Assembly: GCA_963766735.1 (NCBI GenBank)
Contig: CAVYBU010000007.1
Location: 256,001-320,000 of the forward strand
Direction: 5' to 3'
Length of the DNA: 64,000 nt
Source of the DNA: an uncultured Chloroflexia bacterium
Lineage (GTDB): Bacteria; Chloroflexota; Limnocylindria; Limnocylindrales; CSP1-4
A program made the position numbers and the translations under genes. Within the stretch, counting starts at the first letter, position 1. The number at the start of each line of letters is the position of its first letter. This document shows, piece after piece, positions 1 through 64,000 of this stretch. Under the pieces are notes generated by a model. The model was given only the letters and a program-made list of their open reading frames with translations. It searched no databases and had not been told where the DNA came from.

Positions 1-1931
1 AGCCCGGCCAGGACCACGCCCAGCGAGGCGCCGGCGGGGTTGAGGAACGGCGTCCCGGTGACGTCGCCCAGCCCGCTCGGCGGGTACTCCGTGGTGAGGA
101 GGAGCAGGACGGCAAGCCCGCCGGCGAAGAGCGACGACGCCGACGCCAGCCACCCGCCGCGGACCCACCCCGCCACGGGCTCGAGCCCGTCATTCACGGG
201 CAGGCGCTCGATGAGCCGGTCCAGCAGCAGACCCGCCAGCGCGATCCCGGTGAGCGCGGCGGCGAGGTACGGGCCCGCCAGCTCGAAGGTGACGGCATAC
301 GCCGCGAGAACGACGCCGGTCGCCGCAAGGGCGGACCGTATCCACCGGACGGGCACCAGCGCGATCGCGACCGCGATCGCCGCCAGGACGGCCCCGAGGG
401 AGCCGGCCTCCGCATGCAGGAATGGCGGCGAGAAGGCGGGTTCCACGCGAAGGCCCGCCTCCCACAGGGGATACTCGACGACGAGCAGGTGCGTCACGAC
501 GAGGCCGCCCAGGACCAGGGAGGCCGCTGCTGACCACGTGTGGCGCCTTCGAACGGCGAGCCACGCAAGGGCCACGGACTCCGCCGCCCAGGCGACCGGC
601 ACGGCCGCCGCGCCCAGCTGGACGAACGCCGCGATGGCGAGCAGGGCGACGCCGGTGCCCGCGACGAGGTTGCCGAACAGGTGCCCGAGCCCCTGGCGGG
701 CCAGGAACCAGCCACCGAGGAGCAGGTGGGCGAGCGACGCGACGGCGATGAACGTCCCGCGCCACACCGCGAGGTCGCCGCCCAGGACCACGTAGCCGCC
801 CCAGAGGAGGAACGTCGCGTTCGCGAGGACGAGCGTCGCGCTGGACGGGCGGAGGTCGTCCCGGCGGATCCGGATCTCCTCTCCGGCGGCGGCCACCACG
901 TTGACCAGCCAGAAGCCAGCCAGGGCGACGATCGCCTGGACGGGCTCGGGATCGCCCATCAGCCAGCTGGCGAGCTGCGGCGCCGCCAGGATGAAGGCCA
1001 GCGGCGGCAGGTACGGCCACGTGCGGAAGAGCGCGATGGCGGTCGTCCCGACGAGGGTCACGGCAACGAACAGGAGGGTGAGCGTCGTGGGCGAGGCGCC
1101 AACGACCGGGGGCGCGATCAGGGCCGCAATGAGCCCGAAGGCCGCGACCTCCTTCGCGTCGAAGCGGATTGCGATCACAGCCGCGGCGATGGCGGCAACC
1201 AGGGCCCCGGCGAGACCGACCTCCGGGGGCACCAGGGCGTAGAGCCGTGTCGCGGCAAACAGGGCGATCGAGATGATCCCCAGGCCCACCGCGCTCAGTA
1301 CGTTGCCCATCAGTCGGTTGTGGCGGGCGAGCATGACGGCTCCGCCGGCGAACGCCGCGATGCCGGCGCCCAGGCCGATCAGAACCCGCATTGGCTCGTT
1401 GATCCAGCCACGGCTGAACGCGAGGCTGAGGAAGAACACCGCGGCCGCAACCAGCGCCAGGCCGCCCACCCAGGCGAGCGCACGCCCGGCGAAGCGCTCC
1501 TCCAGGTCGCGCAGCGAGAACGCGGGTCCCGCCGGCGAGGCCGACGCAGTCCGTGGACCGGGATGAGTGTCCGGCTCGGGACGGCTGCGCGTCTCTGTCG
1601 TCGGCGATCCGGTGGAGGCAGGTTCCGGGTTCCTCCACCACGTCGAGCTCTGCCACCCCGGGATGGCGGTGAGAGCGGGCGCGCCAGTTTCCGCAACCGG
1701 GGCAGCCTGAGTCGCGGAAGCTGCCGGAGTGACCGGCGCATCTGCGGAGGCTGGCCCGGGCCTTCGCTGGCGGACAGAGGGATGCGGCGGCGGGTCGGGT
1801 GGCCGCCGGGCGGCGAGGCTCGTGGTCGCGGCGCGATCGGCCAGCTGGGTGACCTCGAGCCTGGCCAGCCGTCGCTCCAGGTGGGCGAGGCGTCGCTCGA
1901 GCGACTCCAGGGTGTATGCGTCGTCGTCCAT
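1..1931 (-). CDS. DUF2339-like multi-pass membrane protein (3' end runs out of the window)
   Basis: Manual translation from ATG at 1931: MDDDAYTLESLERRLAHLERRL..., a Pro/Ala linker, then SLRDLEERFAGRALAWVGGLALVAAAVFFLSLAFSRGWINEPMRVLIG and many hydrophobic helices. No stop before position 1, which explains its absence from the ORF track. Confidence 0.75.
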   Translation of the reverse strand, partial: MDDDAYTLESLERRLAHLERRLARLEVTQLADRAATTSLAARRPPDPPPHPSVRQRRPGPASADAPVTPAASATQAAPVAETGAPALTAIPGWQSSTWWRNPEPASTGSPTTETRSRPEPDTHPGPRTASASPAGPAFSLRDLEERFAGRALAWVGGLALVAAAVFFLSLAFSRGWINEPMRVLIGLGAGIAAFAGGAVMLARHNRLMGNVLSAVGLGIISIALFAATRLYALVPPEVGLAGALVAAIAAAVIAIRFDAKEVAAFGLIAALIAPPVVGASPTTLTLLFVAVTLVGTTAIALFRTWPYLPPLAFILAAPQLASWLMGDPEPVQAIVALAGFWLVNVVAAAGEEIRIRRDDLRPSSATLVLANATFLLWGGYVVLGGDLAVWRGTFIAVASLAHLLLGGWFLARQGLGHLFGNLVAGTGVALLAIAAFVQLGAAAVPVAWAAESVALAWLAVRRRHTWSAAASLVLGGLVVTHLLVVEYPLWEAGLRVEPAFSPPFLHAEAGSLGAVLAAIAVAIALVPVRWIRSALAATGVVLAAYAVTFELAGPYLAAALTGIALAGLLLDRLIERLPVNDGLEPVAGWVRGGWLASASSLFAGGLAVLLLLTTEYPPSGLGDVTGTPFLNPAGASLGVVLAG

Positions 1932-2043
1932 TGCACGCCCTCCCGCGGATCTCTGAACCTAGGGACGCCGGCGGGCGCAAACCGTTACAGATGCCCCAGG
2001 GTCGGATCCATCGCCGCGCCCGTGTCGGTGGGCGCTGCAGGCA

Positions 2044-3906
2044 TCAGGCCTCGAGATGCGCCTTGATCCGCTCCGCCAGCGCCCGCCCGATCCCGGGCAC
2101 GGCGGCGATCTGCTCCACGGGCGCCTCGCGCACGCGCTTCGCGGACCCGAACACCTTCAGCAGCTCCCGCTTGCGCTTCGGGCCGACACCCGGCAGATCG
2201 TCGAACGCGGATCGGACAGCCTTCCGGTTGCGCAGGCTGCGGTGGTAGGTGATGGCGAACCGATGGGCCTCGTCGCGCAGCCGCTGGACCAGGTACAGAG
2301 CCTGCGAGGTGACCGGCAGCAGGACCGCCTCGGCACGATCCGGCAGGATCAGCTCCTCGCGCTCCTTGGCGAGCCCGGCCAGCGGCAGGTCACCAATGCC
2401 CATCCCCGTCAGCGCCTCGAAGGCCGCGCTCACCTGGCCACGGCCTCCGTCCACGATGACGAGGTCCGGCAGTGCCCAGCGTCGCTCCTCCTCGGTCCCC
2501 TCCTCGCCCGATTTCGTCCCCTGGAATCGCCGGCGGAGCACCTCCTGGAGGCTGGCGAAGTCGTCCGCGCCCTCCACTGTCCTGATCCGGAACCGGCGGT
2601 ACTCCCCTGTTCGCGGTCGGCCCTCCTCGAAGACGACCATGCTGGCCACGTTCTCCATGCCCTGCAGGTTCGAGATGTCGTAGCACTCGATCCGCATCGG
2701 CGGCCCGGGGAGGCCCAGGGCAGCGGCGAGCTCCTCCAGCGCCCCCAGCGTCTTGCCCTCGTCCGCCAGCCAGCGGGCCGCCTCTCGGGCCAGCGCCTCG
2801 GCCGCGTTGCGGGTCGCCAGCTCCATCAGCTCCCGCTTCTCGCCGCGCTGGGGGGTGCGGATCCGGACGTGCGTGCCGCGCTTCGCGGTCAGGAAGGCCT
2901 CCAGGTCCGACGTGTCGGCCAGCGACCGTGGAACCAGCACCTCCCGCGGAACGCTCGTGGCCCGAGCGTAGTACTGCTCCAGGAAGCTGCCCAGAACCTC
3001 GTCGTCAGTGACGTCCCGGGGCGTGTCCAGGAAGAAGACGTCCCGCCCGAGCATCTTGCCGTTGCGGACGACGAACAGTTGCACCGCGGCCTGGGCGTCC
3101 CTGCGCGCCATCGCCACGAGGTCCAGCTCGGTGCGGGCGAAGGCGGCCATCTTCTGGCTCTCCATCGTCCGTTCGATCGACCGGATCTTGTCCCGGACTA
3201 CGGCCGCCTTCTCGTACTGCTGCTGCTCGGCCGCGAACGCCATCTCGTACCGGAGGCCGTCCACGAGCGTGTCCGTGTTGCCCTCCAGGAACAGCTCAAC
3301 CTGGGCGATGTCCGCACGGTAGGCGGCCTTCGCGATCGCCTCCACGCACGGGCCCTGGCAGCGCTTGATGTGGTACAGCAGGCAGGGACGGGACAGCGCC
3401 CGGGTTTCCTCCCGGATGTCAATCGTGCAGGTCCGAAACGGGAACAGGCGCCGGACCAGGTTCATCGCCTCGTCCACGGAGCTCGCCGATGCGTACGGCC
3501 CGAAGTAGCGGCTGCCGTCGCTGACGAGCTTCCGCGTTCGCTCGATTCGCGGAAAGTCATCCGCGAGCGTGATCTTGATGTAGGGGTAGCTCTTGTCGTC
3601 CTTGAGGCGGACGTTGAACCGCGGCTTGAACCGCTTGATCAGGTTCGCCTCGAGCAGCAACGCCTCGGAGACGGAGTCCACCTCGGTGACCTCCACGTCG
3701 ACGACGCGCTCGATCGCCTGGCGGATCTGGTGGAACTCGCCGGGCCCCCGGCCGCCCGGGGCCTGCTTCTGCCAGTAGCTGCGGACCCGGCTGCGGAGGC
3801 TCTGCGCCTTGCCGACATAGAGCACCTCGCCCCGGGCGTCCTTCATCAGGTACACGCCGGGTCGGTCGGGCAGGTTGGCGAGGGTCGCGGCGATCTCCGG
3901 GGTCAC
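2044..3906 (-). CDS. uvrC: Excinuclease ABC subunit C
   Basis: GIY-YIG start (PGVYLMKD...YVGKAQSLRSRVRSY), RIECYDIS, PDLVIVDGGRGQ, RDEAHRFA, C-terminal HhH motifs. Confidence 0.97.
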   Translation of the reverse strand: MTPEIAATLANLPDRPGVYLMKDARGEVLYVGKAQSLRSRVRSYWQKQAPGGRGPGEFHQIRQAIERVVDVEVTEVDSVSEALLLEANLIKRFKPRFNVRLKDDKSYPYIKITLADDFPRIERTRKLVSDGSRYFGPYASASSVDEAMNLVRRLFPFRTCTIDIREETRALSRPCLLYHIKRCQGPCVEAIAKAAYRADIAQVELFLEGNTDTLVDGLRYEMAFAAEQQQYEKAAVVRDKIRSIERTMESQKMAAFARTELDLVAMARRDAQAAVQLFVVRNGKMLGRDVFFLDTPRDVTDDEVLGSFLEQYYARATSVPREVLVPRSLADTSDLEAFLTAKRGTHVRIRTPQRGEKRELMELATRNAAEALAREAARWLADEGKTLGALEELAAALGLPGPPMRIECYDISNLQGMENVASMVVFEEGRPRTGEYRRFRIRTVEGADDFASLQEVLRRRFQGTKSGEEGTEEERRWALPDLVIVDGGRGQVSAAFEALTGMGIGDLPLAGLAKEREELILPDRAEAVLLPVTSQALYLVQRLRDEAHRFAITYHRSLRNRKAVRSAFDDLPGVGPKRKRELLKVFGSAKRVREAPVEQIAAVPGIGRALAERIKAHLEA

Positions 3907-3942
3907 GCCCCGATTGTGGGGCAGGCGGCGGCCATCTGCCGT

Positions 3943-5091
3943 TCAGCGTGCGGCGCGGTGCGCAGCGCCTTTCGTTTCGGCCCGCGGGGCGGCGCCCGGA
4001 AGCAGGAGCACGACCGCCGTGGCCAGCGGTGTTCCGTCGACGGTCGCGGTCAGGCGCCAGGATCCCGGGGCCAGCTCCCCCGTCCTCAGGTTGAGGTGCC
4101 AGGCGCCGTCGCTCCAGGAGAAGGTCCCCCCTGATCTCGTGGCGCCCGACACCGCGGCCGTGCCCGCGGCCGTCAACTGCTCGAGCATGAGGACGGGAGC
4201 CCCGATGACGCCGGAGCCCCGCGCCGTGGCATCCGCGGAGACCACGAGCTTGAGCGGGATCGTCCGGCCGAAGTGCCCGACGAGTGCCGGGGTCGCATCG
4301 CCGTCGAGCGGGTGACCCCACCTGGCGCTCAGTCGATGGACCGTCACGTCGAAGCTGCCGTACGCCTCATTGCCGGCGGCGTCCGTGGCCGTGCAGGTCA
4401 CGGTGGTGGTCCCGACGGGGAATGCGGCCCCGCTCGCCGGGGCGCACGACACCAGCGGGGACGGATCGGTGTCGTCCGTCGCCGTGGGCAGCGGCCAGGC
4501 GACGACGGCCGTCTCACCGGAGGTCCATGCGGACAAGGGGCCGGACACGCCCGCGAGGACAGGCGGCGTCGTGTCCGCTGGGGTGGCTGCGACCACATCG
4601 AGCACGACCGAGAAGCTGGTCAGGCCGGTGAGCCCGTCGGCCGGCGAGAAGCCGAACAGGACGCTGAACGACCGGTCCGGGCCGGGAGTGGTCGGCGCCG
4701 TCACGGCAAGCCGGGCGGGAACGTCGCCCGTGACCTGCTCGATGCCCATGGGGCAGCCTTCGCCATAGGCCGGCCAGGTGGCTGGAACGCTGATCCGGCC
4801 CGGGGACACGATGAGCGCCCCGTCGTCCGGGACCGTGATGGAAGAGGCGGTGACGTCGATGATCGAGCCGGCCGCCGCGTGCGCGGGGTACTTGCACGTC
4901 AGCCTGAGGACGACATCTACCGTCACGCTCGCGCCGGGCGCCACCTCCCCGAGATCCAGGGAGGTCTGGTTGCCGGCCGAGACCGCGTCACCGTCCGTGG
5001 CCAGCGTGTCCGCGAAGGCAAGTCCGGAAGCACCCAGCGAGAGGGCGATCGCGAGGGCCGCGGCACGGCGGAGGACGGGCGTGGCCAACAT
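3943..5091 (-). CDS. Secreted HYR-domain protein with a PxKF-like C-terminal domain
   Basis: Signal-like N-terminus (MLATPVLRRAAALAIALSLGASGLAFA); HYR motif DTTPPV...ATDDTD...FPVGTTTVTCTATDAAGN; GRTIPLKL near the C-terminus. Start trimmed from the ORF-track 5271. Confidence 0.75.
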   Translation of the reverse strand: MLATPVLRRAAALAIALSLGASGLAFADTLATDGDAVSAGNQTSLDLGEVAPGASVTVDVVLRLTCKYPAHAAAGSIIDVTASSITVPDDGALIVSPGRISVPATWPAYGEGCPMGIEQVTGDVPARLAVTAPTTPGPDRSFSVLFGFSPADGLTGLTSFSVVLDVVAATPADTTPPVLAGVSGPLSAWTSGETAVVAWPLPTATDDTDPSPLVSCAPASGAAFPVGTTTVTCTATDAAGNEAYGSFDVTVHRLSARWGHPLDGDATPALVGHFGRTIPLKLVVSADATARGSGVIGAPVLMLEQLTAAGTAAVSGATRSGGTFSWSDGAWHLNLRTGELAPGSWRLTATVDGTPLATAVVLLLPGAAPRAETKGAAHRAAR

Positions 5092-5298
5092 GAAGCATCT
5101 CCCTGTGCGGATCCCCGGCCGGGCGCCCATCCGGGCCATTGCCGGCAGCGCTCCACAAGGGTTGCGGGTGCAGCCGGCGCCGGCCATGGGCCGCTCGTCC
5201 CGTTCGGTGCGCAGCCGCGCCGCCCGTCCGTACCGGTGTCGCCGGTCACCGGTCCGGATCACGACACGCAACGAGCCCGCCGGCGGGGCCGGGAATCG

Positions 5299-5327
5299 CG
5301 AGGCCGGCGCCCTGGGCGCCGGCCTCG
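5299..5327 (-). terminator. Perfect GC hairpin downstream of the nucleotidase gene
   Basis: CGAGGCCGGCGCC-CTG-GGCGCCGGCCTCG, a 13-bp stem about 25 nt after the stop at 5352; no clear U-tract. Confidence 0.5.
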
Positions 5328-5351
5328 TGGTGTGGGACGACGGGGATGGTC

Positions 5352-8300
5352 CTACGGGACCAGCGTGATCCGATCCTGGGGGCCCGGCGCGACGGGTGAG
5401 TGGGCCTCGACGTACTTGGTGAACGCGTCGACGTCCACGTCCCCGCCGAGGCGGTCCGTGCCCTCCTTCAGGACGGTGTAGTTGTCACCGCCGTCCGCGA
5501 GGAAGTTGTTGACCGTGACCCGGTAGGAGGCCGCCGGGTCGAGCGGCACGCCCGCGATGCGGACGTTCGTCACGATCCCGTCCGGGCCGGCCGTGGCGAG
5601 CCGGTCGTAGGTCAGCGTGTGGGAGACCTGCAGGATGCCGATCCCGCCGGTGAACTGCTGTTCCAGGAGGGCGTCGACCTGGGCACCGGTGAGGGTCATC
5701 GTGACAAGGCTGTTGCCAAACGGCTGGACCGTGAATGCCTCGCTGTAGGTGACCTCGCCGGGCAGCTCGCCGCCGCTGATCTGGTCGTACGTGAGTTCGG
5801 CACGGATGCCGCCCGCGTTCATCAGCGCGATGTCCGCACCGCCGAGCTCGTCGGGGGTGGTCGCCCAGAGCTGGGCGTCCGCGATCACGTCGCCGAGGGC
5901 GGACTCACCGGCCAGGTTGGCCGTGCGGGTGATGGTCTCGGTGATGGAGCCGATGACCTTGTTCGCCAGCGGGGCGGACAGGGTCTTGTACTTGGTGATC
6001 AGCGCGGTGATGTCCTCGTCCGCGGCCACGTCGCGGGTGACGATCACGTTGTTGACCTTCGCCGATGCAACGTCCTTCGTCACCCGGCTGACGGTGAGGT
6101 CGATATCCGTGACAAGACGGCCCTGGTGGGCGGCTCCGGTCACGATCTTGCCGTCCACGACGCAGTTGACGGCCCAGTTGGTGTGGCCGGTGATGACGAC
6201 GTCGATCTCGTCGTCCATTGCCTCGACGATCGGCGGCAGGGCGCCGGTCAGGGTGCCGCAGGAGTTGATCGTCGTCTCATTCAGGGGATCGCTGTTCCGT
6301 CCGCCCTCGTGGAGCAGGACGATGATCGTCTCGATGCCCATCCCCTTGAGCACCGGCACCAGCGCATTGACCGACTCGGCTTCGTCCAGGAAGTCAACGT
6401 GCGAGATGCCTGCGGGGCTCACGATCGACGGCGTGCCCTCGAGCGTCATGCCGACGAGCGCGACGCTCACGCCATTGAAGTCGCGGATCGCAAACGGCGG
6501 AAAGATCGTCTTGCCGCTGTCCTTGTAGACGACGTTGGCGGCGAGATACTCGAAGCTCGCGCCGGCGAAGCCGTCGCCATCCTGGCAGCCGTCGACCGGG
6601 TGGCAGCCGCCGTTCTGCATGCGCAGCAGCTCGTCGACACCCTCGTCGAACTCGTGGTTGCCGACGCCGTTGAAGTCGAGGCCCATCTGGTTGAAGGCCT
6701 CGATCGTGGGCTCGTCGTGGAACAGGGCGGAGACCAGCGGCGTGGCGCCGATCATGTCGCCAGCCGAGACGAACAGCGTGTTCGGGTTCGTTGCGCGGAG
6801 CGCGTTGACGTGGGTCGCCAGGTACTCGGCACCACCCGCGAGCGTCGTGCCGATCCGGCCGCCGGAGCCGCTCGGCGGCTCGAGGTTGCCGTGGAAGTCG
6901 TTGAGGGAGAGGATCTGAATGGTGGCGTACCGGGTCTCGCGCACCCACGCCAAGGCTTCGGCGTTGGTCAGCGTCTGCCTCGGAAGCAGCTGGTTACCCT
7001 CCGGGGTGAAGATCGACGCCTTGAGGGCATAGGCCGTCGGCTGCTTCGCCCAGCCCAGGAGGGTTCGGGCGTCACTGTAGGGCTTCAGCACCGACATGTC
7101 GGGCGAGAGGTCCCACTTGGCCGAGTCGGCGAGCAGGAACAGACCTCCCTGGCGGCTCAGTTGGACGCTGTCCTTCTTCTGGTCCGGAACCTTCACGTCA
7201 GAGGACGAGTCGTCGAACGCCGTCCACAGCAGCTCCCCGTAATCGGCCCGGGTCACCGGATCTGACGCAGTTCCGCTCTGCCACGTGTTGACCGGCGGCA
7301 GGAGGTCGAAGTTGTGGACGTAGACGTCGCTCGGCGAGATCGTCTCCTTGTCCATGATCCAGTTCGTGATCAGCTCGCGAACTTCCGTCGTCGACTGGTA
7401 GAGCTTCTCAGCCGTCGGGAACTTCCCGGTGGCGCGGTAGTTGTTGAGCGCGACCCGGACCATCTGGTCCATCGCCAGCGGCTTGCCGTTGAGCTTGAGC
7501 TCAACCACGCGCTCGCCGACCGGCTTGGTCACGTCCAGCTCGTACTCGATGCCCGACCACAGGTCGTAGTTGTAGTCGCGTACCGCGCTGTTGACCGTGA
7601 CGCCCGTCGGTTCGTAGTAGTACTGGTTGAAGTAGTTGGCGGTCCACTCCAGCTCGTCCTTGATCATCTGGCCGCTGGCCTCGATCACGTAGAGCGTGTT
7701 GTCGTAGATGTAGACCGCGTACGCGTCCTTGAGCTTGATCGGACCCGCGCTCAGCTTGGCGCTGTCGTTGAACAGCGCGGCGAGCGAGGCTTCGACCGGG
7801 AACCCCGCCTTCTCGGCGGCGTCCGTCTGCACGTAGTTGATCAGGTCGGCCATCGGCCCGTCAGCGACGCGCGCCGGGAACCCGCCGGGGAAATCGTCCG
7901 TTGCGGTGCCGATCGGCGTGTTGATGTAGGCGACCGTCGTGTCGTGATACGGCTTCATGAGGGTGAGCAGGTCCGCGTCTTCCGCGACGCCCCTCATGTC
8001 GGGTGTCGTGGAGGACTTGCTGGTGACGGTCCAGTCGCTGCCAGTGCCCGAAACCGTGATCCGGATGTCGGAGACGCTGCGGCCCCAGTAATAGGGCTCC
8101 GTGACAAGGACGCCGTTGATGGTCTCGCCCGGAACCTTGGCGTGTGCATGGCCCGCCAGGATCACGTCGATGCCCGGGACCTCGTTGGCCAGGTACTTGA
8201 CGAAGTTCTCCTCACGACCGTAGCCGTAGGTCTCGTCAAGGCCGCTGTGGGCCGCCACCACGATCACATCCGCGCCTGCGGTGCGCATCTGCGGCACATA

Positions 8301-8936
8301 GGTGTTGGCTGCAGCCATCGCATCACCGAACACGCAATCGACGATGTTCTCGGGCCGCTCCCAGTACTTCACTGCCGGGGGAGTGAGGCCCAGGATGCCG
8401 ACCTGCACGCCGCCGACGTCCTTGATCACGTACGGCACGAAGGTGTAGTCCCGGCAGCCGGTGACGTTCGCCGAGAGCAGCGGGAAGTTGGCCTCGCTCT
8501 GGTACTTGTTGAAGACGCTCGGCCCGTAGTTGAACTCGTGGTTGCCGACGGTGGAGGCGACATACTCCATCTCGTTCATGGCCGCCGCCAGCGGGTTCTC
8601 CTTCGACGTGTCGACCATGTTGAAGTAGTACGCGAGCGGGTTTCCCTGGATCGTGTCGCCGTTGTCGATCAGGATCGTGTTCGGGTTGCTGCCGAGCACT
8701 CCCTTGACGTATGTCTGGATCTTCGTCAGCCCGCGCTCCGAGGAGCTGTTGGTCGGCTCGCTGTCCGTGAAGTAGTCGTAGTTCTGGACATTGCCGTGAA
8801 GGTCGCTCGTGCCAAGGATCGCGAGGTCCTTGGTCTCGAGCGCGCTGACGGTCGCCGCTGGTTGGGCGGGAACGGCGAAGGCTGCGATCAGCAGCGCAGC
8901 GACGACCATCACGGGGATCGGCCTGGAACGTCTCAC
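5352..8936 (-). CDS. Secreted tandem 2',3'-cyclic-nucleotide phosphodiesterase / 5'-nucleotidase (two metallophosphoesterase + 5'-nucleotidase-C modules, SLH-like linker)
   Basis: Two sets of metallophosphoesterase motifs (TSDLHG/DNGD/GNHEFN/GHAH and LNDFHG/SAGD/GNHEFD/GHTN); signal peptide; GTG start at 8936 with GGAGGT RBS. Confidence 0.9.
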   Translation of the reverse strand: MRRSRPIPVMVVAALLIAAFAVPAQPAATVSALETKDLAILGTSDLHGNVQNYDYFTDSEPTNSSSERGLTKIQTYVKGVLGSNPNTILIDNGDTIQGNPLAYYFNMVDTSKENPLAAAMNEMEYVASTVGNHEFNYGPSVFNKYQSEANFPLLSANVTGCRDYTFVPYVIKDVGGVQVGILGLTPPAVKYWERPENIVDCVFGDAMAAANTYVPQMRTAGADVIVVAAHSGLDETYGYGREENFVKYLANEVPGIDVILAGHAHAKVPGETINGVLVTEPYYWGRSVSDIRITVSGTGSDWTVTSKSSTTPDMRGVAEDADLLTLMKPYHDTTVAYINTPIGTATDDFPGGFPARVADGPMADLINYVQTDAAEKAGFPVEASLAALFNDSAKLSAGPIKLKDAYAVYIYDNTLYVIEASGQMIKDELEWTANYFNQYYYEPTGVTVNSAVRDYNYDLWSGIEYELDVTKPVGERVVELKLNGKPLAMDQMVRVALNNYRATGKFPTAEKLYQSTTEVRELITNWIMDKETISPSDVYVHNFDLLPPVNTWQSGTASDPVTRADYGELLWTAFDDSSSDVKVPDQKKDSVQLSRQGGLFLLADSAKWDLSPDMSVLKPYSDARTLLGWAKQPTAYALKASIFTPEGNQLLPRQTLTNAEALAWVRETRYATIQILSLNDFHGNLEPPSGSGGRIGTTLAGGAEYLATHVNALRATNPNTLFVSAGDMIGATPLVSALFHDEPTIEAFNQMGLDFNGVGNHEFDEGVDELLRMQNGGCHPVDGCQDGDGFAGASFEYLAANVVYKDSGKTIFPPFAIRDFNGVSVALVGMTLEGTPSIVSPAGISHVDFLDEAESVNALVPVLKGMGIETIIVLLHEGGRNSDPLNETTINSCGTLTGALPPIVEAMDDEIDVVITGHTNWAVNCVVDGKIVTGAAHQGRLVTDIDLTVSRVTKDVASAKVNNVIVTRDVAADEDITALITKYKTLSAPLANKVIGSITETITRTANLAGESALGDVIADAQLWATTPDELGGADIALMNAGGIRAELTYDQISGGELPGEVTYSEAFTVQPFGNSLVTMTLTGAQVDALLEQQFTGGIGILQVSHTLTYDRLATAGPDGIVTNVRIAGVPLDPAASYRVTVNNFLADGGDNYTVLKEGTDRLGGDVDVDAFTKYVEAHSPVAPGPQDRITLVP

Positions 8937-9174
8937 GGGGGCACCTCCGAGGACGAGGGCAAGTGGAGACGCATCAGGTCCGCCCTCTCCGCGGACCAGC
9001 ACTCAGGCAATGACAGAACGCTACTCCCCGAAGCGCGTCTCCGGCACGGCCGAACGGCAGTCGATTCGTGCCGGATGGGCCCTTCTCGATGCCATCGCCA
9101 CCGTAGCGGTGCCCATGCGCACCACCAATTCCTGCGCAAGGGCCGCATAAGGGGCGCCTGCGAGGCTCCGAGGC

Positions 9175-10854
9175 ATGCAGAGCACGTGCCACCCCTCCGT
9201 CGCTCAACGCCTCGCCAGGCTCGCGCCGGACCAGCGGGCGGCGGCGACGGCACCACCGGGTCCCGTTCTTGTCGTCGCCCCGGCTGGCTCGGGCAAGACG
9301 ACGACGCTCGTGGCCCGCGTCGCCTGGATCGTGGACGGCGGCACGGACCCGGCATCGGTCTGCGTCGTCGCGTTCAACAAGAGGGCGGCAGTGGAGCTCT
9401 CGGAGCGGCTGGATGCCGCCCTCGAACCGCTGGAGGTTGCCCCGGGCTCCGTGCGGGTCCGGACCTTCCACGCCCTGGGACGCGAGGTCCTGCGCGACGC
9501 GTCCGTGTCGGTCGATCCACTGGTCGATCGGGACGATCTGCTGCGGGAGCTCTTCCCGGGGATCGGGGCGGCGGACCGGGGACGGCTCGATCTCGCGTTC
9601 TCGCGGCTCAAGCTGGACCTGCGGGTCACGGCGGACGAGGTCGCAACGGACCCCTCGCCGGGGCCGGTTGCGCGGGCGTACATCACGTATGAGCGGGCCG
9701 TCCGCGAGTCGGGCGGGGTGGACTTCGATGACCTCGTGCTCCGGGCGGTGGGGTGCCTCGAGTCGGACCCGGTGCTCCTCGCGCGCTGGCGGGCGCGGAC
9801 GACCACGCTGCTGGTCGATGAGGCACAGGACCTGGACCGCACGCAGCTCGATCTCGCGCTCCTGCTCGCGGCGCCCGCCAACAACGTGTGCCTGGTCGGT
9901 GACGACGACCAGACGGTCTACGGCTGGCGTCTGGCTGATGTTCGCCGGGTGCTGGGCCTGGCGGCCTCCCTGCCTGGGCTGCGGCGGGTGAACCTGGAGA
10001 CGAACTACCGGTGCCCGCGCCCGGTCGTGGCGAGGGCGGTGCGCCTGGTGGAGCACAACCGGGAGCGCTACACCAAGCGGATCAAGGCGGGCCCCGCTGC
10101 CAGCGGGCGGCTCGTCCTGGCCCCGGACGCCGCGGACGACACCGTCCGGGTGATGCGGGCGATGCGCACCTGGCCGGACGACGGGTCCACGTGCGCCGTC
10201 CTCGCCCGGACGAACCGCGAGCTGCTCGTGGCCGTGGTGGCCGCGGTGGAGCTGGAGGTTCCGTTCAGGGCTCCGGACCTTCCCCTCCCGATCGAGGACC
10301 CGCGCCTGGACGCGCTGCTGGATCGCCTGCAGGCTGCGCCGGCCGCCGATCGGGCCGTCGCACCCACGCTGCTGCCGGCGCTCGGATGCCTCCGCGCGGT
10401 CGTGCGAGCCGAGGATGACGCTGCGGGCGTCGAACCCGGCGACGAGCCCTCGCGCGCCGACCTCGTGACGGCCCTCCTCGGCTGGGCGGCAGCTCTCCCT
10501 GGTCCCGCAGCGCTGCGCTCGGCCGTCGAGGGGCGGCGGGCCGCACTCGCCCGGCTCCGGCGCGACGACGCGGCGCTCACCCTGGCAACCGCCCACGGGA
10601 CCAAGGGCCTCGAGTGGGACCACGTGCTGGTCATGACCGACGGCTTCCCGGGCCGGCGCTCCATCACGGACGCGGCCGAGCCGGAACGGGCGCTCGAGGA
10701 GGAGCGCCGTCTCGCCTACGTCGCCTGGACGCGCGCCCGCCGGTCGCTCACGCTGCTGTACGACCCGGAGGCGCCCTCCCGGTTCCTCTCAGAGGCGTTC
10801 GAACCCGACGAGATCCTGACGGACCCCGGCCGCGCGTACACTCGCCCGACCTGA
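9175..10854 (+). CDS. UvrD/Rep-family SF1 helicase (compact)
   Basis: Q motif (PDQRAA), APAGSGKT, DEAQD, GDDDQTVYGWR, NYRC, TAHGTKGLEW, EEERRLAYVAWTRAR. Confidence 0.9.
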   Translation: MQSTCHPSVAQRLARLAPDQRAAATAPPGPVLVVAPAGSGKTTTLVARVAWIVDGGTDPASVCVVAFNKRAAVELSERLDAALEPLEVAPGSVRVRTFHALGREVLRDASVSVDPLVDRDDLLRELFPGIGAADRGRLDLAFSRLKLDLRVTADEVATDPSPGPVARAYITYERAVRESGGVDFDDLVLRAVGCLESDPVLLARWRARTTTLLVDEAQDLDRTQLDLALLLAAPANNVCLVGDDDQTVYGWRLADVRRVLGLAASLPGLRRVNLETNYRCPRPVVARAVRLVEHNRERYTKRIKAGPAASGRLVLAPDAADDTVRVMRAMRTWPDDGSTCAVLARTNRELLVAVVAAVELEVPFRAPDLPLPIEDPRLDALLDRLQAAPAADRAVAPTLLPALGCLRAVVRAEDDAAGVEPGDEPSRADLVTALLGWAAALPGPAALRSAVEGRRAALARLRRDDAALTLATAHGTKGLEWDHVLVMTDGFPGRRSITDAAEPERALEEERRLAYVAWTRARRSLTLLYDPEAPSRFLSEAFEPDEILTDPGRAYTRPT

Positions 10855-10877
10855 CCACCGGGAGCGAGGAGGAGCCG

Positions 10878-11447
10878 ATGCCCACGCGACGAGACGGAAC
10901 AGAGCCGGTGATCGCACACGGCGCGGTCTACCTCCGCGCCGGCGAGCGGGAGGACATCCCGCTGTTCGTCACCTGGATGACGGACTACCGCACGGTGCGG
11001 ACCCTGACGGTGGCGGCACCGATCTCCCTCGCAGCCGAGGAGAAGTGGTTCGAGCGGACCACCGAGGACCAGGGCAAGGGCGGCTACTTCTTCGTCGCCT
11101 GCCTCCTCGAAGACGACCGGGCGATCGGCACGATGGGCCTGTTCGAGCTGGACCTGCGGAACGGGAGCGCGGGGCTCGGCATCGCCATCGGCGCGCCGGA
11201 GGATCGGGGCCGGGGGCTCGGCGCGGACATGCTCCGCGCGCTGCTCGCGTTCGGGTTCGGGACTCTGCGGCTGGAGCGGATCTGGCTGGACGTCTACGCC
11301 ATGAACACCGCGGCGAGGCGGGTCTATGAGCGGGTGGGGTTCGTACACGAGGGCACGATGCGGCGGGCTCTCTTCCTCGAGGACGAATTCCAGGACGTCC
11401 ACCGCATGGCGATCCTCGCGGACGAATGGCGGGCCGCACGCGGATGA
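10878..11447 (+). CDS. GNAT acetyltransferase, RimJ/RimL-like
   Basis: GAGGAGGAG RBS; RGRGLG acetyl-CoA motif; LRLERIWLDVYAMNTAARRVYERVGFVHEG. Confidence 0.88.
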   Translation: MPTRRDGTEPVIAHGAVYLRAGEREDIPLFVTWMTDYRTVRTLTVAAPISLAAEEKWFERTTEDQGKGGYFFVACLLEDDRAIGTMGLFELDLRNGSAGLGIAIGAPEDRGRGLGADMLRALLAFGFGTLRLERIWLDVYAMNTAARRVYERVGFVHEGTMRRALFLEDEFQDVHRMAILADEWRAARG

Positions 11448-11920
11448 GCCGCCTGCCGGCTCTCGGTCCCCGGGGCGAGGGCTGGGTCATCATCCAGTTC
11501 GTCCTGCTCGGGGTGGTGGCGGTCTCCGGCCTGGCCGGTCCCGCCTGGGGAGGCCAGGCTCGCGTGGTCACCTCGGTCCTCGGGGCAGTGCTCCTCGCCC
11601 TGGGCCTGCTGCTCGCGGGCCGCGGGCTGCTGGACCTCCGGGAGGCGCTCACGCCGCTCCCCCACCCTCGCGACGGCGCCTCGCTCGTCCATACGGGGTC
11701 ATACCGCCTCGTTCGCCACCCGATCTACGGCGGGATCATCATCGGGGCCGCGGGGTACGGGCTGCTGATGGCATCACCCCTGACGCTGGCCGGAGCCGCG
11801 GTCCTGCTGGGGTTCTTCCGCCTCAAGTCCGGGCGCGAGGAGGTGTGGCTGGAGGCGCGCTACCCCGGCTACGCGGCCTACCGGGTCCGCACGCGGCGTC
11901 TCTTGCCGCTCATCTACTGA
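11444..11920 (+). CDS. Isoprenylcysteine carboxylmethyltransferase / PEMT-family membrane protein
   Basis: LVHTGSYRLVRHPIYGG and EE..L...YPGY..Y motifs; ATGA overlap with the GNAT stop. Confidence 0.85.
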   Translation: MSRLPALGPRGEGWVIIQFVLLGVVAVSGLAGPAWGGQARVVTSVLGAVLLALGLLLAGRGLLDLREALTPLPHPRDGASLVHTGSYRLVRHPIYGGIIIGAAGYGLLMASPLTLAGAAVLLGFFRLKSGREEVWLEARYPGYAAYRVRTRRLLPLIY

Positions 11921-11924
11921 TCCG

Positions 11925-12263
11925 CTACTGGAGCTCGCGCTTCGCCAGGACCTTCAGGAGCCGATCGATCGCGACCAGGAATGGCTCCGTCACGTCGCTC
12001 GAGAGCGCATCCCGGATGGAATCCTTCGGCCCGTAGGCGGCGCGGGCCCGCAGCGCCAGGCGGCGCAGGTCGGCGAGGTCCCCGTCGCGAAGGTGATCGG
12101 GCAGCGGCTCGAGGTAGGTGATCCAGCGGGCTGCGTCCCGGGCGCGAGCGTCGTCGAGGAGGCGATCCGCCGCGCGGGCGGCCACCAGCGCCGCTTCGTC
12201 GATACCCGGACGCTCGTGGCGGGCAGGGCCACGCTTCGAGGCCCCGCCGGCTCCCGAGGTCAT
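11925..12263 (-). CDS. Hypothetical helical protein
   Basis: MTSGAGG...AARWITYLEPLPDHLRDG...AYGPKDSIRDAL; ATGA-coupled to the upstream gene. Confidence 0.65.
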   Translation of the reverse strand: MTSGAGGASKRGPARHERPGIDEAALVAARAADRLLDDARARDAARWITYLEPLPDHLRDGDLADLRRLALRARAAYGPKDSIRDALSSDVTEPFLVAIDRLLKVLAKRELQ

Positions 12264-12694
12264 GAGTCCAGCGTGCCCGCCGGAGCTCCATCGGCAGTCG
12301 GCCGCACCAGCACGAGCCCAAGGCGCTTCCGCTCGGAGCCGTTGACGAGGATCCGGAACGAGTAGTCGCCGGGTGACGGGAACGTGAGGTTCCAGAGGTC
12401 GATGCTGAAGGTCAGGATCGCGTCCCGGCCATCGGGCTGGCCCCGGGCGACCAGGCTGCCGGTGGCGCCCGTGACCTCGTGCCCGTCGGGGTCCAGGAGG
12501 ACGATGCGCAGATCGTGCTCGCGCTCGGTCTCGGGAGCCGTGACCATCAGCCCGACGACCAGTGCCAGGTGCGGGTGGCGGAGCGGGAAGGTGCGCCCGC
12601 CGATCCGCGTGATGCCCCCACCCAGGACGTGGAACTTCTGGCCCGGCTGGGTCTCGGCGGAATCCGCGAGGAACGCGTAGTCGATCTCCGGCAT
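12260..12694 (-). CDS. DUF6941-like beta-sandwich protein
   Basis: MPEIDYAFLADSA...KFHVLGGG...FPSPGDYSFRILVNG; TACGAT -10 element 6 nt upstream of the ATG. Confidence 0.75.
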   Translation of the reverse strand: MPEIDYAFLADSAETQPGQKFHVLGGGITRIGGRTFPLRHPHLALVVGLMVTAPETEREHDLRIVLLDPDGHEVTGATGSLVARGQPDGRDAILTFSIDLWNLTFPSPGDYSFRILVNGSERKRLGLVLVRPTADGAPAGTLDS

Positions 12695-12770
12695 GGCCCC
12701 ATCGTAGCCCCATGCGGAGCGGCGCGACGACTCGGGCATGTGCCGCATCCACGCGCCCGACGGCCGAAGC

Positions 12771-15700
12771 TCAACCGGGACGCGGGCCTACCGCTCCCCG
12801 GCGGATCGTGCTGCTGCGACCCGCTTGCTCGACGGGACGACCTGGGGCGCGGGAGCGGACCCCGACCGCGCTGCCGAGGCCCGGGCGCCCGGCCTCGTCC
12901 GCAAAGGTGACGTGGCTCAGCGGAACGAGCGGCTCGCCGCGCAGGACCCGCGCGAGGTACTCGCCGGTGGCGGACCCGGCGGCTTCGGCGACATGCTCCG
13001 GGGTGCCCTCCGCGATCACGAGCCCCCCGCGGTGACCCCCCTCCGGGCCCAGGTCCACGATCCAGTCCGCGGTCTTGATCACGTCGAGGTTGTGCTCGAT
13101 GACCAGCACCGTGTTGCCGTTGTCCACGAGGCGGTGGAGGACGTGAAGCAGCTTGTCCACGTCGGCGAAGTGAAGGCCGGTGGTGGGCTCGTCCAGCAGG
13201 TAGAGCGTCTTGCCGGTTGCCCGCCGCGACAGCTCCGTGGCCAGCTTGACGCGCTGGGCCTCGCCGCCGGAGAGCGTCGTCGCCGGCTGGCCCAGGTGGA
13301 CGTACCCCAGGCCCACGTCGTAGAGCGTCTGGAGCTTGTTCCGGATCTTGGGCACGGCGGTGAAGAAGTCGAGCGCTTCCGCGACGGTCATCTCGAGCAC
13401 GTCCGAGATCGACCGGCCCTTGTAGTGGATCTCCAGGGCCTCGCGGTTGTAGCGCTTCCCGTGGCAGATCTCGCACGGGACGTAGACGTCCGGCAGGAAC
13501 TGCATCTCGATCTTGATGATCCCGTCACCCTTGCAGTTCTCGCACCGGCCACCCTTGACGTTGAAGCTGAAGCGGCCGGGCAGGTAGCCGCGCACGCGCG
13601 CGTCGGGCGTGCCGGCGAAGAGCTCGCGGATGGGGCCGAAGAGGCCGGTGTAGGTGGCAGGGTTGGACCGCGGCGTGCGGCCGATGGGACTCTGGTCGAT
13701 CTCGATGATCTTGTCGATGTGCTCCACGCCCTCGACTGCATCGTGGGCGCCTACCTGCGCCCGGGCGCCGGTCAGCTCCCGGGCCAGCGCCCGGTACAGG
13801 ACCTCGTCGACGAGGGTGCTCTTGCCGGAACCCGAGACACCGGTCACGGCGATGAACGTGCCGAGCGGGAACCGCACATCCACGTTCTTGAGGTTGTGCT
13901 CCCGCGCGCCGCGCACGACCAGGTGCCTGCCGTTGCCGAGCCGGCGCCGCTCCGGGATGGCGACCTGCCGCTCCCCGCGCAGGAAGGCGCCCGTGATGGA
14001 GCGCGGCTCCGCCAGCAGCACCTCCAGGGGGCCGTTCGCGATGATCTCGCCACCGTGCTCGCCCGCCCCGGGCCCGATGTCGATCACCCAGTCCGCGGTC
14101 CGGATCGTCTCCTCGTCGTGCTCCACGACAAGCACCGTGTTGCCCAGGTCCCGGAGCCTCGTCAGCGTTGCGATCAGCTTCGCATTGTCGCGCTGGTGGA
14201 GGCCGATGGACGGCTCGTCCAGGATGTACAGGACGCCCATGAGCGTGGTTCCGATCTGGGTGGCCAGCCGGATCCGCTGCGCCTCCCCGCCCGACAGGCT
14301 GATGCTCGCCCGGTCCAGCGTCAGGTAGTCCAGGCCGACATCCACGAGGAACCCGAGCCGGGCCACGATCTCCTTGAGCACCTGCCGGGCGATCGTCTGC
14401 TCCCGCTCGGTCACCCGGTCCGAGATGCCCGCGGCCCAGTCAAGGGCGTCGGTCACCGACAGCCCGGAGATCTCCGAGATGTTCTTCGCGTCCACCGAGA
14501 CCGCCAGCACCTCCGGACGCAGGCGGCGCCCCTGGCACGTGGGACAGGGTTTCTGGACCATGAACCTCTCGAGCTCGGTCCGGATGTACTCCGATTCCGT
14601 TTCCCGGAAGCGCCGCTCGAGGTTGGTGACGACGCCCTCGAACGTGGCCACGTAGCTGTTCTCGCCCCGCTCGTGGCGATAGCGCACGACGACCTTCTCG
14701 TCCTTGGGCGCGTACAGGAGGAGCTCGACCGCCTCGGGCGGCAGGTCGCTCACCGGCACGTCGATCCGCCACCCGCGCGACGCGAACACCGCCTCCGTGA
14801 TCTTCATCCGCCACGAGATCTCGGTGGGCATCTTGTTCCACGGTGCCAGGGCACCGGCCTTGATGCTGCGGCTCCTGTCCGGGATCACCAGGCCCGGGTC
14901 GATGACGAGCTGCGTCCCAAGACCCGTACAGGTTGGGCAGGCACCGTGCGGCGAGTTGAACGAGAAGCTCCTGGGCTCGAGCTCGTCGATCGTGGAGCCG
15001 TCGTAGGGGCAGCTGTACCGCTCGCTGTACGGACGCTCCTCGAACTGGGGCACCTCCCCGTCCCGCGGCACGGGCGCGATGACCACGACCCCCTCGCCCA
15101 GGCGGAGCGCGGTCTCGACGGAATCCGCCAGCCTCGTCGCGTCCGGGTCCGGCAGCGCGGCGCCGGTCTCGGGGTCCACGGGTCGCCCGCGCTCGTCCGT
15201 TGCCCAGCCTTCCGGTGTCTCCGCCCGCCGGACGACGAACCGGTCCACCACCACCTCGATGGAGTGCCGCTTGTACTTGTCGAGGGTGGGGGCCTCCGAG
15301 AGGTCGTACTGCGTGCCGTCCACGCGCACGCGGACGAAGCCCTGCTTGCGCGCTCCCTCGAAGACGCGGTCCCCCTCGGTCTTGCGATCCTTGACCAGCG
15401 GGCCCAGCACCAGGAGCCGCGTCCCATCGGGCAGCGCCAGCACCTGGTCCACGATCTGCTGGATCGTCTGGCGTTCGATCTCCCTGCCGCACGCCGGGCA
15501 GTGCGGGTGCCCGATCCGGGCGAACAGGAGCCGGAGGTAGTCGTAGATCTCGGTGACGGTGCCGACCGTGGACCGCGGGTTCCGGCTGGCGCCCTTCTGG
15601 TCGATGGAGATCGCAGGTGACAGGCCGTCGATCTGGTCGACGTCCGGCTTCTCCATCTGGCCCAGGAACTGCCGGGCGTACGCGGACAGGCTCTCGACGT

Positions 15701-15863
15701 AGCGGCGCTGGCCCTCCGCGTAGATGGTGTCGAAGGCGAGGCTGCTCTTGCCGCTGCCGGACAGGCCCGTGATGACCACGAGCCGGTCTCGCGGGAACGC
15801 GACGTCCACGTTCCTGAGGTTGTGCTCGCGCGCTCCGCGCACGACGATCTGATCCTGGGGCAC
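12771..15863 (-). CDS. uvrA: Excinuclease ABC subunit A
   Basis: [30 protein letters not shown], two ABC cassettes, zinc fingers, LSGGEAQR twice. Confidence 0.98.
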
Positions 15864-15892
15864 GGCCGAAGTCTACCCGATCAACGTGAAAC

Positions 15893-15906
15893 AGAACAGG
15901 TGTTCT
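15893..15906. promoter_or_regulatory. LexA (SOS/Cheo-type) box upstream of uvrA
   Basis: AGAACAGGTGTTCT = GAAC-N4-GTTC palindrome, at the expected -35 position of a TAGACT -10 promoter. Confidence 0.8.
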
Positions 15907-15963
15907 GGACGACGACGGAGCCGGTCCGGGCTTGCCCAGCCTGGGCTCCCGCGCCGGTGCCGA

Positions 15964-16770
15964 TCAGGCGATCGGCGGGCCGGCCTCGATCCTGGCCAGC
16001 AGCTCCTCGACCGATCCCCGCTGGGGCGACAGGCTCTCCAGCCACCAGGTGGCGCCCGCCGCCCCGAATGCCGCCACGGCATCCGCCCCGGACGGCTCGG
16101 AGAGCCCGAAGACCGCGATGTCGAAGGGTGCACCGGCCCGTCCCGCCGCGGCCAGCTCATCCCCCATCCGGCCCACCATCGTGGCAAACGCATCCGCCGG
16201 GAGCGTCATCGCCAGGCCGTCGTCGTCGACCGCGATCGCCACCCAGCCGTCCCACCGGGCCGCGCGCCGCAGCGCCCCCGGCCGCATGCCGCCCAACCAG
16301 ATCGGTGGCCGGGGCTCCTGGGCGGGTCTCGGGCCGGTCACCGCGCCGCCCACGCCGCGCAGGTATCCATCGACCAGCGACGCGGTCTCGTCGAACCTCG
16401 CCATCCGATCCCCTGCCTCGAACAATTCGCCGAACGCGGTGAAGTCGCCCGGGTCCCCGCCCGCGCCGATCCCCAGCACGAAACGCCCCCCGCTCCACCG
16501 GTCGAGCGTCGCCGACGCCTGGGCGACCAGCTGCGGACGTCGCCGCGGCAGCGCCACGACCGACAGGATCAGGCGCAGGCGATCGGTCGCGGAGGCGACC
16601 GCCGTCAGCGCCACGAACGGATCCGCGGCCGCGGCGCCCATCGACGTCCCGAGGCTGTCCCAGGTGCTCAGGCCGTCCCAGCCCGCGCGTTCGGCCGCAA
16701 CGGCAAGGCGGACGATCGACGCCGGGTCCGCGAGATCGCCCAGCGGGGCGATGTCGATCGCGTAGCGCAT
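15964..16770 (-). CDS. LLM-class (luciferase-like) flavin-dependent oxidoreductase
   Basis: AERAGWDGLSTWD, DPFVALTAVASATDRLRL, LDRWSGGRFVLGIGAG, PPIWLGG...ALRRAARWDGW. Confidence 0.88.
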   Translation of the reverse strand: MRYAIDIAPLGDLADPASIVRLAVAAERAGWDGLSTWDSLGTSMGAAAADPFVALTAVASATDRLRLILSVVALPRRRPQLVAQASATLDRWSGGRFVLGIGAGGDPGDFTAFGELFEAGDRMARFDETASLVDGYLRGVGGAVTGPRPAQEPRPPIWLGGMRPGALRRAARWDGWVAIAVDDDGLAMTLPADAFATMVGRMGDELAAAGRAGAPFDIAVFGLSEPSGADAVAAFGAAGATWWLESLSPQRGSVEELLARIEAGPPIA

Positions 16771-16779
16771 TGGCTTCCC

Positions 16780-19143
16780 TCAGTAGCCGCGGGTACGGCG
16801 GTTGGGCCGCTGGCCCGTCCGACGCTTGATGTTCGGCGTGACGGTGTGGTCCCACGTGGGCCGGTCCAGCCAGCGAGCCTGCCAGCCGGCGGCGTCCTCG
16901 TCGTCGTGCTCGTCCCGGATCCCCGGGAACAGGTCGGTGGCCACGCCGGACGGGTCCTCCTCCCCGGACGGATCCGCGTTCTCGTTGGTGCCCGGCTCCT
17001 CCCCCGCCCCGAGCACCCTGACCTCGGTCACCTCGAAGGACCCCACCCCTCTCTCGCGCTCCGCGCGATGGGCGGCACCGCGCTCCTTCGCCGGCACCAG
17101 CGCGTCCTTCGCGGCGCGCTCGGCCGCCCGAGCGACCATCACAGACGCGTCCTGCTCCAGCACCCTGAGCCTGACCTGCTGGATCTCGTCCCGCAACGCC
17201 GCGGCCCGCTCGAACTCCAGCTGTTTGGCGGCCGACTTCATCTCGGCCTCCATCCTGGCGACCAGGCGTTCCACCTCGGCCTTGTCCGCGGCCGCCAGCT
17301 GCTGGCCGCGGCGCTCCGAGCTGTACATCACCGTGTTCTCGGCCACCGCACGCAGCCGGTCGTTGATGTCGTGGATGCCCTTGATGATCGTGGCGGGCTC
17401 GATGTCGTGCTCGACGTTGTACCGGGTCTGCACCTCGCGTCGCCGGTTCGTCTCGTCGATCGCGACCCGCATCGACTCCGTGACCCGGTCCGCGTACATC
17501 ACCACCTCGCCGGCGGTGTTGCGGGCGGCCCGGCCGATCATCTGGATCAGCGACCAGGCGCTGCGGAGGAACCCCTCCTTGTCCGCGTCGAGGATCGCGA
17601 CCAGGGTCACCTCCGGCAGATCCAGCCCCTCCCGGAGGAGGTTGATGCCCACCAGCACGTCGTAGACCCCGAGGCGCAGGTCCCGGAGGATGGCGACCCT
17701 TTCCAGCGTGTCCACCTCGCTGTGGAGGTACTGGACCTTGATGCCCAGCTCCTTGAGGTAGTCCGCGAGGTCCTCGGCCATCTTCTTGGTCAGCGTGGTC
17801 ACCAGCGAACGCTCGCCCCGCTCCACGCGTCCGCGGATCTCCTCCAGCAGGTCGTCGATCTGGCCCTCGGTGGGACGCACCGTGATGGGCGGGTCGATGA
17901 TCCCCGTGGGCCGAACCAGCTGCTCGACGATCCGCTCGCTCTTCTCGTGCTCGTACGGGCCCGGCGTCGCCGAGACATAGATCGTCTGGTTGACGTGCGC
18001 CTCGAACTCCTCGAACGTCAGCGGCCGGTTGTCCAGCGCGGACGGGAGCCGGAAGCCGAAGTCGACCAGGATCTCCTTGCGGGTCCGGTCGTTCTTGTAC
18101 ATCCCGACCACCTGCGGGATGGTCATGTGTGACTCATCGACCATCAGCAGCCAGTCCGGCGGGAAGTAGTCCAGGAGCGTCCAGGGCCGGGACCCGGGTT
18201 CCCGCTGGGAGAGGTGTCGCGAGTAGTTCTCGACGCCGCTGCAGTAGCCCAGCTCCCGGAGCATCTCCATGTCGAACGTCGTCCGCTGGCGCAGGCGTGC
18301 CGCCTCCAGGGCGCGGCCCTCGGCCTCCATCTGGCCGACCCGGAGCTCCATCTCCGCCTCGATGTCTGCGACGGCCTGGCCGAGCTTCTCCTTGGGCGTC
18401 ACGAAGTGCGTGGCCGGGAAGACGTTCAGCTCCTTGCGTTCCGCCAGGAGCTCTCCCGTGAGCGGGTCAAGCTCCGTGATCCGCTCCACGTCGTCCCCGA
18501 AGAACTCGACGCGAACGATGATCTCGGAGCTGGCCGGCCCGATCTCCAGCGTGTCCCCGCGGACGCGGAACTTGGCGCGGGTCAGCGAGGCATCGTTGCG
18601 CTGGTACTGGAGGTCAACGAGGTGGCGCAGCACGGCATCCCGCCGGTACTGCCCGCCGACGCGCAGGCGGAGCACGGTGGCGCCGTAGTCCACCGGGGCG
18701 CCCAGGCCGTAGATGCAGGACACGGACGCGACGATGATCACGTCCCGGCGCTCGAACAGCGCGTGGGTGGCGGCGTGGCGGAGGCGGTCGATCTCCTCGT
18801 TCCGGCTGCTGTCCTTCTCGATGTAGGTGTCCGAGCGCGGGAGGTACGCCTCCGGCTGGTAGTAGTCGAAGTAGCTGACGAAGTACTCGACGGCGTTGTC
18901 CGGGAAGAACTCCCGGAACTCGGAGTACAGCTGGGCGGCCAGCGTCTTGTTGTGGGCGAGGACCAGCGTCGGCTTGCCGTGGCGGACGATGGTCTGGGCC
19001 ATCGTGTACGTCTTCCCGGACCCCGTCACGCCCAGCAGGGTCTGGTGGCGGAGGCCGCGGCCGAGCCCGTCCACGAGGCGATCGATGGCCTGTGGCTGGT
19101 CGCCCGTGGGCTCGAACGGAGCGACGAGACGGAAGTCCGGCAC
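16780..19143 (-). CDS. uvrB: Excinuclease ABC subunit B
   Basis: [57 protein letters not shown] domain [11 protein letters not shown]. Confidence 0.98.
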
Positions 19144-19176
19144 GCGCGGATCCTACCACGCGAACCCTCCCGAGAT

Positions 19177-19190
19177 AGAACGTCCGTTCG
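19177..19190. promoter_or_regulatory. LexA (SOS) box upstream of uvrB, in the divergent uvrB/tad intergenic region
   Basis: AGAACGTCCGTTCG = GAAC-N4-GTTC. Confidence 0.78.
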
Positions 19191-19309
19191 ACGTCCGAGG
19201 AGGCCGCCGGAAGAGAGACCGTACCGGGACCAACGACCCATTTCCTCGCCGGTGGGGCTCGCGGACACTTCGGGTACCAAGCCACCCCCGGAGTTACCGC
19301 AAGGCCCCG

Positions 19310-19897
19310 ATGCCTACCCCGCTGCGCCGTACCGATTCCGCGTGCGTGGCCGCGCCGCGCCGGTCGATGCTGCGCCGGCGCCGCTCCGGAGAAGGCGGCC
19401 AGGCGCTGGTCGAGTTCTCGCTGATCCTGACCCCGCTCCTGTTCCTGCTTCTCGGCGTGGTCCAGTTCGGCTTCATCTTCAACTCCTACATCACGGTCTC
19501 CACCGCGGCCCGCGAGGCAGCGCGTGAGGGTTCCATCTACGTCTACGACCGTACGGTCGCCCAGGCCGTGAACGACGCGGCCCGGAACGAGCGCATCCGC
19601 TCGTCGCTGCTCGCGTCGCTCAATGGCCTGGCCACGACAGCACCCAACCTGGCGAACGGCACGACCTGGACGTCGGCCTCGTCGGGCACGACGACGACCT
19701 ACACCAACGGCGACATCACCGTCACCTATGCGCTACCGGGTTCCGTGACCGCCAACGACACGCGACAGGGCTACAGGGTCACCGTCCGAGCGACCTACCA
19801 CCAGGACCTCGTGATCCCCCTGGTCAGCGTGTTCCTCCCCCAGGACGCAGGCGGCCGCCTTCCCCTCGCGGGCGAAGTGACCATGGTGATCAACTGA
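19310..19897 (+). CDS. TadE-family pseudopilin
   Basis: GQALVEFSLILTPLLFLLLGVVQFG...AAREAAREG prepilin motif; the start could also be 19367. Confidence 0.88.
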   Translation: MPTPLRRTDSACVAAPRRSMLRRRRSGEGGQALVEFSLILTPLLFLLLGVVQFGFIFNSYITVSTAAREAAREGSIYVYDRTVAQAVNDAARNERIRSSLLASLNGLATTAPNLANGTTWTSASSGTTTTYTNGDITVTYALPGSVTANDTRQGYRVTVRATYHQDLVIPLVSVFLPQDAGGRLPLAGEVTMVIN

Positions 19898-19899
19898 CC

Positions 19900-21846
19900 A
19901 TGCGAACGCCCGCCGCGACCATCGCAAACCCGAAGGAGGCCGGGCAGGTCCTGGTCATCTTCGTGTTCGCGCTGGTGACGCTGATGGCGGCCGCCGGGCT
20001 CGCCATCGACATGGGCCGGTTCTACTCGGAGCGGCGGTTCCTGCAGAATGCCGCGGACGCCGCCGCCCTCGCGGCCGGCAACGTGCTGGTTCGGGGCGGC
20101 ACCGAGGATGCCGCCCGCACCGAGGCGCGGGCCGTGCTCGCACGCAACTTCAGCATCCCTCCCAATGGCATCGTCCCGACGCTGCCACCTGCCGACGACG
20201 ACGACGCCGTCTACCAGGCCGGCCACGCGGGCGATCCCGGCTTCGTGATCGACGGGATCCTGATCTCGGGCGGCTCGGTGCGGGTCGCGATCCGCAACAC
20301 CATCCCCTACACCTTTGGACGGGCGGTCGGCCTCGATACCAACACGATCGTCGCCCAGGCCCGGATCCGGTTCGATGGGGACCTCCTCCCGATCGCCGTC
20401 CGTCGCTTCATCAAGGCCCCCGGCACGAACGGCGGCGCGGCGCCCTGTGTCGACGACTTCAACAGCTTCATGGACTTCTTTGCCACGGCGAACACCTCCT
20501 GCCTCGGCACGGACTCGAACGGCAGCTCGCGCACGAGCCCGAGCGCCGGCTCGGCGTTCAACGCCGCGATCCCGGACGACGACCGGAGCAGCCACGGCCC
20601 GGTCGTGGAGATCCTCGGCCAGGGCGCCGACCCGGACAACGGGGCCGACTTCCGCGGCTTCGTCGCCCTCGACACCCGCAACTTCCAGACGTCGTCGTCG
20701 CAGATCTACTACAACGGCGTGACCCCGTCCACGAACGCGCAGACGCTCAAGGACATGCAGGCGCAGTGGTTCCTTGACGGCGGCTACCCGGGACCCTTGT
20801 TCCCAGCCGTCGTGTCACCGCCCGACCCCAACGACCAGGTCGCGACGATGAGCGGGAACTCGGCAGGCATCGCGGTCGGGGCCTTCGGAGAGCGATACGC
20901 GCCTGGCGACGAGATCCTGGTGGCCGTGTACTCGGGCGTGACCATGCAGATCCCGGACTTCTCGATGTCCAGTCCAGGCAACGTCGGCGTGGCGGCCACC
21001 GGCGTCACCGCCAACGCCGGCTCGTTCCGCGTGAGCCGCAACCAGGCCTTCAGCGGTGTCGTGGCCCTCACGACCGTCGCCGATGCCAATGACCCGGCCA
21101 ACCCCCTGGTCCTGGGCACGATGCTCAACCCGACCGGCCCCATCACCTACAGCCCCAACCCGGTCACGCCGTCCCTCGGGGCCGGGGCGAGCGTGGCGAT
21201 GCAGAACATCGCGATGTCCGGTGCAACGGAAGGCGTCTACGCGCTCTGGCTCATGGGCCAGGCCGGCAGCCCCTACCTGACGACCAAGTACACGCCCTTC
21301 GCCCTGCAGGTCGGGTCCGTGAACAAGGACTTCTCGTTCACGTCGGATTCGAGCGAGCAGACGGCGGCCGCGGCCGGCAATCCCGTCTCGTTCACCCTCA
21401 ACCTCAAGCGGTCCGGCGGGGCTTTCGGCGGCGGCGTCAACCTCTCGCTGGAGGCAATGCCCGGCGAGACCCTGCCGTCCGGCCTCGGGGGCGTCACGTT
21501 CTCGCCCGCGATCGTCACCCCGGCGAACGGCTCCGGGGCGAGCTCAGCGCTCACGATCGGCACCGGGACCCTGGCCCCGGGCCGCTACCAGTTCGTCGTA
21601 CGCGCGACCGGCACGAACGGCGACGCGCGCACGGTCACCCGCCTGATGATCCTGACGGTGTACGTCGCGACGTCGTCATCCGGCGGCAACCAGGAATACG
21701 TCGACATCGTCGGCTTCGCGGTCATGCGCGTGGCGGCGATCACCTCCAACAGCGTCACGGCCTACGCGATCACCCCCGTGATCACGGACCCGTCGGACTC
21801 CCGGCTGCGCCGCGGTCAGGTGGCACGGCTGGCGCCCTGGAACTAG
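19900..21846 (+). CDS. TadG-like pilus-associated protein with beta-rich (Ig-like) inserts
   Basis: GQVLVIFVFAL...GLAIDMGRFYSERRFLQNAADAAALAA Tad N-terminal motif. Confidence 0.85.
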   Translation: MRTPAATIANPKEAGQVLVIFVFALVTLMAAAGLAIDMGRFYSERRFLQNAADAAALAAGNVLVRGGTEDAARTEARAVLARNFSIPPNGIVPTLPPADDDDAVYQAGHAGDPGFVIDGILISGGSVRVAIRNTIPYTFGRAVGLDTNTIVAQARIRFDGDLLPIAVRRFIKAPGTNGGAAPCVDDFNSFMDFFATANTSCLGTDSNGSSRTSPSAGSAFNAAIPDDDRSSHGPVVEILGQGADPDNGADFRGFVALDTRNFQTSSSQIYYNGVTPSTNAQTLKDMQAQWFLDGGYPGPLFPAVVSPPDPNDQVATMSGNSAGIAVGAFGERYAPGDEILVAVYSGVTMQIPDFSMSSPGNVGVAATGVTANAGSFRVSRNQAFSGVVALTTVADANDPANPLVLGTMLNPTGPITYSPNPVTPSLGAGASVAMQNIAMSGATEGVYALWLMGQAGSPYLTTKYTPFALQVGSVNKDFSFTSDSSEQTAAAAGNPVSFTLNLKRSGGAFGGGVNLSLEAMPGETLPSGLGGVTFSPAIVTPANGSGASSALTIGTGTLAPGRYQFVVRATGTNGDARTVTRLMILTVYVATSSSGGNQEYVDIVGFAVMRVAAITSNSVTAYAITPVITDPSDSRLRRGQVARLAPWN

Positions 21847-21918
21847 CCGGCTCGGGCGCGGCACACCCAATCGGGCGGCGCAGGGGCGTCGACCCCCACG
21901 TCTCGGGAGGCGCAAGCG

Positions 21919-22857
21919 ATGGAGATGGAATACAGGGACCCGTCCCGAAAAGGCCGCTGGATCGTCCTGCTCGGCGTGGTCCTGGCGCTGGGCGCCGGTG
22001 GGGCCGCGTTCTTCCTGATCAACACGGCCCAGCAGCAGGCGGGCCAATCCGGCCTCAAGTACACCAAGGCCGTGGTCGCGGTCCTCGAGATCCCGGCCCG
22101 CAAGCCGATCGAGGCGGCCGACATCGCGGTCCGCGAGGACATCCCGCTGGATGGCACCAACGCGTCCGGCCTCATCGCGGACCCGAACGAGCTCATCGGC
22201 CGGATCCTGGCGGTTGACGTCAAGCCGGGCCAGCTGGTCACAACGAACCTCCTGGCCTCCACGACGGCCGGCGGCCAGTTCTCGATCCTCAAGCCCGACG
22301 AGACCGTGGCACCGGACTCCGAGGCATGGCGCGCCATCTCGCTCACGGTGTCGGACGACCGTGCGGTCGGCGGCCTGCTCGGCGCGGGGATGACGGTCGA
22401 TGTGTTCATGACCGCCACGGTCAACGTGATGCAGCCGGCGGCGGGCCCCGGCGTGTCAGCCCCGGAGCCCAGCTTCACCAACTACTACACGGACCGCTCC
22501 ACCAAGATCACCTACCAGGACATGGTGATCCTCTCCCGCCAGGGCACGTACTACATCGTGAAGGCTCCATTGGTGGTCGCGGAGGAAATCAGCCACCTCC
22601 AGGCGGCGGGCAATGCCCAGTTCAGCCTCGCCCTCCGGCCCGACCAGGACACGCGCGTCCTCGACGTGTCGGCGCTGGGGGCGACCACCAACCGCATCAT
22701 CGAGCGGTACGGCCTGCCGATCCCGGAGAACTTCCCCAAGGTCAACGGCCCGATCAAGAGCCCGCCCCCGATCCCGGAGGTCACCCCGGCGCCCTCCGTG
22801 GCGCCCTCAGGAGCACCGGACGCCTCCCCGGCAGCCTCGCCGAGCCCTGGGAGCTGA
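21919..22857 (+). CDS. cpaB: Flp pilus assembly protein CpaB/RcpC (SAF domain)
   Basis: N-terminal TM, VVAVLEIPARKPI SAF motif, RAISLTVSDDRAVGGLLGAGMTVDVF, LALRP; GGGAGG RBS. Confidence 0.82.
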   Translation: MEMEYRDPSRKGRWIVLLGVVLALGAGGAAFFLINTAQQQAGQSGLKYTKAVVAVLEIPARKPIEAADIAVREDIPLDGTNASGLIADPNELIGRILAVDVKPGQLVTTNLLASTTAGGQFSILKPDETVAPDSEAWRAISLTVSDDRAVGGLLGAGMTVDVFMTATVNVMQPAAGPGVSAPEPSFTNYYTDRSTKITYQDMVILSRQGTYYIVKAPLVVAEEISHLQAAGNAQFSLALRPDQDTRVLDVSALGATTNRIIERYGLPIPENFPKVNGPIKSPPPIPEVTPAPSVAPSGAPDASPAASPSPGS

Positions 22858-23027
22858 TCGGATCTGCCCGAGCCCGTCCGCCCGAGCGGCGGTCGATCAC
22901 GGGCAGCGGCCCCAGAGGACCTCGCTTGCTCCGTCGCGTGCCGCTGACCCGGCGCGCCTCCCACCGCCCGGCCGGGTTCGCCCGGCCGGGCGGCTTCCGA
23001 ACCGCCGCCGCGCCGAACATCGTGGCC

Positions 23028-23648
23028 TCAGCGTGCGGAGCGCAGGGCCTCCGCGAGAGCCGCGACCACGAGGGATCTCGTCTCAGCGGGCGAGCCGCTC
23101 GTGTCGAGGACCCACGTCGCGGCCGGCCGCAGGCGATCCGCAAGGCCGGCCTGGGCCGCGATCCGCTGGTCCGCATCCGCCTCCGGCGTTCCCCGGCCGA
23201 CGAGTCGTTCGCGCTGCGCCACAGGGTCGCAGACCACCAGCCAGACCTGGTCGCACGTGGCCGCCAGCCCGCCCTCGACCAGCTTGATCGCCTCGATCGC
23301 CACAGCTGGCGCGCCGGCCGTCTCCGCGGCCTCGATCGCCTCGACGATGCGCGGCCGGACGGCAGGGTGAACGATCTGCTCGAGGTTGCGGAGGGCGACC
23401 GGGTCCGAGAACACGATCCGGCCGAGCGCCGCGCGATCCAGAGTCCCGTCCGGGCCGGTCACCGCCGCCCCGAACCTCCGGATGACGAGGTCGTGGGCGG
23501 GATGCCCCGGGGCCGTGACCGACTGCGAGATCCGGTCCGCGTCCACGACGTGGACGCCCAGCTCAGCGAGCCACCGGACGACCTGCGACTTGCCGCAGCC
23601 GATCGGTCCCGTGATCCCGATACGGACGGTGCGCGGTCTGGTCGTCAC
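23028..23648 (-). CDS. coaE: Dephospho-CoA kinase
   Basis: IGITGPIGCGKS, VVDAD, LDRAALGRIVF, LEQIVHPAV; GTG start overlaps the ABC-F stop. Confidence 0.93.
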   Translation of the reverse strand: MTTRPRTVRIGITGPIGCGKSQVVRWLAELGVHVVDADRISQSVTAPGHPAHDLVIRRFGAAVTGPDGTLDRAALGRIVFSDPVALRNLEQIVHPAVRPRIVEAIEAAETAGAPAVAIEAIKLVEGGLAATCDQVWLVVCDPVAQRERLVGRGTPEADADQRIAAQAGLADRLRPAATWVLDTSGSPAETRSLVVAALAEALRSAR

Positions 23649-25672
23649 GGTGCCTGCTCCTCCAGCTGCAGCCAGGCATCCTCGGCCTCCGCCAGGCCCC
23701 GTTCCACGTCGGCAAGCTCGCTTGTCACGCGTCGCATCTCCACGAAGTTGGCGGCCACGGCCGAGGATGTCATCGCCAGCTCCAGCTGCGTCTTGCGGAG
23801 GCCAAGGCGGGCGAGCTCTGCGTCGAGCACCTCGCGTCGACGACGATACGCGTCCTTGGACAGCTTCGTGCGGGACTTCGGGCGCCCGGCGGGCTTGGGC
23901 TTGACCGTGGAGACAGGTTCGACCGTCCCGGGCACGGCCGTGGGCGCCGATCGACGTGCCGGTGTGGCGGTTGCCGGGCGGCCGCGGTGGGCCCGCCGCT
24001 TCGCCTCCGCCTCCACCGTCCAGCCCTCGGCGACGGCCGCCCGCCACGCCCGGTAGCCGCCGTCGAACGGGACGGCCAGGGCGCCGTCCACAACCCACAG
24101 CTTCTCGCAGATCGTCTCCAGCAGGCGCCGATCGTGGGAGACGACGATGAGCGTGGCCGCGTTCTCGATCAGGAACGCCTCGATCGCCTCCCGCGCCGCG
24201 ATGTCCAGGTGGTTCGTGGGTTCGTCGAGGAGCATCAGGTTGGACGGCAGGATCCCGAGCAGCGCCAGCTCGAGGCGCGACCGCTCCCCGCCGGACAGCG
24301 AGCGCACCTCCTTGAACGCGTCGTCGCCACGGAACAGGAAGCGGGCCAGGTACCCGCGCGCCTCGCCGGGCGTGAGCGGGACCGTCTCCATGATCGCGTC
24401 GAGCACCGTGGCGCCCGGGATGGCCGCGTCCCGCAGCTGGGCGAGATAGGAGGGCTGGACCTGGTGGCCGAACGTGAGCGCACCATCGAGCGGCGGCAGG
24501 TCACCGGCGATCGTGCGCAACAGCGTGGTCTTGCCTGCCCCGTTCGGCCCCACGATGCCGATCCGCTCTCCGCGCTGGGCCGCGAGGAACGGCGCGACCG
24601 CCACCGTCACGGGCTCCGGGGCATCGGTCCCATCCGGGAGAAGCGCGCCGCGGCCCGGCAGGTACCCGACGGCAAGGCCCTCCAGGCGGATGACGAGCTC
24701 CCCGGACCGAACGGGCCCGCCCGCCAGCGCCCGGCCATGAAGGCGGAGGGAACGGGAGGACTTCCGCGGCGCCTCGAGCTTCCCCTCGCGGAGCCGCTCC
24801 AGCCTCGCCTCGTGCTCGTGCATCTTGGTGTGCTTGCGCTGGCTGCGGTAGCGCTGGACCAGCTCAACCTCGCGCTCGATCTGCTGCGCCTGGCTCTCGG
24901 CGTCCTTCTCGGCGCGCGCGTCGCGCTCCACGCGCTGGCGGTGGTAGCTCGAATAGTCGCCGCGGAACACGGTGAGCTTCCGGTCCCGCAGCTCCCAGAC
25001 GCGGGCGACGGTGGCGTCCAGGAACGCCCGGTCGTGGGAGGCGACCAGGAGCGCGCCCGACCGGCGACGGAGGTGCTCCTCCAACCACTCGATCGCCCCG
25101 ATGTCGAGGTGGTTCGTGGGCTCGTCGAGCATCAGCAGGTCAGGGTCCGAGATGACCAGCCGGGCGAGCGCCGCCCGGGTCTGCTGGCCGCCCGAGAGGG
25201 CGGTGGGCGGGCGAAGCCACTCGTCGCGGGCGAAGCCAAGCCCCGAGAGCGCCTCGTCCACGCGCTGGTCGAGGGTGTAGCCACCAAGGACGTCGAACGT
25301 GTGCTGGAGGTCCGCGTAGTTCCGTCCGGCCGCGTGACCGCCATGCTCCAGGCGCCCGAGCTCCTCCGCCATCCGCTCGAGGTGGGCCGCGCCGTGCCGG
25401 ATCGCGGCGCGCAGGTCCGGCGCGGCCATGAACGCCTCGTCGAAGTGGGCCTCCTGGCTCAGCAGGCCGAAGGAAAGCCCGCGCCGGCGCGTGACGGTCC
25501 CGCGGTCTGCCTCGTCGCGCCCGGCCACGATGCGCAGGAGCGTGGTCTTGCCGGCGCCATTGGGGCCCACGAGGCCGATGCGCTCGCCGGGCGCGACCGC
25601 CCCCGTGACCTGGTCGAGGATGACGAACGTGCCGACCTCCCGGACGACGCCCTCCAGCCGGACGAGGCTCAC
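23645..25672 (-). CDS. ABC-F family ATP-binding protein
   Basis: Two NBDs (GPNGAGKTT; LSGGQ/LSGGE; LDEPTNHLD twice), no TM segments, C-terminal coiled coil. Confidence 0.93.
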   Translation of the reverse strand: MSLVRLEGVVREVGTFVILDQVTGAVAPGERIGLVGPNGAGKTTLLRIVAGRDEADRGTVTRRRGLSFGLLSQEAHFDEAFMAAPDLRAAIRHGAAHLERMAEELGRLEHGGHAAGRNYADLQHTFDVLGGYTLDQRVDEALSGLGFARDEWLRPPTALSGGQQTRAALARLVISDPDLLMLDEPTNHLDIGAIEWLEEHLRRRSGALLVASHDRAFLDATVARVWELRDRKLTVFRGDYSSYHRQRVERDARAEKDAESQAQQIEREVELVQRYRSQRKHTKMHEHEARLERLREGKLEAPRKSSRSLRLHGRALAGGPVRSGELVIRLEGLAVGYLPGRGALLPDGTDAPEPVTVAVAPFLAAQRGERIGIVGPNGAGKTTLLRTIAGDLPPLDGALTFGHQVQPSYLAQLRDAAIPGATVLDAIMETVPLTPGEARGYLARFLFRGDDAFKEVRSLSGGERSRLELALLGILPSNLMLLDEPTNHLDIAAREAIEAFLIENAATLIVVSHDRRLLETICEKLWVVDGALAVPFDGGYRAWRAAVAEGWTVEAEAKRRAHRGRPATATPARRSAPTAVPGTVEPVSTVKPKPAGRPKSRTKLSKDAYRRRREVLDAELARLGLRKTQLELAMTSSAVAANFVEMRRVTSELADVERGLAEAEDAWLQLEEQAP

Positions 25673-26811
25673 GCCGGACCGCCCTTGCCGGCGTCCGCTG
25701 GCCCGGGATCGGTGTCTGCCGGCCCGGGATCGGCGCCCGCGGCCCCATCCACGGTCGTCACCCCGATCGCCCCTCTTCGCGCGGCCGCCCGTCGCGCGGC
25801 CGCGGCAGCCTTCGTCCGGGCCGTGCGCTCGCGGGCCCGGGCGCCCTCGTCCAGCGTTCGACCCAGGGCACCATCGCCGTCGAGGTCAACCCAGCGCCGG
25901 CCCCGCCGCTCGCTCGCCGCGCGGCCCGGGCGCGGCGTCATGGTCGCAAGCAGCTTCGCGGCCGCGGGTCGCTCCCCCGCAGGAAGCCGCTGGCAGAACG
26001 AGCAGAAGTGCGTCGCCCGGATCCCGATCACGATCCGGCGGATCGGGCGGCCACAGCGCGGGCACGGGCGGCCCGTGCGCTGGTAGACATCGAGGTGCTC
26101 CTGCATCTCGCCGTCGCCGTCGGGTGCCGTGTAGTCGTCGATGGAGCTGCCGCGCCGCTCCACGGCCACGGTCAGGATGTCCAGCACGTTGCGGTAGAGG
26201 GCCCGCTCGTCGTGCGGACGGAGCGACGCCGCGGAGCGGAGCGGGTGCAGCTTCGATCGCCACAGCGCCTCATCGGCGTAGATATTGCCGACACCCGCGA
26301 TGAACCCCTGGTCCACGAGCAGCGGCTTCAGGCGTGCGCGGCGCCCGCGGATCCGGCCCCGGAATGCGCGCAAGGTGAACCGCGGGTCCAGCGGCTCCGG
26401 GCCGATGCCGTCGAAGGGCCGGTCGTCGGCTGCGTACAGGCCCACGCGCCCGAACTTGCGGATGTCGCGAAACCTGATCTCCCGGCCGTCGTCCAGGATG
26501 AGGGCGAGGCGCTCGTACGGGTCCGGGGGGAGGGCGGCCGGGACCACGAACAGCTGCCCGGTCATCTTCAGGTGGACGGTCAGGAACGTCCCCCCGTCCA
26601 GGTCGAGGATCAGCAGCTTGCCGCGGCGGCCAACCGCCTCGATCCGGCGGCCGGCAACACCTGCCACGAATGCCGGGACCTCGCCGTCCCGAAGCGTTCC
26701 GGGCCACGCCACGCGTGCGCCTGCCACCACCGGGCCGGGGCCGCCGCCCTCGGGCAGCAGGTGGCGCCGGAGGTCGCGCGCGACCGTCTCGACCTCGGGA
26801 AGCTCAGGCAT
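25669..26811 (-). CDS. mutM: Formamidopyrimidine-DNA glycosylase (Fpg) with C-terminal extension
   Basis: MPELPEVET start, RRGKLL, HLKMTG, GVGNIYADEALW, CPRCG...FCSFCQ zinc finger. Confidence 0.95.
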   Translation of the reverse strand: MPELPEVETVARDLRRHLLPEGGGPGPVVAGARVAWPGTLRDGEVPAFVAGVAGRRIEAVGRRGKLLILDLDGGTFLTVHLKMTGQLFVVPAALPPDPYERLALILDDGREIRFRDIRKFGRVGLYAADDRPFDGIGPEPLDPRFTLRAFRGRIRGRRARLKPLLVDQGFIAGVGNIYADEALWRSKLHPLRSAASLRPHDERALYRNVLDILTVAVERRGSSIDDYTAPDGDGEMQEHLDVYQRTGRPCPRCGRPIRRIVIGIRATHFCSFCQRLPAGERPAAAKLLATMTPRPGRAASERRGRRWVDLDGDGALGRTLDEGARARERTARTKAAAAARRAAARRGAIGVTTVDGAAGADPGPADTDPGPADAGKGGPA

Positions 26812-26881
26812 CGGCGGAGACGATAGGACAGGTCGCAATGCGGCGCCCCGATCGCCGACGTCAGGCACGATGGGGGTGCCC

Positions 26882-28114
26882 ATGCGACACCCCGCCCCAC
26901 CGCCGCGCGCTCGTACCGCCCGCATCGCCGTCAGCGCCCTGTTCTTCGTGAACGGAGCCGGCTTTGCGAGCATCCTGCCACGCCTGCCGGCGATCAAGGA
27001 GTCCCTGCACCTGTCGAACGCCGAGCTCGGTCTCGCCGTCGCGGCGATGCCGGTCGGCGGGCTGCTGGCCGGCGGTCTCGTCGGGTTCTTCATCGCGCGC
27101 TTCGGGAGCGGCCGCACGGCGGCGGTCGCGGGAACGGCGACGGCGCTGCTGGTCGCCGCTGTCGGCCTGGCGCCCACATGGGCGCTGCTCGCGCTCGCCT
27201 ATCTCGTCTTCGGTGCCTTCGACGCGACGATGGATGCCTCGATGAACGCCCACGGCCTGGGCGTCCAGCGCCTCTACGGAAGATCGATCCTCCAGGGCTT
27301 CCACGGGCTCTGGAGCGCGGGCAGCATGATCGGCGGGGCGGTGGGGGCGGCCGCGGCGCTGGCCGGCGTTCCCGTCCAGGTCCAGGTCCTACTGGTCGCC
27401 CCGGCGCTGGCCGCCGTCGTGGTGGTCTCGTCCCGCGGCCTGCTGTCCCCGCGGATCGCGGATGTCCACGCGCCCGGCGACGCGGCCGAGGAACACATCC
27501 ATGTCCGCAACGCTCCCCGGCTGCTCCGGGTGCTCGGCCCGATCGCGATGCTGGGCATCCTGTGTGCGATCCTCCAGAGCACGGCAGCCACGTGGAGCGC
27601 CGTCTTCCTCACCGATGTGCTGCAGCTGTCCGCCGGCTTCGCCGCGACAGCCTTCGTCGTCTACATGGCGGCGATGACAATAGGCCGGCTGACCAACGAC
27701 CGATGGGTCGACCAGTTCGGCGGGGTCCAAGTGGTCCGCGCCGGCGCGCTGATCGGAGCAGGGGGGGTCGCCCTCGTGATCGCCTCGGGGGCGAGCGGGC
27801 TGGCGCTCGTGGCGTTCGTCGGGTTCGCCGCCGTCGGGATCGGGTCCTCGGGGATGTTCCCGATCATGATCGCGGCTGCAGGGTCGCGGCCCGGCATCCC
27901 TGCGGGGCACGGCGTGGCGCTCACGTCCTGGTTCGTCCGGATCGGGCTGATGGTGGCGCCCGCGGCGGTCGGCATCACCGCGGACGCGACGGGCCTGGGC
28001 ACGGCGTTCGTGATCCCCCTGGTCGCCGCGCTGGCCATCGCTGCCCTGGCCGTGCCGCTCACCGGCGGCAGGACGCGCCGGTCGGCCGTGCCGGCCCTGC
28101 CGCGAGCGGGCTGA
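26882..28114 (+). CDS. MFS transporter
   Basis: About 12 hydrophobic helices; ALFFVNGAGFAS...RLPAIK, DASMNAHG, FHGLWSAG, GRLTNDRWVDQFG. Confidence 0.88.
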   Translation: MRHPAPPPRARTARIAVSALFFVNGAGFASILPRLPAIKESLHLSNAELGLAVAAMPVGGLLAGGLVGFFIARFGSGRTAAVAGTATALLVAAVGLAPTWALLALAYLVFGAFDATMDASMNAHGLGVQRLYGRSILQGFHGLWSAGSMIGGAVGAAAALAGVPVQVQVLLVAPALAAVVVVSSRGLLSPRIADVHAPGDAAEEHIHVRNAPRLLRVLGPIAMLGILCAILQSTAATWSAVFLTDVLQLSAGFAATAFVVYMAAMTIGRLTNDRWVDQFGGVQVVRAGALIGAGGVALVIASGASGLALVAFVGFAAVGIGSSGMFPIMIAAAGSRPGIPAGHGVALTSWFVRIGLMVAPAAVGITADATGLGTAFVIPLVAALAIAALAVPLTGGRTRRSAVPALPRAG

Positions 28115-28147
28115 TCGCGGGTCGACGGCCCTCGCGGAGAGCCGCCG

Positions 28148-31100
28148 CTAGCCGCCGGGGCCGGCCGGTGCCTCGTCCGCCTCCGCGAGAACCGCGTCGC
28201 GCCGGGAGATCGGCATCATCCCGTCCCAGGAGTCGCCCGCCTTCGCTTCGACCGTGAGCGGTACCGACAACGGCAGCGCCCCCTCCATCGCCTCCCGCAG
28301 CACCGGGACCAGCCGGTCCACCTCGTCGCGGGGCGCCTCGAGCAGCAGCTCGTCGTGCACGGAGAGGAGCAGCCGGGCCGCGAACCCACCCCCGCGGAGC
28401 GCCCGGTCCATCCGGATCATCGCGATCTTGACGATGTCGGCGGCCGTCCCCTGGATCGGCATGTTGATCGCCATCCGCTCGCCCGCGGCCCGCAGGGCTC
28501 CGTTCGAGGAGCTGAGCTCCGGGATCCGGCGCCGTCGTCCCAGCAGGGTGGACACGTAGCCCAGGTCCTTGGCCGTCTCACGGATGTGGATCATGTAGCG
28601 GCTGATCCCGCCGTACGCGGCGAAGTAGCCGTTGATGAACTCCTGCGCGTCGGCCCGGCTGATCCCGGCCCGGGAGGACAGTCCGAAGTCGCTCATGCCG
28701 TACGCCAGGCCGAAGTTGACCATCTTGGCCATGGACCGCTCGTCGCCCGTGACGTCCTCCGGCGCCTTGTGGAGCACGAGCGCGGCCGTCTCGCGGTGGA
28801 TGTCGGCCTCGCGCGCGAAGGCGTCGGCCAGGTGCTCGTCACCGGACACGTGCGCGATGATCCGCAGCTCGATCTGGCTGTAGTCCGCGGAGACGAGCGT
28901 GGTCTCCGGGGATCCAGCGACGAACGCGTGCCGGATCCGGCGACCCAGCGGCGTGCGGATCGGGATGTTCTGGAGATTCGGATCCGAGGAGGAGAGCCTG
29001 CCCGTCGCGGCAACCGCCTGGTGGAACAGCGTGTGCAGCCGCCCGTCCGGGCCGATGAGGTTCGGCAGCGCCTCCACGTAGGTCGAGCGGAGCTTGGTGT
29101 AGATCCGCCAGTCCAGCACCGGCTGGATCACCGGGTGGACGCCGCGGAGCTCCTCCAGGACGGTCGCGTCCGTCGAGTAGCCGGTCTTGGTCTTGCGGCC
29201 CTTCGGCAGCCCAAGCTCCACGAACAGGATCTCGCCCAGCTGCTTGGGCGAGCCGATCGTGAACTCGTGCCCGATGGCGGCGTAGATCTCCCCCTCCAGC
29301 CGCTCGATCTCGGTGGCGAACTCGCGTTCCAGGGCCGAGAGCGCGTCCCGGTCCAGCGCGACCCCCGCCGCCTCCATCCGCGCCAGGATCGGCACCAGCG
29401 GCAACTCGATCTCGAGGAACAGGCGCTCGGCGCCCTCGTCAAGGAGGGCCTGCTCCAGCGAGGGGCGGACGGCGAGGACCGAGAGCGCCTCGAGACCGGC
29501 GATCGCGGTCGGGGCAAGGCCAGCGGCCGAGGGAGGCAGGACAAGGTCGAGCCGCTCCGCCACGACGTCCGCGATCTTCTGGGCCCTGAGCGCCGCATTG
29601 ACGAGGTAGGCCGCGATCTGGGTGTCGAACGCCACCGGCGTCGGGGCAGCGTCGGGCTCATCCGCGAACCGGGCGGTGAGCAGCGGCTTGACCTCGTGGC
29701 CGACGATCGGCGTGCCGAGGCGCTCCAGCAGGCGCCGCAGCGCGATCGAGGCGACCGCGCCATCCGCGGCGACGACCCGTCCGTCGGCGCCCGCGACCGC
29801 GATCGACAGGGGCGTACCGGCCAGCGGTCGGGGATCGTCCACCACGAGAGCGACGCCTACCGCCTCCTGCCCACGCAGCCAGGACTCCAGGGTGGCGACA
29901 CGCGCTTCATCCGCCAGCTCGATCCGGCCCGGATCCACGATCGCCGCTGCCAGCGCACCCGGGAGATCCCCTGACGCCACCGCGAGCGCCTCGGCCCGGG
30001 CCTCGACGGCGGCCGATGTCGCGGCGATCGGGGCCGCGGAGCCGCCGGCGCCAGCACCAGCGCCGGTGCCAGCGCCGCCCGACACCACGTCGAAATCCAT
30101 CGACAGCTGCAGCGACCCATCGGTCGGCTTGCTCGCGTCCTGTCCGCCCGCTCCGCCGGGTCCGCCGGCGCGGCCCTGGCCAACGCCGCCCGACCCTCGA
30201 CCTGCGCCCTGCGCCGCCGGGAACCCGGCATCCTTCAGGCCGCGCATCGCCAGGACGGCGTCCTCCGGCCGCTCCCCCGTGAGGGGCGGCAACCGGTCGA
30301 TCAGCGACCGGAACTCGAACTCGCGGAAGATCCGGACCACGGCCTCGCGGTCGTAGTCCCCCACCCGACCGCTGTCCCGGTCCAGGACGACATCAACGTC
30401 CCGGACCAGGCGCATGAGCTCGCGGCTCTCGAGCACCGTCTCGCGATGGTCGGCGAGGAGCGGCCGCAGCTTCTCCGGGGTCACCTCGTCCAGGTGCTCG
30501 TACAGCGCGTCGAGAGAGCCCCACGTTGCGATCAGCTTCGACGCGGTCTTCTCCCCCACTCCCGGGATGCCCGGGATGTTGTCGGTGGGGTCACCCTTGA
30601 GCGACTTGTAGTCAAGCATCTGCTCCGGCCGCAGGCCCCAGCGCTCCGCGATCTTCGCCAGGTCGTAGCTGACCGTGTTCGCGACCCCGCCGCGGAGCGA
30701 GACCATGAGCCGGGTGTGCTCGCCCACCAGCTGGAGCATGTCCAGGTCGCCGGTGAGGATCGTGACGTCCAGGTCCATCGCGGTCGCCTGTCCGGCCAGC
30801 GTGGCGATGACGTCGTCCGCCTCGAAGCCCTCGCGCTCGTACACCGGGAAGCCGAGGGCTGCCACCACGTCCCGCACCTTCGGGATCTGCTCGCGCATGT
30901 CGTCGGGCATCTTCGTCCGGGTGCCCTTGTACTCGGCGTATCGCTCGTGGCGGAAGGTCGGCTTGCCGAGATCGAAGGCGACGGCGATGTGGTCCGGCTT
31001 CGCGTCCTGGATCGCGCGCAGCACGATGTTCGTGAAGCCGAAGACGGCCGTCACCAGCTCGCCCCTCGACGTCGTCAGGGGCTGGTCGATCAGCGCGAAG

Positions 31101-31150
31101 TATCCGCGGTAGATGAGCCCGTTGCCGTCGAGCAGGAGGAGGCGTTCCAT
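28148..31150 (-). CDS. polA: DNA polymerase I
   Basis: [16 protein letters not shown] 5'-nuclease start, [46 protein letters not shown]. Confidence 0.97.
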
Positions 31151-31234
31151 CGGCTCCGAGCGTGCGGAGTGGGACGCCCTGAAGTGTACCCGCGCCGTGG
31201 ATCGGGCCAGCGGCGGAGTCGTATGATCGGCGGC

Positions 31235-32362
31235 ATGGCATCCTCGAGACGCGTCGGCATCCTCACCGCGGGCGGCGACAGCCCCGGTCTCAACGCCGCC
31301 ATCCGTGCCTTCGGCAAGGCTGCGATCGGCACCTACGGCATGGAGGTCGTGGGGTTCCGTGACGGGTTCCGCGGCCTGGCGGAGAACCGCAAGGTCCGCC
31401 TGGAGAAGCGGGCGCTCGCGGGGATCCTGACCGTCGGCGGGACGATCCTCGGCACCAGCCGGGACAAGCCGCACCGGATGCTCGTGGACGGCGAGACCCG
31501 CGACATGACCGGCACGATCATCGAGGTCTGCCGGAAGGAGCGTCTCGAGGGCCTCGTCTGCCTCGGTGGGGGCGGAACCGCCAAGAGTGCCCTGCGCCTC
31601 GGCCGGGCCGGGCTCAACGTCCTGACCCTGCCCAAGACGATCGACAACGACGTCGCCGGCACGGATGCGACGTTCGGCTTCGCCACTGCGATCGAGATCG
31701 CGACTGAGGCCATCGACCGTCTCCACAGCACGGCGCACAGCCACCACCGGATCATCGTGGCCGAGGTCATGGGTCACCGGGCCGGCTGGCTGACGCTGGG
31801 AGCGGGCCTGGCCGGTGGCGCGGACGTGATCCTGATCCCGGAGATCCCATACAAGGTCTCGGCGATCGCGGCGGCCATCAAGGACCGGGTCCGCAAGGGA
31901 ACCAACTTCAGCATTGTCGCCGTGGCGGAGGGCGCCCGGAGCGTGGACGACGCACGCGCGCTGATCGCGGCGGAATCGCGGGCCGGCCGAGCCAAGGACC
32001 CCGTTGCCAAAGAGGCCGCGCAGGCCGAGGTCCGGCTCCTGGAGATCCAGCACCAGGGCAACACGCTCCGCCTCGCCGCGCAGCTGGAGCAATTGACCGG
32101 GCTCGAGTCTCGCGTCTCGATCCTGGGCTATGTCCAGCGCGGCGGCACCCCGTCCCCGATCGACCGTCTCCTGGCGACGCGCCTCGGGACCGCCGCAGCG
32201 GATCTCGTCGCGGCCGGGACGTACGGCGTCATGGTCGCGGCGCGAGGTGACGGCACGGAGGCCGTCCCGCTGGAAGAGGTCGCCGGTCGCCGCAAGCTGG
32301 TGCCGGTCGACCACCCGTGGGTGGCGTCGGCGCGGCACGTGGGTACCTGTCTCGGCGACTGA
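31235..32362 (+). CDS. pfkA: 6-phosphofructokinase
   Basis: [53 protein letters not shown]. Confidence 0.93.
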
Positions 32363-32433
32363 CAGGCTGCCGCGTCGTGGGCGCCTCGTGGCGGGTGGTC
32401 TTCGTGGGGCTCAGCCGACCGGGGTGGTGAGCC

Positions 32434-33228
32434 TCAGCCGACGCGTCGCGAGAGAACACGGAGGCCGATCATCATTGCACCGACGACGAGCGTCACCGCG
32501 GCGAGCGCGAGAAGGATGACGTTCCCCGGCGTCGCCGCTGTCTCCTGGCTGTCTGCCAAGACCCGGCTCGCGTCGCCGGACGGCGCGGCCACCTCGGCCG
32601 GCGGCGACGCCTGGCGGACGCCCTCGTTCGAGGTGTCGGCATTCGCGTCAGAACTCTTGTCCGTCCCGGGTGCCCGGGACCCGGCGTACATATCGGCCTC
32701 CGGCGCCGTGACCGCACCCTGGATGTCCGGGGAGTCCGGGGCGACGGTGGCGCTGACATCGCCGCCCTCGGCGACTGGCGATCCATCAGCCATTGGCGGT
32801 GCCGCGAGGAGCGGGGCCTCTGCGGGCGCCGCACCCGCCGTGGCGCCGCCCAGGGGCAGCCCGGTGCCGGCGAGGAGGATGCCCACGAGGCCCAGGGCGG
32901 CGAGCCCGGACCCCAGCGGAGCGGCAAAGGCGAAGCGAGGCCCGGCGAACGGCGCGAGGAGCCGGCGCCAGCCGGCGGGACGGAGGGACGCGGCCTCTTC
33001 GGCGGTCAGGCGGAAGTCGCGGGTGCGGCGGGGCGCCGGCATGAGCGGCAGGGCCGCGGCGATCGCGCGCAGATCGTGGTGGAGGGCCGCGCACGCGGCA
33101 CACCCGGCGACCTGGGCGGTCGCGGCCTCGAGCTCCGCGCCCGTGGCGTCACCCGCGGCATAGGCGGCGACGAGGACGGGATCGTGGGCGGCGTGGGCGG
33201 CGGGCGTGGCGGCGGCGGGGTGCGGCAT
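32434..33228 (-). CDS. Putative ZAS-like membrane anti-sigma factor, copy A
   Basis: HD..LVAAYA...QVAGCAACAALHHDL (CxxC), PRRTRDFRLT, TM segment, Ala/Pro-rich region, C-terminal TM; downstream of an ECF sigma. Confidence 0.75.
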   Translation of the reverse strand: MPHPAAATPAAHAAHDPVLVAAYAAGDATGAELEAATAQVAGCAACAALHHDLRAIAAALPLMPAPRRTRDFRLTAEEAASLRPAGWRRLLAPFAGPRFAFAAPLGSGLAALGLVGILLAGTGLPLGGATAGAAPAEAPLLAAPPMADGSPVAEGGDVSATVAPDSPDIQGAVTAPEADMYAGSRAPGTDKSSDANADTSNEGVRQASPPAEVAAPSGDASRVLADSQETAATPGNVILLALAAVTLVVGAMMIGLRVLSRRVG

Positions 33229-33239
33229 GTCCCTGCCAT

Positions 33240-33265
33240 GACGACGCGACGGGCCCGGCGGTTCC
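33240..33265 (-). promoter_or_regulatory. Putative ECF-sigma promoter for anti-sigma copy A
   Basis: Minus strand reads GGAAC-N17-CGTCA, with the CGTC ending 11 nt before the ATG at 33228. Confidence 0.6.
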
Positions 33266-33269
33266 AGGG

Positions 33270-34012
33270 TCAGGGAGCGCGGACCGCAGACCGTCCCGCG
33301 AAACGCAGCACCACCAGGGCCAGGCCGGCCATGAGGGCAACCAGGGAGACCGCCAGCGCCATCGGAATTGCCGATCCGTTGTCGTCCCTGGCCGCCTTGT
33401 CCTCGGCGCCCGCGCCCGGTGCTGCCGGGTCGGCCGGCTGCGCGGCCAGCTGCGGGTCAATGCTCGCGTCGGGAACGCCGGCCACCGAGGGCTCTCCCTG
33501 CGCCATCACGGCGTCCTCCGGCGAGGGCGTCTGCATGTCCAAGGCTGGCGCCGGTGCCATCTCCGCCCCATTGGAGGTTGCGCGCTCGGCCTCTGCGGGC
33601 GCCGCACCCGCCGTGGCGCCGCCCAGGGGCAGCCCGGTGCCGGCGAGGAGGATGCCCACGAGGCCCAGGGCGGCGAGCCCGGACCCCAGCGGAGCGGCAA
33701 AGGCGAAGCGAGGCCCGGCGAACGGCGCGAGGAGCCGGCGCCAGCCGGCGGGACGGAGGGACGCGGCCTCTTCGGCGGTCAGGCGGAAGTCGCGGGTGCG
33801 GCGGGGTGCCGGCATGAGCGGCAGGGCCGCGGCGATCGCGCGCAGATCGTGGTGGAGGGCCGCGCACGCGGCACACCCGGCGACCTGGGCGGTCGCGGCC
33901 TCGAGCTCCGCGCCCGTGGCGTCACCCGCGGCATAGGCGGCGACGAGGACGGGATCGTGGGCGGCGTGGGCGGCGGGTCGACGGCGGGCGTGGCGGCGGC
34001 GGGGTGCGGCAT
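33270..34012 (-). CDS. Putative anti-sigma factor, copy B (frameshifted near codon 11-13 as sequenced)
   Basis: ATG overlaps the sigma stop (TGATG). An 11-nt insertion relative to copy A shifts the frame; the rest is intact in the 33270..34061 ORF frame. Confidence 0.65.
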
Positions 34013-34629
34013 CAGCCCTCCTCCCCGCGGAACAGGCCCATGGTGCCCTCGAGCTGCTCACGCAGGGCCAGGCGGCCGCGATGGATCCGGGACTTCACGG
34101 TCCCCAGCGAGACGCCCGTCAGATCGGCGATCTCCGCATAGTCGTAGCCCTCCACGTCGAACATGACGATCGCGTGGCGTTGATGAGGGGTGATCGCCGC
34201 GAGGGCCGCCCGTAGCACGCGCGCCCGCTCGCCGTGCATCGCCGTCCGCTCGGGGTCCGCCTCGGGGCCGGCTGGTGGCTGCCAGGTCTCGTCCTCAAGC
34301 TCTGGGTAGGGCTGGGACGGGCGGCGCTTCTTGAGCCGCTGCTGGTCCATCGCCGCGTTGATCGCGATCCGGCTCAGCCACGCGCGGACGCTGCCGCCGC
34401 GGAACGAGCGCATGTTCCGGTACGCGGAGAAGAACGCCTCCTGGACGGCGTCCGACGCCTGGTCGCGGTCCGGGACCATGCGGGCAACGAGCGAGAACAG
34501 GTGGTCCTGGTAGCACTCGACGAGATCGTTGAAGGCGTCGAGGCTGCCGTCGCGTGCCTTCTCCAGCAGGATCAGGTCGCGGCGCTGGATGGGATCCTCG
34601 ACGGCCCCCGACGGCCGGGCGTCCTGCAC
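34012..34629 (-). CDS. ECF sigma-70 family RNA polymerase sigma factor
   Basis: DAVQEAFFSAY, WLSRIAINAAMD, region 4 YAEIADLTGVSLGTVKSRIHRGR; GTG at 34629 follows an AGGAGG RBS (ORF-track start 34680). Confidence 0.92.
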   Translation of the reverse strand: MQDARPSGAVEDPIQRRDLILLEKARDGSLDAFNDLVECYQDHLFSLVARMVPDRDQASDAVQEAFFSAYRNMRSFRGGSVRAWLSRIAINAAMDQQRLKKRRPSQPYPELEDETWQPPAGPEADPERTAMHGERARVLRAALAAITPHQRHAIVMFDVEGYDYAEIADLTGVSLGTVKSRIHRGRLALREQLEGTMGLFRGEEG

Positions 34630-34800
34630 GACGGGCGCGACCCTCCTGGCGACGGTGGTGAGGCGCGCCGAGTCTAGCATCGGGGTGCGGTGGAAACGCC
34701 GATCGCGGGAACGCCGATCGCGGCGACGAGGCTGGGCATCGCGGTTGGGACGCCAGGCGACCTGCCGAGGTTCCCTCGTCGGCTACGATGGCCTCTGCCT

Positions 34801-34886
34801 GGCGAAGTGGCGGAATGGCAGACGCGACGGTCTCAAACACCGTTGGCCGCAAGGTCGTGTGGGTTCGAATCCCACCTTCGCTACCA
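34801..34886 (+). tRNA. tRNA-Leu(CAA)
   Basis: Acceptor stem GGCGAAG/CTTCGCT-A-CCA, anticodon stem ACGGT/ACCGT with loop CTCAAAC, long variable arm, GGTTCGAATCC T-arm. Confidence 0.96.
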
Positions 34887-35143
34887 CAATTGGCAGCAAT
34901 CCCGCACTCGTACGGACAGTCGGGTCGTTTGTGGGCGACCCGAGATTGCCAAGTCATTCCAGGCCGATGCTACTTCGCGAGCGACAGCGAGCGCATCTGC
35001 CGCCCGTACCCTGCTAGCGGATGCCCGGCGACGAACCGCGGCTGACCGATCGGCAGGGTATGAGGGCGATCGCTGCCTCAGGGAGTCGGCGTCTGAGCGC
35101 GGTAGCGCGTGTCCCGCCCCGGGGGCCGGGACACGCGGATCTC

Positions 35144-35488
35144 TTGACCAACGGCCTTTCGCCGGCTCGCCACCCGAAGCGCGGCTCCACGCTCATCCGC
35201 CTGACGCTCGCCGCACAGGTCGCCGATCTGCTGACGTTCCTGCTCGCGGTGGCCATCGAGCCGGACCTCGTCTCGTTCGAGGTAGGTCCGATCGGTGCCA
35301 TCTACGCGGTCGGAGGTCCGGTAGCGGCGACGGCGTTCAAGGTCGCAGGACTGGCCGTGGTGTTCGCCGCGCTGGCCGTCTACCGCGGTCGCCTCACGAA
35401 ACCGATCCTGGTCGCCGTCTTGGCACTCGGCGCGGTCGGTGCCGTTGCGAACGTGCACGCGCTGCTGGTTGCCGGGGGTCTCATCTGA
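35144..35488 (+). CDS. Small membrane protein, DUF5658-like (start uncertain: 35021, 35060 or 35144)
   Basis: ADLLTF...EVGP...GGPVAATAFKVAG pattern with three hydrophobic helices. Confidence 0.55.
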   Translation: MTNGLSPARHPKRGSTLIRLTLAAQVADLLTFLLAVAIEPDLVSFEVGPIGAIYAVGGPVAATAFKVAGLAVVFAALAVYRGRLTKPILVAVLALGAVGAVANVHALLVAGGLI

Positions 35489-35722
35489 TCCGCGGGTGCC
35501 AGATGTCTCCCTTCTGACACGCGGCAAGTACCAACCGTGCCCGGCTCAGACACATCGCCTGACCGATCCGCAGGGCCAGCAGGCGACATGGGGGCCGATG
35601 AGGCCTGTTGCCCCTTGGCGGCGACAGTCACCGCAGCGACCATGTTGGACCGAGGCTGAGCTGTGGTCGGCAGCCACACCGACGGCCGCCAGTCGCGAAC
35701 GTCTCAACGCAGGAGGCATCAC

Positions 35723-35884
35723 GTGGGGATCAACCGGACGCTGTTCGCTGCCGGTCTGCTGGTCGCCTTTGGCGCCGCCACGCTCCTGGTGCTGAACGTC
35801 CTCGAGTCAGGTCCTGCTGCCGCAATCGGCATCCTGGGGATCGGCCTGATTGCCGCTTCGGGTCGTACGCGACCCAGCCGCTAG
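35723..35884 (+). CDS. 53-aa two-TM membrane protein
   Basis: AGGAGG RBS, then GTG; MGINRTLFAAGLLVAFGAATLLVLNVLESGPAAAIGILGIGLIAASGRTRPSR. Confidence 0.65.
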   Translation: MGINRTLFAAGLLVAFGAATLLVLNVLESGPAAAIGILGIGLIAASGRTRPSR

Positions 35885-36070
35885 TGACCCACCTCCAGCC
35901 CAGCACTCGCCCGACCGATCGGCAGGGCCAGCGGGCGACCGGGGGCGTCGCTGCTTCTGGCAGAAAATGTGGCGCAATTGGGGCGGACGGAGGCGGCTAC
36001 GCGGACCGAAATAGAACGCCGTTCGTGCGGGAATTGGGACACCGCGGACACCGGCGGACGCTATCCGGGC

Positions 36071-36128
36071 GTCTCAAACACCGTTGGCCGCAAGGTCGTG
36101 TGGGTTCGAATCCCACCTTCGCTACCAC
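36071..36128 (+). repeat. att-like duplication of the tRNA-Leu 3' part
   Basis: Identical to 34830-34887 (GTCTCAAAC...GCTACCAC), starting at the anticodon arm. Confidence 0.95.
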
Positions 36129-36188
36129 GGCCCCTGTGCCCGATCGGGCCCAGGCCACCCAAATATGGCGCCAGAGGAGGCCAACGGG

Positions 36189-36389
36189 TTGAGCAACAAG
36201 CACCACAGCGAGAGCAGCAAGTCGCACAACGCCCGCAAGAAGCACGACCAGCAGGCCCGCCAGCACGAACAGGCGACGGGCAATCCCTGGCACGAGTCGA
36301 AGGGCGCCCGAATCGGGATGGCCGCGATCGCCATCATCGCGGTGGTGTCGCTGACCCTGCTGTTCCTGGGCGGCGTCATCAAGTGGTAG
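36189..36389 (+). CDS. Small basic protein with a C-terminal TM helix
   Basis: GAGGAGG RBS, then TTG; SNKHHSESSKSHNARKKH...IAIIAVVSLTLLFLGGVIKW. Confidence 0.65.
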   Translation: MSNKHHSESSKSHNARKKHDQQARQHEQATGNPWHESKGARIGMAAIAIIAVVSLTLLFLGGVIKW

Positions 36390-36492
36390 GCGCGGTGGTC
36401 GACGCCACCGTGTCCCCCCGCCCGAACCCGGCTTGGGCCGCGAGCCGGTAGACTCCCGGCTGCGCAAACCGTCAACCTTCCGCGGAGTCCAC

Positions 36493-37068
36493 ATGAGCCT
36501 CTTTCGCCGCGTCCTGAACCTCGATGCCCCCGACTCGCCCGATCTCCCGGTCCATCCCGACGCGCCGCTGCCGGCTGCAACTGCCGCCGAGACCGACAGC
36601 GTGCGGACGATCTCGATCCGCCTGGAGGCCCTGCCGCCGGCCCGGGCACGATACGTCGCGGCGTTCGCCTACCTGCTCGGCCGCGCCGCGCATGCGACGG
36701 GCGACATGAGCGACGCCGAGCGCGCCGCGATGCTGCGCATCGCCGACGCCGGCGGTCTCGACGCGGAGACCGCACCGCTCGTGATCGACCTGGCCGGAAC
36801 GCTGGCCGGCGAGTTCGGCGCGACGGAGGACTTCCTCGTCACTCGCGAGTTCAAGGCGATCTCGACGATGGAGGAGCGGGAGCGGCTCCTGCGCTGCTGC
36901 TTCCTCGTGATGGCGGCCGATGACGAGATCGACGCGACCGAGTCCTGGCTGGCGAACCGCCTGGCGGAGGAGCTGGACGTCGAGCGCCCGGATCTCAATC
37001 GCATCCGCGAGGAGTTCCACGAGCAGCTGTCCGGCGTGCGCGAGCTCCGGGAGCTCCAGGCCGGCTGA
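36493..37068 (+). CDS. TerB-like family protein
   Basis: AAFAYLLGRAAHATGDMSDAE and CFLVMAADDEIDATE...LAEELDV, a duplicated TerB-like motif. Confidence 0.8.
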   Translation: MSLFRRVLNLDAPDSPDLPVHPDAPLPAATAAETDSVRTISIRLEALPPARARYVAAFAYLLGRAAHATGDMSDAERAAMLRIADAGGLDAETAPLVIDLAGTLAGEFGATEDFLVTREFKAISTMEERERLLRCCFLVMAADDEIDATESWLANRLAEELDVERPDLNRIREEFHEQLSGVRELRELQAG

Positions 37069-37171
37069 ACGGCGCCACGTGCGGGGGATCCTCGCCGGGC
37101 GGAGGAGTGCGCCACCGGCGCCGCCTGCCACCTGCCGCACGCGCGCGCGACACGCGCCCGCGCCGGGGGCC

Positions 37172-40100
37172 TCAGGCCAGCTGGAGGTCGATCACACCCT
37201 CGCCGACGCGACGTCGCACCTCGGCGACCAGCTCCGCGTCGTAGGCCACACCCCGCAGCTCCATCGGCAACGCGCTGCCCCCCGGGGCCGGCACGTGCAC
37301 GATCACGCGCGTCGCGCCAGGCCTCTCCCTCAGCACGCCCTTGAACGCCTGCATCGCGGCCAGGACGCGATCCGTCGCGGCACCGCGGGCGAAGCGGATG
37401 TTGAGCACGGCACCGGGAGCCGCCTCAACGGGACGTGACGGGGCATCGTTGGCCGCCGCGGCGCGGGAGCGCTGTTCGTCGGGGAGCGGCGGCGACTCGG
37501 GCTCGTCGGTTCCCTCGAGCCCCGTCGCTCCCGGCGGCTCCGCGTATGTTGGGACGGGCTCGGCCGGACGGAGCGGGCCACCGCCGCGGCCGTTGGCGCC
37601 GCTGCCGTTGCCGTTGTCCCGGGCGCCGTTCCCGTTTCCGCCACCGCGGGCGCCGACGCCGCTCCCCCCTGGAGCTCCCCCACCCCGTCGCGCCGCCCGC
37701 TTGTCCAGCGAGCCGACGTCCTTCGCGAACGCCTCCGGCCCGCGATCCGCGACGGCATCCCAGTCCCAGACCGAGTCGGCCAGCAGCGAGGCCTCGTCGC
37801 CCCGGTGGTCCACGCGTCCGGCCACCAGCAGGATCGCGCCGTCGCGCCAGGTCCCCACCGTCTGCTCGTACGTCTTCGGGAAGACCACCACCTCGAGAGT
37901 CCCCTGCAGGTCCTCGAGCGTGACGACCGCCATCATGCTCTTCGACTTGGTGAGCACCGAGCGGATCCCGGTCACGATCCCGCCCAGGACCACGCGCTGA
38001 CCGTCGAGCGACTCGTCCTTGAGGTCTCCGGAGTACGCCGTCACGAACTGCCCGACGCGTTCCGCCACCTCGCCCATCGGGTGATCCGAGAGGTAGAGCC
38101 CCATGAGCTCCTTCTCCCAGCGGAGACGCTCCCTGACCGGGGTCTCCGGCGTGGACGGCAGCGGCCGCTCCAGCGTGGAGGACTCGTCGCCGGTCATGTC
38201 GAACAGCGACGTCTGGCCGCTGATCCGGTCGCGCTGCGCGGCCTGGCCCGCGGCGAGCGCGTCGTCCAGGCCCATCAGGATCTGGGCCGGGTGCCCGAGA
38301 ACGTTGAGCGCTCCGACCTTGGCGAGTGACTCCAGCACCTTGCGGTTGGTGAGACGCAGGTCAACACGAGTGCAGAAGTCCGTCAGCGAGCGGAACTCAC
38401 CGCCCTCCTCGCGGGCCTTGATGATCGACTCGATCGCGCCCTCACCGACGTTCTTGACCGCCAGCAGCCCGAACCGGATGGCGTCGCCCTCGACCGTGAA
38501 CCCCAGCCCCGACTCGTGGACGTCCGGCGTGCGCACCTCGATGCCCAGGCGCCGGCACTCGGCGATCGCGGCCGCGACCTTCTCCGCGTTGTCCCGGAAC
38601 GCGGAGAGCACGGACGTCATGTACTCGACGGTGTAGTTCGCCTTGAGGTATGCGGTCTGGTACGCGATCAGCCCGTAGCAGGTCGCGTGGGCCTTGTTGA
38701 ACCCGTACCGCTCGAAGGGCTCGAACGCCTTGAACACCGCGTCGATGGTCTTTGCCGGCACGCCGCGCTCCGCGGCCCGCTCGACGAAGGTCTCCCGCAT
38801 CGACTGGAGCACCGCCCGCTTCTTCTTGCGGATGGCGTAGCCCAGCATGTCCGCCTCGGGCCCCGAGAAGCCGCCCAGGGCGATGGCGGCGGACATGATG
38901 TCCTCCTGGTACACGAAGATCCCGTACGTCCGGTTGAGGAACGGCTCCAGGAGCGGGTGGAGATACGTCACCGGCTCCTGGCCGTGCTTGCGCCGGATGT
39001 AGGCCGGGATGTTGTCCATCGGGCCCGGGCGGTAGAGCGCCACCATGGCCGCAAGGTCGAAGACGGACGTCGGCTGGAGCTCCTTGACGTAGCGGCGCAT
39101 CCCCGCGGACTCAAGCTGGAAGACACCCGTTGTCTCACCCGACGCGAGGAGATCGAAGGTCTTCGAATCGTCGAGCGGGATGTTGTCCAGGTCCACCGCG
39201 ATGTCGCGGTCCTCCTTGATCAGGTCCACGGCCTTGCGCAGGATCGTGAGGTTGGACAGGCCCAGGAAGTCGAACTTGAGCAGGCCCAGCGCCTCGATGC
39301 CGTGCATCTCGTACTGGGTCATCAGCGCGTCCGAGTTGGTCGCCTTCTGGAGCGGCATCAGCTCCGTCAGCGGCTCCCGCGAGATCACGACCCCGGCGGC
39401 GTGCGTGGACGCGTTCCGGGCCACACCCTCCAGTTGCTTCGCGAGCCCGATCAGCTTCCCGATCTGCGGATCCCCGTCGTGCATCTCCTTGAGCTGCGGG
39501 GAGAGCTGCAGTGCCTCCTCCAGCTTGATGCCCAGCTGGTTCGGGACCGCCTTGGCGATCCGGTCCACGTCCCCGTAGGACATCCCCAGCACGCGCCCGA
39601 CGTCCCGGATCGCGGCGCGGGCGAGCATCGTGCCGAAGGTGATGATCTGCGCGACGTGGTCCTGGCCGTACTTGCGGCTGACGTAGTTGATGACCTCGTC
39701 CCGGCGCTCGTCCTCGAAGTCCACGTCGATGTCCGGCATCGTCACGCGGTCCGGGTTGAGGAACCGCTCGAAGGGGAGGTCGTAGTGGAGCGGGTCCACC
39801 GGCGTGATGCCCAGCGTGTAGGTGACGATGGACCCGGGCGCCGACCCCCTGCAGGTGGTGGCGATCCCTTCCTGGCGTGCGAACCGCACGAAGTCCGCCA
39901 CGATCAGGAAGTAGCCGGCGTAGCCCATGGAGATGATCACGCCCAGCTCGTAGTCCAGGCGCTGCTGGAGGGCCGGGGTGATCACCCCGTAACGGCGGAC
40001 GAGGCCCGCCTCGCACTCCTTGCGCAGCCAGGTCTCCACCGTCTCGCCGTCGGGCACCGGGAAGTGCGGGATCCGGAGGTCGCCCAGCGGCAGCTTCAGG

Positions 40101-40930
40101 TCGACCATCTCGGCGATGCGCCGGGAGTTGAGCAGGGCATCCCGCTGGTCCGGGAACAGCCGCTGCATCTCGGCGGCCGTCTTGAGGTAGAACTCCTGGC
40201 CCTCGAACCGCATCCGGTTCTGGGTGTCGATGTTGTTCCCGGTACCGACGCAGAGCAGGACGTCATGTGCCTCGTGCTGCTCCGGGTGGACGTAGTGCAG
40301 GTCATTGGTGACGACCAGCGGCAGGCCGGTCTCCGGCGCCAGGCGGAGCAGCTGCTCGTTCAGGCGACGCTGCTCCGGGATGCCGTGGTCCTGGAGCTCC
40401 AGGAAGAAGCGGTCCTTGCCCAGGATGTCGCCGTACTCGCCCGCCAGCTTGCGGGCGAGCTCCCAGTCCTCGGCCTCGAGCGCCTTGGGGATCTCGCCGC
40501 CCAGGCAGGCGCTGAGGCCCACCAGACCCTGGCTGTGCTTCGCGAGGTGCTCGCGGTCGATGCGGGGCTTGTAGTAGTAGCCGTCGATGTGGGCGTCCGT
40601 GACCAGGCGGCACAGGTTCTGGTAGCCGGTCATGTCGGTCGCCAGCAGGACCAGGTGGAAGGGCTGGCTGTCGGCCTTGCCCTCCTTGTCGGTCATCGAC
40701 CGCCGCGCGACGTAGGTCTCCACCCCGATGATCGGCCTGATGCCCGCCTTGGTCGCCGCCTGGTAGAAAGCGACCGAGCCGTAGAGGGCTCCGTGGTCAG
40801 TGACGGCGAGCGAATCGAACCCGTGGCGGCCGGCTGTATCGACGAGGTCGGTGATCCGGCCGAGCCCGTCGAGCAGGCTGAACTCCGAGTGGGTGTGGAG
40901 GTGGACGAAGTCGTTCGGGGCGATGGTCAC
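37172..40930 (-). CDS. dnaE: DNA polymerase III alpha subunit
   Basis: FVHLHTHSEFSLLDG PHP domain, RGSAPGS, FERFLNPDRVTMPDIDVDF, YGFNKAHA, OB fold. Confidence 0.97.
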   Translation of the reverse strand: MTIAPNDFVHLHTHSEFSLLDGLGRITDLVDTAGRHGFDSLAVTDHGALYGSVAFYQAATKAGIRPIIGVETYVARRSMTDKEGKADSQPFHLVLLATDMTGYQNLCRLVTDAHIDGYYYKPRIDREHLAKHSQGLVGLSACLGGEIPKALEAEDWELARKLAGEYGDILGKDRFFLELQDHGIPEQRRLNEQLLRLAPETGLPLVVTNDLHYVHPEQHEAHDVLLCVGTGNNIDTQNRMRFEGQEFYLKTAAEMQRLFPDQRDALLNSRRIAEMVDLKLPLGDLRIPHFPVPDGETVETWLRKECEAGLVRRYGVITPALQQRLDYELGVIISMGYAGYFLIVADFVRFARQEGIATTCRGSAPGSIVTYTLGITPVDPLHYDLPFERFLNPDRVTMPDIDVDFEDERRDEVINYVSRKYGQDHVAQIITFGTMLARAAIRDVGRVLGMSYGDVDRIAKAVPNQLGIKLEEALQLSPQLKEMHDGDPQIGKLIGLAKQLEGVARNASTHAAGVVISREPLTELMPLQKATNSDALMTQYEMHGIEALGLLKFDFLGLSNLTILRKAVDLIKEDRDIAVDLDNIPLDDSKTFDLLASGETTGVFQLESAGMRRYVKELQPTSVFDLAAMVALYRPGPMDNIPAYIRRKHGQEPVTYLHPLLEPFLNRTYGIFVYQEDIMSAAIALGGFSGPEADMLGYAIRKKKRAVLQSMRETFVERAAERGVPAKTIDAVFKAFEPFERYGFNKAHATCYGLIAYQTAYLKANYTVEYMTSVLSAFRDNAEKVAAAIAECRRLGIEVRTPDVHESGLGFTVEGDAIRFGLLAVKNVGEGAIESIIKAREEGGEFRSLTDFCTRVDLRLTNRKVLESLAKVGALNVLGHPAQILMGLDDALAAGQAAQRDRISGQTSLFDMTGDESSTLERPLPSTPETPVRERLRWEKELMGLYLSDHPMGEVAERVGQFVTAYSGDLKDESLDGQRVVLGGIVTGIRSVLTKSKSMMAVVTLEDLQGTLEVVVFPKTYEQTVGTWRDGAILLVAGRVDHRGDEASLLADSVWDWDAVADRGPEAFAKDVGSLDKRAARRGGGAPGGSGVGARGGGNGNGARDNGNGSGANGRGGGPLRPAEPVPTYAEPPGATGLEGTDEPESPPLPDEQRSRAAAANDAPSRPVEAAPGAVLNIRFARGAATDRVLAAMQAFKGVLRERPGATRVIVHVPAPGGSALPMELRGVAYDAELVAEVRRRVGEGVIDLQLA

Positions 40931-41030
40931 GGGACGTCCATGGTAGCCCGGCGGCGGGCACCGGGCCTGGTGCCCGGCGCGGCGCCGGCCTGATGCCATG
41001 GACCGGAGCAGCCTGCGCCACAATGTCACG

Positions 41031-41945
41031 ATGCGCCCGACACTGCGGTTCCAGGTCCTCTGTCTTCCCAACGTCCCCTGGAGAGTGCTGAAGGAGCGGT
41101 TCGTCCGGCTCGAGCAGCTCGGCATCGAGGTGGCGGCGCTGCCGGACCATTTCGTCGACTGGACGAATCCGCCGAGCCCCTGGTTCGAGTCCTGGACGGC
41201 GCTCACAGGCCTGGCTGCCGCCACGACAAGCATCCGGCTGTCCAGCTGTGTGACGCAGATCCCGTTCCGGAACCCGGCGATGTTCGCCCGCCAGGCGATG
41301 ACGCTCGACCACATCTCGCAGGGCAGGCTCGAGATCGGCCTTGGGACCGGCCTCGCGGGCGACCCGTCCTACGCCATGATCGGCGTCCCGGACTGGGAGC
41401 CCAAGGAACGCGTCGGGCGGCTCGTGGAATACGTCGAGATCGTGGATCGACTGCTGCGCGATGAGGTCACGTCGTTCGGCGGCGACTTCTACAGGGTGAA
41501 CGGGGCGATCATGAGCCCGCGACCCGTCCAGTCGCCGCGGCCCCCGATCTCGGTTGCGGCCTTGGGGCCCGTGATGATGCGGCATGCCGCGCGGCTTGCG
41601 GACACCTGGAACAGCCTGTCGTTCCTCGAATCGTTCGACGCCCAGTTGGAAGAGACGCAGCGTCGCTCCGAGTCGATGAACGAGTACTGCGATGCGCTCG
41701 GGCGCGAGCCCGCGACGCTTCGGCGTTCCTACACGATGTACGACGCCAAGGCCCGCCCACGGGGGGGCTGGTACGAGTACTACGACTCGGTGGATCGCTT
41801 CGAGGAGATGGCGGGTCGGATCATCGACCTCGGGATGGACGAGATCGTGCTCTACTACCCGCCGGACGAGCGGCAGCTGCCGATATTCGAGCGGATCGCC
41901 GCGGACGTGCTGCCCCGACTCCGGGGGCGCCGGGCTGGCGCCTGA
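41031..41945 (+). CDS. LLM-class flavin-dependent oxidoreductase
   Basis: PDHF, ESWTALTGLAAATTSIRL, FRNPAMFARQAMTLDHISQGRLEIGLGTG, PRPVQSPRPPI. Confidence 0.88.
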   Translation: MRPTLRFQVLCLPNVPWRVLKERFVRLEQLGIEVAALPDHFVDWTNPPSPWFESWTALTGLAAATTSIRLSSCVTQIPFRNPAMFARQAMTLDHISQGRLEIGLGTGLAGDPSYAMIGVPDWEPKERVGRLVEYVEIVDRLLRDEVTSFGGDFYRVNGAIMSPRPVQSPRPPISVAALGPVMMRHAARLADTWNSLSFLESFDAQLEETQRRSESMNEYCDALGREPATLRRSYTMYDAKARPRGGWYEYYDSVDRFEEMAGRIIDLGMDEIVLYYPPDERQLPIFERIAADVLPRLRGRRAGA

Positions 41946-41992
41946 CGGATCGGCTCCGGCCACCGAAGACCCGTCCACCGGCTGGGCGCGCC

Positions 41993-42330
41993 TTGGACAT
42001 CGACCGGCTGGACGAGCTCGCTTCGAAGTCGACCGGTTGGCAGAAGGCGAACCGATTGCGGGTCGCCGCCCTGGCCCGCGCCGCCGCCGGAAACCTGGAA
42101 GCGGCGGAGACGCAGGCTCGAGCGGCAGTGGATGGGATCGCGAGCACGGATCTGGTCTTGTTCCATGCGGATGCCCAGCTGACCCCGGGCGACGTGCTGC
42201 GCTCTGCCGGTCGTCCTGCCGAGGAGGGTGAGGCCTTCCGGGAGGCACTCGATCCCTAACGGCAGAAGGGCAGCCTCGTGGGGGTCCAGACGGTGGAGGC
42301 CCGGCTGGCCGGCTGGCCGGACTCACGGCA
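41993..42330 (+). pseudogene. Remnant resembling the TPR-like C-terminus of large adenylate cyclase/AAA-ATPase proteins
   Basis: RVAALARAAAGNLEAAETQARAAV...STDLVLFHADAQL..GDVLRSAGRPAE..EAFREALDP*RQKGSLVG...EARLA. The similarity (recalled, not searched) appears to continue past the TAA at 42257; there is no credible start or RBS. Confidence 0.5.
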
Positions 42331-42473
42331 GGGCCTGTCGTCGAGGTGACAGTTGGATGGTCACAATGTGTCTTTACCCCGGACGCGACAAGGCCCATTC
42401 TGTGCAGCACAAGCGGCGAAGCGCTTGATCCCGAACCAGAAGGGTCGGGACGGCCAGACCAGAGGAGCGTCCC

Positions 42474-43190
42474 ATGACGACCGAGATGATCCCTGAGGGC
42501 GGCGAGTCCATCGCCCGCCACGCCGACGAGAACGACGTCGAGGGCCACAGGCTGGCCAAGACCGGCGCGATCCCGGACGAGAACGACGTCGAGGGCCACA
42601 GGCTGGCCAAGACCGGCGCGATCCCGGACGAGAACGACGTCGAGGGCCACAGGCTGGCCAAGACCGGCGCGATCCCGGACGAGGACGACGTCGAGGGCCA
42701 CAGGCTGGCCAAGACCGGCGCGATCCCGGACGAGGACGACGTCGAGGGCCACAGGCTGGCCAAGAGCGGCGCGACCCCGGACGAGGACGACGTCGAGGGC
42801 CACAGGCTGGCCAAGACCGGCGCGACCCCGGACGAGGACGACGTCGAGGGCCACAGGCTGGCCAAGAGCGGCGCGACCCCGGACGAGGACGACGTCGAGG
42901 GCCACAGGCTGGCCAAGAGCGGCGCGACCCCGGACGAGGACGACGTCGAGGGCCACAGGCTGGCCAAGACCGGCGCGACCCCGGACGAGGACGACGTCGA
43001 GGGCCACAGGCTGGCCAAGAGCGGCGCGACCCCGGACGAGGACGACGTCGAGGGCCACAGCATCGGCTACGGGAGCCCGAGGTTGGCCGGCGATGTCTAC
43101 AAGGTGCGCGAGCGGGAGATCCAGCGAGGAATGGCCCGCGGCTCGATCCTCCGCGACGCCAAGATGGTGATCAAGCGCAGGAAGCCCTGA
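42474..43190 (+). CDS. DVEGH tandem-repeat protein (candidate multi-core peptide precursor)
   Basis: GAGGAG RBS; 17-aa leader + 10 x DE(N/D)DVEGHRLAK(T/S)GA(I/T)P + DEDDVEGH + 43-aa basic tail. Confidence 0.85.
   Translation: MTTEMIPEGGESIARHADENDVEGHRLAKTGAIPDENDVEGHRLAKTGAIPDENDVEGHRLAKTGAIPDEDDVEGHRLAKTGAIPDEDDVEGHRLAKSGATPDEDDVEGHRLAKTGATPDEDDVEGHRLAKSGATPDEDDVEGHRLAKSGATPDEDDVEGHRLAKTGATPDEDDVEGHRLAKSGATPDEDDVEGHSIGYGSPRLAGDVYKVREREIQRGMARGSILRDAKMVIKRRKP
42525..43058 (+). repeat. 51-bp in-frame tandem repeat, about 10.5 copies
   Basis: GACGAG(A/G)ACGACGTCGAGGGCCACAGGCTGGCCAAGA(C/G)CGGCGCGA(T/C)CCCG with three variable positions. Confidence 0.97.
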
Positions 43191-43211
43191 CGTTCGTCCA
43201 TGGGTTCCTCC

Positions 43212-43247
43212 GAACACGGGCGGAGTCGCAAGACCCCGCCCGTGTTC
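43212..43247 (+). terminator. Strong stem-loop after the repeat gene (terminator or mRNA stabiliser)
   Basis: GAACACGGGCGG-A-GTC-GCAA-GAC-C-CCGCCCGTGTTC with a GNRA tetraloop; no long U-tract. Confidence 0.65.
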
Positions 43248-43374
43248 TGCGTCTGCCGCCTGGACGGCAACGGCCCGGGTGCATCGCCGGCCCATACAAG
43301 CGTTGCGCAGCGGTCTGCGCGCCGCTAGCATTCGGCGCGGTATCCGGCGCCACGGACTGAGGAAGGGACCGAAC

Positions 43375-44079
43375 GTGACAGCGACCGCGCGGACCACCGC
43401 CGTCGATGCGCTGCGGCGCTGCGCCCTCTTCTCACGGGTAGACGATCAAACGCTGGCCGTCTGCATCAACTCGCTCCGGACACGCCAGTATCGGCGCAAC
43501 GAGACGATCTTCCACCAGGGAGACGCGGGAGACTCCCTTTACATCATCGAGGTGGGTACCGTGAAGATCGTGCTGCCCTCGCCGGAAGGTGAAGGCGAAG
43601 CCATCATCGCGACGTTGGGCCCGGGTGACTTCTTCGGCGAGCTGGCGTTGCTCGACGGCGCCGAACGCTCGGCCACTGCGATCGCCCATCAGGCGACGAC
43701 AGCCCTCGTCCTCCGGCGGGACGCATTCGGCCAGCTGATCGACACCGTTCCCGCGCTGCGCCACGACCTCCTGGCAGGGTTGGCCGCTGAGCTGCGCCGG
43801 CTGACCCACCACGTTGGGGAGCTCTACTTCCTCGACCTGCCCGGCAGGCTGGCGCTCCTGATCGTGCGCCTCGCCCGCGACGTGGATCCCAAGCCGACCG
43901 GACCCGTGACGCTCAACTGGAGCTTCTCCCAGTCGGAGCTCGCGGGGATGATTGGCGGGACGCGACAGACAGTGAACCGGCTCCTCGGCGAATTCACGGC
44001 CGAGGGCATGATCAAGATCGAGAACGACACGCTCATCGTGCCCGACGTGGACCGCCTCGAGCGGGCGGCCGCACGCTGA
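43375..44079 (+). CDS. Crp/Fnr family transcriptional regulator (cNMP-binding)
   Basis: IFHQGDAGDSLYII..GTVKI, GDFFGELALLDGAERSATAIA phosphate-binding cassette, SQSELAGMIGGTRQTVNRLL HTH. Confidence 0.93.
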   Translation: MTATARTTAVDALRRCALFSRVDDQTLAVCINSLRTRQYRRNETIFHQGDAGDSLYIIEVGTVKIVLPSPEGEGEAIIATLGPGDFFGELALLDGAERSATAIAHQATTALVLRRDAFGQLIDTVPALRHDLLAGLAAELRRLTHHVGELYFLDLPGRLALLIVRLARDVDPKPTGPVTLNWSFSQSELAGMIGGTRQTVNRLLGEFTAEGMIKIENDTLIVPDVDRLERAAAR

Positions 44080-44098
44080 GCGGCCGCGGCCAGATCCG

Positions 44099-44926
44099 AT
44101 GACCGAGCCAGAAGCCGGCCCGCGGCGTCGCTCACCGGCGTTCGATCGGGATGCGCGTGCGGCCCTCGAGGCGATCGGCCGCCGCGCCGAGATCGCGCGC
44201 CGGCTCGAGCTGGGGAGCGCCGATGCCGTCCTTCGATCCGTGGTGGAGGCGGCGGTAGCGATGTTCGAAGCGGAGGCGGCATCCATCGCGCTCTACGAGC
44301 CGGCCCGCAACCTGCTCGTCTTCCGGGTCGCGGCGGGGGTGCAGGGCCAGGGCGTCGTTGGACTCGAGATCACGCCTGACCAGGGTCTCGTGGGGTACGT
44401 CTTCTCGAGCGGGCAGGCGCTCGCGATCGCGGACGTTCGAGCGGATCCCCGCTTCGGCCGGAGCTTCGCCGAACGGACGGAGTACGTACCGCGCAGCATC
44501 GTGGCGGTGCCGCTGCTGGACGAGCGCGGCACGCTCGGCGTGCTCGAGGTGCTCGACAAGCGGAGCGAGGCGAGCTTCTCCCTCCGGGATGTCGAGCTGG
44601 CGGGCGTCTTCGCGCGGCAGGCGACGGTCGCCATCCGGTCCAGCCGCGTCGAACGCGAGACGGCGATGCTGCTGCGATCCGTGATCGGTGCGCTCGCCGG
44701 CGGCGAGGCACCCACGGACGGCGTTGAGGCGCTCGTTGCCGCCGCGCTCGCCGACATTGATGACCCGGACGACCCGCTGTGGCCGCTCGTCGAGCAGGTC
44801 GCAGCGCTCCGCGGGTCCGGTCCAGAGCAGCGAGAGCTGCTCGGCGCCTTGCTCAACGTCCTCGTTCGCCAGACCGAACGTGGCCACGGGCGACGCGGTG
44901 GACGCCTTCGCGCGCCCGGCAGATGA
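44099..44926 (+). CDS. Stand-alone GAF-domain protein
   Basis: AEAASIALY...LVFRVAAG...GLVGYVFSSGQALAIADVRADPRF...RSIVAVPL...LGVLEVLDK...FSLRDVEL. Confidence 0.9.
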   Translation: MTEPEAGPRRRSPAFDRDARAALEAIGRRAEIARRLELGSADAVLRSVVEAAVAMFEAEAASIALYEPARNLLVFRVAAGVQGQGVVGLEITPDQGLVGYVFSSGQALAIADVRADPRFGRSFAERTEYVPRSIVAVPLLDERGTLGVLEVLDKRSEASFSLRDVELAGVFARQATVAIRSSRVERETAMLLRSVIGALAGGEAPTDGVEALVAAALADIDDPDDPLWPLVEQVAALRGSGPEQRELLGALLNVLVRQTERGHGRRGGRLRAPGR

Positions 44927-45750
44927 GCGATCAGCTCCTCCCCGCCTGGAGCGAACCGTTCGTCGGCGCTGGGCGGGACACGTTGCGCCGGCTCCCGCCC
45001 CTTGGGATCCTGGACCGCAACTGGGCGATCGGCGGCAGCGACGGGAGCGGTGTCACGGTCGCGATCATCGACTCCGGCGTAGAGCGGGATCATCCCGCCG
45101 TCGGTGGGAAGCTGGTCCGTAGCGTCAGGGTGGAGCTGGCCGCAGACCCGGACGACGACCCGGTCGTGCTTGAGGACGAGGAAGCACTGGACGTGGTGGG
45201 CCACGGGACTGCGTGCGCCGGGATCATCCACGCCATTGCGCCCGGCGCCGACCTCGTGTCGGTCCGTGTCCTTGGGCCGGACAACCGCGGCAAGGGGATC
45301 GTCTTTGCGGCCGGCGTCGACTGGGCAATTGACCAGGGTGTCGGGGTGATGAACCTGTCGCTCTCCTCCAAGAGCGAGGCGCTCTTCGGTACCTTCCACG
45401 ACCTGGCGGATCGGGCCTACTTTGCGAATGCGCTCCTGGTCTGCGCGGCCAACAACGTCCCCGGCAACAGCTACCCGTCGCTCTTCGCCTCGGTCGTCTC
45501 TGTCGCCGCCCACGACCTCCCCGAACCCGCAGCGTGGTTCTACAACCCGCGCCCGCCGGTGGAGTTCGGGGCGTTCGGCCTGGACGTGGACGTCGCGTGG
45601 CGCGACGGGAGCCGGATCACGGCAACCGGCAACAGCTTCGCGGCACCCCACATCGCGGGGTACGCGACCCTCATCCGGGCGAAGCACCCGGACGTGACCC
45701 CGTTCGAGGTGAAGGCCATCCTCGCCGCGATCGCCACGGAGACCCGGTAG
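44923..45750 (+). CDS. S8 (subtilisin-like) serine peptidase without signal peptide
   Basis: Catalytic triad motifs VAIIDSG, GHGTACAGII, GNSFAAPHIAG; ATGA overlap with the GAF gene stop. Confidence 0.93.
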   Translation: MSDQLLPAWSEPFVGAGRDTLRRLPPLGILDRNWAIGGSDGSGVTVAIIDSGVERDHPAVGGKLVRSVRVELAADPDDDPVVLEDEEALDVVGHGTACAGIIHAIAPGADLVSVRVLGPDNRGKGIVFAAGVDWAIDQGVGVMNLSLSSKSEALFGTFHDLADRAYFANALLVCAANNVPGNSYPSLFASVVSVAAHDLPEPAAWFYNPRPPVEFGAFGLDVDVAWRDGSRITATGNSFAAPHIAGYATLIRAKHPDVTPFEVKAILAAIATETR

Positions 45751-45824
45751 GCGTCGCCCCTCACGGACCCCACGGCCGGTCGCCCGCCGGGGATGCTGCG
45801 GGCAACCGCCATCGGCGGGAGCGC

Positions 45825-46583
45825 CTACTGCGCCGTCCAGCCCCCGTCGACCGGCAGGATCGTGCCCGTCACCAGGCCCGACGCACGGGACGACAGAAAG
45901 ACCACCGCGGCCGCGACGTCGGCTGTCGTGCCGACCCGGCCGACGGGGATCCGGTCGAGGACCTCGGCCAGGAAGACCGGGTCGTCGAGCCGCTCGGCCG
46001 TGCCGGGCGTGTAGATGAAGGTGGGCGCGATCGCGTTGACCGTCACGCCGTGCGGCGCCCACTCGAGGGCGAGGACCTTGGTCAGGAGGTTCACGCCACC
46101 CTTGCTCGCGGAGTAGACCGCGTGGCGCCGGATGCCGACGAGCCCGGCCTGCGAGCTGAGGTTGACGACGCGTCCGTAGCCCCTCTCCACCATGTGGCGG
46201 CCGACGGCCTGACTGGTGAAGAACAGGCCCTTGAGGTTGACGTTCATCATCCCGTCCCAGTCGGCCTCGGTCACGTCGATCGCGTCGTGGTTCGCCCCCA
46301 GGCCCGCGTTGTTGACCAGGATGTCGATCCGGCCGTGCGTCGCGACCGCGGCGTCGACCGCCGCGCGAGTACCCCCGACATCGGTGACGTCGAGCCGGAT
46401 CGGCTCCACGCGACCCCCGTCCGGCGCGGCCCAGACGACATCGGTCGCGTCCGTGTCACGAATGCCGGCGAGGACGTGCGCGCCGCAGGCCGCCAGGGCC
46501 CGCGCGAGGTCACGGCCGATCCCCCGCCCCGCGCCGGTCACCAGGGCAACCTGCCCGGTCAGATCAAAGTCCGGTCGCTGCAT
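45825..46583 (-). CDS. SDR-family oxidoreductase
   Basis: VTGAGRGIG, NNAG, YSASK, VNAIAP, VDGG. Confidence 0.92.
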   Translation of the reverse strand: MQRPDFDLTGQVALVTGAGRGIGRDLARALAACGAHVLAGIRDTDATDVVWAAPDGGRVEPIRLDVTDVGGTRAAVDAAVATHGRIDILVNNAGLGANHDAIDVTEADWDGMMNVNLKGLFFTSQAVGRHMVERGYGRVVNLSSQAGLVGIRRHAVYSASKGGVNLLTKVLALEWAPHGVTVNAIAPTFIYTPGTAERLDDPVFLAEVLDRIPVGRVGTTADVAAAVVFLSSRASGLVTGTILPVDGGWTAQ

Positions 46584-46650
46584 CGAGCGTTCCTCCGTCT
46601 CGCCCACGACATGGGTCGCACACACCAGATTGTGGGGCCTGGCGGCTCCC

Positions 46651-47478
46651 TCAGCCAACGCCGCGCGCGTCCAGCACCCGGCCCCAGTGGAACAGCCGAA
46701 CCGCGACCAGGACCCCGAATGCCGCCATCACCAGCATCGCCGCCGCGGCAATCGACGCGTCCAGGGCGCCGCCCTGGAACTCACCGTAGACAACCAGGGG
46801 GAGCGTCTGGGTCCGGCCCATCACGTTGCCGGCAAACATGATCGTGGCGCCGAACTCCCCCAGCGCCCGGGCCCAGCACATCGTCAGCCCCCCGGCCAGG
46901 GCGGCGCCGGCCAGCGGCGTTGTGATCGTGCGGAACAGCTGGCGCTCCGACGCACCGTCAACCCTGGCCGCATCCTCCAGGTCCCGATCCACGCCCGCGA
47001 GCCCTGTCCGGGCGGACCGGATGAAGAACGGCGCCGACACGAATGTCTGGGCGAGGACCACGGCGACCATCGTGAACGACACGGAGATGCCGAGCTCGTG
47101 GAGCGGGGCCCCAAGCAGCCCCAGCCGTCCGAAGACCAGCAGCAGCGCCAGGCCGGCGACCGATGGCGGCAGCACGATCGGCAGGTCCACGATCGCCTCC
47201 ACGAGCCCTTTGCCCCGGAACCGCCATCGGGCCAGCACGAAGGCGAGCGGCAATCCCATGACCACGGTGATGGTCAGGCTGATCGCGGTCGTCACGAGGC
47301 TCAGGACGAGCGCGTCCAGGACCACCGGCGACCCGAGAGCGTGGACGAGCGATCCGTCGAGGATCGCCCGTGCCACGAGGGTGACGACGGGCAGACCCAG
47401 GAACAGCGCGAACAGAGCCGCGAGAGCCGCGAGCGTGCGCGTGCCCCAGCCTCCCCGGACCTGCGTCATGTGGGTCAT
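46651..47478 (-). CDS. modB: Molybdate ABC transporter permease
   Basis: DLPIVLPPSVAGLALL, EDAARVDGAS, WARALGEFGATIMFAGN..GRTQTLPL. Confidence 0.9.
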   Translation of the reverse strand: MTHMTQVRGGWGTRTLAALAALFALFLGLPVVTLVARAILDGSLVHALGSPVVLDALVLSLVTTAISLTITVVMGLPLAFVLARWRFRGKGLVEAIVDLPIVLPPSVAGLALLLVFGRLGLLGAPLHELGISVSFTMVAVVLAQTFVSAPFFIRSARTGLAGVDRDLEDAARVDGASERQLFRTITTPLAGAALAGGLTMCWARALGEFGATIMFAGNVMGRTQTLPLVVYGEFQGGALDASIAAAAMLVMAAFGVLVAVRLFHWGRVLDARGVG

Positions 47479-48284
47479 GGGACGCGCAGGAACCCGGATT
47501 CCGCGAGGATCGCCTGGCCCTCCGGCCCGGCGAGCCAGTCAAGGAACGCCGTGGCGGCCGCGGTATGCCGGGATGAGCTGACCACGACACCAGCGTATGT
47601 CGCCCTGACGTTGGCCGACTCGGGCAGGTCGATCGTGGACACCGCCTTCGACGCGCGGGCGTCAGTGACGTACGCGATGCCGGCATCTCCCTCGCCCAGC
47701 TCGATCTTCGCGACGATCGACCTGGCGTTGTCCTCCTTGGACACGATGTTGGCGGCGTAGGCGGACGCGAAGTCCGCGGGGTAGCCCGCCTCCCGCGAGA
47801 GGTTGTCCACGAGCCGGGTCGCGTACGTCGTGATCGGCACCCCATCACCCGCGGCGATGACCTTCACGCCCGCCATGGCGAGGTCCGCCGGCGTCCGGAT
47901 CCCGGCGGGGTTGTCTTCGGGCACGATGACCGTGAGCCCATTGCCGGCGAACGGGATCGGGATCCCGGAGGCGAAGCCGGCGTCGACGAGCTTCTGCGGG
48001 TTCCTGGTGTCCGCGGACAGGAAGACGTCCGCGGGGGCTCCCTGCTCGATCTGGGTCTCGAGCGTGGTCGAGGAGTCCGTCGCGATCGTCAGCGTGGTGC
48101 CCGGCTTCGCCGCCTCGTATGCCGTGCGGACCTGCTCCAGAACGCCCTTCAGCGATGCGGCGCCGTAGATGGTCAGGCTGGCCTCTGTCGGGCCGAGGCT
48201 CCCATCCGGAGCAGCGGCACCCCCGGAGCAGGCTGCGATGACGAGAGCGAGGGCGGCGGCCCCAACTCCGAGACCGGACTTCAC
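47475..48284 (-). CDS. modA: Molybdate ABC transporter substrate-binding lipoprotein
   Basis: Lipobox IAAC, GAASLK, QIEQGAPADVFLSAD, GEGDAGIAYVTD. Confidence 0.9.
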   Translation of the reverse strand: MKSGLGVGAAALALVIAACSGGAAAPDGSLGPTEASLTIYGAASLKGVLEQVRTAYEAAKPGTTLTIATDSSTTLETQIEQGAPADVFLSADTRNPQKLVDAGFASGIPIPFAGNGLTVIVPEDNPAGIRTPADLAMAGVKVIAAGDGVPITTYATRLVDNLSREAGYPADFASAYAANIVSKEDNARSIVAKIELGEGDAGIAYVTDARASKAVSTIDLPESANVRATYAGVVVSSSRHTAAATAFLDWLAGPEGQAILAESGFLRVP

Positions 48285-48718
48285 GCGCGCGGTTCCCTCG
48301 AAGACGGGATCTCGACGATGACGTTGGTCGACTTGACGACACACACTGCCTCATCGCCAACCTTGAGACCCAGCTCCGCGACGGCCTCGGCGGTCATGAG
48401 GCTGACGAGGCGATGCGGACCGGCGATGACCTCCACGACGGCCGCCACGCGGTCGACCTCCACGCGGGTCACGATGCCTGCGAACCTGTTGCGAGCCGAT
48501 TGGGCAACGATCGGGCGGTCGGTGGCCACCCTCCGGCGCTCGTCCAGGAGCCTCGAGATCTCCTCAATTGCGACCAGGCGCTGTCCACCCTCGGAACGCT
48601 CCATCGCGAGCCGGCCTTCGGCCTCCCAGCGGCGCAGCGTCTCGACGGAGACGCCCAGCATCTCCGCCGCCTGGCCGACGCGGACCTGGGTGCCATGGGC
48701 CTCGACAATCTTGCTCAT
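48281..48718 (-). CDS. MerR-type HTH + TOBE molybdate-responsive regulator
   Basis: VGQAAEMLGVSVETLRRWE HTH; SARNRFAGIV...SLMTAEAVAELGL...VVKST TOBE/Mop domain. Confidence 0.88.
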   Translation of the reverse strand: MSKIVEAHGTQVRVGQAAEMLGVSVETLRRWEAEGRLAMERSEGGQRLVAIEEISRLLDERRRVATDRPIVAQSARNRFAGIVTRVEVDRVAAVVEVIAGPHRLVSLMTAEAVAELGLKVGDEAVCVVKSTNVIVEIPSSREPRA

Positions 48719-48877
48719 ACCCATGAAGTATCGCCAATATGGGCGTACATGTCGAAGTATTGGCCCAAGACGTGAGGTTACGTGAACCTCGCGCGGGGTT
48801 GTCCAACTGGTGATTGCGGCGCGAGTGCCCCTCGGCGTGGTCAGCGTGTCGAAGCCGACCCGGCTACGCTGCGGGAC

Positions 48878-49277
48878 ATGGATGGGCCGATCGACGACAC
48901 CGCGTTCGAGGACTGGGTCTTCGAGGCGATCGACGCCCTTCCCGCTGCCTTCCAGGAGCGCCTCGGCAGCGTCGCCATCGTCATCGAGGAGTGGCCCACC
49001 GCAGGCGCAGCTGGCCTCGGTGGGTGCCGGTGGCCTGTACGGCCTGTACCAGGGCGTGCCGCGCTCCCTGCCCGGCGCAGACCATGCGGCGAGCCCGTCC
49101 AAGATCACGATCTTCCGCGGCCAGCTCGAGCGCCACTACCGCACGCCCCAGGCGCTTCGGGCCAAGGTGATCGACACCGTCCACCACGAGATCGCCCATC
49201 ACTTCGGCATCTCCGACGCCAGGCTGCACGAACTCGCGGCCGAGCACGATGACGGGGCCGGCCGACACGCGCGCTAG
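48878..49277 (+). CDS. Zincin-like metallopeptidase family protein (frameshifted near 49000 as sequenced)
   Basis: MDGPIDDTAFEDWVFEAIDALP...VIEEWPT in one frame continues as LYGLYQGVP...KITIFR...TVHHEIAHHFGISD (HEXXH) in another. Confidence 0.75.
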
Positions 49278-49304
49278 CTCCCCGCCCGCTGCCATACTCA
49301 CGCC

Positions 49305-50000
49305 GTGGACGCGCACATCCTGCTGGTCGAGGACGACCCGTCGATCCGCGAGGTCACGGCCCTCGCCCTCCGAGCGGCCGGCTTCACGGTGAGCGTCGCA
49401 GCGGACGGCCTGGAGGGGCTGGAGCGCTGGCGCTCGGGGCAGCCGGACCTCGTGCTCCTGGACGTGATGCTGCCGAGGATGGACGGCCTCGAGGTCTGCC
49501 GAGCCATTCGCCGCGAGGCCACCACGCCCATCGTCATGCTCACCGCGCGCGCCGACACGATCGACGTGGTCGTGGGCCTCGAGTCCGGCGCCGATGACTA
49601 CCTGCGCAAGCCATTCGAGACGCCGGAGCTGGTGGCCCGCGTGCGCGCTGCGCTCCGCCGCCACGGTCACGAGCCCGCGACCGGGACTCCCGCCGTCCTG
49701 TCCCTGGGCCCACTACGGATCGACCTCGCCGGTCGGACCGTGGAGCGCGATGGTGTCGAGGTCGCCCTGACGCGGACTGAGTTCGACCTGCTCGTGGTAC
49801 TCGCCAGCCACCCCGGGCAGGTGTTCACCCGCGACCTGCTCCTCGACCACGTCTGGGGGTACGACTACCTCGGCGATTCGCGCCTGGTGGACGTGGCCGT
49901 GGGCAGGCTCCGCGCCAAGATCGAGACGGACCCGGCGGTGCCGGCCCTGGTGCTCACCGTGCGGGGCGCCGGCTACAAGGCCGCGCGGCCGACGGGGTAG
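49305..50000 (+). CDS. OmpR/MtrA-like response regulator
   Basis: ILLVEDD, LLDVMLP, GADDYLRKPF, winged HTH VWGYDYLGDSRLVDV...TVRGAGYK. Confidence 0.94.
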   Translation: MDAHILLVEDDPSIREVTALALRAAGFTVSVAADGLEGLERWRSGQPDLVLLDVMLPRMDGLEVCRAIRREATTPIVMLTARADTIDVVVGLESGADDYLRKPFETPELVARVRAALRRHGHEPATGTPAVLSLGPLRIDLAGRTVERDGVEVALTRTEFDLLVVLASHPGQVFTRDLLLDHVWGYDYLGDSRLVDVAVGRLRAKIETDPAVPALVLTVRGAGYKAARPTG

Positions 50001-50010
50001 GACGACACCG

Positions 50011-51450
50011 GTGACCATCGGCATCCGTGCCCGGCTCGCGATCACCCTGGTCGCCCTGGTGGCCGTCACCGTGGCGGCGCTCGGGGTGGGCGTCTACGTG
50101 TTCGTCGACACCTCCCTGCGCGCTCGACTCCTCGCCGACGCCCGGCAGCAGGTGGACTACGACATCTCGGTCCTCATGCCCGGCGCCGACCCCCGGCCGA
50201 CGGACGCGCGGTCCTTCGCGGCGAGCGGCCTTCCGACGGCGTTCGCGCTCCGAGGAGCAGGCCGCGTGATCGCGGACTTCGGCGACGGATCGCCATACGA
50301 GCCCGGTGACCTGGCCGGGGCGTTGGGGCAGATCTCGCCCGAACTCACCGCGATCGTCAGGAGCGGCCAGCTCGGGTACGCGTGGCAGCCCCTCGGTGAC
50401 GCACCGGTCCTGGTCGTGGGTGGCAGACAGGGCGGTCCGCCGGAGCTGTACGTCGTCTTCTCGGCCGCCCCCATCGAGGATGCGCTCGCCCAGCTGCGGG
50501 TCGGACTCCTGGCGGGGTGGGCGGCCGCAATCGGGATGGCGCTCCTGGTTGCTGGGATCATTGCCCGGTGGCTGCTGCGGCCCGTGACGGCAGCTGCTCG
50601 CGCGGCGCGGCGGATCGCAGGCGGCGACCTCACGGCACGCGTGCCGGCGGGTGGCGCCGACGAGGTCGGGCGATGGGCGGCGGACTTCAACCGCATGGCC
50701 GACTCGCTCCAGGGGACGATCGCACGCCTTGAGTCGGCCCAACAGCACAACCAGCGATTCGTGGCGGACGTCGCCCACGAGCTGCGAACGCCGCTGACGG
50801 CCCTCGTGACCGAGGCGTCGCTGATCGTCGGTTCCCTCGGTGAGCTACCACCCGACGCGCGCAGGGCGGCTGAGTTGCTGGCCATCGACATCCGCCGGCT
50901 GCGGGTCCTGGTGGACGACCTGATGGAGATCTCACGCTTTGACTCCGAGGCGGAACGAACCAGCCTCGAGCCGGTTGACCTCGTGCGCGTCTTGACCGGA
51001 GCCGTAGCCGCACGCCTGCCGGAGGCGGCCGTCACGCTGCCGCCCACGCCGCTGGTGGTCGAATCGGAGCCCCGGCGGCTGGACCGCATCCTGGGGAACC
51101 TGCTCGACAACGCCCGGGATCACGCACCGGGCTCGCCGGTGGAGGTCGCTCTCGCGCGCACCCGCGAAGGGGCGGTGATCGTGGTGGCGGACCGCGGGCC
51201 CGGCGTCCGGGCCGACGCTCTCCCCCATCTGTTCGACCGGTTCTACAAGGCAGACCCGTCCCGTGCCGGGGGCACCTCCGGCCTCGGGCTGGCCATCGCC
51301 GCGGAACATGCCGCGCTCCTGGGGGGTTCGCTGCGCGCCCGCTCACGCCCGGGTGGCGGCCTGATGCTCACCCTCACGCTGCCCGTGACCGGATCGTTAC
51401 CAGCGGGTCATGCGGTCGACACGCGCCCTGCGGATGCTGTGGCCACATGA
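50011..51450 (+). CDS. HAMP-containing sensor histidine kinase (MtrB-like)
   Basis: Two TM segments, HAMP, DVAHELRTPL, NLLDNA, DRGPG, FDRFY, GLGLAI. Confidence 0.93.
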   Translation: MTIGIRARLAITLVALVAVTVAALGVGVYVFVDTSLRARLLADARQQVDYDISVLMPGADPRPTDARSFAASGLPTAFALRGAGRVIADFGDGSPYEPGDLAGALGQISPELTAIVRSGQLGYAWQPLGDAPVLVVGGRQGGPPELYVVFSAAPIEDALAQLRVGLLAGWAAAIGMALLVAGIIARWLLRPVTAAARAARRIAGGDLTARVPAGGADEVGRWAADFNRMADSLQGTIARLESAQQHNQRFVADVAHELRTPLTALVTEASLIVGSLGELPPDARRAAELLAIDIRRLRVLVDDLMEISRFDSEAERTSLEPVDLVRVLTGAVAARLPEAAVTLPPTPLVVESEPRRLDRILGNLLDNARDHAPGSPVEVALARTREGAVIVVADRGPGVRADALPHLFDRFYKADPSRAGGTSGLGLAIAAEHAALLGGSLRARSRPGGGLMLTLTLPVTGSLPAGHAVDTRPADAVAT

Positions 51451-51472
51451 GATCCGCACCGAGGACCGGGCC

Positions 51473-52489
51473 GTGACCCCCGCCATTCGCGCCGCCGCAG
51501 CAGCCGCCCTCATGGCTGCCGTCGCCATCACGTGGGCCGCGTGCGCCCCGTCCACGGGCTCATTGGGCACGCCCGCCGCCCCCGTCGTCACGCAGACGCC
51601 CCCCGACGAGGCAAGCCCGTCCGACGTCGCGCCGGAAACGCCGCTGCCCAGCGCGTCGCCGACCACGGCTCCCAGCACGAACCCGACCGGATCCGGCGCG
51701 CCCGCCACGCCGAACCCGGCCGCGACACCGTCCGCCACCCCCACCGGGACCACGATCGTCCGCGCCTACTTCATGCTCGGCAGCTTCACCGACAATCCCG
51801 GGCTGGCTCCGGTGCTGCGAACCGTCCCGGAGACCCGGGCCGTGGCCAGGGCGGCGATGAACGCGCTCCTCGCGGGGCCGGAGGGCGCCGAGCTGGAGGC
51901 ATCGCCCGCCATGTACACCGCGATCCCGGATGGGACGCGGCTCCTGGGCCTGGCCATCAGTGACGGGATCGCCACGGTGGACCTGTCGAGCGAGTTCGAG
52001 TCCGGAGGTGGGTCGGCCTCAGCATTCACGCGGCTCGCGCAGGTCGTCTACACGCTCACGCAGTTCCCGTCCGTAGAGGAGGTCCTGTTCCGGATCGAGG
52101 ACGAACCGGTGACCGTGTTCAGCTCGGAGGGCATCGTCCTGGTCGGCCCCGTGGATCGCGCCGACTACCGCGACTCCCTGCCCGCGATCTTCGTGGACCG
52201 CCCGGCCTGGGGCGCCTCGGCCGGCAACCCGCTGAAGCTGAGTGGCCTGGCGAACGTGTTCGAGGCCCAGTTCCGCGTCCAGCTTCTGGACAAGACCGGG
52301 ACCCTCATCGCGGACAGGCCGGTCACGGCTTCGTGCGGCACGGGGTGCTGGGGGACGTTCAAGGCCGATGTCGTCTACGCGGTGGACAAGGCCCAGTACG
52401 GCACCCTGCGCGTGTTCGACCTCTCGCCCAGGGACGGCGCTCCCGAGAACGTCACCGAGTACAGGGTCTGGCTGACGCCCGCGCCCTGA
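51473..52489 (+). CDS. GerMN-domain lipoprotein with a C-terminal Gmad2-like Ig domain
   Basis: Lipobox-like WAAC, P/T-rich linker, ATVDLSSEF...LAQVVYTLTQFPSV, GLANVFEAQF...GCWGTF. Confidence 0.82.
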   Translation: MTPAIRAAAAAALMAAVAITWAACAPSTGSLGTPAAPVVTQTPPDEASPSDVAPETPLPSASPTTAPSTNPTGSGAPATPNPAATPSATPTGTTIVRAYFMLGSFTDNPGLAPVLRTVPETRAVARAAMNALLAGPEGAELEASPAMYTAIPDGTRLLGLAISDGIATVDLSSEFESGGGSASAFTRLAQVVYTLTQFPSVEEVLFRIEDEPVTVFSSEGIVLVGPVDRADYRDSLPAIFVDRPAWGASAGNPLKLSGLANVFEAQFRVQLLDKTGTLIADRPVTASCGTGCWGTFKADVVYAVDKAQYGTLRVFDLSPRDGAPENVTEYRVWLTPAP

Positions 52490-52525
52490 GGTCCCACGGG
52501 CAGCGGCGTCAGCCCACGCGCGCGC

Positions 52526-53794
52526 TCACTCCTTGACGTACGGCGTCCCGTCTGCGGCGGGCATGCGTACCCGCCCCACGAGACCAGCGACCACGGCGAT
52601 CGTCGTGATGTACGGGATCATGCCCAGGAACTCCGAGGGCACCGCCGAGCCCAGGATCGAGAGCCGGCTCTGCAACGCGTCGGCGAAGCCGAACACGAGG
52701 CTGGCGAGGAACGCCCCGATGGGTGTCCAGCCGCCGAAGATCATCGCCGCCAGGCCGATGAAGCCGCGGCCGGCCGTCATGTCGCGCTCGAAGGTACCGG
52801 TGGATCCGATCGTGAAGTAGGCGCCACCGATGCCGGCGACCATGCCGCCCAGGATGACGTTCCGGTAGCGCGTGAACTGGACGTTGATGCCCACCGTGTC
52901 CGCCGCCCGCGGGTGCTCGCCCACGGCCCGGACCCGCAGACCGAACCGTGTGTAGAACAGCACGAAATGGATGAGGCCGACCAGCACGAACAGCGCGTAC
53001 ACGAAGAAGCTGCCCGAGAAGAAGATCGGCCCGATGATCGGGATGTCCGACAGCACCGGGATCACGATCGGCTCGAAACGCGGCGGGATATTGAGCTCTT
53101 TGTTCTGCGACAGGACGCGGGTGGACAGGAACGCCGTGATCCCGGCAGCGAAGATGTTGATCACGGTGCCGGCGATGATCTGGTTGACGCGATACCGGAT
53201 CGCCAGGACGGCCAGCACCGCAGCCAGCAGCCCCCCGGTGATGGTGGCACCGATCAGGCCGGCCCAGGTGCTGCCGGTCATGCTCGCGACGACGGCCGCC
53301 ACGAAGGCTCCCGAGAGGAGCATGCCCTCGATCGCGATGTTCACCACGCCTGATCGCTCGCAGAGAACGCCCGACAGCGCGGCGAAGGTGATCGGGACCG
53401 CCCGGTAGAGCGTCGTCTGGAAGACGCCGACCAGGCTCATGGACTTCCCGGCCGCGGTCCAGGTCAGGAACCCGAATATGAACGCGATGAGCGCGATGGA
53501 GAGCAGGACCGCCCACTTGGCGCCCACGGCCCTGGTCAGCTGGAGTGCGCCGCAGAACACCGCGACGCCCGCCATGAGGTAGATGACGGGTGTCGACGGG
53601 AGCACGAGGTCCGGCAGCCTGATCGCCGGCGCGGAGCCCAGGTTGAGGGTGAACTTCGTCTCGGTCCCCGGCTCGATGCCCGAGCCGAAGACGAGGACCA
53701 GCAGCGCCGCGAGGCCGAAGTAGAACGCGGCCAGGACGATTGCCCGGCGACTGACCGTCCTGGGAGCGGGCATCACGGCGGTCGTGGTGCTCAT
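52526..53794 (-). CDS. Nucleoside/sugar ABC transporter permease
   Basis: ERSGVVNIAIEGMLL, GLRVRAVGEHPRAADTVGI, GRGFIGLAAMIFGGW. Confidence 0.9.
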   Translation of the reverse strand: MSTTTAVMPAPRTVSRRAIVLAAFYFGLAALLVLVFGSGIEPGTETKFTLNLGSAPAIRLPDLVLPSTPVIYLMAGVAVFCGALQLTRAVGAKWAVLLSIALIAFIFGFLTWTAAGKSMSLVGVFQTTLYRAVPITFAALSGVLCERSGVVNIAIEGMLLSGAFVAAVVASMTGSTWAGLIGATITGGLLAAVLAVLAIRYRVNQIIAGTVINIFAAGITAFLSTRVLSQNKELNIPPRFEPIVIPVLSDIPIIGPIFFSGSFFVYALFVLVGLIHFVLFYTRFGLRVRAVGEHPRAADTVGINVQFTRYRNVILGGMVAGIGGAYFTIGSTGTFERDMTAGRGFIGLAAMIFGGWTPIGAFLASLVFGFADALQSRLSILGSAVPSEFLGMIPYITTIAVVAGLVGRVRMPAADGTPYVKE

Positions 53795-55061
53795 GCCCGC
53801 CACCCCTGCGCGAGGATCTCGGTGCCCGTCGTGCGCGCGGCCTTGATGCGGTAGATCTGACGGATCAGCGCGGGCGCCGCGACGAACATGATCACGAGCG
53901 CCTGGATGACGACCACGAGGTCGATCGGGATGCCGGTCGCCGCCTGCATCGGCGTGGCCCCGGCGCGCAGCGCCCCGAACAGCAGCGCGGCAAGGACGAC
54001 GCCCAGCGGCGACGAGCCGCCGAGCAGGGCGATTGCGATCCCATCGAAGCCGTAGCCCGGCGAGAAGCCCGGGGTCATGGCCTTGTTGACGCCGATGATC
54101 TCGGTCGTGCCCGCCAGCCCGGCAAGCCCGCCACAGATCGACATCGTGAGGATGAGGGTCCGCGAGATGTTCATGCCGGCGTACCGCGCACCCGACGGGT
54201 TCAGCCCCACGGCACGGAATTCGAAGCCCAGCGTGGACCGGAACAGGAGCCATGAGACGAACGCGGCGGCGAGCAGGGCGAGCACGAACCCCCAGTTGAC
54301 CCGCAGCCCCTCGATGAGCGGCGGGATCATCGCCGACCCGTCGACGATCGGCGAGACGGGGTCACTGCGGCCAGGCCTCTGATAGAAGGGCTGCCGGAGC
54401 ACCCATGTCACGAGCAGGTACGCCACGTAGTTGAGCATGATCGTGACGATCACCTCGTGGGCACCCGTGCGCGCCTTGAGGAGGCCGGGGATGAAGCCCC
54501 ACAGGGCGCCTCCCAGGAAGCCGGCGGCGATCGTGATGGGCAGGTGCACGAACCACGGGAGCCCGTGAAGCGAGAAGCCGACGAAGGTGGCGACGATCGC
54601 GCCGAGGTACAGCTGGCCCTCGGCCCCGATGTTGAACAGGCCGCTGCGGAAGCCGAGGGCGACGGCGAGGCCGGTGAAGATGAGCGGCGTCGCCGCGAGG
54701 ATTGTCTCGCTGATCGGCCGGAACGCGAGCTTGATCTGGTCGATGTCGCCGGACGTGAACGCCTCGATGTAGTCGCGCGGGCTCCCGATAGCGCCCGCGA
54801 TCAGCGCCCCGTAGCCCTCGAGGACGGCGCGGATGGATGCCCCGGCCGCCTTGACCGGGTTGGTCGTCCACATCTCCAGGAGGACCGGATCCGACAGCAC
54901 GATGATGAACGCGCCGATGAGCATCGCCGTGAACACCGCCAGGAACGGCAACACGATGCGGCCGGGCAGGCGGCGGATCCAGCCGGGCTCGGCGGGCTCG
55001 GCGGGCTCCACGGGCTCGGCGGGCTCCACGGGCTCGGCGGGGGTGGGAACGCTTGCGTCGC

Positions 55062-55065
<4 letters not shown>
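53791..55065 (-). CDS. Nucleoside/sugar ABC transporter permease
   Basis: GLFNIGAEGQ, HEVIVTIMLNY, GFEFRAVGLNP, GFDGIAIALLG. Confidence 0.9.
54984..55040. repeat. 9-bp tandem repeat encoding PAE/PVE in the permease N-terminus
   Basis: About six copies of CGGGCTC(GG/CA). Confidence 0.8.
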
Positions 55066-56654
<1,589 letters not shown>

Positions 56655-56681
56655 GTGTGCCTCAGCTGTGCCTGGTTATGG

Positions 56682-56712
56682 ACGGGCGGCGCCTGACGTG
56701 AGCGCCGCCCGT
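56682..56712 (-). terminator. Intercistronic hairpin after the BMP gene
   Basis: ACGGGCGGCGC-N9-GCGCCGCCCGT, an 11-bp stem. Confidence 0.55.
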
Positions 56713-56734
56713 ACCCTACGGTCGATGGATGCGA

Positions 56735-57865
56735 CTACTTCTTTGCGTAGTAGTCCGCCGGCTTCACCTCGCCGGAGATGATCTTCGCCTTCAGGGCATC
56801 GACGCCGTCCTTCAGCTCCTGCGAGACCGCGGAGTCGAAGGTGTTGTACGGGCCAATGTCCACGCCGCCGTTGGCGAGCGTGCTGACGAACAGGGCCTGG
56901 GGGGCCTCGCCCTTGACCGCGCGATCGATAGCCGCCGTGACGGAGACGTCGATCTTCTTGAGGACGCTGGTCAGGAGGATGTCGCAGTACTGCGGCGCGG
57001 ACACGCACCAGTCGACATCGACGCCGATGCCGTAGTCCTGGGCCGGAGACTCCTGGAGCGCCGTGTAGGCGCCGCCGCCGATCGGGCCGCCGACGGGCAG
57101 GATGACGTCAGCGCCTTCCTGGAGCATCGGGACGGTCAGGGCCTTGGCGTTGTCAAGCGAGTCGAAGTCACCCGTGAACGAGCCCTCGCCCTTGACGGGA
57201 TCCCAGCCGAGCACGCTGACGCTCGTGCCCATCGCCTCGTTGTAGTAGTTGGCGCCGGCCACGAAGCCGCTCATGAAGTCGGTCACGCCGCCGCCGATGT
57301 TGATGCCGCCGAAGGTGCCCATGATCCCGGACTTTGACATCCCGGCCGACACGTATCCGACGAGCATCGCCGCTTCACTGGTCGTGTAGACGAGGCCCTC
57401 GACGTTCGGGATCGCCGGGTCGTAGGCGTAGTCGACGATCGCGAACCGGATGCCCGGGTTGGCCTCGGCAGCGGCCTTCGTGGCATCGCCGAGCAGGAAC
57501 CCGACGGTCACGATCATGTCGCACTTTTCAGTGACGAACTGGTTGATGTTCTTCTCGTAGTCGGTCGCGGCTCGCGACTCGAGGAACTTGACCTCGATGC
57601 CGAGCTGCGCCTGGGCATCTTCCATGCCCTTCCAGGCGTTCTCGTTGAAGCTGTTGTCGTCGATGCCGCCGACGTCGCTGACCATGCAGGCCTTGAAGGC
57701 GATCGGCTCAGCGGTCGGCGCGGGGGTGGCGGGCTCGGGGGTGGCGGGCGCCGCCGTGGCAGGGGCGGCGGTGACCGGAGCCGTGGTCGCGGTGGAGCCG
57801 CCACAGGCGGCAAAGATGAACGACGCGGCACCCACAAGGGCGACGAGTCGAGTGCTGGTCCGCAA
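56735..57865 (-). CDS. BMP-family ABC substrate-binding lipoprotein (nucleoside-binding type)
   Basis: GAGGAGG RBS + TTG; lipobox FAAC; DVGGIDDNSFNENAWKG, GADVI, IGVDVD. Confidence 0.9.
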   Translation of the reverse strand: MRTSTRLVALVGAASFIFAACGGSTATTAPVTAAPATAAPATPEPATPAPTAEPIAFKACMVSDVGGIDDNSFNENAWKGMEDAQAQLGIEVKFLESRAATDYEKNINQFVTEKCDMIVTVGFLLGDATKAAAEANPGIRFAIVDYAYDPAIPNVEGLVYTTSEAAMLVGYVSAGMSKSGIMGTFGGINIGGGVTDFMSGFVAGANYYNEAMGTSVSVLGWDPVKGEGSFTGDFDSLDNAKALTVPMLQEGADVILPVGGPIGGGAYTALQESPAQDYGIGVDVDWCVSAPQYCDILLTSVLKKIDVSVTAAIDRAVKGEAPQALFVSTLANGGVDIGPYNTFDSAVSQELKDGVDALKAKIISGEVKPADYYAKK

Positions 57866-58181
57866 GGTATCTTCCTCCTCGTTGTCCCGGCACCGGAGCG
57901 CGATGCTCATGGTCGCCGAGAACATCCTGACGCATCACTGGCGCCAACAGACGCCGCTCGTCACGGAACGCGTGCGGCCACATCGCGACCGACAGCCGGG
58001 CGGCTGACTGCGAGAATAGCGCACCGGGACTCGTCCGTTAGTGCCCGACGGACCATCCGACCTGGTCTGTCGGCACGGGCCAGGCCTCGCCGCCACGGCA
58101 CCACGACGTTCCCACTGCGGCCACCCCTCTGGGCCCTCGCTGGCGAACCGAAGAAAGTCGCTCGCGGGTCCGTCCCGGCCC

Positions 58182-58454
58182 CTAGCCGATGACGAACGCC
58201 GCAACCACGCAGACGACCCCGGCGATCACGATCAGCCCGCCGGTCTGCGCCTTGCGGCGGAACATCTGCATCGCGACGGACGATCCGGTCTTGGGATCCG
58301 TGCGCGGCCCGCCGCGCCAGGCCTCGTAGCGGGCCACGTTGGCGTCCTGCTCGCGCAGGGCCATGTAGCGGCGATACGGATCGCGGGCACGAACCACGCC
58401 AAGGACGATCAGGGCGACCCCCACGAGCAGGAGCAGCAACCCGGCCAGGCTCAT
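58182..58454 (-). CDS. Small two-TM hypothetical protein
   Basis: MSLAGLLLLLVGVALIVLG...REQDANVARYEAWRGG...GLIVIAGVVCVVAAFVIG; GGAGG RBS. Confidence 0.7.
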   Translation of the reverse strand: MSLAGLLLLLVGVALIVLGVVRARDPYRRYMALREQDANVARYEAWRGGPRTDPKTGSSVAMQMFRRKAQTGGLIVIAGVVCVVAAFVIG

Positions 58455-58458
58455 CGCG

Positions 58459-59955
58459 TCACCCTCCCGTCTCGAGGCGCTCGCGGACCAGCGTGGTGAC
58501 ACGAGCCGCGTCCGCCGCCCCGCCCGTGGCCTTCATCACCTGCCCGACGAAGAAGCCGGCGACAGGCTTGCCGGCCCGATAGTCCGCAACGGCCTTCGGG
58601 TTCGCGGCAATGACCGCGTCGATGTGCCCCAGAAGCGAGACATCGTCCGAGATCGGCCCGGGCCCTGCTGACGCAAGCAGATCGTCCGCGGCCGTCCCTT
58701 CCGCCAGGTGTCGGTCCAGGAGGTCCCGGCCAGTCGTCCGCGCAACCTGGCCGGACGCGATCGCGGAGATGAGGTCGGCAATGCCCGCAGGCGTGGACGA
58801 GCCCGCCGTCCCGGCCGCGTTGAGCCCGCCATCCTTCGCGGCCCGCGCGTGGACGCCCGTGACGAAGTGCGCAACCTCCTTCGCCGGCGCCTTTCCCGCG
58901 GTCGAGATCGCCTCGAACGACGTCGTCATCGCCGGGTCCGCGACGATGACCGCGGCGTCGTAGGTCCCCAGGCCCAGGGCGACGTACCGCGCGCGACGAG
59001 CGGCCGGCAGCTCCGGCAGGGCGGCACGGATGCCGTCGATCCAGGACGCGTCCACGTGGAGCGGCGGCAGGTCCGGCTCCGGGAAGTACCGGTAGTCGTC
59101 GGAGGTCTCCTTGGCGCGCATCCGGTACGTGGCCTGCCGGCCGTCGTCCCAGCCGCGGGTCTCCATGACCAGCGGCTCACCGGCGTCCAGCGCCGCGGCC
59201 TGCCGCTCGATCTCGAACGCGATCGCCCGCTCCACCGCCCGGAACGAGTTCATGTTCTTGACCTCGACCCGCGTCCCGAACGGCTCCGTCCCGCGGGGCC
59301 GCAGCGAGACGTTCGCCTCGACCCGCATCTGGCCCCGCTCCATGTCCGCGTCGCTGACCCCGATCGCGCGGAGCAGCAGCTGCAGCTCCTCGGCGTAGCG
59401 GCGGGCCTGCTCGGCCGTCCGGATCTCGGGCTCCGTGACGATCTCCATGAGCGGCGCCCCGGCGCGGTTGAAGTCCACCAGCGTCGTCCGCTCGCCCGAT
59501 GCGCCGGCGGTGTCACCGTGCAGAAGCTTCGCCGTGTCCTCCTCGAGGTGCGCGCGCGTGATCGCCACGGTGAATGGACCGGCCGACGTCTCGATCGCAA
59601 GGCGCCCCGCCGCCGCCAGTGGGATGGCGTACTGGCTGATCTGGTAGCCCTTCGGGAGGTCCGGGTAGAAGTAGTTCTTGCGCTCCCACTGGGTGCGCTC
59701 CGGGATCGTTGCCTCGATGGCCAGGCCGGTCGCGATGACGAACTCCACCGCGCGCCGGTTGATGACCGGCAGCGTCCCGGGCAGGGCCAGGCACACGGGG
59801 CAGGCGTGGGTGTTCGGTGCTGCGTCCGCGTAGGCCGTGGAGCAGCCGCAGAACATCTTGGACGCGGTCCGCAGCTGGCAGTGGATCTCGATGCCGATGA
59901 CGGCCTCGTAGCGCTCCATCACGCCCGCGACGCGATCGGCGGTCGCGGTCGTCAC
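58459..59955 (-). CDS. gatB: Asp/Glu-tRNA amidotransferase subunit B
   Basis: IGIEIHCQL, RKNYFYPDLPKGYQISQ, HLEEDTAK, EVKNMNS, DYRYFPEPDLPP, FFVGQVMK. Confidence 0.97.
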   Translation of the reverse strand: MTTATADRVAGVMERYEAVIGIEIHCQLRTASKMFCGCSTAYADAAPNTHACPVCLALPGTLPVINRRAVEFVIATGLAIEATIPERTQWERKNYFYPDLPKGYQISQYAIPLAAAGRLAIETSAGPFTVAITRAHLEEDTAKLLHGDTAGASGERTTLVDFNRAGAPLMEIVTEPEIRTAEQARRYAEELQLLLRAIGVSDADMERGQMRVEANVSLRPRGTEPFGTRVEVKNMNSFRAVERAIAFEIERQAAALDAGEPLVMETRGWDDGRQATYRMRAKETSDDYRYFPEPDLPPLHVDASWIDGIRAALPELPAARRARYVALGLGTYDAAVIVADPAMTTSFEAISTAGKAPAKEVAHFVTGVHARAAKDGGLNAAGTAGSSTPAGIADLISAIASGQVARTTGRDLLDRHLAEGTAADDLLASAGPGPISDDVSLLGHIDAVIAANPKAVADYRAGKPVAGFFVGQVMKATGGAADAARVTTLVRERLETGG

Positions 59956-60302
59956 GCCGTCACCGTCATGCCGGCGGTCACCAGGTACAGCCCGTACATC
60001 GCCACCCCGAGCCAGAGCAGGGACAGCCCGGCGTGGCGGATGGCAAATCGCACCCGCGCGCGCTCGTGGACAGGTTGGGAGGCCTCGACCAGGGTCCGCG
60101 TCGCGTCGCCCTCGCGAACGAACGGCAGCAGCGCCGACCGGGCGGCCAGATACCCACGCCAGGACCCGTAGGCGGCGGCAAACGCGCCGGACAGCAGGAG
60201 GATTGCGCCGATCATCGCGGGCCAGTTTCGCACAAGCGGACCGCCGACCCGGTCCCGCCGCGCGACCGCGCTACCCGTCGCCGGGGTGTTCCCCCCGGAC
60301 AC
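59952..60302 (-). CDS. Small two-TM hypothetical protein (start uncertain)
   Basis: Two hydrophobic segments flanking REGDATRTLVEA; the stop overlaps the gatB start. Confidence 0.6.
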   Translation of the reverse strand: MSGGNTPATGSAVARRDRVGGPLVRNWPAMIGAILLLSGAFAAAYGSWRGYLAARSALLPFVREGDATRTLVEASQPVHERARVRFAIRHAGLSLLWLGVAMYGLYLVTAGMTVTA

Positions 60303-60678
60303 CGGCGATCGCCTCCTGGATGGCCTCGTGCAGGCGCGCTCCCGTTGGCTGGCCCTGGAGCTCCACCACGCCCGGGTCCGCCGAGGGCTCCCAGGAATAG
60401 CCGGGGCCCGAGACCGTGAGCACGATCGGCACCGTCGGGTGGATCTGGCGCAGTCCCGCGATCAGCTCCGCGGACCCGTCGATATCGCCGCTGGCCCACG
60501 CGTCGTAGACCATCACGTCGACCTCCTCGGCGAGGCCGCACTTCTGGCCGTTGAAGATCGGGCAGGAGTTGGCGGTCGGCCCGCTGCACTGCTCAACCTC
60601 GTAGCCGAGGCGGCGCAGGGAGTCGACCTCCTGGTCAGCGAGGTCGATGTCGTGGTGGACAACGAGCGCTCGGGTCAC
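60271..60678 (-). CDS. Atypical receiver (CheY-like) domain protein with a Cys-rich insert
   Basis: GGAGGT RBS + GTG; RALVVHHD...LRRLGYEVEQCSGPTANSCPIFNGQKCGLAEEVDVMVYD...LRQIHPTVPIVLT. Confidence 0.7.
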   Translation of the reverse strand: MTRALVVHHDIDLADQEVDSLRRLGYEVEQCSGPTANSCPIFNGQKCGLAEEVDVMVYDAWASGDIDGSAELIAGLRQIHPTVPIVLTVSGPGYSWEPSADPGVVELQGQPTGARLHEAIQEAIAGVRGEHPGDG

Positions 60679-60840
60679 GGCGTACCTCCATCGACCCCGG
60701 GGACGCAGGCCCGAACGGGGGCTGCTCCGGATCGGCCGATGGTGCACGCGGTCCGGTCCCTGCGGAAGGGGCAAAGGTCACATCGCCCGACGTGGCGTGG
60801 GCGAGGGCGTGGGCGTGGGCAGCGCCGGCCATCCACGCGA

Positions 60841-62043
60841 TCAGGCAGTCCGGACCTGCGCCACGAAGCGCTCGATGCGGACCAGCGCCTCCTCGATCTT
60901 CTCGTAGGCCGTGGCGTAGCACATGCGGACGTGACCCTCGCCGGACGGGCCGAACGCGGACCCGGGCACCACGGCCACCCGCTCCTCGCGCAGGAGCCGC
61001 TCCGCGAACTCGTCCGACGAGAGGCCCGTGGACGTGATCTGCGGGAAGGCGTAGAAGGCACCGCGCGGCTCGAAGGTGGGCAGGCCGATGCGATTGAGCC
61101 CGTCCACCAGGAGACGCCGGCGGCGGTCGTACTCGGCGACCATCGCCTGCACCGCGGGCTCCCCGCCCTGGAGCGCGGCGAGCGCGGCGTCCTGGGCCAC
61201 TGTGGGGGCGGACATGATCCCGTACTGGTGGACCTTGACGATCCCCTCGAGGATCGCTGCCGGGGCGCACATCCAGCCCACTCGCCAGCCCGTCATCGCG
61301 TACGCCTTGGAGAAGCCGCCCATGAGGATCGTCCGATCCCGCATGCCGGGCAGCGAGCTGAACGCGCGGTGGCGGTAGGTACCGTAGGCGAGGCGGTCAT
61401 AGATCTCGTCGCTGTAGACGAGGAGGTCGTGATCGCGCGCGATGCGGGCCAGCTCATCCTGCACGGCATCGTCAAGGACGGCGCCTGTCGGGTTGGCCGG
61501 GTAACCCAGGAACAGGGCCTTGGTGCGCGGCGTGATGGCGGCTTCCACGGCCACGGGATCCAGGGCGAAGTCGTCCTCGAAGCGGGTCGCGACCGGGACG
61601 ACGGTGCCGCCCGCGAAGACGACAGCCGGGACATAGGCCACGTACGACGGCTCGTGAAGGATGATCTCGTCGCCTGGGTCGCAGGTGGCGCGCAGCGCCA
61701 GGTCCACCGCCTCGGAGGCGCCGACCGTGATCAGGATCTCCGTGTTCGGGTCGTAGCCGACGCCGTACAGCTCCTCCAGGTGCGCCGACAACGTGCGACG
61801 GAGCTCGATGGTCCCGTAGTTGGACGTGTAGTGCGTCCGGCCCTCGCGCAGGCTCTCGACGCCCGCCTCCACGATCTCCCGCGGCGTGTCGAAATCGGGC
61901 TCCCCCACCCCGAGACTGATGACGTCGGTCATCGTGGCCAGGATGTCGAAGAAGCGGCGGATGCCGGACGGAGGAACGTCGATCACGCGCTGCGCGAGCG
62001 CACGCTCGGCCAGTGGAGCTCGGGCCGCGGGGTCTGTGGTCAT
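60841..62043 (-). CDS. PLP-dependent aminotransferase class I/II
   Basis: SLGVGEPDF, YPANPTG, SDEIY, GFSKAYAMTGWRVG. Confidence 0.94.
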   Translation of the reverse strand: MTTDPAARAPLAERALAQRVIDVPPSGIRRFFDILATMTDVISLGVGEPDFDTPREIVEAGVESLREGRTHYTSNYGTIELRRTLSAHLEELYGVGYDPNTEILITVGASEAVDLALRATCDPGDEIILHEPSYVAYVPAVVFAGGTVVPVATRFEDDFALDPVAVEAAITPRTKALFLGYPANPTGAVLDDAVQDELARIARDHDLLVYSDEIYDRLAYGTYRHRAFSSLPGMRDRTILMGGFSKAYAMTGWRVGWMCAPAAILEGIVKVHQYGIMSAPTVAQDAALAALQGGEPAVQAMVAEYDRRRRLLVDGLNRIGLPTFEPRGAFYAFPQITSTGLSSDEFAERLLREERVAVVPGSAFGPSGEGHVRMCYATAYEKIEEALVRIERFVAQVRTA

Positions 62044-62501
62044 GCCGCGAAGGGTACGGCATCGCCCGCGTCGCGGACGTAAGGGCCGGGATCGCCCACT
62101 GTCGGCCCCAGCCCGGTTCGACCAGATCCGGCCCGCGTCCGGCCCGGCCCCGATCGACCCGACCCGGCTGGCGTGGTGCCCCGTTCGCCACCCGCCCCGA
62201 TGCGGTTCGACCCGGTCGGGCTCGCCGAGGCGCCGATCCCGTCATCTACCAGCCTGGTTGGTGTCGGACAAGGATTCGACACCCGGATCGTCGGCTGGGC
62301 GGGATGGGACGATGATCCCGTGCGTGAGACAACCACCGGGACGCCTATGCGCGCCTGGCACGAGCCCCAATCCGGACTTCCACCAGCGCGGCGGGTAGGT
62401 GCACGACTTCCGGCGGTGTGGCGCGGATAGCACCAGCGGGGCTGGTGTGTGATGGAACCAGACCGGGTCGCCGTCCTGCGGGCAGGGTCGCCGGGGATCG
62501 A

Positions 62502-62574
62502 GATCGTCCGCGCTCTCGGGCCCCGCGATCGTCCGCGCTATCTGGCCCCGCGATCGTCCGCGCTACTGGCCCCG
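62502..62574. repeat. Three 25-bp tandem repeats spanning the gatA stop codon
   Basis: GATCGTCCGCGCT...GGCCCCG units starting at 62502, 62527 and 62552. Confidence 0.8.
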
Positions 62575-64000
62575 GCGGCGACTCGCTGGGCAGGCGTGGG
62601 GGTGGATGGGTCCGTGAGCAGCGCCAGATCTCGCGGCTGGACCCGGCGCCAGTCGGCGTCCGTCGTCGCGCCCTCGTACGCGCGCGCCCCCCGGAGCAGG
62701 GATGCCTCGGACCAGGGCGCGCCGATCATCTGGAGGCCGACGGGCAGGCCCTCCGAAAGGCCGCACGGGATCGAGATCGCGGGCAACCCGGCCATGCTGA
62801 CCGGCAGGGTGCAGGTGTCGGACAGGTACATCTGCACCGGGTCCGCGGTGCGGGCGCCGAGCGGGAAGGCGACGCTGGGTGAGGTCGGCGCCACCAGGGC
62901 GTCGAACCCGGCCGCCCACAGCATGTCGAAGTCCCGCTTGATCAGCGTCCGGACCTTCTGCGCCTTGAGGTAGAACGCGTCGTAGTAGCCGGCGGACAGC
63001 GCGTACGTGCCCAGCATGATCCGGCGCTTGACCTCTGGCCCGAAGCCCTGGCCTCGCGTGGCGAGGTAGTTCGCAAGGTAGTCGTCCCCGCCTCGGACGC
63101 TGTAGCCGAACCGGACGCCGTCGTAACGGGCGAGGTTGGCGGACGCCTCCGCCGGGGCGACGATGTAGTACGTGGCCAGGCCGTAGTCCGTGTGCGGGAG
63201 GCTGACCTCCTCCACCGTGGCACCGGCCGCCTCGAGGGACGCGACGGCCTCCCGGATGCGCGCCGCCACCCCGGGCTCCATGCCCTCGACGAAGTACTCC
63301 CTCGGCAGGCCGAAGCGCTTGCCCCGGAGCCACGACGCCGCCTCGTCGTCCGAGGCCGGGAGCCCGAGCAGGTCGTCGGGCACCGGCACCGGCGCGGAGG
63401 TGGAGTCCCGCTCGTCGCGCCCGGAGACCGCGTGAAGCAGCGCGGCGGCATCGCGCACGTCGCGACCGAGCGGTCCGACCTGGTCCAGCGAGCTCGCGAA
63501 GGCCACGATCCCGTACCGGCTCACTCGCCCGTAGGTCGGCTTCATCCCCACGATCCCGCACATCGCCGCCGGCTGGCGGACGGAGCCGCCGGTGTCCGTG
63601 CCGATGGACGAGCGGGGTCTGGTACGCCGCGACCGAGGCCGCGGACCCGCCGCTGGACCCGCCGGGGACGCGATCCAGGGCCCACGGGTTGGCCGTCGGC
63701 CCGAACGCGGAGTGCTCCGTGGAGGAGCCCATCGCAAACTCGTCCATGTTCGTCTTGCCCAGGATCACGGCCCCGGCATCCCGCAGGCTCTCCGTGATGT
63801 GGGCGTCGAACGGGGCGCGGTACCCCTCCAGGATGCGGGAGCCGGCCGTGCACTGGCCACCCTTGACGGATACGAGGTCCTTGAGCCCCACCGGGATGCC
63901 CAGCAGCGGGTGGAGTCGGTCCACCGCGCCGGCGCCCTCGCCGCGGGCGCCGGCCAGGCGAGCGTCGGCAACGTCCGCCTCGGCCAAGGCCCGCTCGTCG
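62538..64000 (-). CDS. gatA: Asp/Glu-tRNA amidotransferase subunit A (5' end outside the window; frameshift near 63610)
   Basis: [25 protein letters not shown] in one frame, then [33 protein letters not shown] in the next. Confidence 0.93.

Follow-up and report, generated by a model that had tools for sequence, protein, structure and literature searches.

An island-borne intergenic repeat of about 53 nt separates small cargo genes in tRNA islands of Chloroflexia

To our knowledge, integrons are the only well-understood bacterial way to keep ordered libraries of single-gene cassettes. The stretch of DNA analyzed here (the window, 64,000 nt from an uncultured Chloroflexia bacterium, genome G000) raises the question whether a similar layout can be built from other parts. 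The exact sequence GACCGATCSGCAGGG occurs in it at 35044, 35561 and 35913, each time on the + strand, and each gap between copies holds one open frame (35144-35488, or from 35021, and 35723-35884). No further exact copy is present in the 64-kb window, and the sole additional match with up to 2 mismatches lies at 23594 on the − strand. A sequence-only reading had described this order of repeat, ORF, repeat, ORF and repeat, which holds as given, and had proposed recombination sites of a non-integron cassette array stored at a tRNA, or a small structured RNA.

The layout is bigger than first noted, as a tRNA and its duplicated 3' part, absent from that reading, frame the repeats. Positions 34888-36070 form a 1,241-bp insertion in tRNA-Leu(CAA). 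The intact tRNA gene, the integration target and left end of the island, occupies 34801-34886 (+ strand; ARAGORN, and 58.1 bits to the Rfam tRNA model). A repeat search and blastn found its 3' part, from the anticodon loop, duplicated over 58 nt with 100% identity and a spacing of 1241, so that the attL core lies at 34830-34887 (+) and the attR core, a partial tRNA, at 36071-36128 (+). Genomes G214, G006 and G014 have an empty site at which the two flanks overlap by exactly 58 nt, with flanks 92-93% identical in G214, and G442 likewise has one with a flank overlap of 73 nt; the closest relative carries an exact empty site. At the same tRNA-Leu(CAA) place, other members of the genus contain different inserts of about 0.6-9 kb, among them an 8.3-kb insert with 7 repeat copies in G424. 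Blastn identified seven islands in relatives with both tRNA repeats and with copies of the repeat inside them. The locus thus shows insertion at a tRNA 3' part with a direct repeat at the far end, together with its empty counterpart. The earlier idea of a cassette-like arrangement kept at a tRNA is supported.

Metagenome contigs from 4 DNA runs of 4 studies, all of them short, were also compared with the window. One X4 contig begins at 36071, and the 14 letters ahead of that point match the tRNA bases that precede the repeat; this would agree with an empty site in some relative, but 8 of 153 letters differ. The joints 34886>36447 and 35587>35908 were each seen in a single contig with a 30-letter side, possibly come from other organisms or repeats, and were given no weight.

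No integrase was found in 34888-36070 by ORFs, protein families or PF00589, and PF00589 has no match in C7 near 291 kb, the region of the window's island. The left arm (34888-35023, +), as read from the sequence, contains no integrase gene or recognisable remnant; it begins with CAATTGG, a word that returns at 35975-35981, with AATTGG at 36032-36037. The right arm, from the last repeat to attR (35949-36070, +), has tandem (C)GGACACCG at 36037-36053 followed by GCGGAC at 36054-36059, and these tandem repeats are candidate integrase arm-type sites. A sibling island at tRNA-Pro holds a 314-aa PF00589 integrase, and loci L039 and L017 hold C-terminal integrase stubs. Because the window's island has no integrase while its sibling has one and others keep stubs, it appears to be a decayed member.

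Between the arms, a repeat search delimited a 39-nt repeat at 35038-35076 (64% to the reference), 35555-35593 and 35907-35945 (87%), and nhmmer gave longer matches. Copy 1 (35024-35077, +; E 1.5e-6, model positions 8-61) is truncated: it follows the family through GCAGGG (about 35062) and diverges after, and the bases that come next are similar to those flanking copy 3, as had been seen before. An inverted repeat with 15-bp arms, 93% complementary around a 2-nt gap (35106-35137), lies just upstream of ORF1 (35144-35488, +, frame open from 35021), a cargo gene for a hydrophobic protein of about 114 aa with no Pfam or NCBIfam family. The stretch 35167-35488 of ORF1 is 75% identical to genes that adjoin tRNA-Arg(TCT) in G433 and G020, where the repeat is absent. 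Copy 2 (35539-35594, +; E 5.7e-12), with the stem variant CGCCTG/CAGGCG, is followed by a spacer or leader (35595-35722, +; from blastn and flank lists) that has no Rfam match and whose first ~35 nt (GGCCGATGAGGCCTGTTGCCCCTTGGCGGCG) reappear after other copies, for example at L037 5872-5800 (82% over 74 nt). ORF2 (35723-35884, +), likewise without a Pfam or NCBIfam family, encodes a 53-aa hydrophobic cargo protein from a GTG start 7 nt after GGAGG. Copy 3 (35896-35948, +; E 3e-12), with the stem variant CGCCCG/CGGGCG, is the terminal copy of the array.

The three copies are confirmed members of a repeat family of about 53 nt, with the consensus CCCCGGCTCCGCACCGCGCCTGACCGATCGGCAGGGCCAGCGGGCGACCGGGGCG, that separates small cargo genes in tRNA islands. 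The 3.62-Mb genome contains 6 exact copies of GACCGATCSGCAGGG; a profile search of it with the family found 10 significant copies and, where a contig ends, 1 partial one, all on one strand and in three island loci, and nothing else below E 0.1. The family comprises 69 matches from 28 sources (the loci examined) in nine genomes of the same genus, and 400 other genomes of the taxonomic family gave repeat matches at chance level only. A search for an exact 21-mer in 185,579 species genomes returned 22 stretches, 16 of them in Chloroflexia MAG records; the remaining 6, outside such records, are singletons that match only the 21-30-nt core. On these sequence comparisons, the repeat appears specific to one group of soil and sediment Chloroflexia, where it lies nearly always in tRNA-linked islands. 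It is neither absent elsewhere nor scattered over the genome, the two outcomes that had been named as speaking against a cassette layout, and recurs in the tRNA-linked islands of relatives.

The family has a clear polarity. Its core of 35 nt is at least 90% conserved in 57 aligned copies, and the repeat is an imperfect palindrome centred on CCGATCGG with the inverted ends CCCCGG...CCGGGG. In the 14 loci with at least 2 copies, all copies of a locus lie on one strand, except in L027, whose two copies flank a tRNA. The repeat strand is that of the adjacent tRNA in 13 of 14 loci (the exception is L028). In the window, L018, L036, L039 and L024, a terminal copy is separated from attR by 100-125 nt, and L002 has such a copy in degenerate form; short tandem direct repeats lie between that copy and attR. 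The repeats part short, unrelated genes, in modules whose cargo differs between species. This cargo consists of small, diverse, mostly family-less genes in either orientation, and includes secreted proteins under predicted riboswitch control and ECF sigma modules. Truncation points fall near positions 37, 39, 45, 46 and 52, and one sub-family, T2, is found only in this genome and its close kin.

Several candidate relations of the repeat were discarded. One 80-aa protein, frequent in the arrays, belongs to no Pfam or NCBIfam family, and the Atlas clusters nearest to it are without a name; its distribution does not track the repeat, with 0 matches in the repeat-bearing genomes G424, G214 and G370 and 5 in G118, which is repeat-free when up to 2 mismatches are allowed. 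The 5' part of the repeat is not the end of any tRNA of G000, and the likeness of the repeat's 3' CCGGGGGCG to the ends of tRNA-Arg(CCT/TCT) extends over only 9 nt and was put down to chance. The pattern of conserved ends, GGCTCCGC ... GCGACCGGGG with 1 mismatch each, was unspecific (137 matches vs 109 in a backward control), and a looser version was uninformative. Searches of the literature on c-di-GMP-II-GAG, on Chloroflexi cassettes and integrons (where all papers dealt with classical integrons), and on Chloroflexi tRNA islands found no prior description of the element, and we regard it as a new variant of the island-borne intergenic repeat.

The 7-bp stems in the window, TCGCCTG/CAGGCGA in copy 2 and TCGCCCG/CGGGCGA in copy 3, are present as the sequence-only reading described them; its covarying hairpin did not survive the comparison of copies. 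Across 57 copies the variable pair is U.G in 45, C-G in 5, U-A in 3 and unpaired in 4. Since U.G predominates, both window stem variants are one-sided changes from U.G. No helix pair has changed on both sides (0 compensatory pairs in 57 copies), a weak test given that the copies are very alike, and the share of paired cells, 83.0%, is that of 500 shuffles (83.2%). The seventh pair of the stem (T-A) is present in 3 of 57 copies, and an alternative inner helix has no covariation in the 57 either. Fold z-scores against shuffles for five + strand copies were -0.29, +0.62, +0.81, -0.55 and -3.30, and this last was the single significant score when three − strand copies were folded as well. Rfam 15, searched over 33000-38000 of the window at E up to 1, matched the tRNA alone and no RNA family at the repeats. 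The Rfam result, the ordinary, shuffle-like fold energies and the lack of covariation in two candidate helices speak against the small structured RNA that had been proposed.

A broader role at the RNA level, in which the 3' end of every cargo gene would carry the repeat as a transcription terminator, insulator or processing site, or as a small structured RNA, is quite improbable. Copies 2 and 3 do sit 51 and 12 nt past stop codons, a same-strand stop lies within 250 nt upstream of 23 of 62 copies by rough GC3-based gene calls, folding allows a long imperfect hairpin, and G.U pairs on the + strand would suit RNA. In T2, moreover, the 3' part reads by eye as terminator-like (GCCCCGG-CGA-CCGGGGC, then TTTCTT). 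Against this, besides the pairing, folding and Rfam results above, no T-run follows the three window copies, the single terminator-like site in a scan of 34700-36300 falls away from the repeats, and the orientation of the repeat is unchanged where the adjacent gene is reversed.

Signals for expression downstream of the repeat are found at some copies. Hexamers of the form xAxxxT peak at offsets 9-11 after GGGCGAC (16 of 58 copies vs 0-4 per offset elsewhere), and at some copies such a -10-like box is followed a few bases further by a start codon. Six matches to the c-di-GMP-II-GAG riboswitch (RF03169; 55-77 bits, gathering threshold 40 bits) were found in L001 and L002, and the predicted riboswitches begin 28-58 nt behind four repeat copies; Rfam found none in the window's island. 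By the same rough gene calls, 39 of 62 copies have a gene that begins on their own strand in the 250 nt downstream, vs the 23 of 62 with a same-strand stop upstream. GGCCAG, 17 bp upstream of the -10-like boxes, is by eye unlike a -35 hexamer. A -35 of ECF or sigma-70 type inside the repeat was also considered and rejected, with no convincing match by eye and 0 sigma-70-type promoters in a consensus scan of 34700-36300. As some copies abut expression signals (a -10-like box and start, or a riboswitch), a putative protein-binding or promoter-proximal function probably keeps the repeat conserved.

How modules are gained and lost can be followed in a few cases. G424 contains a 570-bp module in two arrays, 90% identical, whose homology begins and ends inside the flanking repeats, with a breakpoint in the 5' third of the repeat. 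Compared with G000, G214 has an extra module between two heads of repeat plus riboswitch where G000 has one head, and there the breakpoint lies in the riboswitch. In G015, L015 13161-13330 and 18950-19113 have upstream DNA and repeat in common and diverge at the last base of the repeat. The breakpoints of these three mapped module-level events, few as they are, are scattered, which points to homologous recombination among the repeated module heads more than to a crossover at one set place.

On this evidence, we tentatively favour a small decayed tRNA island whose repeats are module heads that act as portable homology. A small integrative island would have inserted into the 3' half of tRNA-Leu(CAA) through site-specific recombination of the tyrosine-integrase type, and would later have lost its integrase. 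An element of ~53 bp, acting as double-stranded DNA, would mark the boundary of every cargo module as its conserved head; the repeats point from the intact tRNA to its partial copy, one before every module and the last just before the arm and attR end. Modules would then be duplicated, deleted and swapped at the repeat, mostly by homologous or illegitimate recombination and with no single fixed crossover. The repeat can be seen as portable homology because one sequence recurs, directly oriented, between modules that are unrelated, and also in islands that occupy different tRNAs. Several observations run against module heads. A convergent gene follows the repeat in 22 of 62 copies, about a third, on the rough GC3-based calls, and some modules carry an opposite-strand gene, as does the duplicated G424 module. 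No -10-like box lies behind the three window copies, and a 35-nt core conserved to at least 90% exceeds the usual length of an operator or promoter. Finally, a uniform direct orientation with n+1 sites for n modules is the outcome expected if circles were inserted one after another by site-specific recombination.

This last point belongs to the view that the repeats are dedicated sites, analogous to attC, at which a recombinase inserts module circles with one site each into the array of a tRNA island. That recombinase would be either the tyrosine integrase of the island, which would then act on a second type of site, or another, not-yet-recognised enzyme, and the attP arm-core unit could itself be an exchangeable cassette that re-targets one cargo pool to different tRNAs. 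We consider it unlikely, even if much of the layout would suit it: the uniformly direct orientation in every array, the terminal site adjoining the attR arm of islands inserted at Leu, Asn, Cys and Pro tRNAs, a core of at least 90% conservation whose 35 nt are the size of known recombinase sites, the imperfect palindrome around CCGATCGG, cargo of small, diverse, mostly family-less genes in both orientations, the duplicated G424 module with its ends in repeats, and sub-families such as T2, reminiscent of species-specific attC families. The attC ends R'' (RYYYAAC) and R' (GTTRRRY) are absent from the consensus and the 57 aligned copies, as the sequence-only reading had observed for the window, and its description of the array as non-integron stands: in none of five carrier genomes (G000, G015, G424, G401 and G214) does a protein exceed the 265-bit cut-off of the integron integrase model TIGR02249 (best 96.8 bits; 53.1 bits for the island integrase L002:5342-6283). 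The dedicated sites themselves fare worse, since breakpoints are heterogeneous (5' third, last base, riboswitch, truncations at various positions), structural covariation is lacking and no recombinase co-occurs with the repeat arrays. The islands checked hold only integrase stubs, and in G015, the genome with the most copies (71% complete), PF00589 matched just two places, each far from the arrays.

Two further origins can be weighed on the same evidence. Each copy could be the right-end segment of a separate mini-element, left by tandem accretion at the tRNA after internal arms and cores were lost. In at least 5 islands, arm-like repeats and the tRNA core adjoin the last copy; window positions 35908-36067 align with the repeat-to-attR stretch of the G214 tRNA-Cys island (L036 7478-7630; 71% over 163 nt); the 3' flank of copy 1 resembles that of copy 3; and the genome does hold tandem tRNA-end repeats (7 copies of a 16-mer for tRNA-Pro(CGG), 5 for tRNA-Arg(CCG) and 5 for tRNA-Arg(TCG)). 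Such accretion is nonetheless an improbable source of the arrays, in which internal copies lead straight into start codons, riboswitches or other genes with no arm or core remnants, and in those checked no extra tRNA fragments were found; the junction sequences of the genome's other accretion arrays are different. Very improbable is a selfish miniature repeat of the MITE or REP kind, able to spread on its own into the intergenic DNA of islands. Its short imperfect palindrome with inverted ends CCCCGG...CCGGGG, its multiple copies in one genus only, and the many different flanks to which metagenome contigs join 35908-35946 would agree with such an element, but there are just 10-11 copies at three loci of a 3.6-Mb genome, in a single orientation per array and not dispersed genome-wide in both orientations as REP, BIME or MITE elements are. 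By eye no target-site duplication was seen, and Pfam found no transposase among the 25 and 34 proteins of the arrays scanned.

Several known systems share parts of the layout. The CIMEs of streptococci are integrase-less elements flanked by att sites, mobile only with an integrase in trans; here too, as read from the sequence, a short element between attL and attR has lost its recombination genes, and we know of no counterpart in CIMEs for the internal repeat array. The stoperators of cluster A mycobacteriophages, JUMPStart/ops and the conserved boundary sequences proposed at phage module junctions are multi-copy, orientation-fixed protein-binding sites of 8-39 nt with known binding proteins. 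Like these, the element is an intergenic repeat of single orientation in acquired gene sets and a possible point of modular exchange; unlike them, it has 53 nt and is found ahead of reversed genes and at the island end as well.

Within the phylum, according to the abstract of McMurdie et al. 2011 (PMC3146451), the ssrA-specific islands of Dehalococcoides insert at a small-RNA gene whose 3' part is directly repeated, number many per lineage, have an integration module phylogenetically distinct from the cargo, and strongly feed strain-level diversity. Site-specific small-RNA insertion, many islands and separable integration and cargo modules are thus alike as far as that abstract describes them. 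In contrast to what it reports, many islands here are tiny (1.2-3 kb), their integrase is missing or reduced to stubs, and several different tRNAs are used; cargo split by a conserved, co-oriented 53-nt repeat is absent from the abstract. Integron cassette arrays (IntI, attI, attC) include sedentary chromosomal integrons with homogeneous attC families (Cury et al. 2016, PMC4889954). The likeness to integrons lies in co-oriented, imperfectly palindromic repeats of 50-60 nt between short, diverse, mostly uncharacterised genes, in array content that varies among relatives and in lineage-specific repeat sub-families. Unlike integrons, the elements here are without an integron integrase, the R''/R' consensus, covariation or fixed breakpoints, their arrays lie within tRNA-integrated islands, and some copies stand directly before promoter-like boxes or riboswitches.

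An integron-like layout is thus assembled here from other parts: islands that target tRNAs and a co-oriented, lineage-specific boundary repeat, with no integron integrase. The repeat offers a simple sequence handle to retrieve such arrays from metagenomes. A non-integron cassette system, if true, would be a second, independent system of cassette capture. The more cautious reading, with shared heads as portable homology, would explain how tiny integrase-less islands at different tRNAs share and swap their cargo.

The sequence GACCGATCSGCAGGG occurs exactly at 35044, 35561 and 35913, always on the + strand, giving the three copies claimed in the sequence-only reading. There is no further exact copy in the window, and the entire 3.62-Mb genome (70.6% G+C) contains six. 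Other parts of that description also hold: 7-bp stems are present in copies 2 and 3, and each interval between neighbouring copies holds one open frame. Copy 1 follows the family sequence only as far as GCAGGG. The two frames (35144-35488 and 35723-35884) encode hydrophobic proteins of ∼114 and 53 aa, neither of which matched a Pfam or NCBIfam family. Homologues of the longer one adjoin tRNA-Arg(TCT) in two further species (loci L092 on G433:C34 and L093 on G020:C6), with 75% nucleotide identity across the membrane part and no repeat nearby; chromosomal-looking relatives of the cargo gene therefore exist elsewhere.

The repeat-bearing stretch starts 137 nt past tRNA-Leu(CAA) (34801-34886) and stops 122 nt ahead of a second copy of the 3' part of this gene, which is duplicated perfectly over 58 nt (34830-34887 = 36071-36128), 1,241 bp apart. 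When window positions 34000-37100 were searched against 60 other genomes of the genus, an exact empty site was found in the closest relative, G214 (92-93% identity), where the sigma-factor/tRNA flank and the downstream flank overlap by the 58 nt; G006, G014 and G442 have the same empty site. At this position, other genus genomes carry unrelated inserts ranging from about 0.6 to 9 kb; G424 has 8.3 kb there, with seven repeat copies. Given the tRNA duplication and the empty sites in relatives, 34888-36070 is a distinct insert such as tRNA-targeting tyrosine integrases produce; no integrase gene lies inside it. Nearby, two tandem paralogous frames of 263-264 aa (32434-33228 and 33270-34061, both on the − strand) adjoin an ECF sigma gene (34012-34680, −) on its downstream side. 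They share long identical stretches, with 95% identity between 33001-33228 and 33774-34012, and look like a recent tandem duplication of a putative anti-sigma gene.

A profile built from the copies detected 10 significant copies in the source genome, plus one partial at a contig end. They lie on one strand and in three loci: the window, the start of the window's contig, and the end of contig C2, just past tRNA-Pro(GGG) and a 314-aa tyrosine integrase. The same profile gave no further match in this genome below E 0.1. Pattern searches uncovered copy clusters in G015, G424, G401, G370 and G214, and single copies in G283, G346 and G014. Outside the genus, two-mismatch matches among 400 family genomes were at about control level; this tally takes in the unpublished G239, on which no result rests. 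An exact 21-mer matched 22 stretches across 185,579 species, one genome each, 16 of them in records titled uncultured Chloroflexia MAGs. The remaining six, each a lone match in another phylum (Thermocatellispora, two Cupriavidus, two Verrucomicrobiota MAGs and a Nitrospiraceae MAG; L073, L074, L083, L085, L086, L090), cover no more of the repeat than its central 21-30 nt and probably reflect chance or coding sequence; the 21-base core translates to LTDRQG in one of its frames. The profile yielded 69 matches across 28 fetched sources, and 57 aligned copies gave the consensus CCCCGGCTCCGCACCGCGCCTGACCGATCGGCAGGGCCAGCGGGCGACCGGGGCG, with conservation of at least 90% across a central block of about 35 nt. 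All the genomes are metagenome assemblies, and contigs often end in arrays. A diverged sub-family, T2, has the same ends but differs in the middle, which could form a hairpin of its own (C2 353336-353386 and 359060-359109; window's contig C7 8093-8142, 8797-8846 and 446083-446105 (−)). Two T2 copies carry a terminator-like GCCCCGG-CGA-CCGGGGC followed by TTTCTT, and among 61 genus genomes T2 was found only in the source genome, G214, G442 and G012. A third, short form of the repeat, GACCGGCCAGCTCGGCGAGCGGCGACCGGGGG, stands ahead of apparently leaderless genes.

The covarying hairpin proposed from the window copies did not survive the larger alignment, in which that helix shows no two-sided pair change in 57 copies. 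The variable pair is U.G in 45, C-G in 5, U-A in 3 and unpaired in 4; each of the two variants in the window thus departs from U.G independently, by a change on one side only. Only 3 of 57 copies form the seventh pair of the helix, the paired fraction is 83.0% versus a shuffled mean of 83.2%, and an alternative inner helix gave the same outcome. Fold-energy z-scores against shuffles for five + strand copies were −0.29, +0.62, +0.81, −0.55 and −3.30, and no Rfam family matched the repeat. The family is defined by sequence conservation, not by structure, although its copies are too alike for a powerful covariation test.

Arrays adjoin tRNA genes of several specificities (Leu-CAA, Leu-TAA, Pro-GGG, Gln-CTG, Asn and Cys), and copies lie on the strand of the adjoining tRNA in 13 of 14 loci, the exception being L028 (tRNA-Val). 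Loci with at least two copies use a single strand, except L027, where two copies flank a tRNA. In seven islands, the repeats are enclosed by the tRNA on one side and by a partial tRNA copy of 38-58 nt on the other. A terminal copy stands 100-125 nt ahead of the partial tRNA in the window, L018, L024, L036 and L039, and in degenerate form in L002, the C2 locus. The gap is filled by short tandem direct repeats that vary with tRNA specificity (e.g. GGACACCG, TACCCCCAA, GTACCCAAC, TGGTAGCAA), which are candidate integrase arm-type sites; in the window, the stretch from the last repeat to the partial tRNA is 71% identical over 163 nt to that of a G214 tRNA-Cys island. The DNA next to the tRNA encodes an integrase in one sibling island (L002) and just C-terminal stubs of one in others (L039, L017). 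The array-rich G015, 71% complete, has only two PF00589 matches, both on another contig, and no integron integrase was found in five carrier genomes. Immediately past the tRNA (Gln, Asn, Pro), several islands share a conserved hairpin, CACGAAANAGSCCCTCCGG...CCGGAGGGGCTTTCG (L017 6274-6330, L018 5392-5450, L002 5263-5320, L039, L037), followed by tandem GTACCC-type words and then the integrase 3' end; these are probably arm sites and the terminator of the tRNA, brought along by the element. Separately, the last 16 bases of tRNA-Pro(CGG), tRNA-Arg(CCG) and tRNA-Arg(TCG) occur 7, 5 and 5 times in the source genome (contigs C3/C8/C19/C26, C9/C19/C24 and C20/C27), reflecting tandem island accretion at other tRNAs. 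Their junction sequences are unlike the ∼53-nt repeat; tRNA islands abound in this genome, and these are two distinct repeat systems within it.

Cargo is diverse and mainly small, comprising lipoproteins and membrane proteins without known family, ECF sigma/anti-sigma pairs, and SnoaL, SRPBCC, hydrolase, DUF4760 and FG-GAP proteins. In sibling arrays of the source genome, a c-di-GMP-II-GAG riboswitch begins 28-58 nt past four copies and is followed by a secreted-protein gene. Six RF03169 matches to this riboswitch (55-77 bits) fall in about 16 kb of island DNA, at 1823-1909, 2913-2999, 5530-5616, 6863-6948 and 8174-8259 of L001 (the start of C7) and 8898-8983 of L002 (C2 from 345000), each preceding a small lipoprotein or secreted-protein gene without known family; such density on mobile cargo is unusual. 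A+T content climbs immediately past the repeat, and xAxxxT hexamers peak there at three adjacent offsets (16 of 58 copies, versus 0-4 per offset elsewhere), several with ATG or GTG 6-7 nt on. By rough GC3-based heuristic gene calls, 39 of 62 copies have a same-strand gene start within 250 nt downstream and 23 of 62 a same-strand stop within 250 nt upstream; convergent or divergent neighbours are also common. None of these signals is seen at the window's own three copies, a site scan found no promoter- or terminator-like site at any of them, and downstream of copy 3 lies only the arm. An ∼80-aa protein with the motif ...KAWEQYAFD...REWTAVA..., assigned to no Pfam or NCBIfam family, has multiple copies in some members of the genus (23 matches in G401, 17 in G446, 16 in G015 and 3 in the source genome; e.g. 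L027 2826-3068 (+), L015 18754-18990 (−), L017 14761-15054 (−) and C7 5070-5261). It is often frameshifted and usually a divergent neighbour of a repeat, and its distribution does not track the repeat. Over-long tRNAs called by ARAGORN (94 nt at window 63524-63617; 98 nt at L001 5246-5343) are probably false, because the latter overlaps a pseudogene of this protein.

The mapping covered three module-level events only. One concerns a 570-bp module that two G424 arrays share at 90% identity and that holds a reversed membrane-protein gene; homology runs from the 5' third of the left repeat to early in the right repeat, and the flanks are unrelated. Two places in G015 have in common 110 nt of upstream DNA and a repeat with two private substitutions, and diverge at the last base of that repeat. 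G214 has an additional SRPBCC-like module between two repeat-plus-riboswitch heads where the source genome has one head, which is chimeric with its switch point within the riboswitch, not the repeat. Truncated copies break near positions 37, 39, 45, 46 and 52. The ends of modules that were gained, lost or copied therefore fall at the repeat or close to it, but at no single fixed point.

A dedicated site-specific recombination system is a possible explanation, to which the orientation of the copies, the n+1 layout, the core size and the terminal copy at the arm all point, but its recombinase is missing, the breakpoints are scattered and covariation is absent. We consider it less likely that the arrays arose by serial accretion of mini-elements, that the repeat acts at the RNA level, or that it is simply a selfish repeat. 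In the best-supported model, the repeat would be a double-stranded DNA boundary element of cargo modules in a family of tRNA-integrating islands, held in one polarity and in some cases linked to signals for expression of the gene that follows, and it would serve as portable homology for module exchange.

What the first reader, a model, noticed from the sequence alone, without database searches (positions are those of the whole stretch)
41993..45750. Candidate undescribed peptide-protease-cyclic-nucleotide system: DVEGH repeat protein + Crp + GAF + cytoplasmic S8 protease
Seen: four co-oriented genes. A 238-aa protein with 11 DVEGH motifs is followed by a Crp/Fnr regulator with an intact-looking cNMP cassette (GELAL...RSATA), a stand-alone GAF protein, and a translationally coupled subtilisin with a complete D/H/S triad but no signal peptide. 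A broken TPR-like fragment lies just upstream. Established: cyanobactin precursors (PatE) carry repeated cores behind G(L/V)E(A/P)S sites cut by the S8 protease PatA; Crp binds cyclic nucleotides, as do some GAF domains. Inference: the protease cuts the repeat protein at or after DVEGH and releases many short peptides. With no tailoring enzyme or exporter in the locus, the output looks regulatory rather than antibiotic, for example peptide -> TPR/cyclase -> cNMP -> Crp. I know of no named system with this composition.
Basis: partly seen in the sequence, partly recalled or inferred. Interest (0 to 1): 0.9.

Follow-up and report, generated by a model that had tools for sequence, protein, structure and literature searches.

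The report
Crp, GAF, protease, DVEGH-repeat cassette
A small gene cluster that joins a cell-internal protease and two likely cyclic-nucleotide sensors to an odd repeat protein with an unchanging DDVEGH motif is kept together, reshuffled together and lost together across many uncultured Chloroflexota, so it looks like an undescribed working unit whose chemistry is still untested.

Summary
At 42474-45750 lie a 238-aa protein with 11 DVEGH motifs (51-bp unit x10.5, 98% identical), a Crp-family regulator, a GAF protein and a subtilase (S8) whose start overlaps the GAF stop. The organism is a Chloroflexota MAG of the Limnocylindria type, not an actinobacterium.

Seeded on the repeat protein, 35 of 39 loci carry GAF-S8 just downstream. 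Seeded on S8, 66 of 79 loci carry at least one D(V/T)EGH gene within 4.5 kb, in three different gene orders and with unrelated flanks. Genome-wide, arrays of the motif occur only in S8-positive genomes (at least 4 matches: 46 of 81 against 0 of 120).

New here:
- A conserved Crp-type palindrome, TGTCG-N6-CGACA, lies upstream of the repeat genes.
- A second, membrane-anchored D(V/T)EGH family belongs to the same loci.
- The upstream "TPR fragment" is the remnant of a class III cyclase-AAA-TPR gene.
- This S8 clade is elsewhere fused to kinases and cyclases.

Cleavage of the repeat protein by S8 remains an inference; nothing here tests it. No known family or named system fits. Interest is high.

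The parts
41993..42259 (+). C-terminal remnant (88 codons) of a zinc-ribbon / class III adenylate-guanylate cyclase / AAA_16 / TPR gene; the rest of the gene is missing here
   Evidence: 59-60% identical to the last ~85 residues of open frames of 782 and 1096 codons that end just upstream of the repeat gene in L001 and L002. Pfam on full-length relatives gives Guanylate_cyc + AAA_16 + TPR_12 + zinc ribbon. It has no other copy in the genome.
42336..42351 (.). Palindrome TGTCGTCGAGGTGACA (family consensus TGTCG-N6-CGACA); inferred operator of the neighbouring Crp-family regulator
   Evidence: Conserved block in an alignment of 24 upstream regions. A site with at most 1 mismatch lies 60-400 nt before the first motif in 50 of 70 multi-motif frames of the S8-seeded set. 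Binding by Crp is inferred, not shown.
42373..42401 (+). Promoter-like pair: TTTACC (42373-42378), 17-nt spacer, CATTCT (42396-42401); it places the palindrome centre about 60-65 nt upstream of the inferred transcript start
   Evidence: Both blocks (CTTTACC and CATCCT/CATGAT) are conserved with fixed spacing in 24 loci. The consensus scan did not call it, because it matches the E. coli hexamers poorly. The transcript start is inferred.
42474..43190 (+). DVEGH repeat protein, 238 aa: short N-terminal part, 11 copies of a 17-residue unit ending (D/N)DVEGH, then a 42-residue basic tail (SIGYGSP...REREIQR...KRRKP)
   Evidence: Homologues have variable spacers, an invariant motif and a conserved tail. 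The tail profile finds 191 cluster representatives among 1.84 billion proteins. No Pfam, NCBIfam or PADLOC family fits.
42525..43060 (+). Tandem DNA repeat inside the gene: 51 bp x 10.5 copies, 98% identical
   Evidence: The units are printed; the only differences are N/D, T/S and I/T codons.
43212..43247 (+). Stable stem-loop (12-bp outer stem) directly after the repeat gene; possible terminator or attenuator without a U run
   Evidence: Fold of 43188-43262: -35.4 kcal/mol, z -3.49, 0 of 200 shuffles as stable. The 80 nt after 83 D(V/T)EGH frames fold more stably than random windows of the same loci (mean -37.3 against -31.4 kcal/mol; relatives are not independent).
43375..44079 (+). Crp/Fnr-family regulator, 234 aa (cNMP-binding domain with FGELAL...RSATA; helix-turn-helix with GGTRQTVNR)
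   Evidence: Pfam. Orthologues lie on the same strand upstream of GAF in at least 62 of 78 S8-seeded loci, 44-89% identical. All 63 of 63 have cNMP_binding + HTH_Crp_2.
44099..44926 (+). Stand-alone GAF protein, 275 aa: GAF domain (about residues 40-180) plus a conserved helical C-terminal part
   Evidence: Pfam GAF 2.4e-19. The profile's best solved relatives are GAF domains of phosphodiesterases 2, 5 and 10, of cyclase CyaB2 and of an HD-GYP protein.
44923..45750 (+). Subtilase (peptidase S8), 275 aa, no signal peptide; start overlaps the GAF stop (ATGA); conserved N-terminal LPAWSEPF
   Evidence: Pfam. Invariant D50/H94/N178/S238. Best solved relative is subtilisin BPN', 4.8e-31. GAF lies directly before S8 with a gap of -15 to +41 nt in 91 of 102 loci.

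Best explanation
This is a cytoplasmic, probably cyclic-nucleotide-controlled proteolysis module that is confined, as far as searched, to Chloroflexota.

**Step 1 (inferred from a conserved site).** The Crp-family regulator, probably loaded with a cyclic nucleotide, binds the palindrome TGTCG-N6-CGACA. The palindrome lies about 60-65 bp upstream of the inferred start of a conserved promoter. Binding switches on genes for proteins that carry the invariant acidic motif (D/E)DD(V/T)EGH. In this window that is the 11-repeat protein.

**Step 2 (inferred from gene linkage only).**
- The GAF protein and the S8 subtilase are made together, because their genes overlap. They act as one regulated enzyme, with GAF as the ligand-sensing part.
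- This enzyme recognises the motif and cuts the repeat protein into pieces of one unit each. Here that means about ten 17-residue peptides and the 42-residue basic tail.
- The most likely register puts V/T-E-G-H in the P4-P1 pockets, with the cut after His.

**Step 3 (open).** What the pieces do is unknown. No exporter or modifying enzyme is conserved, so they most likely act inside the cell.

**My odds**
- The genes form one functional unit: about 0.9.
- Crp controls the motif genes through the palindrome: about 0.7.
- S8 acts directly on the motif, by cutting or binding: about 0.55.
- The whole chain as written: about 0.45.
For: **Linkage seeded on the repeat protein**
- 39 loci were found, all in Chloroflexia/Limnocylindrales MAGs by their record titles.
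- GAF and S8 lie downstream on the same strand in 35 of 39, and divergently upstream in 2.
- The window's flanking genes are not conserved: DnaE and modA/B are present in 0 of 39.

**Linkage seeded on S8**
- The orthologue is present in 81 of 201 genomes of the class and is patchy within genera.
- 66 of 79 loci, and 59 of 67 loci not cut by a contig end, hold a D(V/T)EGH gene within 4.5 kb.
- The genes occur in different orders. The repeat gene lies upstream of Crp in 10 loci, between Crp and GAF in 38, and convergent after S8 in 24; some loci have two.
- Crp is present in at least 62 of 78 loci.

**Loss and gain together**
- The DNA pattern for DD[VTAI]EGH has at least 4 matches in 46 of 81 S8-positive genomes against 0 of 120 S8-negative ones.
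- At least 3 matches: 52 of 81 against 4 of 120. Mean count: 4.09 against 0.53.
- The reversed-pattern control gave 0 or 1 match per genome.
- Without the unpublished genomes G067, G087 and G123 the first figure is 44 of 79 against 0 of 119.
- 18 of the 19 other genomes with a hit to the tail profile are S8-positive.

**Shape of the family**
- Only the motif is invariant: D 1.00, V/T 0.97, E 0.95, G 1.00, H 1.00, preceded by D/E. This comes from 222 distinct instances.
- Spacers differ in length and sequence between species.
- That is the pattern of a recognition site rather than a fold.

**Operator**
- It is a conserved block in 24 loci.
- It lies before 50 of 70 multi-motif frames, at a median of 184 nt from the first motif.
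- Background density is at most 0.108 sites per kb.
- The same site precedes the membrane-anchored and the convergent motif genes.

**GAF-S8 coupling**
- The gap is -15 to +41 nt in 91 of 102 loci. The order is flipped, but the genes are still adjacent, in 8 loci of another class.

**Ties to signalling**
- The best solved relatives of the GAF domain are those of phosphodiesterases and of CyaB2.
- Among the 120 listed longer relatives of S8, 68 carry a protein kinase domain, 20 carry GAF, 2 carry class III cyclase + AAA + TPR, and 1 carries a cNMP-binding domain.

**S8 binding cleft**
- In the alignment to subtilisin BPN', the conserved R/K-G-K-G lies where BPN' has S101-G102-Q103-Y104 (numbering recalled).
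- This puts basic side chains beside the P3-P5 positions, which would suit an acidic substrate (inference).

**Location.** All four proteins lack export signals.
Against: **No result here shows cutting or binding.**

**The linkage is not complete.**
- 2 of 39 tail-type loci (L021, L026) have no GAF-S8 in the DNA fetched.
- 8 of 67 untruncated S8 loci have no motif gene by my criterion. Three of these have single or variant motifs; five have nothing.

**Outside the class the picture is weaker.**
- The S8-GAF pair is kept: GAF is adjacent in 25 of 27 loci.
- Motif genes are nearby in only 8 of 27 loci, and the palindrome is not conserved.
- So S8-GAF must have other or unrecognised targets there.
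- Kinase-S8 fusions showed no motif ORF in 0 of 9 metagenome loci, though only about 4 had useful flanks.

**The motif could have another role.**
- Asp, Glu and His are also what a metal site would use.
- In the membrane-anchored family the motifs sit just before predicted strands of a possibly folded domain (model of low confidence).
- His at P1 is not a usual subtilisin preference (recalled).

**Limits of the counts**
- The genomes are related, so the counts overstate independence.
- The single-motif frames (13 of 83) were admitted only because they have the operator, so they cannot count towards it.
- The palindrome alone is not significant in the window: 2 matches found, 4.25 expected.
- No wider regulon is seen in the genome.
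Confidence: 0.45

Rival explanations
1. The D(V/T)EGH proteins are the end products, not substrates. They would be disordered, acidic, His-bearing proteins that bind metal ions or protect the cell under stress, switched on by Crp. The GAF-S8 pair would act on something else, for example by turning over Crp or the cyclase to end the signal.
For: - The motif is made of Asp, Glu and His, and the window protein has 59 D+E and 12 His in 238 residues.
- In the membrane-anchored family, 2-3 motifs lie in one small domain just before predicted strands, as ligands of one site might.
- S8-GAF pairs exist without nearby motif genes in 19 of 27 loci of other classes.
- The operator links the motif genes to Crp, not to S8.
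Against: - Motif arrays are found only in S8-positive genomes.
- They stay next to GAF-S8 through three different gene orders, which is hard to explain if S8 does not touch them.
- No metal transporter or chaperone is a conserved neighbour.
- The structure model is of low confidence (mean pLDDT 41.9).
Confidence: 0.25
2. The repeat proteins are many-sited decoys. Each motif would occupy the S8 active site without being cut, or while being cut slowly. The protein would then hold the protease in check until a cyclic-nucleotide signal acting through GAF, or falling expression, releases it.
For: - The co-occurrence evidence is the same as for cleavage.
- The copy number is high and variable: 1 to 13 motifs per frame.
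- Units within one gene are near-identical, which suits a dosage role.
Against: - The most common form in the protein library is a 60-80-residue protein with a single motif, a poor sponge.
- A separate GAF partner already offers a way to control the enzyme.
- There is no direct evidence.
Confidence: 0.12
3. The repeat protein is a multi-core precursor of an exported natural product or bacteriocin, in the manner of cyanobactins.
For: - It has repeated units behind a conserved site, next to an S8 protease.
- V-E-G-H resembles the recalled PatA site G(L/V)E(A/P)S.
Against: - The PatA model scores 16.6 bits against a cut-off of 421, and no precursor family is hit.
- No modifying enzyme, cyclase domain or transporter is among the conserved neighbours.
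- Neither protein has an export signal.
- The spacers are hydrophilic and basic.
Confidence: 0.04
4. The genes only travel together, by shared descent or on a mobile island, and have no common function.
For: - All genomes belong to one phylum, and most to one class.
- The distribution is patchy.
- One weak contig joint skips the whole cassette.
Against: - The flanks differ completely.
- The order within the cluster changes while its membership is kept.
- GAF-S8 adjacency holds even at 45-57% identity in other classes.
- The same operator precedes every type of motif gene.
- No integrase or transposase is among the common neighbours.
Confidence: 0.04

Closest known systems
Cyanobactin pathways (PatE precursor cut by the S8 proteases PatA/PatG)
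   Same: A ribosomal protein with repeated units, each beside a short conserved site, encoded next to a subtilase. The site has a small or aliphatic residue, then Glu, then a small residue (recalled).
   Different: - The PatA/PatG model is not met (16.6 against 421 bits).
- There is no heterocyclase, macrocyclase domain, DUF domain or transporter nearby.
- The protease is a bare 275-residue cytoplasmic enzyme paired with GAF and Crp.
- The spacers are long, basic and hydrophilic.
Yeast alpha-factor and fungal Kex2-processed repeat precursors such as ustiloxin; prohormone convertases (recalled)
   Same: Tandem copies of a peptide separated by a fixed site, released by a subtilisin-family protease. 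This is the nearest analogy for the proposed way of working.
   Different: - Those enzymes are eukaryotic, work in the secretory pathway and cut after basic pairs.
- Here the site is acidic, the setting is the bacterial cytoplasm and the control is by nucleotide sensors.
- There is no homology beyond the S8 fold.
Intracellular subtilisin proteases of Bacillus (ISP)
   Same: A small subtilase without a signal peptide and with a short conserved N-terminal extension. Solved ISPs are among the matches (7xr8 at 1.2e-26, 7y6m at 7.8e-26).
   Different: - The best solved match is BPN', not an ISP.
- The extension here reads LPAWSEPF, not the recalled LIPY motif, and its role was not tested.
- ISPs have no GAF or Crp partner and no dedicated repeat substrate.
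PopC/PopD of Myxococcus (a subtilase held by a co-transcribed partner; recalled)
   Same: A subtilase encoded with a partner protein that could control it.
   Different: PopC is secreted and cuts CsgA, and PopD is not a GAF protein. No sequence link was tested.
CRP-cAMP class I promoters and Crp/Fnr sites of 5-N6-5 form
   Same: A 16-bp palindrome with 5-bp arms and a 6-bp spacer, centred about 60-65 bp upstream of the inferred transcript start, beside a gene for a Crp-family protein.
   Different: - The half-site is TGTCG, not TGTGA.
- The recognition helix has Gln where E. coli CRP has Glu181 (recalled).
- The transcript start is only inferred.
- The regulon seems limited to the motif genes.
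cNMP-binding GAF domains (phosphodiesterases 2, 5, 10; Anabaena CyaB2)
   Same: They are the best solved relatives of the GAF profile (1.9e-20 to 2e-15). A motif like the recalled NKFDE is partly kept (LDKR...F..RD.E).
   Different: The protein stands alone, with its own helical C-terminal part. The ligand is unknown. The top match (4mcw, the GAF of an HD-GYP protein) is not a proven cNMP binder as far as I recall.

Membership tests
Peptidase S8 (subtilases) | Peptidase_S8 domain above Pfam's cut-off | tested here: met
   101.1 bits against a cut-off of 21.8.
Peptidase S8 (subtilases) | Catalytic Asp, His and Ser plus the oxyanion Asn | tested here: met
   D50, H94, N178 and S238 are invariant in 39 orthologues and align with the BPN' catalytic positions.
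Crp/Fnr regulators | N-terminal cNMP-binding domain plus C-terminal Crp-type helix-turn-helix | tested here: met
   cNMP_binding 90 bits and HTH_Crp_2 56 bits; present in 63 of 63 orthologues. No NCBIfam equivalog cut-off is reached; CRP scores 96.9 against 266.
Crp/Fnr regulators | Binds a cyclic nucleotide | not testable with these tools
   G88-E89-L90 and S99 are invariant, and T101 nearly so. They lie where cAMP-contacting residues of E. coli CRP lie (recalled).
GAF domain proteins, cNMP-binding type | GAF domain above the cut-off | tested here: met
   70.6 bits against 22.4.
GAF domain proteins, cNMP-binding type | Binds cAMP or cGMP | not testable with these tools
   The nearest solved relatives are mostly GAF domains of nucleotide-regulated phosphodiesterases and a cyclase. 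This is a lead only.
Cyanobactin system (PatA/PatG/PatE) | PatA/PatG-type protease | tested here: not met
   TIGR03895 scores 16.6 bits against a cut-off of 421.
Cyanobactin system (PatA/PatG/PatE) | Precursor of a known family, plus heterocyclase or other tailoring genes in the cluster | tested here: not met
   The repeat protein hits no Pfam or NCBIfam family. No such gene is among the neighbours shared by the 79 loci.
Type VII secretion mycosin | Equivalog score, signal peptide and membrane anchor | tested here: not met
   TIGR03921 scores 110 bits against 278.75. There is no hydrophobic segment.
QhpE (protease of quinohemoprotein amine dehydrogenase maturation) | Equivalog score | tested here: not met
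   NF049966 scores 91.2 bits against 165.
Intracellular subtilisin proteases (ISP) | Short inhibitory N-terminal extension with a LIPY-type motif (recalled) | tested here: inconclusive
   A conserved N-terminal LPAWSEPF exists (W9 and F13 invariant), but solved ISPs align only from query position 20-24 onward.
Known anti-phage defence systems (PADLOC) | Match to a system's signature proteins | tested here: not met
   Only generic domain matches appear: the cNMP-binding part of Pycsar effectors, and a 'subtilase' model. The repeat and GAF proteins hit nothing.

The most novel reading that the evidence does not exclude
Chloroflexota have a bacterial counterpart of the prohormone-convertase principle.
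- A cyclic-nucleotide-gated cytoplasmic subtilase, with GAF as its sensor, has a strict, previously unknown specificity for (D/E)DD(V/T)EGH.
- It cuts genetically encoded poly-peptide precursors, switched on by a dedicated Crp, into sets of short intracellular peptides.
- The sequences of these peptides evolve freely between species.
- A bolder extension: if the cut falls before E-G-H, each new N-terminus would have His in third place, which is the recalled ATCUN copper/nickel-binding arrangement. The module would then make metal-binding peptides on demand.
Probability: 0.35. Interest if true: 0.9.

Novelty: categorically new. Interest (0 to 1): 0.8.

Why it matters
**If the module works as proposed**
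- It links cyclic-nucleotide signalling directly to site-specific proteolysis in bacteria.
- It reveals a way of making families of intracellular peptides from repeat precursors.
- It does so in a lineage that is abundant in soils, sediments and fresh water and has hardly any cultured members.
- A subtilase with a strict seven-residue acidic site would also be a useful tool enzyme.

**If cleavage is wrong**
- The finding still defines a new protein family. It has 191 cluster representatives for the tail-bearing form alone, and no Pfam or NCBIfam model.
- It also defines a new Crp-type operator, and a gene set that is gained and lost as a unit.

**Why it is testable now.** The four genes are small, soluble and easy to express.

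Tried and rejected
**Steps that led nowhere or gave only weak results**
- **Complex prediction (GAF + S8 + last repeat with tail).** Score 0.14, below the mark of 0.32, verdict "no answer". It counts neither for nor against binding.
- **Structure of the membrane-anchored motif protein.** Mean pLDDT was 41.9, too poor for a fold search, so none was run.
- **ESM Atlas.** S8 falls into Chloroflexota "serine protease" clusters. The repeat protein's tail reaches only 0.75 to a hypothetical protein. Nothing was learned.
- **PADLOC.** No defence system fits.
- **Papers.** I saw search listings only and read no paper.
  - DVEGH, DTEGH, DDVEGH, DDTEGH and EDDVEGH returned unrelated hits.
  - "GAF domain" + "subtilisin-like" + Crp + operon returned two unrelated papers.
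  - "Limnocylindria" returned 17 papers; none concerns this cluster, judged by title and abstract.
  - Supplements were closed and could hold relevant tables.
- **Consensus scan.** It called no promoter or terminator in 42200-45900.
- **Genome-wide search for the palindrome.**
  - There is only 1 perfect site, inside C24.
  - There are 9 TGTC-N8-GACA sites, and no wider regulon appears.
- **Neighbour clustering.** Spurious high-GC frames merged into one giant component, so I used it only for the next-ranked families.
- **Kinase-S8 fusions in metagenome contigs.** 0 of 9 loci had a motif ORF.
- **RNA.**
  - Contigs of two metatranscriptome libraries (X19, X20) lie on parts of the repeat, the tail, Crp, GAF and S8.
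  - These are contigs, DNA carry-over is not excluded, and no silent control was laid. This is not evidence of transcription.
- **GAF+S8 "fusions".** 20 gene calls in the protein collection carry both domains. In my own loci only 1 of 102 is in frame. Many may be artefacts of the overlapping stop and start, or of frameshifts, so I give them little weight.
- **My own error.** The "Crp" query used began at 43377 and was out of frame, so the Crp columns of those calls under-detect.

**Ideas considered and dropped**
- An actinobacterial origin is ruled out by the record titles.
- Programmed frameshifting inside the repeat arrays of long-read MAGs is more likely assembly indels.

Full report
**What is in the window**

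- **The repeat gene.**
  - The ORF at 42474-43190 encodes 238 residues with 11 DVEGH motifs.
  - The DNA is a 51-bp unit repeated 10.5 times at 98% identity (42525-43060).
  - The units differ only at N/D, T/S and I/T codons.
- **The frame is coding.**
  - GC at the three codon positions is 0.71/0.45/0.98, like the neighbouring genes.
  - A GAGGAG precedes the ATG.
  - In relatives the motif is kept through synonymous third-position changes (matched strings).
- **It is the only array.** The 3.62-Mb genome holds no other; the remaining 6 of 17 six-frame D[VT]EGH hits are scattered singles.
- **After the stop** comes a strong stem-loop at 43212-43247 (-35.4 kcal/mol, z -3.49).
- **Three genes follow.**
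  - A Crp-family gene, most likely starting at GTG 43375, with cNMP_binding + HTH_Crp_2.
  - After 19 nt, a GAF gene at 44099-44926.
  - An S8 subtilase whose ATG at 44923 overlaps the GAF stop.
- **All four proteins look cytoplasmic.** None has a signal-peptide-like or membrane-like stretch.
- **No named family fits closely.**
  - The repeat protein hits no Pfam, NCBIfam or PADLOC family. Its only match is a sub-threshold one driven by acidic residues.
  - S8 reaches no NCBIfam cut-off: mycosin 110 against 279 bits, QhpE 91 against 165, PatA 16.6 against 421.

**The organism and the upstream fragment**

- All 39 public loci that encode a relative of the repeat protein's last unit and tail come from MAGs. 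Their titles read Chloroflexia, Chloroflexota or Candidatus Limnocylindrales. The window is therefore a high-GC Chloroflexota genome, not an actinobacterium.
- The 88-codon fragment at 41993-42259 is 59-60% identical to the C-terminal end of very long open frames. These frames end just upstream of the repeat gene in the two closest loci.
- Full-length relatives carry a zinc ribbon, a class III cyclase domain, AAA_16 and TPR. In this window the cyclase gene has been lost except for its tail.
- Such a gene lies within 7 kb of S8 in 22 of 79 loci. The window's genome has about seven of them. The enrichment is therefore modest.

**The repeat protein is a real family**

- A word-indexed search found 30 relatives of 130-254 residues. 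None has a name beyond "hypothetical protein".
- They share two things. One is the motif (T/E/D)(E/D)DD(V/T)EGH, present 2-9 times. The other is a C-terminal tail of about 42 residues (alignment A1).
- The spacers between motifs differ in length and sequence from species to species. Within one protein they are near-identical.
- A profile of the last unit and tail finds 191 cluster representatives at E up to 0.001, and 59 at up to 1e-10, among 1.84 billion proteins.
- Many of these are 60-80-residue proteins with one motif: a hydrophilic leader, the motif, then the tail. The 11-repeat protein of the window is an expanded form.
- Across 222 distinct motif instances, D, G and H are invariant, E is 0.95 and V/T is 0.97. 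The three preceding positions are mostly D/E, and what follows is variable and basic.

**The linkage test, both ways**

Seeded on the repeat protein:
- GAF and S8 lie directly downstream on the same strand in 35 of 39 loci.
- They lie divergently upstream in 2 loci (L030, L034) and are absent from the fetched DNA in 2 (L021, L026).
- The window's other neighbours are not conserved.

Seeded on S8:
- The orthologue is found in 81 of 201 sampled genomes of the class: family f1 32 of 60, f4 48 of 66, f2 0 of 7, f3 0 of 66, f5 0 of 1.
- It is patchy within genera.
- I fetched about 7 kb on each side in 78 of these genomes, leaving out the two unpublished ones.

What these loci show, counting the window as well:
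- **Motif genes.** 66 of 79 loci, and 59 of 67 not cut by a contig end, hold a motif gene within 4.5 kb of S8. A motif gene means at least 2 motifs in one open frame, or one motif behind the operator.
- **Loci without one.** Of the 8 untruncated loci without, three have single or variant motifs and five have nothing.
- **Gene order varies**:
  - repeat-Crp-GAF-S8, as here, in 10 loci;
  - Crp-repeat-GAF-S8 in 38, mostly family f4, where the repeat proteins lack the tail;
  - Crp-GAF-S8 with a convergent motif gene after S8 in 24;
  - some loci have two motif genes.
- **Crp.** A proper test, made after I noticed that my first Crp query was out of frame, shows an orthologue on the same strand upstream of GAF in at least 62 of 78 loci. 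These are 44-89% identical, and all have both Pfam domains.
- **GAF and S8.** GAF is directly before S8 with a gap of -15 to +41 nt in 91 of 102 loci.

**Gain and loss together**

- I counted the degenerate DNA pattern for DD[V/T/A/I]EGH in the same 201 genomes and set it against S8 presence.

| Pattern matches per genome | S8-positive genomes | S8-negative genomes |
|---|---|---|
| at least 4 | 46 of 81 | 0 of 120 |
| at least 3 | 52 of 81 | 4 of 120 |
| mean count | 4.09 | 0.53 |

- The reversed-pattern control gave 0 or 1 match per genome.
- Within genera with both states the split is clean. In g2 the S8-positive genomes have 2-10 matches and the two S8-negative genomes have none.
- These counts include three unpublished genomes. 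Without them the first contrast is 44 of 79 against 0 of 119.
- Relatives are not independent, so I give no probability. The patchy distribution does imply several separate gains or losses.

**A conserved operator and promoter**

An alignment of 24 upstream regions shows four conserved blocks with fixed spacing:
1. the palindrome TGTCG-N6-CGACA;
2. GGTCRCA;
3. CTTTACC;
4. 17-18 nt further on, CATCCT or CATGAT.
A 5' leader of about 65-100 nt and a GGAGG follow.

In the window:
- The blocks are at 42336-42351, 42373-42378 and 42396-42401.
- This puts the palindrome centre about 60-65 nt upstream of the inferred transcript start, the geometry of an activating Crp site.

In the S8-seeded set:
- A site with at most one mismatch lies 60-400 nt before the first motif in 50 of 70 multi-motif frames, at a median of 184 nt.
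- Site density over all fetched DNA, true sites included, is 0.108 per kb.
- The same site precedes the tail-less repeat genes of family f4, where it sits right after the Crp stop codon.
- It also precedes the convergent motif genes and the membrane-anchored family.

In the window's genome the palindrome is rare and marks no wider regulon. That fits a local regulator. Binding by Crp is an inference from the 5-N6-5 form and the constant neighbourhood.

**A second motif family**

- In family f4 a gene convergent with S8 encodes a protein of 145-265 residues with 2-3 D(V/T)(E/Q)GH motifs. Each motif lies just before a predicted strand. The last one is followed by AISLRFP...FRRxLLA and one membrane helix.
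- It has no Pfam family. Its model is of low confidence.
- Its presence behind the same operator shows that the motif, not the repeat architecture, is what the module shares.

**Beyond the class**

- S8 orthologues at 45-57% identity and full length occur in 26 of about 355 sampled genomes of other Chloroflexota classes. In one family they occur in 10 of 12 genomes.
- In 27 loci from 25 of these genomes, GAF is next to S8 in 25. In one family the order is S8 then GAF.
- Motif genes are nearby in 8 of the 27, one of them reading DETEGH seven times. The palindrome is not kept.
- So GAF-S8 is the old core, and the motif genes and this operator are attached to it in some lineages only.

**What kind of protease and GAF**

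- **The GAF domain.** Its best solved relatives are those of phosphodiesterases 2, 5 and 10, of the cyclase CyaB2 and of an HD-GYP protein.
- **The protease.**
  - Its best solved relative is subtilisin BPN'.
  - Where BPN' has S101-G102-Q103-Y104 (numbering recalled), the family has a conserved R/K-G-K-G.
  - This places basic side chains and an opened S4 pocket beside P3-P5, which would suit an acidic site ending V/T-E-G-H. That is inference.
- **Longer relatives of this S8 clade.**
  - They are mostly fusions to signalling domains. Of the 120 listed, 68 carry a protein kinase domain; several are named Acidimicrobiales or Actinomycetota by their sources.
  - A further 20 carry GAF, 2 carry class III cyclase + AAA + TPR, and 1 carries a cNMP-binding domain.
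  - The clade therefore looks like a signalling-linked cytoplasmic protease.

**How it most likely works, and what is shown**

Shown:
- the anatomy of the region;
- the family of motif proteins;
- the linkage in both directions, through rearrangement;
- the joint presence and absence of motif arrays and S8;
- the conserved palindrome and promoter blocks;
- the tight GAF-S8 coupling.

Inferred:
- Crp binds the palindrome and activates the motif genes.
- GAF senses a nucleotide and controls S8.
- S8 cuts at the motif.

The main rival is that the motif proteins are metal-binding or protective end products and that S8 has another target. I cannot exclude it, because the motif's chemistry fits metal binding and S8-GAF exists without motif genes elsewhere.

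**Comparison with known systems and novelty**

- Cyanobactin, mycosin, QhpE and defence-system memberships were tested and are not met.
- The nearest analogies are repeat precursors cut by subtilases: cyanobactins, and the Kex2-processed alpha-factor and ustiloxin precursors (recalled). They share only the principle.
- Searches of the held literature for the motif and for the domain combination found nothing relevant (listings only).
- I rate the module as a new kind of system built from known domains plus one new protein family and one new operator. Its chemistry is untested.

**Verdict**

| Item | Verdict |
|---|---|
| Observation | confirmed |
| Novelty | categorically new |
| Interest | 0.8 |
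| Confidence in the full proposed mechanism | 0.45 |
| Confidence that the genes form one functional unit | about 0.9 |

Noticed in passing
window 42307 / 45739 (run X1): One DNA contig of a metagenome run joins 42307 to 45739 with 9 other letters between. It skips 3431 bp, which is the whole cassette from just before the operator to 11 nt before the S8 stop. Depth is 2 and the shorter side is only 20 letters, so this is weak. If real, it is a cassette-free variant in the population.
   Followed up: partly
L089, L100, L115, L120, L132, L140, L146 (convergent after S8); L026: A second family of 145-265-residue proteins with 2-3 D(V/T)(E/Q)GH motifs, a conserved AISLRFP...FRRxLLA block and one membrane helix. 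It sits behind the same palindrome, has no Pfam family, and its model is of low confidence.
   Followed up: partly
own genome G000:C3:329379-329516 (-), outside the window: A degenerate relative of the tail family, with DTEGS instead of DTEGH and then a similar basic tail. It lies a few hundred bases from a class III cyclase-AAA gene at C3:329980-331491.
   Followed up: partly
L001, L002, L006, L007, L009, L022, L039 (repeat arrays): In several long-read MAGs the repeat array switches reading frame one or more times. This is most likely assembly indels in a near-perfect repeat. Programmed frameshifting was not tested.
   Followed up: no
proteins P0045-P0120: The closest longer relatives of this S8 are fusions to a Ser/Thr protein kinase domain, of 590-700 residues. 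Several are named Acidimicrobiales, Iamia or Actinomycetota by their sources. They form an uncharacterised kinase-protease family. No motif ORF was seen beside 9 metagenome loci.
   Followed up: partly
whole genome G000: TGTC-N8-GACA is rarer than the same arms at other spacings: 9 sites at spacing 8, against 33-37 at spacings 6, 7, 9 and 10 (spacing 5 gave 15 and spacing 11 gave 11). This is unexplained.
   Followed up: no
window 37172-41314 (-): A DNA polymerase III alpha (DnaE-like) ORF that reads 1380 codons from its first listed start. It has a long Arg/Ser-rich N-terminal stretch that is probably not translated and a Gly/Asn-rich insert near the C-terminus.
   Followed up: no
window 46651-49108 (-): ABC-transporter-like genes (a permease with several hydrophobic stretches and a lipoprotein-like binding protein), then a gene with an N-terminal helix-turn-helix-like part and a C-terminal part of the kind that binds molybdate. 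I read these from the translations only. They are unrelated to the cassette, being absent from all 39 related loci.
   Followed up: no
80 nt after D(V/T)EGH genes, 79 loci: Stem-loops after the motif genes are more stable than random windows of the same loci (mean -37.3 against -31.4 kcal/mol; 31% lie below the background 5th percentile). This is reminiscent of the leaky terminators after precursor genes in peptide clusters (recalled).
   Followed up: partly
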